From the IMG/VR virus record IMGVR_UViG_3300042398_000857: 20,000 bases of DNA; one strand, written 5' to 3'. The stretch comes from an uncultured virus (IMG/VR IMGVR_UViG_3300042398_000857). Its lineage: Duplodnaviria > Heunggongvirae > Uroviricota > Caudoviricetes. The notes beneath the pieces were generated by a model. It ran no database searches and was not told the DNA's origin. It worked only from the letters and a program-made list of their open reading frames with translations. Both the position numbers and the translations under genes were made by a program. Positions within the stretch are counted from its first letter, which is position 1. The number at the start of each line of letters is the position of its first letter. Positions 1 to 20,000 of this stretch are shown one piece after another.

Positions 1-839
1 ACTTCAAGCGATACATTATATTCAGCAAGGATTCCGATCCCACCCTGGTTTGTTGCTATAAAATGATCAACAACAACGGTTTTTACATACGATTCACTGG
101 AAATAATTGATCCATCGATATGTATACCCCCTCCACCAGCTGCTTGATCAACACGTTTCAATGTATTAGGTACATCAGCATCTAATAATGGTATTTTTCG
201 TGGTGAGATCAATTCATTTTGAACTGTTTGGAATGGAACAAATAATGTTCCATCATTCAAAAATGGTCCTGAAACACTTTCACAACTTTTAATAAGTGGT
301 GGGGTTTTAATAACAATTCCATTAACTATAGAAAATGCATAGGATGGGGCTTTATGATTTTGTACGGACAGATTTTCAACAACCGACCCACTATTCAAAT
401 AAAATACATTCAATGATGGATTCTGTGGAATTACCACGACTCGTGATTCGTATCCAATAATACTAACATTTTCTGGAATTATTAATGGATTATTTTCAAT
501 ATATACCCCAGCAAATACAATAATAGACGTGCCAGCGGTAGCAACACTTAATGCAGACAATAGTGTTTGTTTAGGTGATGCTAATGATGATCCTGTGTTA
601 CTATCGTTACCATTTTTTGATACAAAAATAACGTTCTTTGTAGGAATAGTATTAGTAATAAGTGAACTTTGAGGAACCCATGAGGTCTTTCCATCCACGT
701 TCCCAATTAAAATACTATTATTAACTGTTGGTCTACCCAACGCCGGTTGTGCTTGTCCTAACGAAACATATTCATATCTGTTTATGGTAAGTTGCGTTGC
801 TGGTACTACTTTTGTTCTTCCACTTAATAAATTAGGCAT
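1..839 (-). CDS. Virion structural / tailspike-like protein with predicted right-handed beta-helix (pectin-lyase-like) region; 3' end runs off the window; paralog of 4040..7879
   Basis: Not in the ORF track; translated by hand. ATG at 837-839 overlaps the stop of the upstream gene and the frame is open to position 1: MPNLLSGRTKVVPATQL...NVIFVSKNGNDSNTGSSLASPKQTLLSALSVATAGTSIIVFAGVYIENNPLIIPENVSIIG...NQGGIGIL. The YVS-x-x-GND-x-N-x-G-like motif and 'G-x-Y-x-E-x-x-P' are typical N-terminal caps of beta-helix proteins. Confidence 0.8.
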   Translation of the reverse strand, partial: MPNLLSGRTKVVPATQLTINRYEYVSLGQAQPALGRPTVNNSILIGNVDGKTSWVPQSSLITNTIPTKNVIFVSKNGNDSNTGSSLASPKQTLLSALSVATAGTSIIVFAGVYIENNPLIIPENVSIIGYESRVVVIPQNPSLNVFYLNSGSVVENLSVQNHKAPSYAFSIVNGIVIKTPPLIKSCESVSGPFLNDGTLFVPFQTVQNELISPRKIPLLDADVPNTLKRVDQAAGGGGIHIDGSIISSESYVKTVVVDHFIATNQGGIGILAEYNVSLE

Positions 840-3800
840 TTGCGGTCTCTAATATGCTAAGAGTAACTTTTAACCCGCTAGATTCACTAGCGTAAGCTAC
901 TATACTATCAAATGATTCAATAATCATTTTCCCTTGTATTAATGATGCAGAGTCATTAGGCGGAATTGAAAATTCCTTAACGATTTCTGTAACAGTATCA
1001 CCCGATTGATATCCATTTAATGTTGCTGGGTCAGCAAATACTGGTAAATTACGATAATGGGCAAATGTAACCGTGATTGTGTGGTTAGTTACATTTGATA
1101 CTTGCGCCATTAATACGATACCAGTAACCCCCGGAGGTGCTGTATAAATTTTTGTTGTATTTGGTGTATTTAATGAATCCATATACCCAATAACTTCGGC
1201 AATTATATAGTCTTTATTTGCCATTAATAAATTGAATCCCTTAACTATGTCAGTATTAGTTGACGCAGTTAACCCAATAGGTACCCTTGTTGGTGCCATT
1301 GATGGACCAAGATTTATAATTGGATATAATGTATTTGAAATTAAATTATACATTGATGTAACAACTGAGGTGGTTGATGGTTGCAATGATATAAACATTT
1401 GAACATCTGTTTGGTAAGGGGCAGTTACATACTTTGTACCATTTAATTCATTTTGTACAAATGGTTGTGTTAATCTAGTATTTTGTAACACCCCAGCCAT
1501 CACAATTCCCATATAGTTATAAGCATTTAATGTATCTGTTTTTTCTGATGCAACGACCGATGTGGTAGATGAATTATTATAATAATAAACCCCTGCTTGT
1601 ATAGCTTGTCTATTACCTGAATGTTCTAGATCAAAACGAATACAATCAACAATGAACCCGATGTCACGTTTACAAAAATCAGCAGTTGCTGTACCATTAC
1701 CGGTACCAGCAGTCACTGCAGTAAAAGTGGATCCATGTGTATATGTTATTCCAGTTGTACCAGCAATCGTATTCCAATCGGTTGTTGTTCCAACGTAATC
1801 AACTGTGTAAACGTTACCAGGAATAAACGATCCAGCATCATATCTTGTTACATATGTGAATCCAGATTGAGTAGTTGTATTAATATATTCAATTACCTCT
1901 GCTTTCAAGAAATTTTTATTAGCTAATAATATTTCAAATGCATTAATAGTTGATGTATCAATAGATGGTTCTAAACTAATTGGTTTAATTTCGGTTGCAG
2001 TTGATGGACCATTTAGAATTATATTAGTAATTAAATCAATATTTTTCTCAGCAATTTCAGATTGTAAACTAGTTCCGTATGATGTTGTAATCACTTGTTT
2101 AACATCATTTTGGTAAATACCGGCAACTGGTTGGCCTTCAATCACCATTTTTACTAGATCTTTCAAGTAGTTGTAAGCAGATATTGATTGTGAAACTTCA
2201 TCAGATACCCCATATGATCCATATGAAGAAATATTGGTAGTAGAAACATTTTGATTTTTATTAACGGTCCAAGTAGTACCACTACCACTAACAATATATG
2301 TACCAGCAATTACATTATTACCACTAATGTATTGGCCTTTTGCAATAACTGAATTTGGAGCTAATCCACTGATGGTCAACGTAGTTCCAGAAATATAACT
2401 TGATGTTGACGAAAATTTTGCAGTAGTTATACTAATAGGGGTGCCAATATTATGAACATTACTAACTGTCCATGTAGTCCCACTTCCACTGATGATGTAA
2501 GTACCATCAGTAATTCCAGATCCAGTTATATATTGTCCTTTAGCAACTGTACCAACTAAGGTTCCACCAATTGTCAATGTTGTTCCAATAATCATACTTG
2601 CAGTTGATGTAAAATATGGTAATAATGGTATAGATGAGATTGCAGTTGTAGCAACGTTCTGTGTATTGTTGACCGTCCATATCTTTCCAGATCCACCTGT
2701 AATATATGTCCCAGAAATAACGTTGGTTCCTTGTAAATATTGTCCAATTGCTATTGTTCCCGAAATAACTCCACCCACTGTCAAAGTAGTTCCAGAAATA
2801 GTGCTTTCAGTTGATGTAAATTGTCCAGAATTTACCGATAACTGGGATGCATTCGAAAATTCATAATAATAAGTTCCTGCTTGGATTGATTGTCTATTTC
2901 CACCATAAATTAAATCAAAACTAATACAATCAATAATGTAGCCAACATCACGATAACAATTATCTCTATTATATACAAAGTTATACCAGATTGATGCACT
3001 AGAGGTAGCAATAGCTATATTATTTGATATCCATGCATCTATTTCTGATTGTACAAATTTTTTATTAGCCTGAATAAGTGAGTATACGTCAAGCAACAAC
3101 TCATCAGTAGTAATCAATCCATTGGATATTATTTGGTCAGTTACACCATTTGTACCATTATTAATTATCCCAGTAATAATACCGAATAACTCATTAATAG
3201 TAGTTGAGTAGGTATCACTTACATACAAAGTAGTATTTGTAATTTGTGTTAATGTATTACCGTTTGACGCAGTTATTGATTGGTTAGAAATAATGTCCAG
3301 CATCATTGATTTAATATAATCAATTGCTGCAAGTGTTTGGAGGGCTTCTGCAGGAATACTAGTATTCCCTTGTCCCCAATATTGTAACGCTGAGAAAGTT
3401 GATTGGGTTGATCCACCAAATAATAAATCAAATGCCAATGAATCAATAATCAATCCAGTATCTCTGGCACATTTTACTTGATCATATTTGTACCCTGTAT
3501 AGAACATATCATCAACGAATGCTTTTACTTCTTCTTGTAAAAACGCCTTATTACTCCCAAGTAAAGTTGAAGCATTTAGCATACCTGAATCAGATACTAC
3601 CATAGAATTTGGTTCAATTTTATTAGTTGTACCTGCTATTCCATTTTCGATAATATCAATAATTAGATTAAATTCAGACTCAATGATATCAACCGCTGCA
3701 TCACTTCCAGCAGTCCCTAACACTTGTGTTTCGGTATTACCAGGAGTTGGTGAAACTAATTCACTTTTAGCAATTTTTAATGCTACTTTTTTAGCATGTT

Positions 3801-4026
3801 CCATCGCTGCAAGTGTTTGAAAAACTTCACCTGGGATTTTTGTTTTACCTTGTGACCAATATTGCACAGCTGCAAAAGCGGTTTGTGTATTACCACCGTA
3901 AAGCAAGTCAAATGCAATTGAATCTATAATCAATCCAGTATCTCTAGCACATTTTGCTTGATTATATTTCAGTGTTGTTAACACTGATGTTTTTGTTTTA
4001 AACGTATTTAATGGTATTAATGCCAT
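832..4026 (-). CDS. Large virion structural protein (1064 aa): small beta-rich host domain interrupted by four helical C-x-R-D repeats and Gly/Thr-rich beta repeats
   Basis: Long ORF with AGAGGA Shine-Dalgarno; located in the late structural operon; internal repeats visible in the translation. Confidence 0.8.
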   Translation of the reverse strand: MALIPLNTFKTKTSVLTTLKYNQAKCARDTGLIIDSIAFDLLYGGNTQTAFAAVQYWSQGKTKIPGEVFQTLAAMEHAKKVALKIAKSELVSPTPGNTETQVLGTAGSDAAVDIIESEFNLIIDIIENGIAGTTNKIEPNSMVVSDSGMLNASTLLGSNKAFLQEEVKAFVDDMFYTGYKYDQVKCARDTGLIIDSLAFDLLFGGSTQSTFSALQYWGQGNTSIPAEALQTLAAIDYIKSMMLDIISNQSITASNGNTLTQITNTTLYVSDTYSTTINELFGIITGIINNGTNGVTDQIISNGLITTDELLLDVYSLIQANKKFVQSEIDAWISNNIAIATSSASIWYNFVYNRDNCYRDVGYIIDCISFDLIYGGNRQSIQAGTYYYEFSNASQLSVNSGQFTSTESTISGTTLTVGGVISGTIAIGQYLQGTNVISGTYITGGSGKIWTVNNTQNVATTAISSIPLLPYFTSTASMIIGTTLTIGGTLVGTVAKGQYITGSGITDGTYIISGSGTTWTVSNVHNIGTPISITTAKFSSTSSYISGTTLTISGLAPNSVIAKGQYISGNNVIAGTYIVSGSGTTWTVNKNQNVSTTNISSYGSYGVSDEVSQSISAYNYLKDLVKMVIEGQPVAGIYQNDVKQVITTSYGTSLQSEIAEKNIDLITNIILNGPSTATEIKPISLEPSIDTSTINAFEILLANKNFLKAEVIEYINTTTQSGFTYVTRYDAGSFIPGNVYTVDYVGTTTDWNTIAGTTGITYTHGSTFTAVTAGTGNGTATADFCKRDIGFIVDCIRFDLEHSGNRQAIQAGVYYYNNSSTTSVVASEKTDTLNAYNYMGIVMAGVLQNTRLTQPFVQNELNGTKYVTAPYQTDVQMFISLQPSTTSVVTSMYNLISNTLYPIINLGPSMAPTRVPIGLTASTNTDIVKGFNLLMANKDYIIAEVIGYMDSLNTPNTTKIYTAPPGVTGIVLMAQVSNVTNHTITVTFAHYRNLPVFADPATLNGYQSGDTVTEIVKEFSIPPNDSASLIQGKMIIESFDSIVAYASESSGLKVTLSILETANA

Positions 4027-6960
4027 GTATTAAATCCTCTTAACCTTCAATTGCTAATATAAACGGAGTTATTTCTGCAAATAAACTTTTTTGGAATGTT
4101 CTTCCGCTTAGAACACCAGTTGCCTGACTGATTACCAATCCAGGTCCAATTCTAAAATCACCATTCTGATCAGTAGATGTGAAAAATACTTTCCCACCAT
4201 CCAACATGTTTACTTCATTTGGTTGTTTTGGATCAACTCGACCAACTTGTGGGAGTGCACCATAATTTGTTCCAGCACCAACATATTCAAATAGGTATCC
4301 AGATGCCGACATATAACTTCTTTGGTAAAAATTAACTATCGCACCATCTGGGAATAAATTGTAATCAGTAACACTATCTTCCAATGTAACAATATGATAT
4401 GTACCAGGTCTTGAAAAATATGATAATGCTGAGTATACTGCATTATAATTTCCACCAGCCACTAAATCATATGCAAGATTAGTACATATTAATGCTACAT
4501 CTCGTCTGCATTTAGTTGAATTGTAGATCAGTCTATACCAATTTGATTCTGGTATAGCTAATGCAACCTGTGACTTAATAAAAGCTGTTATTTCTTCTAC
4601 AAAAAATTGTAAATTTTTCAATATTAATTGTGCAGCATCCCCATCAGATGGTACAACTTGACCAACTTTAACAGGGGTTGGTGCTGATTCATACCCATTC
4701 TTCAATGTATCAATTACTATATTTATCAATGTTTCAACTCTATTAGCTGATGCGGTGCCATCGTATGCAGTATCCAATACTTGTTCTACATATGTTTGGT
4801 TAACTTCAGTTGGAGTATTTGAAATTACATTCAATAGTAATGTACTTAAATACTGCAATGATGCAACTTCTGGATTATCCGAATCGAGACCAGTATTTGT
4901 TGTAATTTGTGCAGTTGGTAGAATACTATCGCTTGCATTAATACTTGTTTTATCGGATCGTAATGACGGATTATTGGATGGTTCACTTGATAATATAGTA
5001 TAATATGCCTTTCCGCACGTAAATAAAGTAAAATAACTTGGATTATTTACGTCACCACCAGATAATTTAACTGGTTTATTAAAATAAATGGTTTCGGGCC
5101 CAATGTCACTAATAATTGTTCCATCTTGTAAATAAGGCGTAAATTCATTTGTAACTGGATTTGTTACACCATAACTACCATATTGATCTCTAACGTATAC
5201 TGTTTGACCAATATACATGTTATCAACCTCAATGCCAGACAAAAATAATGATCCAGCAGTAATAGTAGGAAAAGTAATAGTTGCTGTTAAAAATCCCGAT
5301 TTTCCTTGTGCATTTACATAAGTAATAGGTGGTTCTACTTCCATCATTAGCGCAATATGTGGTCTATTCGCAGTATCTGGAACAAATACGCACACTCTTT
5401 GTTTGTACGGAAAGAACCCAGATTGATAATTTATATTATATTCAAATGATTTTGATATATCATTAAATGAAGATGCAGACGGATTATATACCGTCCCTGA
5501 AAATTCACGCGGTCCATATCCCTTTGAAATCATACAGTATGTCCCAAAGTTGGCGTTTGAGTTTGTGATAGAGGCAATACCACCATTATCCGCTTGTACC
5601 GCAATTGAGCTAAAAATGGTAAATACTGATACTAACTGAACATATCCACGGTTAGTTACTCGAACCCCGCGTCCACCCTGATTCACTTGTGTGAAAGCAT
5701 CTGCTACGAATGATCTAACAGGTGAATTATCAGTAACAACATCACCATCAATTAACATTCCACCCATAGCACCCCATGGATCACAGCGTCTATTTGCCCA
5801 GACATCAGGTATATTTGCGTCAATTAATGGATATACGGTAGTGAAACCAAAGTACAAGGTAGAGAAATTACCTATACCAACAGTTGGTTTGTCTAATACA
5901 ACACTATATTGAGTTCCAGTTTGAAGTGAAACAGACACAACTTTAGTTGATTGTTGAACATTATCCGCACTAACCCCAGTTGCAGAAAATAATGCAGTAC
6001 CAGAATATTTGATTGGTGCTACTTCGACCCCGTTATTAACTATGTTAGAAATAATTTGCATATTTCTTACGATAGTTGGTACTGTTATAATTCCATTTGT
6101 TAAATTTTCTGTTTCAGTATTAGCTACTACTTTAATTTGTGTTTGATTATTTCCGGTAGTTTTTATAACAGTGTCACTTTTAACAATACTTTGTAATACA
6201 TCAGAAATTCGGGTAAATGCATCAGTACAAATAGTTAATTCAAGTTGTTGTAAAACAAGTTCAGTTGCTCGATAATATGAAGTACCAATTTCAATTGCAC
6301 GTGAGTTTCCACCTAACAATATATCTTGAGAAATGGCATCAACTATATATCCAGTATCTCGTTCACTTTTATCTGGATCATAGATAAATGATGGATATTT
6401 TGATGAAATATATGCAGTGATTTCTTTTTGAATAAACACTTTATTCAATTGTATTAATATTTCCGCACTATCTAACCCAAATTCTGGCCCAGTGCTATAA
6501 TATATTGTTGGTGCATTAGCAATATCATCTATAATTTTTTTAATTATTCCAATATTTTTAGTAAACGGTATCAATGCAATATTACCACCGGTTAAAGTTG
6601 GATTAATCCATTGAAGAGTTACATTATCACCAGATACAATATTTGGGGCTTGGGTATTATTTACGATGGATGCAATCAGAGTAACAATATAATTCAATGC
6701 TGACTTAGTTTGTTCTGTTTCACCAGCAATATAACTTACAACACCATTCCAGTATGCAACACCCGCTTGAACGGATTTTGAATTGCCGCCAAATGTTGTA
6801 TCAAATAAGACATGCTCTATAATTGTAGCGATATCACGTCTACATTTTTCCCTATCATACACAAAAGTAGGATATTGTTGAGCAATATATTCTAAAACTT
6901 GCTCTTGAATAAATTTAACATTTGCAAGAATTAATGTTCTTGCTGAAAAGAAACCTTGTT
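1180..6960 (-). repeat. Seven dispersed ~160-aa alpha-helical repeats, core Y-x3-K-C-x-R-D-x-G-x-I-I-D-x3-F-D-L-x2-G-G-N, across two genes
   Basis: Core Cys/Ser codons at nt 3949-3951, 3469-3471, 2956-2958 and 1672-1674 (1064-aa ORF) and at 6842-6844, 6365-6367 (Ser) and 4508-4510 (1279-aa ORF). Confidence 0.9.
2224..2820 (-). repeat. Three tandem ~66-69 aa Gly/Thr/Ser-rich beta repeats (F-x-ST-x-S-x-I-x-GTTLT...GQY...GTYI-x-x-GSG-x-x-WTV)
   Basis: Units start at aa 403, 472 and 538 of the 1064-aa ORF (nt 2820, 2613, 2415). Confidence 0.9.
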
Positions 6961-7879
6961 GTTGTGGGGCTGTATTAATTGACATACCTGGTACAATAGA
7001 ACCGTATGACACATCAACAGTTATTTCATTTAATCCCTCGGTGAAGGTTGTTGTCCCAATAGCTTCTGGTACTTGAACTGTTTGATTTGGGATAAACATT
7101 GAGCCATCATACAGCCATGGTCCAGTTTGGTTAGTACAGTTCTGAACATATGGTGATTTATATACAGTAATTTTACCTGTTTTTAATTTATAATTCGATA
7201 TTGTTGCGGTTGCATTACTAGAAATGGTAATTTGTGTTCCAGAATCAATTGATACCACAGTTGCCCCAGTTGGTATGAAATTACCAGCATTATCTATGCC
7301 TATGATTTCCATACCTATAACAATATTGTCAGTTGAACTAATACCAGTAATATAACTACGTTGATCAGTGATAGTTCCAGTAAATGAAAATCCATAATTT
7401 ATTGGAAATGATACTGTATACGCACCACGATCTAAATTAGGATCTACAATACCACTCCTACCATTAATAAACTGTAGTTGTGCTAGATAGCATGAGCTAT
7501 TAACATGGAATAGATCTTGTGTTTTATTAATAGGTTCTAACATGGTTGTTCTTAAATCGCTACCAATTACTGATGTATATGGTTTGATAACAATAGGATT
7601 ATTTTCATAATAATGTCCTGATGCAACTTTAATTGTAGTACCAGGTTGATATAATGGAGATTTAACTGCACCGCTTACCGTTCTGCAAGCTCTTGTAGGA
7701 TCTTGTGCTGAACCATCATTAGTATCAGTTCCATCCATAGTTACGTATAATACATTGGTTACTACTGGCGCTGTACCATATGGCTTTCCATTAACCAAAA
7801 AGTCACTATCAATTACTGTTTTACCAGAATTTAATTTAACTATGTAATCGCCTTGGTCAACATTTATTACTCTTGACAT
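4040..7879 (-). CDS. Large virion structural / fibre or spike-like protein (1279 aa) with predicted beta-helix scaffold and three inserted helical repeats
   Basis: AAGGAG SD; N-terminal VLYVTMDGTDTNDG...GHYYENNPIVIKPYTSVIGSDLR beta-helix cap; DAFTQVNQGGRGVRVTNRGYVQLVSVFTIF beta-helix-like rungs; late operon context. Confidence 0.8.
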   Translation of the reverse strand: MSRVINVDQGDYIVKLNSGKTVIDSDFLVNGKPYGTAPVVTNVLYVTMDGTDTNDGSAQDPTRACRTVSGAVKSPLYQPGTTIKVASGHYYENNPIVIKPYTSVIGSDLRTTMLEPINKTQDLFHVNSSCYLAQLQFINGRSGIVDPNLDRGAYTVSFPINYGFSFTGTITDQRSYITGISSTDNIVIGMEIIGIDNAGNFIPTGATVVSIDSGTQITISSNATATISNYKLKTGKITVYKSPYVQNCTNQTGPWLYDGSMFIPNQTVQVPEAIGTTTFTEGLNEITVDVSYGSIVPGMSINTAPQQQGFFSARTLILANVKFIQEQVLEYIAQQYPTFVYDREKCRRDIATIIEHVLFDTTFGGNSKSVQAGVAYWNGVVSYIAGETEQTKSALNYIVTLIASIVNNTQAPNIVSGDNVTLQWINPTLTGGNIALIPFTKNIGIIKKIIDDIANAPTIYYSTGPEFGLDSAEILIQLNKVFIQKEITAYISSKYPSFIYDPDKSERDTGYIVDAISQDILLGGNSRAIEIGTSYYRATELVLQQLELTICTDAFTRISDVLQSIVKSDTVIKTTGNNQTQIKVVANTETENLTNGIITVPTIVRNMQIISNIVNNGVEVAPIKYSGTALFSATGVSADNVQQSTKVVSVSLQTGTQYSVVLDKPTVGIGNFSTLYFGFTTVYPLIDANIPDVWANRRCDPWGAMGGMLIDGDVVTDNSPVRSFVADAFTQVNQGGRGVRVTNRGYVQLVSVFTIFSSIAVQADNGGIASITNSNANFGTYCMISKGYGPREFSGTVYNPSASSFNDISKSFEYNINYQSGFFPYKQRVCVFVPDTANRPHIALMMEVEPPITYVNAQGKSGFLTATITFPTITAGSLFLSGIEVDNMYIGQTVYVRDQYGSYGVTNPVTNEFTPYLQDGTIISDIGPETIYFNKPVKLSGGDVNNPSYFTLFTCGKAYYTILSSEPSNNPSLRSDKTSINASDSILPTAQITTNTGLDSDNPEVASLQYLSTLLLNVISNTPTEVNQTYVEQVLDTAYDGTASANRVETLINIVIDTLKNGYESAPTPVKVGQVVPSDGDAAQLILKNLQFFVEEITAFIKSQVALAIPESNWYRLIYNSTKCRRDVALICTNLAYDLVAGGNYNAVYSALSYFSRPGTYHIVTLEDSVTDYNLFPDGAIVNFYQRSYMSASGYLFEYVGAGTNYGALPQVGRVDPKQPNEVNMLDGGKVFFTSTDQNGDFRIGPGLVISQATGVLSGRTFQKSLFAEITPFILAIEG

Positions 7880-7895
7880 TTATACTCCTTAGATA

Positions 7896-7915
7896 GAGGG
7901 TTCTTGCGAACCCTC
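7896..7915 (-). terminator. Stem-loop (8 bp, GCAA tetraloop) between genes; weak terminator or mRNA processing/stability hairpin
   Basis: Minus strand GAGGGTTC-GCAA-GAACCCTC is a perfect stem, followed by TATCT rather than a U-run. Confidence 0.5.
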
Positions 7916-7931
7916 AGTTGTTATGTTTTTA

Positions 7932-8894
7932 TTAAGTGTTTGCGATTTGTACGTTTACACCGGTTGCTAAGTATGGTTGTACTGGATAAGCTTTAGTACC
8001 GCTCGCTCCATTCATTGTCCATTCAACAGCTGCACCAGTTGCAAACTCCCAGCCAGAACCACCAGTTGCTTGGGTTAAAGTTGCTTTATGGGCAGTCAAT
8101 TTAGTAACATAATAAGTTTTGCTACTTGCATCAGTTGCAATAATATTAGCTTCACCAGCTACTAACGATCCAGATGCTTTTGCAACTAATTTAACGACAC
8201 CAGTATTAGTACCGTCTGTTACTTTATAACGATTGGTAGATACTTGTTTGATAATATCAACTAATACGGCAGAACCACCGGTTAGATAAGCAGTCATACT
8301 GATTGCGTTTTCTTGATTTCCAACTGTACCAACAATACCGGTATCAACTAACATGTTTACAGTTGGCGTACCTGGTAATGTTGCGGACCCAGCAAATGAT
8401 GCAGTTGCATCAACTGAGTGTGAATAACCAGAACCTTGTTTTGTAATTGTGATAGATTTAGCACGATATGTAATTACAATTGTAGCTAAAGTTCCAGTAC
8501 CACCGGTAACTGCCTGTGCACCAGCTGCCAATGCAGTGAATGAACCACGGTTAACTGGTGTTAATCCAGTAATTGAACCAGAACCGTCAACAGTAATACT
8601 AAAAGTTGCACTTCCTACACTAACAACATCAGTAACAAGGTATCCGGAACCTGCGTTACCACCAACAACTGTTGCACTTAAAACTTCTGAAACAACTGTA
8701 CCAGTTGCAGTTTCAGCACCTTCTGCCAATAAATCTGGATTACTGAAAGTAATAGTTGGACGAACGGTATATGATCCCAATGTGCCCAGTGTAACACTAG
8801 CGACTGAAGTACCACCGATGCCAGAATCAGTAGTTGAGGTAGATGAACCGATGTTACGGTTGCCGAAATATTTTTTATTTAAAGGTCTTCCCAT
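7932..8894 (-). CDS. Gly/Thr/Ala-rich putative virion (possibly head decoration) protein, 320 aa
   Basis: AGGAGA SD; its own TAAATA promoter; directly downstream of the major capsid gene; beta-rich composition with G-x-G-Y motifs. Function inferred from position only. Confidence 0.65.
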   Translation of the reverse strand: MGRPLNKKYFGNRNIGSSTSTTDSGIGGTSVASVTLGTLGSYTVRPTITFSNPDLLAEGAETATGTVVSEVLSATVVGGNAGSGYLVTDVVSVGSATFSITVDGSGSITGLTPVNRGSFTALAAGAQAVTGGTGTLATIVITYRAKSITITKQGSGYSHSVDATASFAGSATLPGTPTVNMLVDTGIVGTVGNQENAISMTAYLTGGSAVLVDIIKQVSTNRYKVTDGTNTGVVKLVAKASGSLVAGEANIIATDASSKTYYVTKLTAHKATLTQATGGSGWEFATGAAVEWTMNGASGTKAYPVQPYLATGVNVQIANT

Positions 8895-8980
8895 TTGATT
8901 GTCTCCTATGACGTTTTGGGTCTACGCAGTGGGGTACTGCATAAATCTTGAATTATTTCAAGACATATTAATAGACAATG

Positions 8981-9010
8981 TATTTATCCAAAATACAATA
9001 ATAGTATTTA
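8981..9010 (-). promoter_or_regulatory. T4 late-type promoter motifs (TAAATA x2)
   Basis: Minus strand GATAAATA at 8981-8988 and CTAAATA covering 9005-9011, just past the capsid terminator; T4 gp55 late consensus is TATAAATA. Confidence 0.6.
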
Positions 9011-9016
9011 GATAAT

Positions 9017-9040
9017 AAAAAAGGGCACCTAAGTGCCCTT
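9017..9040 (-). terminator. Rho-independent terminator of the head operon
   Basis: Minus strand AAGGGCAC-TTAG-GTGCCCTT followed by TTTT, about 27 nt after the capsid stop. Confidence 0.85.
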
Positions 9041-9067
9041 CCTTATAAGTTACACTTAAAGTATAAA

Positions 9068-10234
9068 TTAGCTAAAACGAACGTTTGCGCTAGTAATTCT
9101 AACTAAACCTAAGTAGTCAGCAGCATTACCTAAAGATGATGCTGTGTTGCTCAACTCTACGTAACCGTAACGAGTTAAGAAGCTAACAACTGGTTCAAAT
9201 GTAGATGGATCTAACACAACACCACTGCTCATTAATGGGATATATGGGCAGTAGAACGCTGGAGCATCAGATTCTGAAGCACCTTTGTAACCAACCAAGA
9301 TATCGGTTGCATCATTTGCGTAGCTGTTTACATAAACTTTCAATGCATTGTTTAAAGTACCAACAAATTTTGTGTTAGTTGGAGCTTCAAAAGTACCTTC
9401 TGTAGTACGAGCAAAAGCTGAAGTAGTAGCAGATTGTAAAATTGTTAATGCAAATGGAGAAACAACAGCATAGTTACCAGCACCACGGCGTGTACGTTGT
9501 GCAATCAAGTTGCTTACACGGTTGATTTGGATTGCCAATGCAGCATGTTCGTCACCAACGAAAGTTGCAGTACCAGAAACTTGTGCTTGATCATAAGTTT
9601 GTGTTGGTGTACCAGCTAAGTTGATTAAAGAACTAATAATTTCTTGGTCAATTTCAGCTGTAATTTCTTGTGCCAACGCAGCCATAATTTCTGCTTCAAC
9701 GTCAATACCTTGTTGTGCTTGAGCATCTTGTGCTGCTTCAAATGTCCAACGAGCACTCAATTTACGAGTTTTCGCTTCAACAGTTTGTTTCAAGATTTGG
9801 ATGCTCATTCTTTTACCAGCAACACCTTCTAAAGACGCAGTTGATGATGCACCAGCTGGGCTTGAATCGTTACCTGAATATGCTTCCGCAATTTTGAATG
9901 GTGATAATGCTTCTTCACCTGCAGTTACGCCAGTTGCATTGTCTGCATAACGTACACGCAATGTGTGAATTTGGCCAACAGGACCGGTCATTGGTTGAAC
10001 ACCAACTAATTCGTTAGCAATAACGGTTGGCATAACACGGCGAATTACTGGTAAAATTACACGGTTTAAAGTTGCAACGTTACCTGCAGATGTACCACCA
10101 GCAGTTGCGCTTTCTGATAAGTATCTACGAGTGTTTTCTAAAGTAACACCCATCATTGTTTTTTTAGTTCCCTGTAGACCTTCTAATAGGGCTTCTTTCG
10201 TTTCCGCCCAACGGCCATTAAGTAGTTCTGACAT
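9068..10234 (-). CDS. gp23: Major capsid protein, T4 gp23 family
   Basis: Motifs RRVMPTVIANELVGVQPMTGP, KTRKLSARWTFEAAQD, EITAEIDQEII, RTRRGAGN, FYCPYIPL, DPSTFEPVVSFLTRYG; AAGGAG SD; canonical gp21-gp22-gp23 order. Confidence 0.97.
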   Translation of the reverse strand: MSELLNGRWAETKEALLEGLQGTKKTMMGVTLENTRRYLSESATAGGTSAGNVATLNRVILPVIRRVMPTVIANELVGVQPMTGPVGQIHTLRVRYADNATGVTAGEEALSPFKIAEAYSGNDSSPAGASSTASLEGVAGKRMSIQILKQTVEAKTRKLSARWTFEAAQDAQAQQGIDVEAEIMAALAQEITAEIDQEIISSLINLAGTPTQTYDQAQVSGTATFVGDEHAALAIQINRVSNLIAQRTRRGAGNYAVVSPFALTILQSATTSAFARTTEGTFEAPTNTKFVGTLNNALKVYVNSYANDATDILVGYKGASESDAPAFYCPYIPLMSSGVVLDPSTFEPVVSFLTRYGYVELSNTASSLGNAADYLGLVRITSANVRFS

Positions 10235-10251
10235 TTAATTTCTCCTTAAAT

Positions 10252-11340
10252 TTAAAGCCCAGCGAGTCTACGGATATCTATAATGTTTGATTCCGATTCG
10301 CTGCTACGATTAGTTTTGGAAGTTTTATTTCCAGTTATTTCTTTAGCTTCTACGAGTGCTTGTCTCTTTTGAGGAGCATTGCCAGCAATAACCGCTGGAA
10401 GGTACTTTTCGAAACTTTCAGTTAATTTAGAAGTTTTTACACTTTCCATTAATTCACTCATGATTGAACGCTGTTCACTATTTAGAGGTGATAGTAATTC
10501 GCCCATGATTTCTTTTCTTTGTTGAGCTTCCTTCAACATACGAATTTCTGCTTGTTTACTTTCTAAGATTTTCTCTGCAGATAAAACAGCTTTAGCTGCC
10601 TCTTGCATTGCTTGATCTTTCATGTCTATGACTTTGAGTAATTTAGCAGTTTCGGATTTTTCGTTCAAATAACTGGTTTGATATTCTGCTGCAAATGCTT
10701 CGAATAATTTACGACCGAATTCTGAACGGCGAGCTGCTTCGATGTCTTCTTTAAGAGATGTAATTTCTGAGCGTAAGCCCTTGTTTACAACACTTTCAAC
10801 CATTTTTGCAGCACGATGAACAAACTGTTCTTTTACTTTTTTGATTTCTTGACGACCTTCACGTAAAACTCTTACTTTGGTTTCCGCCAATTCCTCTTTA
10901 TCTTTATAGAACTCTGTAATTTCTTGAGCTAGAGCTTCAACTACGAAATTTTCTAGAGTTTCAAATTTACTAACCATTTGCATTTGATCTTCGTGCAATT
11001 CTTTAACTTCTGATGCTAATTGACGTGTTACGAATTTTTTCATAACATTAGCACTTTCAGTCATTTTTTTAGCATACTTAACTTTCATTTCTGCTAATTG
11101 TCTACGATCTTCTGCGAATTCTCCGATTTCACCAACAAGTTGATCAGAGATCATACGATCTACTGCTTCAATCATGGTGTTTTTATCGTGTTCGTATTTT
11201 TGTGCAAACTCTTCACGTAATACTTGAGCAACTTGTTCACGATTTTCTAAAATCTTACGATCCCAAGCTTGTTCAATTGACTCTTTGATCTCTCCAGAAA
11301 TCACGTTGTTTTCAAATAATTTGTTTAATGCTTCCAACAT
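10252..11340 (-). CDS. gp22: Prohead core scaffold protein, T4 gp22-like
   Basis: Glu/Lys-rich coiled-coil protein between protease and capsid genes; GGAGA SD; GLRSE...GRKLFEAFAAEY segment. Confidence 0.85.
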   Translation of the reverse strand: MLEALNKLFENNVISGEIKESIEQAWDRKILENREQVAQVLREEFAQKYEHDKNTMIEAVDRMISDQLVGEIGEFAEDRRQLAEMKVKYAKKMTESANVMKKFVTRQLASEVKELHEDQMQMVSKFETLENFVVEALAQEITEFYKDKEELAETKVRVLREGRQEIKKVKEQFVHRAAKMVESVVNKGLRSEITSLKEDIEAARRSEFGRKLFEAFAAEYQTSYLNEKSETAKLLKVIDMKDQAMQEAAKAVLSAEKILESKQAEIRMLKEAQQRKEIMGELLSPLNSEQRSIMSELMESVKTSKLTESFEKYLPAVIAGNAPQKRQALVEAKEITGNKTSKTNRSSESESNIIDIRRLAGL

Positions 11341-11353
11341 GTGATTCTCCCTA

Positions 11354-11980
11354 TTATTGGAGGTTGCCTATTATATTTAATAGGCTCTCTTTGAGATATT
11401 TTTGCGCCATCGGATCACCCTTCACTTCTTGCGCTATACGCAATGCACTATAACCACCTTTATTGTTTAAAAGGTGTTCATAAATTGGTGTAGGATATGC
11501 TCCTGGAGCACTGGGCTGAGCTACCATATCTACTGTGATAATCTCAAAATCTGATACTTCATTTGAACCGTCATTACTGACATTTCCAGAACCTCTAGAG
11601 GAGACACCTAATTTAACGCCGCTTTCCAACATTGTTTTAATTAGTTGTCCCATAGGGGTTGGCAAGATTTTAAGCTTGCCATAACCATTTGGACCATCCA
11701 TCCACATATTAGTTATCATATGTGATACACGGTCCAAATTTATTTTTAGATCATCTGGATGATCTACTTCTCCGAGTACGGAATAACCGTTCTGAATCTG
11801 ATCATTAAGGGTCTTAACAGCCTTGCTAATCTCACTCACAGGGTAAACACGTTGATTTGCATTGCGGATACCTCCTTGAATGCAGATACCCGACATATGC
11901 AAGTTTTTACCTTCTCTATCGTCAGATTCAACGATTATCTGTGCTTCGTTAAAACTTAGATTTTCTCGGAGATGCAACAT
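11354..11980 (-). CDS. gp21: Prohead protease, T4 gp21 family
   Basis: Motifs NANQRVYP, LGEVDHP (catalytic His), LGVSSRGSG (catalytic Ser), DMVAQPSAPGA. Confidence 0.96.
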   Translation of the reverse strand: MLHLRENLSFNEAQIIVESDDREGKNLHMSGICIQGGIRNANQRVYPVSEISKAVKTLNDQIQNGYSVLGEVDHPDDLKINLDRVSHMITNMWMDGPNGYGKLKILPTPMGQLIKTMLESGVKLGVSSRGSGNVSNDGSNEVSDFEIITVDMVAQPSAPGAYPTPIYEHLLNNKGGYSALRIAQEVKGDPMAQKYLKESLLNIIGNLQ

Positions 11981-11983
11981 ATC

Positions 11984-12856
11984 TTACTTGCCGCCTATAA
12001 TGCTTTTATCAGCAACTGATTTTTCACCAGCGCCTTTCTTTTCAGCACCATGGCCTTTGCTCACCGAATTTAATTTAGGTGCTTTTGAGTTACCAGGTAC
12101 GTTTACGTTGCCACTGTTTAATGGTTTTGTGCTTGGGTTTAATAGACCGCCTTGTGTTCCGCCTTTGGTTTCATCAGCTGAACGGCCAATCACTTTGCCA
12201 CCCATATTATTTTTCATGTTATCAATAACTGATTTGTTATTAACGCCATTGTCACCATGTTTTGGTAATGCAACTTTGTTTACATATTCCATAAATTGTT
12301 GGAATTCTTCATCAACAGCATCTCCATCGTGGTGATAGTGGTGAATTTCTTTAACTTCTTGATCATCGTCACCCAAGTCAGCTCCGAATTCATCTTCTTC
12401 ACCTGCTTCGTCACCAAATGCTGGTTCTTCTTCGCCGCCGAACATATCGGCGTGTTCTGGTTCGCTTTCTTCACCAGATAACAATTCTTCGAATTCAGCT
12501 TTCAATTCTTCCAAAGCATCTTCCAAATCAAGTACGCGGTCTTCTAAATCACCGTCACCTTCTTCGTCATCTTCTTCATCGCCAAATGGGTTTTCTGAAT
12601 CATCTTCTGAATCGTCTTCTTCATCACCAAATGCGTCTACTGCATCATCGTCTTCGCTGTCATCTTCCGCAGGTTCGTCAGAAGATTCTTCTTCCTCTTC
12701 CTCTTCTTCAGCACCAGGAAAATCTGATTCTAATAATTCTTCGTAAATTTCACGTGATTTTCCAACAACAATGTTGTGGAAAATTTCTTTCGCTGTTTCT
12801 TGATCTTCATTGATCAAAGCTTCTAGCATAGCTTCAAATTGTGCGCGATCAGTCAT
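11984..12856 (-). CDS. Highly acidic, probably disordered prohead core protein (position of T4 gp67/gp68)
   Basis: AGGAGG SD; long Asp/Glu tracts, one short coiled coil (LEDRVLDLEDALEELKAEFEELL) and a basic Gly/Lys tail; lies between portal and protease. Confidence 0.7.
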   Translation of the reverse strand: MTDRAQFEAMLEALINEDQETAKEIFHNIVVGKSREIYEELLESDFPGAEEEEEEEESSDEPAEDDSEDDDAVDAFGDEEDDSEDDSENPFGDEEDDEEGDGDLEDRVLDLEDALEELKAEFEELLSGEESEPEHADMFGGEEEPAFGDEAGEEDEFGADLGDDDQEVKEIHHYHHDGDAVDEEFQQFMEYVNKVALPKHGDNGVNNKSVIDNMKNNMGGKVIGRSADETKGGTQGGLLNPSTKPLNSGNVNVPGNSKAPKLNSVSKGHGAEKKGAGEKSVADKSIIGGK

Positions 12857-12895
12857 GTTTATCCTCCTATGATATCTACATGCAAGGCTGTATCT

Positions 12896-12912
12896 TATTT
12901 ACAATATTTATA
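12896..12912 (-). promoter_or_regulatory. Tandem T4 late promoters (TATAAATA + TGTAAATA) driving the head core/capsid genes
   Basis: Plus strand tatttata at 12905-12912 is the exact TATAAATA consensus on minus; second TAAATA at 12896-12901. Confidence 0.75.
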
Positions 12913-12958
12913 AAAAAACGCCTTATAATAGTTAAAAAACTGTATTTTTGGCGTTTTA

Positions 12959-13198
12959 TTATGCAGGTTGTGCCGGTGCAGGGGCGTACATGCTATGAAT
13001 AAAACTTAATTCACTTTCTTGTTCCAAAATATGAGCTTCGCTGCTTTTACGAATCTCATTAATTTGTCTCAAAGTTAATCGAGTTTTTCTAGTATCACCT
13101 CTGTGCATAGTGCTTTCGTCATGCTTTGGGTCATAACGTAAGTCACTAGCCACTTGCCTAGTATCTGGATCAATATAAAATAATTCTCTTAAAATCAT
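12959..13198 (-). CDS. Small hypothetical protein (79 aa) after the portal gene
   Basis: Co-oriented ORF filling the gap between portal and the acidic gene; preceded by TAAATA. Confidence 0.7.
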   Translation of the reverse strand: MILRELFYIDPDTRQVASDLRYDPKHDESTMHRGDTRKTRLTLRQINEIRKSSEAHILEQESELSFIHSMYAPAPAQPA

Positions 13199-13202
13199 AA
13201 TG

Positions 13203-13210
13203 TATTTATC
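13203..13210 (-). promoter_or_regulatory. Late promoter motif GATAAATA overlapping the portal stop codon
   Basis: Minus strand TGATAAATACATTATG: the motif lies 4 nt before the ATG of the 79-aa ORF, which suggests a leaderless or near-leaderless transcript. Confidence 0.5.
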
Positions 13211-14960
13211 ACATTGGGCTCACGGGGGGTGGATTTTGCCCCATTCCAGGTGCTGCGCCTGGAACATTACCAGTTGAATCTGGTAGTAGATCTCCTTCCA
13301 TTTCTGGAGGTATGCCTAGATCCCCGGCCATACCTAAATCACCTTCAATACCACCAGCGGATAAGCCAGCACTTCTCATTTCACCTGCTGAATCTGTGTG
13401 GGTTGGTTGACCTTTACCAGATTCTTCTCCCCATAAACGTTCGTTTTCTGCCATTTCATCTTCATTTAATCCTAAGAATCGTTTCATAGCGAAACGTTTA
13501 CTCATATATGGTAATTGTTGAATGGTGTTAAATGTGTTAATGCGTTCAGTATCTAATGCAGCCTGTCTTGAACTAGCAAAATTGAGTGGTGGGTTGAATG
13601 ATAATTCAAATAAATTCGAATCAATGTTTACACCACGTGAATGCATATATGATTTAAATTCAATATCGAATACTTCAGTGATTAAGTTTTGAAGTCTCTC
13701 GCAATATTTGTTAAATCTCAATTCTTGAATATATGCAGTACCAACACGACCATCATTAAATGATGCTTGACTGTCATCCGCACCAGTAGGTAAATATGAA
13801 CTTGGAATTCGTAAACCACGGAATAATTTATTTGTGAAATATTTTAAATCATCAATTTCACCTAAATTAGTACCACCTGGTAATACATCAACTTTACTAC
13901 CACGTCCATCAGCAGTCATTGGAAAGAAATAATCTTCGTTAATTGATAATGGATTATATGCACTATCAATAACGTTTTGCCCACCACCAGATTGACTTGG
14001 AATACGTCTTTGATGAATTTCATTTTTTACACGTTCAACAAATGCCATAGCTAAATGACTAGGCATATTACCAACATCAATATGGAATACACGTCTTTCT
14101 GGAGCACGTTGAATACGATAAATTAAAATTGCATCTTCTAATAATTCTTTTTGTTTATATACTTTGAAGACATTTTCTAATAAACTATTACCAAATGGAT
14201 AATTATTATCCAAGCCTTCTGATAAAGATAAGTGAATAACATGTTCAGCATTTATTGCGTGTTCGGTTTCCGCTAATCCCCAGCGACTACCAGAACTACT
14301 AGTTGGATATGCACCAGATGTGCCACGTTGGGTTGAATTAGCGCCTAAGTAGCCGCTACTTGGAATAACTCCGCCACCATTTTGTCTTGGATTAACATTT
14401 GGTGTAATTTGTGTTGCAACTAAATTTTCAAAATTTGGTGCCAAATCTTTAATAATATACTGTTCAGGTTTTTTACCTTCACTTTCATTAACAATAATTT
14501 TAATAATTTTACTAGGATCGACCCATGACCATTTTTGTGTTTCTGGATCTCTAATAAAAAATGCATCACCATATTTAAATACATTTCTAACAATTCTAAA
14601 AATTCGTGTGTCAAATTGTTGAATTTTACACCATTGTTGTAAATATTCTCCCAATATTCTAACTTCAGAATTTGTAGCCTTACTGCGCCATTTAACTGAA
14701 AATGGACTTTTTTTATCTTTCAATTTATCTGTACAAAATTCTGCTAGAATATCGAGCGCAGCATTAACTTCTGGATCGCTATCCATTACTTCATATTGTT
14801 GATATCTATCAACTCTATTTGGACTACCAGTATATACATCTGGTAAATAACTAGAATAATTTGTTCTAGCGGGACCAGCTTTTGCTAATCCATTGGCACC
14901 TGATAACGGGCTTAATGAATTACCAACATCTACTGGTGTAAAGTGTTTTTTCCATGACAT
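13209..14960 (-). CDS. gp20: Portal vertex protein, T4 gp20 family
   Basis: Motifs LEDAILIYRIQRAPERRVFHIDVGNMP, EDYFFP, LPGGTNLGEIDDLKYF, LRIPSSYL, ELRFNKYCERLQ; AAGGA SD. Confidence 0.97.
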   Translation of the reverse strand: MSWKKHFTPVDVGNSLSPLSGANGLAKAGPARTNYSSYLPDVYTGSPNRVDRYQQYEVMDSDPEVNAALDILAEFCTDKLKDKKSPFSVKWRSKATNSEVRILGEYLQQWCKIQQFDTRIFRIVRNVFKYGDAFFIRDPETQKWSWVDPSKIIKIIVNESEGKKPEQYIIKDLAPNFENLVATQITPNVNPRQNGGGVIPSSGYLGANSTQRGTSGAYPTSSSGSRWGLAETEHAINAEHVIHLSLSEGLDNNYPFGNSLLENVFKVYKQKELLEDAILIYRIQRAPERRVFHIDVGNMPSHLAMAFVERVKNEIHQRRIPSQSGGGQNVIDSAYNPLSINEDYFFPMTADGRGSKVDVLPGGTNLGEIDDLKYFTNKLFRGLRIPSSYLPTGADDSQASFNDGRVGTAYIQELRFNKYCERLQNLITEVFDIEFKSYMHSRGVNIDSNLFELSFNPPLNFASSRQAALDTERINTFNTIQQLPYMSKRFAMKRFLGLNEDEMAENERLWGEESGKGQPTHTDSAGEMRSAGLSAGGIEGDLGMAGDLGIPPEMEGDLLPDSTGNVPGAAPGMGQNPPPVSPM

Positions 14961-14971
14961 CGTGTATTCCT

Positions 14972-16873
14972 TTATCTTGAATTTAAATTCGGGGATAGTT
15001 GTTTTGTGACTCTATATTGTTTTGTACTAGTATCTAATAGTTCAGAAGTTGTGGCAGCTAATCTCCCCATTGTTGTATTTAACATTCTCAGCTGTTCATC
15101 AATTTCTTTTAATGTAACTGTTCCAAAAGTGTTAATTTGTGGAATTTCTTGTACTTTATTTGGTTGTTTTCCTTCATTTTCAATTGGCTTCTCTTCTTTT
15201 TGTACAATATTTGTCATATTATTTTTCATTTCACTCATCATATTATCAACAAATTTAAAATTAGTATTCCCCATTTGTGATTGCATATCTGATAAAAATG
15301 CATTTAATTTTTCACGTGGAATTACTGCTTCATTACCATGTAATGTTACATCTTCCCCTGCACCAAAATTGCCACCAAACCAATCACCAAACAAAGCTTT
15401 AGAACCATCAGCCATCGATTTTTTATTCGTTGGTTCAGCTTGTTCTTTGTTTGATTTATTTTTTTCGATAGTTTCTACTTCTGTCTTACCACCTGGATTC
15501 ACAAATAAAGTTCCAATTTTTATAGAATCGGTAGTCATCGTTGTAATATGGCCAGCCATTTCTGAACCTATATATAGAAGTCTGTTAAGATTTTTAAATA
15601 ATTCTCCTCTACGAATATCATCTTCTATTCTATCTGCTTGTTCACCAAATGCTCGCTTAGAAAATGGTTTACCATTTTGTACATTTTTCAAATCTTCTAT
15701 ACTACCTGATCTTAATACAGCAGCACCAAATCGTTCATTAGTTGCTTGTAATATTTCATAAAATTTCACATGTGCATCGGAAACTCTAGACATTGATTTA
15801 ATGTATAATTCAGTTGCTGCTGCTCCAGCACTTTTTTCGTTAGTTAGTGGATCTCTATTTTCTTGTCTGCTTTTAATCGTTGCTTGTGCTATTTCGTTTG
15901 CTTTCGCATATGATACGTTGCCTTCTTCAGCAATTTTTGCTAAACTTTCGCGGTAATTTTGCGCTGACAACCATGCTGCTCTCGCTGCGTCTGCAACATC
16001 ACCTTCACCGCGTCTAGCTAAATCTCTATATTCCTTAGATTGTTGTCTTTCAGCAACTGCAACTTGGGCACGTTCTAATCTAGCGTTTGCATCAGCACGT
16101 TCAGATTCATTGGTGGCATCTCGTACTGCTGCAATAGAATTTTGTAGCTCTGTACCAGCCGGTCCCAATGCAGTCAACATCGATATGGATGATTTACTGA
16201 ATTGTTGTCCAGCATATATCTCATCACCAAGTTTATCTAATCCCATACCTTTAAGATCAGTTGACATTTTTTGGTATGAAATAGCAGCATCCTTACCACC
16301 GGCGGCAATTGCATCTTCTATTGCTATTTGAGTACGTGCATTTTTTTGTTTTTCGCGTAATGCATCTTCTTGTTCACGTCTTGAAACACCAGTCATTTGA
16401 GCAACTTTATCCATTTCAGTTGCTAATGATTCAGTTGCTTTAAATGCTTCGGCCTTTGATGAAGCATCTTGAAGTGTTAATCGTCTGTTACTAGCAAGAG
16501 TTAATGCCAATACTTCATTATACTCACCAGTTGTATAGCCAATTTGTTTTAGAGAATCAGCTGCAGAGGTATCAGAAAATTCTCTAGACAATATATTAAA
16601 TCGTTTGGCGCTTTCGTCCATAGATCCACCGAGTGACGTAAAGCCTTGTTGAGCTGCAGAGATCGCGTTTGACCATTCATCTACACTCATTCGAGTAGTT
16701 TTTATACTAGTTTGAAGGCCAATCGCATCTCCACTGAAATTAATTCCTTGCTGAGATAATGATTGCCATTGTGCAACTGGTCTTTGCATAGGGTCTAATG
16801 ATGATAATCCTAATCCAAGTTTTTTAGTAAAGTTTCTTAACTCAGACATTAATAATTCAGTTTCAGTTGCCAT
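14972..16873 (-). CDS. Putative tail tape-measure / baseplate hub protein (gp29-like), ~633 aa
   Basis: Ala/Glu/Gln-rich helical protein with a C-terminal VTLHGNEAVIP motif; adjacent to the gp26/gp51-like pair. Start moved to ATG 16873 (MATETELL) because the 16930 start overlaps the divergent gene and promoter. Confidence 0.6.
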   Translation of the reverse strand: MATETELLMSELRNFTKKLGLGLSSLDPMQRPVAQWQSLSQQGINFSGDAIGLQTSIKTTRMSVDEWSNAISAAQQGFTSLGGSMDESAKRFNILSREFSDTSAADSLKQIGYTTGEYNEVLALTLASNRRLTLQDASSKAEAFKATESLATEMDKVAQMTGVSRREQEDALREKQKNARTQIAIEDAIAAGGKDAAISYQKMSTDLKGMGLDKLGDEIYAGQQFSKSSISMLTALGPAGTELQNSIAAVRDATNESERADANARLERAQVAVAERQQSKEYRDLARRGEGDVADAARAAWLSAQNYRESLAKIAEEGNVSYAKANEIAQATIKSRQENRDPLTNEKSAGAAATELYIKSMSRVSDAHVKFYEILQATNERFGAAVLRSGSIEDLKNVQNGKPFSKRAFGEQADRIEDDIRRGELFKNLNRLLYIGSEMAGHITTMTTDSIKIGTLFVNPGGKTEVETIEKNKSNKEQAEPTNKKSMADGSKALFGDWFGGNFGAGEDVTLHGNEAVIPREKLNAFLSDMQSQMGNTNFKFVDNMMSEMKNNMTNIVQKEEKPIENEGKQPNKVQEIPQINTFGTVTLKEIDEQLRMLNTTMGRLAATTSELLDTSTKQYRVTKQLSPNLNSR

Positions 16874-16892
16874 AATATTTTTCCATAAAAAT

Positions 16893-16918
16893 GAGTATAT
16901 AAATACTCTTATATTTAG
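16893..16918. promoter_or_regulatory. Overlapping divergent late promoters within a palindrome
   Basis: TATAAATA on plus at 16898-16905; CTAAATA on minus at 16912-16918; inverted repeat GAGTAT-ATAA-ATACTC at 16893-16908. Confidence 0.7.
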
Positions 16919-16928
16919 CGGAGAATAC

Positions 16929-17753
16929 ATGTCAAATCCTTTACAAAACTACTTCAGACAGCCTAAAATTTACTTAAAATTACCATCATTAGGGAAATAT
17001 AATGACCCAAGTTCTATAACTGGAAATATTGAAAATATGCCAATTTATGGAATGACAGGCATGGATCAGATTATTATTAAGACACCGGATGCATTATTAA
17101 ATGGTGAAAGTACAGTAAAAATAATTCAAAGTTGTTGCCCAAATATTTTAAATGCATGGGACATCACTAATTTGGATATTAATAGTTTACTAGTTGCTAT
17201 TAGAATTGCTACATTTGGAAATGTAATGAATATTATGACCACTTGCAATCATTGTAATACTGAAAGTAATTATGATGCAGATATATCACAATTTTTGCAG
17301 CATTTTTCTTCAGGTAAATTCGACCCAAATGTAGTTGTGGATGATTTAGTAGTGAAATTAAAACCGTTATCATATAAACAAGCAACCGCACTGGGTTTAG
17401 AAAACTTCACTTTACAAAAACAATTATTTCAATCGCAAGATATAGAAGATGATAAGCAACGTCAAGAAATTGTTTCTAGAATTTATGAAGAGTTTGCTGT
17501 TTTACAAAACAAATCGTTAGTTGCTAGTATTGATTATGTTGAAACACCATCATCGGTAGTATCAGAATATGGTTATATTAAAGAATGGATTGATAATTGT
17601 GACGATTCTGGTATTAAGAAAATTAAAGAGAAATTAGATAGCAATAGCATGTTATGGAAAGCACCATCATTATCAGTAAAATGCGTTGAATGTGGTGCTG
17701 TTAATGAAGTTGAGATTGAAATGGATAACGCAAGTTTTTTCGCCAACGCCTAA
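16929..17753 (+). CDS. gp26: Baseplate hub subunit / tail assembly chaperone, T4 gp26-like
   Basis: N-terminal P-x-x-Y-L-K-L-P-S motif, LLVAIRIATFG, two CxxC motifs (CNHC, CVEC), C-terminal ...SFF; GGAGA SD. Confidence 0.75.
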   Translation: MSNPLQNYFRQPKIYLKLPSLGKYNDPSSITGNIENMPIYGMTGMDQIIIKTPDALLNGESTVKIIQSCCPNILNAWDITNLDINSLLVAIRIATFGNVMNIMTTCNHCNTESNYDADISQFLQHFSSGKFDPNVVVDDLVVKLKPLSYKQATALGLENFTLQKQLFQSQDIEDDKQRQEIVSRIYEEFAVLQNKSLVASIDYVETPSSVVSEYGYIKEWIDNCDDSGIKKIKEKLDSNSMLWKAPSLSVKCVECGAVNEVEIEMDNASFFANA

Positions 17754-17758
17754 CGAGA

Positions 17759-17974
17759 ATGAATAATAGTGAGATCGAGCAATATCTCGTTGGGCTAGAT
17801 CATGAAATACTGCATTTTAAAGAAGAACTTTTTAGAATTAGTTGGCATATGAGAGGTGGAGTAAATATTAATGATTTACTCCATACATATTCACAAGAAG
17901 ACATTGATATAATGAATTCTATTATTAATGATCATATTGAGCTTACAAAAGAAACTCAAATTGCATTAATTTAA
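17759..17974 (+). CDS. Small gp51-like baseplate hub assembly protein; probably also (or only) expressed as a -1 frameshift extension of the upstream ORF
   Basis: Short helical ORF (ELFRISWHMRGGVNINDLL) directly after the gp26-like gene; its frame is open back to 17729, through a T-TTT-TTC heptamer; no well-spaced SD. Confidence 0.6.
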   Translation: MNNSEIEQYLVGLDHEILHFKEELFRISWHMRGGVNINDLLHTYSQEDIDIMNSIINDHIELTKETQIALI

Positions 17975-18648
17975 ATTTTTATTTTTGAATAATCAAGTGG
18001 TGCAAAAGTTGATCTGTTACTAATTCCTGCATCGGTATTTGCTTTTTCAGCAGCACTTGGTATATAATCCGGTGATCCCACTTTAGGTTCATACTTTGGT
18101 TCTGGTAATTTACCAGTTTGGTAATACTCTTTTCCAAGAGAGATTGTATTAGATATTAATTGCTTAAAGTCTTCCAGTAATGCATAAAATGTATCAGTCA
18201 TTCCATTTAATAGTCCTTCTGAGATAACCTGAACTAATATTTTTTTCCCTTCTCCAGTTGCTACCACGACAATCACCGCACTATTAATAGCCGCAGTTCC
18301 TAATCCAATAGCTGAGGCAATCACACCACCAAATGGTAAAATACGTAATAACTGTGAAAAACCAGAAAATGTTTTAAGGAATACACTCGCAGCAAGGATC
18401 AATACTAGTTTTTCAACTAATATATCGAAATGTTTCTTTTCTTCCAGATCATATTGTTGTTTTGTAATCTGTTTTGATTCCAATTGCTTTTGAAGTTTAT
18501 ATTTTGCCCACATGTAAGAACCAAATATATATCCTGCTCCCAATAGATTAGCAATCTTTAAGATATTCCCCATTCCTGTACCAAGAGTAGATAAGAATCC
18601 TTCATTTATATTTTCATTCTTATTTTCAATAATTTCTTTAACTTTCAT
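17971..18648 (-). CDS. Hypothetical late protein with hydrophobic (TM-like) segments; candidate internal head / ejection protein
   Basis: 225 aa; N-terminus MKVKEIIE...INEG contains I-x-E sites; 2-3 hydrophobic stretches; TAAATA upstream; its stop overlaps the convergent ORF's stop in TTAA (17971-17974). Confidence 0.65.
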   Translation of the reverse strand: MKVKEIIENKNENINEGFLSTLGTGMGNILKIANLLGAGYIFGSYMWAKYKLQKQLESKQITKQQYDLEEKKHFDILVEKLVLILAASVFLKTFSGFSQLLRILPFGGVIASAIGLGTAAINSAVIVVVATGEGKKILVQVISEGLLNGMTDTFYALLEDFKQLISNTISLGKEYYQTGKLPEPKYEPKVGSPDYIPSAAEKANTDAGISNRSTFAPLDYSKIKI

Positions 18649-18673
18649 ACGTAATTATCCATATATTATTCAT

Positions 18674-18681
18674 TATTTATC
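18674..18681 (-). promoter_or_regulatory. Late promoter motif GATAAATA
   Basis: 25 nt upstream of the ATG at 18648. Confidence 0.55.
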
Positions 18682-18692
18682 ATATCATGTAG

Positions 18693-18749
18693 AGGTGAAC
18701 GGAGTTCACCTGGTCTTCGCTAACGCTCATCCCATATTCGCTAACGCTC
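18693..18749. repeat. Perfect hairpin AGGTGAAC-GGA-GTTCACCT followed by two 13-bp direct repeats TTCGCTAACGCTC with 21-bp period
   Basis: Hairpin 18693-18711; repeats 18716-18728 and 18737-18749. Confidence 0.85.
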
Positions 18750-18784
18750 TTAATTCAATAATGATAAAACATCTTACCCCTGTA

Positions 18785-19190
18785 CATATTCATCTAGATT
18801 ACGATTTACACACTTTTGCCCCCTTTCGGGAGCAAAAAAATAATTTCATCTGAGTTGACTTCATTACCTAGCGTTACACTGATTACAGAGGCGGTTGGCC
18901 GTTACCTCGAAGTGCGTCTTTTGTTTCTATGTTCCAACGGTGGCATTAGGAAAATACGCTAGTCATATTCCTAATACGTCTGGGAATTACCCAGTCATTT
19001 AGCCTTTTTTCATTTGTTCAAAGATATAAAATTGGTTTTACTGAAGGCGTATCCAATCATCATCCACAACACGAGGTGTGGGTAGTTATATCAGTCACTG
19101 CTTCTGCTCAGTTGTTACGCTCAATGCGAAGAACATTCCATTGCCAACGGCACCTATCAAACCACCGGTGCGAGTGTATCAGAAGTTTTA
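18785..19190 (-). ncRNA. Candidate large structured non-coding RNA (class unidentified)
   Basis: No ORF in the track; more GC-rich than its flanks; at least 7 stems; G-U wobbles and a GAAA tetraloop favour the minus strand; two loop-to-distal complementarities suggest pseudoknots. Boundaries approximate. Confidence 0.55.
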
Positions 19191-19237
19191 TTGCCTATAA
19201 ATGCCTTAAATTGTGTGGTTAATTTGCCTGATGATAT

Positions 19238-20000
19238 CTATTGTGTGCCTTTTATATCGTTTATTATAGATACATAATAATCTGTTTTTTTCGAAATGGT
19301 CCAAACTAATCTATATATGGAATCGGTCTCAATAGCAATCTCCTTTACTGATATACCATTGCTCAATAATCTAGTGATATTAACATATCTTTCCAAATCA
19401 TTTTCTACCTTTTTTCTAGTAGTATCATATCCACGTTTTATATTTGACTGCCGGGTTGCGTTCTTGTGTTCTTCACTCAATATTTTATTCATTTCTGAAC
19501 GCCGAATGGAATGTTCTTTTTTTCTAATTGGGTTATTATCCCAATTTTTTTTCATTGCAGTTATATGGGTGTCTGATAATTTTTTACCCTTTGTTGCTTT
19601 ACTTATGTTTTCTTTCCAAGTCTCAATTTGTTTTTCATCCATTTTATAGTAACATGGTTTTCCATACATGTTATTATTTTTGCCTTTGTGTTTGCCTATA
19701 TTTGCCTGTCTTAATTTTTCTTTAGTTTCATCGGAATGTTTACCGTGTTTCATTTTACCATCTAGAAATTGCTGTTTTGCATAATTGCTTAACAATTTTT
19801 TTAATTTGGCTGCTTTTTCAACACCATATAATTCATCAAATGATTTATTTTTGTTATGAGGGATTTTGCCAAACATTGGATTATTTTCACCTCTGTAATG
19901 GTCATCCAACCATTTTTCATAATCCGCCACAGTCATTTTAGTTATTGTGTAGTCATCTCCTGTGAGGATTTTACTTATCGCTATTCTAGTTTCATCAGCT
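19238..20000 (-). CDS. C-terminal part of a NUMOD3-repeat homing endonuclease-like protein (catalytic domain, e.g. GIY-YIG or HNH, presumably beyond the window end)
   Basis: Frame is open from 19936 to the window edge (...ADETRIAISKILTGDDYTITKMTVAD...). NUMOD3-like motifs GKHSDETKEKLRQANIG, GKKLSDTHITAMK and LSEEHKNATR; G-x-NN-x-M-[FY]-GK twice; C-terminal HTH-like LLSNGISVKEIAIET. Confidence 0.75.
   Translation of the reverse strand, partial: ADETRIAISKILTGDDYTITKMTVADYEKWLDDHYRGENNPMFGKIPHNKNKSFDELYGVEKAAKLKKLLSNYAKQQFLDGKMKHGKHSDETKEKLRQANIGKHKGKNNNMYGKPCYYKMDEKQIETWKENISKATKGKKLSDTHITAMKKNWDNNPIRKKEHSIRRSEMNKILSEEHKNATRQSNIKRGYDTTRKKVENDLERYVNITRLLSNGISVKEIAIETDSIYRLVWTISKKTDYYVSIINDIKGTQ

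Follow-up and report, generated by a model that had tools for sequence, protein, structure and literature searches.

The window, the whole 20,000-nucleotide stretch of DNA from an uncultured virus (IMG/VR IMGVR_UViG_3300042398_000857), carries a phage-borne RNA gene of about 500 bases on its minus strand, flanked by a homing endonuclease gene upstream and a 225-aa gene downstream (Table 1). The carrier, an uncultured jumbo phage from lake water, has T4-like head genes. Pfam detected NUMOD3 on the piece of the nuclease that lies in the window; in locus L036, which holds the full identical nuclease, SegE_GIY-YIG was matched at 6e-33 and NUMOD3 at 19.8 bits, just below the cut-off of 20.4. By our own reading, the C-terminus of this protein resembles a helix-turn-helix. 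The 225-aa product matched no Pfam family, and its N-terminus, MKVKEIIENKNENINEG, may resemble the capsid-targeting leader of T4 internal head proteins. Similar N-termini occur in relatives.

A cmscan search against Rfam matched the 5' part of the RNA to the Polynucleobacter-1 family (RF01718) with a score of 64.2 bits (gathering score, 37; E = 7.8e-12). The alignment spans the whole model, positions 1-141, and is not truncated. RF01718 was the sole family to reach its gathering score over the window; at E <= 10, the interval 18500-20000 returned four other families, all of them non-intron and far below their thresholds. The class has been known since 2010, when Weinberg et al. first described the motif as a candidate RNA family (Genome Biol 11:R31; PMC2864571), and our finding is a rediscovery. 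An earlier note on this DNA, made from the letters alone, had called the RNA unclassified and novel and had named an Rfam match as the result that would speak against this; such a match is what we obtained. Its broader claim, a large structured phage RNA on the minus strand, is borne out, as is its exclusion of several familiar classes: ARAGORN found no tRNA or tmRNA gene in the window, and Rfam returned no tmRNA, RNase P or group I/II intron match (at gathering score over the window, and at E <= 10 for 18500-20000).

Table 1. Features of the RNA locus and its neighbors, in order along the minus strand; coordinates are those of the window.
Feature	Position	Strand	Remarks
SegE-type GIY-YIG homing endonuclease with NUMOD3	19238..20000	-	5' end beyond window; not part of the RNA
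Upstream flank with AGGCA repeats	19197..19262	-	In relatives: TAGAACA, ~6 bases, AGGCAAAATAA just before the RNA
PKA 5' strand, CUUCUG	19180..19185	-	Pairs with CAGAAG 19101-19106 in the P3 loop
5' domain	19020..19176	-	RF01718 match; P1, P2, P3 and three-way junction P4/P5/P6
P1	19150-19171	-	5/5 pairs covary
P2	19124-19141	-	5/6 pairs covary
P3	19097-19112	-	3/4 pairs covary
P4	19087-19092 with 19023-19028	-	6/6 pairs covary
P5	19064-19081	-	Weaker: 2/5 pairs covary, 73% paired
P6 (AUUGG/CCAAU)	19030-19058	-	5/6 pairs covary, 95% paired
PKB strand, AAGGC	19002..19006	-	Proposed partner GCCUU 19044-19048 in the P6 loop
P7 (CUGGG/CCCAG)	18980-18994	-	Hairpin in the 2010 consensus structure line
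P8 (GUAUUAGGAA/UUCCUAAUGC)	18943-18977	-	Hairpin in the 2010 consensus structure line
PKC	18956-18962 with 18868-18874	-	CUAGCGU (P8 loop) with ACGCUAG; 7/7 pairs covary, 98.9% paired
3' core	18868..18940	-	PKD, P9, P10 and the 3' strand of PKC
PKD	18934-18938 with 18894-18898	-	GUUGG with CCAAC (P10 loop); 99.5% paired
P9 (GCACU/AGUGU)	18911-18915 with 18876-18880	-	4/5 pairs covary
P10 (GAGG...CCUC)	18888-18908	-	Nearly invariant
P12 (GUAAU/AUUAU)	18840..18867	-	Loop bears unit A, AACUCAGAUGAA, 18845-18856
P11, UUUUGCUCCC-GAAA-GGGGGCAAAA	18814..18837	-	GC-rich hairpin between units A and B
Unit B, AAUCUAGAUGAA	18789..18800	-	Direct repeat of unit A, UCU instead of CUC
3' module	18693..18749	-	Two GAGCGUUAGCGA(A) copies, 18737-18749 and 18716-18728, then a hairpin
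Closing hairpin, AGGUGAAC-UCC-GUUCACCU	18693-18711	-	End of the 3' module
225-aa gene	17971..18648	-	Downstream of the RNA; from the ORF list

Covariation supports the fold and its pseudoknots

Related IMG/VR loci were fetched with one 18-base motif, and 94 of the 118 proved homologous; loci L011 and L036 are identical to the window in this region and served as stand-ins. We aligned 40 related sequences with MAFFT (alignment A1) and scored the structure as 96 pairs, four pseudoknots included. Pairing was possible in 81.8% of cells compared with 66.5% in shuffles, a level that none of 500 shuffles attained, and it dropped to 38-44% when partners were slid by 1-3 columns. Both sides change in 72 of the 96 pairs. 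This count of the named structure was used because raw mutual information over all column pairs was swamped by shared ancestry. The stems and repeats listed in the earlier note all lie on the minus strand where it had placed them, and compensatory changes among the 40 sequences back most of the helices. Two observations favor this orientation: G-U pairs are numerous (one pair of P6 is GU in 29 sequences, one of P9 in 26), and the Rfam match falls on the minus strand. Folding energy separates neither the strands nor the structure from chance (z = -1.76 for minus, -2.20 for plus). Junction bases of the RNA are invariant in A1.

The 5' domain combines three hairpins with a three-way junction, and a pseudoknot (PKA) between the 5' end and the P3 loop locks it. 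Relatives keep the RF01718 helices by compensatory changes in P1-P4 and P6 and, more weakly, in P5, and all five pairs of the GCACC/GGUGC stem covary in A1. Five of the six PKA pairs form one helix, 81% paired, in which all five covary; the sixth, counted apart, also covaries and is 77% paired. PKA is missing from the Rfam model and from the 2010 alignment, whose consensus structure line begins after the CUUCUG strand. The two pseudoknots put forward in the earlier note fared differently: CUAGCGU/ACGCUAG (PKC) is strongly supported, whereas GCCUU/AAGGC (PKB) is 81% paired and almost invariant in A1, with one double change in each of two of its five pairs, which leaves PKB a conserved but unproven candidate.

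The 3' core, P7-P10, carries two or three further pseudoknots. P7 and P8 are only about 56% paired in A1, where MAFFT misaligns hairpins of variable length; single-sequence folding recovers the long P8 hairpin in every printed locus. Regular expressions anchored these two hairpins poorly: exactly two hairpins formed in only 20 of 38 and 23 of 63 sequences since the 5' anchor often fell inside P7, so these runs were used for the presence of P8 alone. Two of the PKD pairs switch, one from CG to UA (26 to 14 sequences) and the other from AU to GC (25 to 14), and a third variant, GUUGU/ACAAC, appears in the 2010 alignment. Across the aligned sequences, covariation backs at least three of the proposed pseudoknots. 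The P7-P10 hairpins and PKC were already present in the alignment of Weinberg et al. (PMC2864571, supplementary file 5), where the SS_cons and SS_cons_1 lines of the Stockholm file correspond to P7, P8, P9/P10 and PKC. On its 3' side that alignment extends over two hairpins, a pair of nested hairpins, and a pseudoknot joining the long-hairpin loop to the 3' end; all of these are present here.

A tail with paired repeats

In the tail, beyond the core, a hairpin loop bears unit A; a GC hairpin (P11) comes next, then unit B, and a GAGCGNNAGCGA hairpin module precedes the closing hairpin. The P12 stem around unit A was read by eye in several relatives and is 34-46% paired on the MAFFT alignment. 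In P11, six of ten pairs covary and 80.5% of cells are paired (A1); no U run follows it, here or in relatives, and we rejected it as a terminator. The earlier note had spotted two AGAUGAA copies (18789-18795 and 18845-18851), and these are real and far from chance. They belong to two 12-base repeats whose variable 7-mer, known in 11 variants, is identical between the units in 70 of 83 phage loci. Among 31 sequences, every variable position of 18851-18845 is identical to its counterpart in 18795-18789, one cell excepted. Bacterial copies keep the same agreement between units, with AUCGAA against AGCGAA. No segment complementary to the 7-mer lies at a consistent place in the RNA or its 1.5-kb flanks. 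The 270-kb phage record G004 contains the 12-mer pattern at the two units alone, with no occurrence on the opposite strand.

The tail repeats have changed together at least ten times, a rare signal that offers a testable handle on function. Some pairing or copying process must, to judge from the sequences, read units A and B. In a jumbo-phage subgroup of 10 loci, the RNA lacks unit B and no second copy of the P12 loop lies within 3.5 kb; therefore, the core function cannot depend on the repeat.

The 3' module is distinguished by the motif GARCGNNAGYGA, found twice in the window against 0.02 occurrences expected. Of 119 loci, 66 have it, in each case on the RNA strand and downstream of the RNA. 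Positions 3 and 10 never mismatch among 60 distinct copies, of which 55 have G-C there and 5 have A-U, and a hairpin follows 55 of the 60. The closing hairpin is the probable end of the RNA gene. The extent given in the earlier note, 18785-19190, does contain folded RNA but stops short of this module, which reaches ~18693.

Several other readings of the tail were discarded. A small ORF across P11, stop-codon or anticodon mimicry, CsrA sites, a self-palindrome of unit B, and a hammerhead or K-turn reading of the GAGCG module each fail in several variants when inspected by eye. The repeat units do not behave as a promoter or promoter mimic, as the 12-mer pattern is found nowhere else in the 270 kb of G004. 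The DNA pattern YYYAGATGAA is frequent on the coding strand of genome G006 and is uninformative. A T4-type late promoter, TATAAATA, occurs elsewhere in the window.

Carriers and genomic context

The RNA is carried by giant phages of lakes, which have as many as four copies in a genome, and by integrative elements of Limnohabitans and Polynucleobacter, bacteria that are abundant in fresh water. One 327-kb phage genome (G002) has four copies in different contexts; three of them lie 2-6 kb past a minus-to-plus switch of the coding strand, and each of these precedes 0.6-0.9 kb of repeat-rich non-coding DNA. None of the 14 loci of a variant whose 5' domain differs gave an RF01718 match. The integrative elements of Limnohabitans and relatives hold a longer version of ~650-700 nt, compared with ~500 nt in phages, and a small recombinase gene follows in three of four bacterial loci. 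The existence of a complete chromosome for one of the carriers, Limnohabitans sp. DCL3, points to a strain in culture that could be used for experiments; this chromosome bears the island version (L135). Among 50,697 records of cultured phages, blastn found no match to the window (E <= 1e-5) or to locus L026 (E <= 1). RF01718 was detected in none of four cultured relatives picked by capsid similarity, and genome G001 shares only a 27-base match with the window, with no RF01718 hit. Literature searches on structured RNAs of jumbo phages and on RNA-guided tyrosine recombinases yielded nothing on Polynucleobacter-1 RNA, nor did a term search of preprint 10.64898/2026.10.21.760802.

The RNA is a stand-alone gene, neither an intron nor an obligate leader. 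Its upstream neighbors vary: of 50 loci, 36 have a gene of a SegE-type cluster, 4 have PDDEXK_15, 2 have RNase H and the remainder have other genes. Pfam families among the neighbors include SegE_GIY-YIG, PDDEXK_15, RNase_H, Phage_integrase and T4_baseplate. The nuclease genes (SegE-type GIY-YIG and PD-(D/E)XK) swap in and out upstream as homing-type genes. A group I intron was rejected, given that no intron model matched and that, besides a complete nuclease gene, the flanks contain genes that are unrelated or convergent. The first downstream ORF of at least 150 aa is convergent in 24 of 45 loci and on the same strand in 21.

We infer that the RNA gene has its own promoter and its own end. 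The TAGAACA and AGGCAAAATAA elements of the upstream flank may represent that promoter. Against a stand-alone gene, a consensus scan found neither a promoter, including any sigma-70-type site in the upstream flank, nor a canonical terminator, and Table 1 of Weinberg et al. (PMC2864571) tentatively treats the motif as cis-regulatory. RNA-library contigs from three studies cover 18778-19196, a weak hint in favor of a stand-alone gene. They leave 17000-18716 and 19222-20000 uncovered save for short stray pieces, which is uninformative on flank expression because relatives differ there. Taken together, the evidence leans somewhat towards reading 19196 to ~18693 on the minus strand as a stand-alone gene whose product is a large, structured, non-coding RNA of the Polynucleobacter-1 class, with the self-addressing proposal below as part of that reading.

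Possible functions

As our best guess at a specific mechanism, though a rather unlikely reading in itself, we tentatively propose that the RNA pairs with its own DNA as an R-loop. The folded body would act as a scaffold that shows a 7-base "address" twice, to be read by base pairing. The sequence of loop A is that of the non-template strand at unit B, the precondition in sequence for an R-loop; loop A could pair with the template strand opened by transcription and so keep the transcript at its own locus in a persistent R-loop, which might then prime or mark replication or recombination. The identity of the unit A and B 7-mers across 11 variants, in bacterial copies as well as phages, is consistent with this proposal, as are the lack of a complementary third segment at any consistent place and the confinement of the 12-mer pattern in G004 to the two units. 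Precedents exist in ColE1 and T4 (PMC4412123). Three of the four G002 copies lie past a strand switch with repeat-rich DNA behind them, a position that is ambiguous, as such switches are also found where transcription units start. Other observations sit less well with self-addressing. At most seven perfect base pairs would form, pairing does not explain the fixed difference between CUC in unit A and UCU in unit B, and the 10-locus subgroup lacks unit B altogether. Moreover, the multi-pseudoknot body and invariant junction bases exceed the needs of known origin transcripts and suit a ribozyme, ligand binder or protein scaffold at least as well.

Such a ribozyme, or a self-assembling or protein-binding scaffold like GOLLD, ROOL, OLE or raiA in which the repeats serve as docking elements without a pairing partner, is an unlikely alternative to our minds, even though the size of the RNA in phages and bacteria, its three or more covarying pseudoknots with invariant junction bases, its carriage by phages and its several copies per genome would all fit. 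Docking without pairing leaves the identity of five variable positions in two copies unexplained, no ribozyme family of Rfam matched, and a conserved gene for a protein partner was not found among the neighbors.

We regard as quite improbable a cis-regulatory leader, riboswitch- or attenuator-like, in which the core senses a ligand or factor and the segment 3' of unit A pairs alternatively with the flank before unit A or with the flank before unit B. Weinberg et al. scored the motif "cis-reg? y, switch? ?" in their Table 1 (PMC2864571), again tentatively. That label is an annotation and no defining structural feature, and the position upstream of genes that it implies is not seen in the 24 loci with a convergent next gene, where there is nothing to regulate. 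The 21 same-strand downstream genes often share a similar N-terminus (MKxxEI...), a small recombinase gene lies behind three of four bacterial copies, and inspection by eye of L026 and the group-3 alignment showed alternative pairings for the segment 3' of unit A. Nevertheless, the downstream genes share no common pathway and the RNA closes with its own hairpin module. A T4-type late promoter (TATAAATA) separates RNA and downstream gene in two of 24 printed loci (L026 and L029), and related AAATAA-rich boxes do so in several others. A processive antitermination element, which would suit the G002 positions, was rejected, as it does not suit the loci with convergent next genes.

Similarly doubtful is a trans-acting RNA whose identical 7-mers pair with host or element RNA, either as antisense or guide or as targets of an immunity RNA of the P4 CI or P1 C4 kind. 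The concerted change of both units does call for a nucleic-acid partner, unit A is displayed in a hairpin loop, and two kinds of mobile carriers, phages and integrative islands, share the RNA. However, the complementary segment expected of such a system was absent from the RNA and its 1.5-kb flanks and, as a 12-mer, from the 270-kb phage record, and no antisense-RNA family of Rfam matched 18500-20000 at E <= 10. The immunity-RNA form was rejected on the same ground: the repeats are present but a consistent complementary segment is not. Beside self-addressing, the remaining probability goes to a partner in trans or to a function that needs no pairing.

Weakest, and highly improbable, is a guide or scaffold RNA for an RNA-guided DNA enzyme, the ~145-aa SegE-type GIY-YIG protein of phages or the 188-aa tyrosine recombinase of Limnohabitans islands: the ORFs upstream of L004 and L009 (148 and 154 aa) are little beyond SegE_GIY-YIG (residues 9-135 and 7-127), the bacterial neighbor is only a Phage_integrase catalytic domain (residues 6-178 of 188) and a short "programmable" sequence matches adjoining DNA, but three of four G002 copies, L130 and loci with unrelated upstream genes have no nuclease or recombinase alongside, the window nuclease has DNA-binding modules of its own (NUMOD3 and the HTH-like end), and two nuclease families alternate at the same place, like homing genes.

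Returning to self-addressing, a general form of the proposal appears very unlikely: a 500-700-base mobile-element RNA that either forms an R-loop at its own locus or guides the adjacent catalytic-domain-only enzymes (the SegE-type nuclease and the 188-aa recombinase). Its 7-base programmable address, displayed by a pseudoknotted scaffold and with a second copy in the adjacent DNA, would serve the start of replication, recombination or homing. If true, this would be a new RNA-directed DNA transaction outside CRISPR, OMEGA (IscB/TnpB) and bridge RNAs.

Comparison with known systems

GOLLD and ROOL are large structured RNAs of phages and prophages. Like the present RNA, they are richly structured, phage-borne and of unassigned function; in contrast, their Rfam models do not match it, and no tRNA genes lie nearby in the window. 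The RNA joins the few very large bacterial and phage RNAs to which no function has been assigned. The P4 CI and P1/P7 C4 antisense immunity RNAs act on repeats that are targeted by a complementary segment lying between them, and there, too, each transcript has two direct repeats that change together between related elements. T4 SegB is a free-standing GIY-YIG homing endonuclease in a tRNA gene cluster. Our locus likewise has a Seg-type nuclease gene parked beside a conserved RNA gene, but this RNA is not a tRNA and SegE-type and PDDEXK_15 genes alternate at the same place. An IS110 bridge RNA or an IscB-TnpB omega RNA was rejected: Pfam identified no DEDD, IscB or TnpB neighbor, and Rfam gave no match.

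For an R-loop held on its own template, the closest parallels, described in PMC4412123, are ColE1 RNA II, in which an upstream stretch of RNA contacts the template strand near the origin (an rG/dC contact), and T4 oriF and oriG, R-loop origins whose promoter-driven transcripts are held on the template. By analogy with RNA II, loop A might touch the template strand at unit B. Compared with these systems, the present RNA is far more elaborately folded and its possible contact spans only 7 base pairs.

The closest relative remains Polynucleobacter-1 itself, with which the RNA shares a fresh-water habitat (PMC2864571). The Rfam model ends at 141 positions and the 2010 alignment at the 3' strand of PKC, whereas the true unit is three to five times longer than the model; a corrected full-length covariance model would improve the annotation of freshwater viromes. 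Beyond those limits, our analysis adds what appear to be new features: two further covarying pseudoknots (one at the 5' end, the other GUYRG/CYRAC), a 3' tail in which the GAGCGNNAGCGA module follows two 12-base direct repeats, a subgroup whose 5' domain differs, a single 327-kb phage with four copies and a longer version in integrative elements. As carriers, we recognize jumbo phages and integrative elements instead of "Burkholderiales" as such.

Identity and Fold of the RNA

The earlier note proposed an unclassified RNA of about 400 nt on the minus strand (18785..19190). All of its stems and repeats were found on that strand, and its interpretation as a large phage noncoding RNA was right; the claim of novelty was not. 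Using cmscan, 19020-19176 (minus) was matched to the full model of RF01718, the Polynucleobacter-1 RNA, at 64.2 bits versus a gathering score of 37, while no other Rfam family reached its own threshold within 18500-20000 (E up to 10 searched). This family originates from Weinberg et al. 2010 (PMC2864571), which reports 16 sequences and whose Table 1 lists RNA 'y', cis-regulatory 'y', switch '?' and 'Burkholderiales, fresh water/estuary'. The alignment in supplementary file 5 of that paper extends ~150 bases past the Rfam model, and its structure lines include P7, P8, P9/P10 and the P8-loop pseudoknot, one of the two pseudoknots in the earlier note. Given this alignment and the RF01718 match, the RNA counts as an additional member of a known candidate family, whose database model spans roughly a quarter of the actual gene. 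In the literature searched, the name Polynucleobacter-1 was met only in Weinberg et al. 2010, and no later work was found.

To retrieve related loci, we used an 18-base motif of the GAGG...CCUC hairpin, which returned at least 118 IMG/VR loci. Among the matches listed, 94 of 118 were homologous by iterated nhmmer, and 33 of these 94 spanned the whole 391-position profile (window 19196 to ~18780). Covariation was examined on 40 distinct sequences aligned with MAFFT (alignment A1), counting a 96-pair structure. Paired cells amounted to 81.8% versus 66.5% in shuffles, with none of 500 shuffles reaching the observed value, and sliding the partners lowered pairing to 38-44%. Both sides changed in 72 of the 96 pairs.

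Individual helices fared differently. The CUAGCGU/ACGCUAG pairing between loop and 3' segment covaries in 7/7 pairs and is 98.9% paired, but the second proposed pseudoknot, GCCUU/AAGGC, is conserved and remains unproven because it is nearly invariant. CUUCUG/CAGAAG, described as a long-range stem, covaries in all six pairs (five counted as one helix, the sixth apart) but is a pseudoknot with the P3 hairpin loop. A further pseudoknot joins GUUGG (18934-18938) to CCAAC in the innermost hairpin's loop; it becomes GUCAG/CUGAC in 14 of the 40 sequences and GUUGU/ACAAC in the 2010 alignment (PMC2864571). This GUYRG/CYRAC pairing and the 5'-end pseudoknot are additions, being absent from the structure lines of supplementary file 5. 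Two variable-length hairpins score poorly in the MAFFT alignment yet fold in single sequences. The RNA body folds compactly, with pseudoknots and with junction bases that do not vary, and the RNA may be comparable to GOLLD and ROOL. Folding energy alone supports neither strand; the minus orientation is supported by G-U pairs and by the match to the model.

The window's RNA contains CCGUUGG in two places (19143-19149 and 18934-18940, minus). Only close relatives of the window share the 5' copy, which lies between P1 and P2 and could compete for the CCAAC loop.

A Tail with Covarying Direct Repeats

The gene runs on 3' of the alignment in supplementary file 5 (PMC2864571), into a tail containing two 12-base direct repeats, units A and B. 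The window has two copies of motif GARCGNNAGYGA versus 0.02 expected; among the matches listed, the motif is present in 66 of 119 loci, always downstream of the RNA and on its strand. Across 60 distinct copies, positions 3 and 10 are G-C (55) or A-U (5) with zero mismatches; the result is a stem of two pairs that closes a GNNA loop between G-A steps.

Features of the window and of the RNA tail
Feature	Position	Strand	Remark
Gp23 major capsid	9068-10234	minus	Pfam
Prohead protease	11354-11980	minus	Pfam
T4-type portal	13209-14960	minus	Pfam
T4 baseplate protein	16929-17753	plus	Pfam
225-aa gene	17971-18648	minus	downstream of RNA
3' module	closing hairpin 18693-18711	minus	GAGCGUUAGCGA(A), then closing hairpin
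Unit B	18789-18800	minus	AAUCUAGAUGAA; second copy of unit A
GC hairpin	18814-18837	minus	between units A and B
P12 hairpin	unit A 18845-18856	minus	RNA tail; loop = unit A, AACUCAGAUGAA
Nuclease gene	19238 to beyond 20000	minus	upstream of RNA; SegE-type GIY-YIG homing endonuclease

The two units evolve in concert, a pattern that may be compared with the direct repeats of P4 and P1 immunity RNAs. Across 31 full-length sequences, their five variable positions agree in every cell but one, and an exact A/B 7-mer repeat, in 11 different versions, is present in 70 of 83 anchored loci among the matches listed. Of the 13 exceptions, 10 belong to a subgroup whose tail differs; the others are a 6-mer match, a locus that is cut off and a single variant. 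Unit A always reads CUC where unit B reads UCU. Separately, GAGCGUUAGCGAA stands in two copies, 21 bases apart, at 18716-18749 (minus) and in two identical loci (L011, L036); every other listed locus that has the motif carries one copy.

Phage and Bacterial Carriers

The window is, by Pfam, a cluster of T4-like genes for head and tail. Among cultured phages, its capsid protein is closest to those of Sinorhizobium phage Phosso (71%) and of Vibrio 2.275.O, Serratia BF and Cronobacter GAP32 (~67-71%), all jumbo phages with 350-470-kb genomes. DNA runs containing the stretch come from lake-water metagenomes. The phage record nearest to the window (G001, 100% of sampled words) has only a 27-base match to 18640-19240.

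The RNA occupies a 590-base gap between the nuclease and 225-aa genes. The nuclease carries SegE_GIY-YIG and NUMOD3 domains (Pfam, read from the identical locus L036:3-1169) and a C-terminus that may be helix-turn-helix-like. In three close relatives of the RNA (L044, L060, L008), a PDDEXK_15 nuclease stands in its position, and many other loci have a 145-aa SegE domain without the DNA-binding part. T4-type late promoter boxes TATAAATA lie at 16898 (+), upstream of the baseplate gene, and at 12912 (−), upstream of a 290-aa gene. The RNA and the genes at 10252-11340 and 11354-11980 share an upstream ATAGGCA box. A motif in the flank upstream of the RNA may be akin to a middle promoter. Genes 3' of the RNA (the window's 225-aa gene; L026:1737-2879, L008:1722-2675, L123:4499-6904) are unrelated in sequence. 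Many begin MK(I/V)xEI..., with E-G or E-A following 15-20 residues on; such N-termini may resemble the leaders that target T4 internal head proteins to the capsid.

A subgroup of 21 listed loci has an alternative 5' domain and keeps the 3' core and tail; RF01718 matched 0 of 14 scanned. In the jumbo-phage subgroup it matched each of the five copies scanned, and it also matched one further locus (L045). One 327-kb phage (G002, the record of L027; 92% complete) has four RNA copies, at 35014, 165335, 232703 and 310903, each followed by 0.6-0.9 kb of noncoding DNA full of short repeats; a minus-to-plus switch of coding strand precedes three of the four by 2-6 kb. These positions and the repeat-rich DNA would fit an origin-like role, and fit heads of transcription units equally. 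Repeated boxes in this DNA are CTAAAAGATAAT, CATCTATAAGA and ACATACATTTT. Upstream of the copies are arrays of small paralogues with a GWRLPT motif, which we take to be DUF1566-like, and a convergent gene beside one copy (L030:881-892 region, L078) reads like a putative intein-interrupted large terminase.

Searching with a consensus of the RNA 5' domain, we found eight bacterial loci, including the complete Limnohabitans sp. DCL3 chromosome and MAGs of Limnohabitans, Comamonadaceae and Burkholderiales. Here the setting is an integrative element, with an adjoining integrase and a DUF6641 gene, both upstream. In three of four loci with enough flank (L135, L136, L129), the RNA precedes a 188-194-aa protein; the one checked by Pfam (L135:3902-4468, DCL3, 188 aa) is a tyrosine recombinase catalytic domain only (PF00589, residues 6-178). 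The phage profile matches these RNAs in the 5' domain only, but by alignment they are conserved over ~650-700 bases with a tail as in phages: ACUC-AUCGAA... hairpin ...AUCU-AUCGAA, then GAGCGNNAGCGAA and a hairpin. Another bacterial lineage has AGCGAA in place of AUCGAA.

Possible Roles

Because five positions have stayed the same in both copies while changing at least 10 times, base pairing or copying is called for. The template DNA strand at unit B is the only sequence automatically complementary to A and covarying with B, and for this reason we place self-addressing first, as a tentative reading that is itself of low probability. Transcription would open unit B, loop A would pair with the template strand there, and the resulting R-loop would keep the transcript on its own locus. 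Against this stand a contact of only 7 perfect pairs, the CUC/UCU difference left unaccounted for, an entire subgroup without unit B, and an RNA fold more elaborate than any known origin transcript. A ribozyme or scaffold, to which such a fold might belong, is rather unlikely.

The RNA is best read as a stand-alone gene, not as an intron, leader or nuclease partner. As the earlier note had anticipated, the window holds no tRNA or tmRNA, and the RNA locus has no flanking exons and no match to an Rfam intron model (18500-20000). The first sizeable downstream gene is convergent in 24 of 45 listed loci, and a leader or switch, despite the cis-regulatory annotation, is unlikely. Equally doubtful is a trans antisense or guide RNA; a search for a complementary third segment found none within the RNA or its 1.5-kb flanks, and none as a 12-mer across a 270-kb phage record. 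The upstream gene, in 50 listed loci, belongs to the SegE-type GIY-YIG cluster in 36, to PDDEXK_15 in 4 and to RNase H in 2, with the rest unrelated (Pfam on cluster representatives only), and no nuclease adjoins three of the four copies in the 327-kb phage; that the RNA guides neighboring catalytic-only enzymes is very improbable. In three studies, RNA libraries yielded contigs spanning 18778-19196 at ≥85% identity; they are relatives' contigs and show presence in RNA libraries, nothing on ends or strand.

The longer architecture, the direct repeats that covary and the two kinds of mobile-element carrier merit specialist follow-up. For self-addressing, parallels are at hand in PMC4412123: the loop A contact would resemble the rG/dC contact needed for a persistent hybrid of ColE1 RNA II, and T4 oriF and oriG pair a promoter with an unwinding element.
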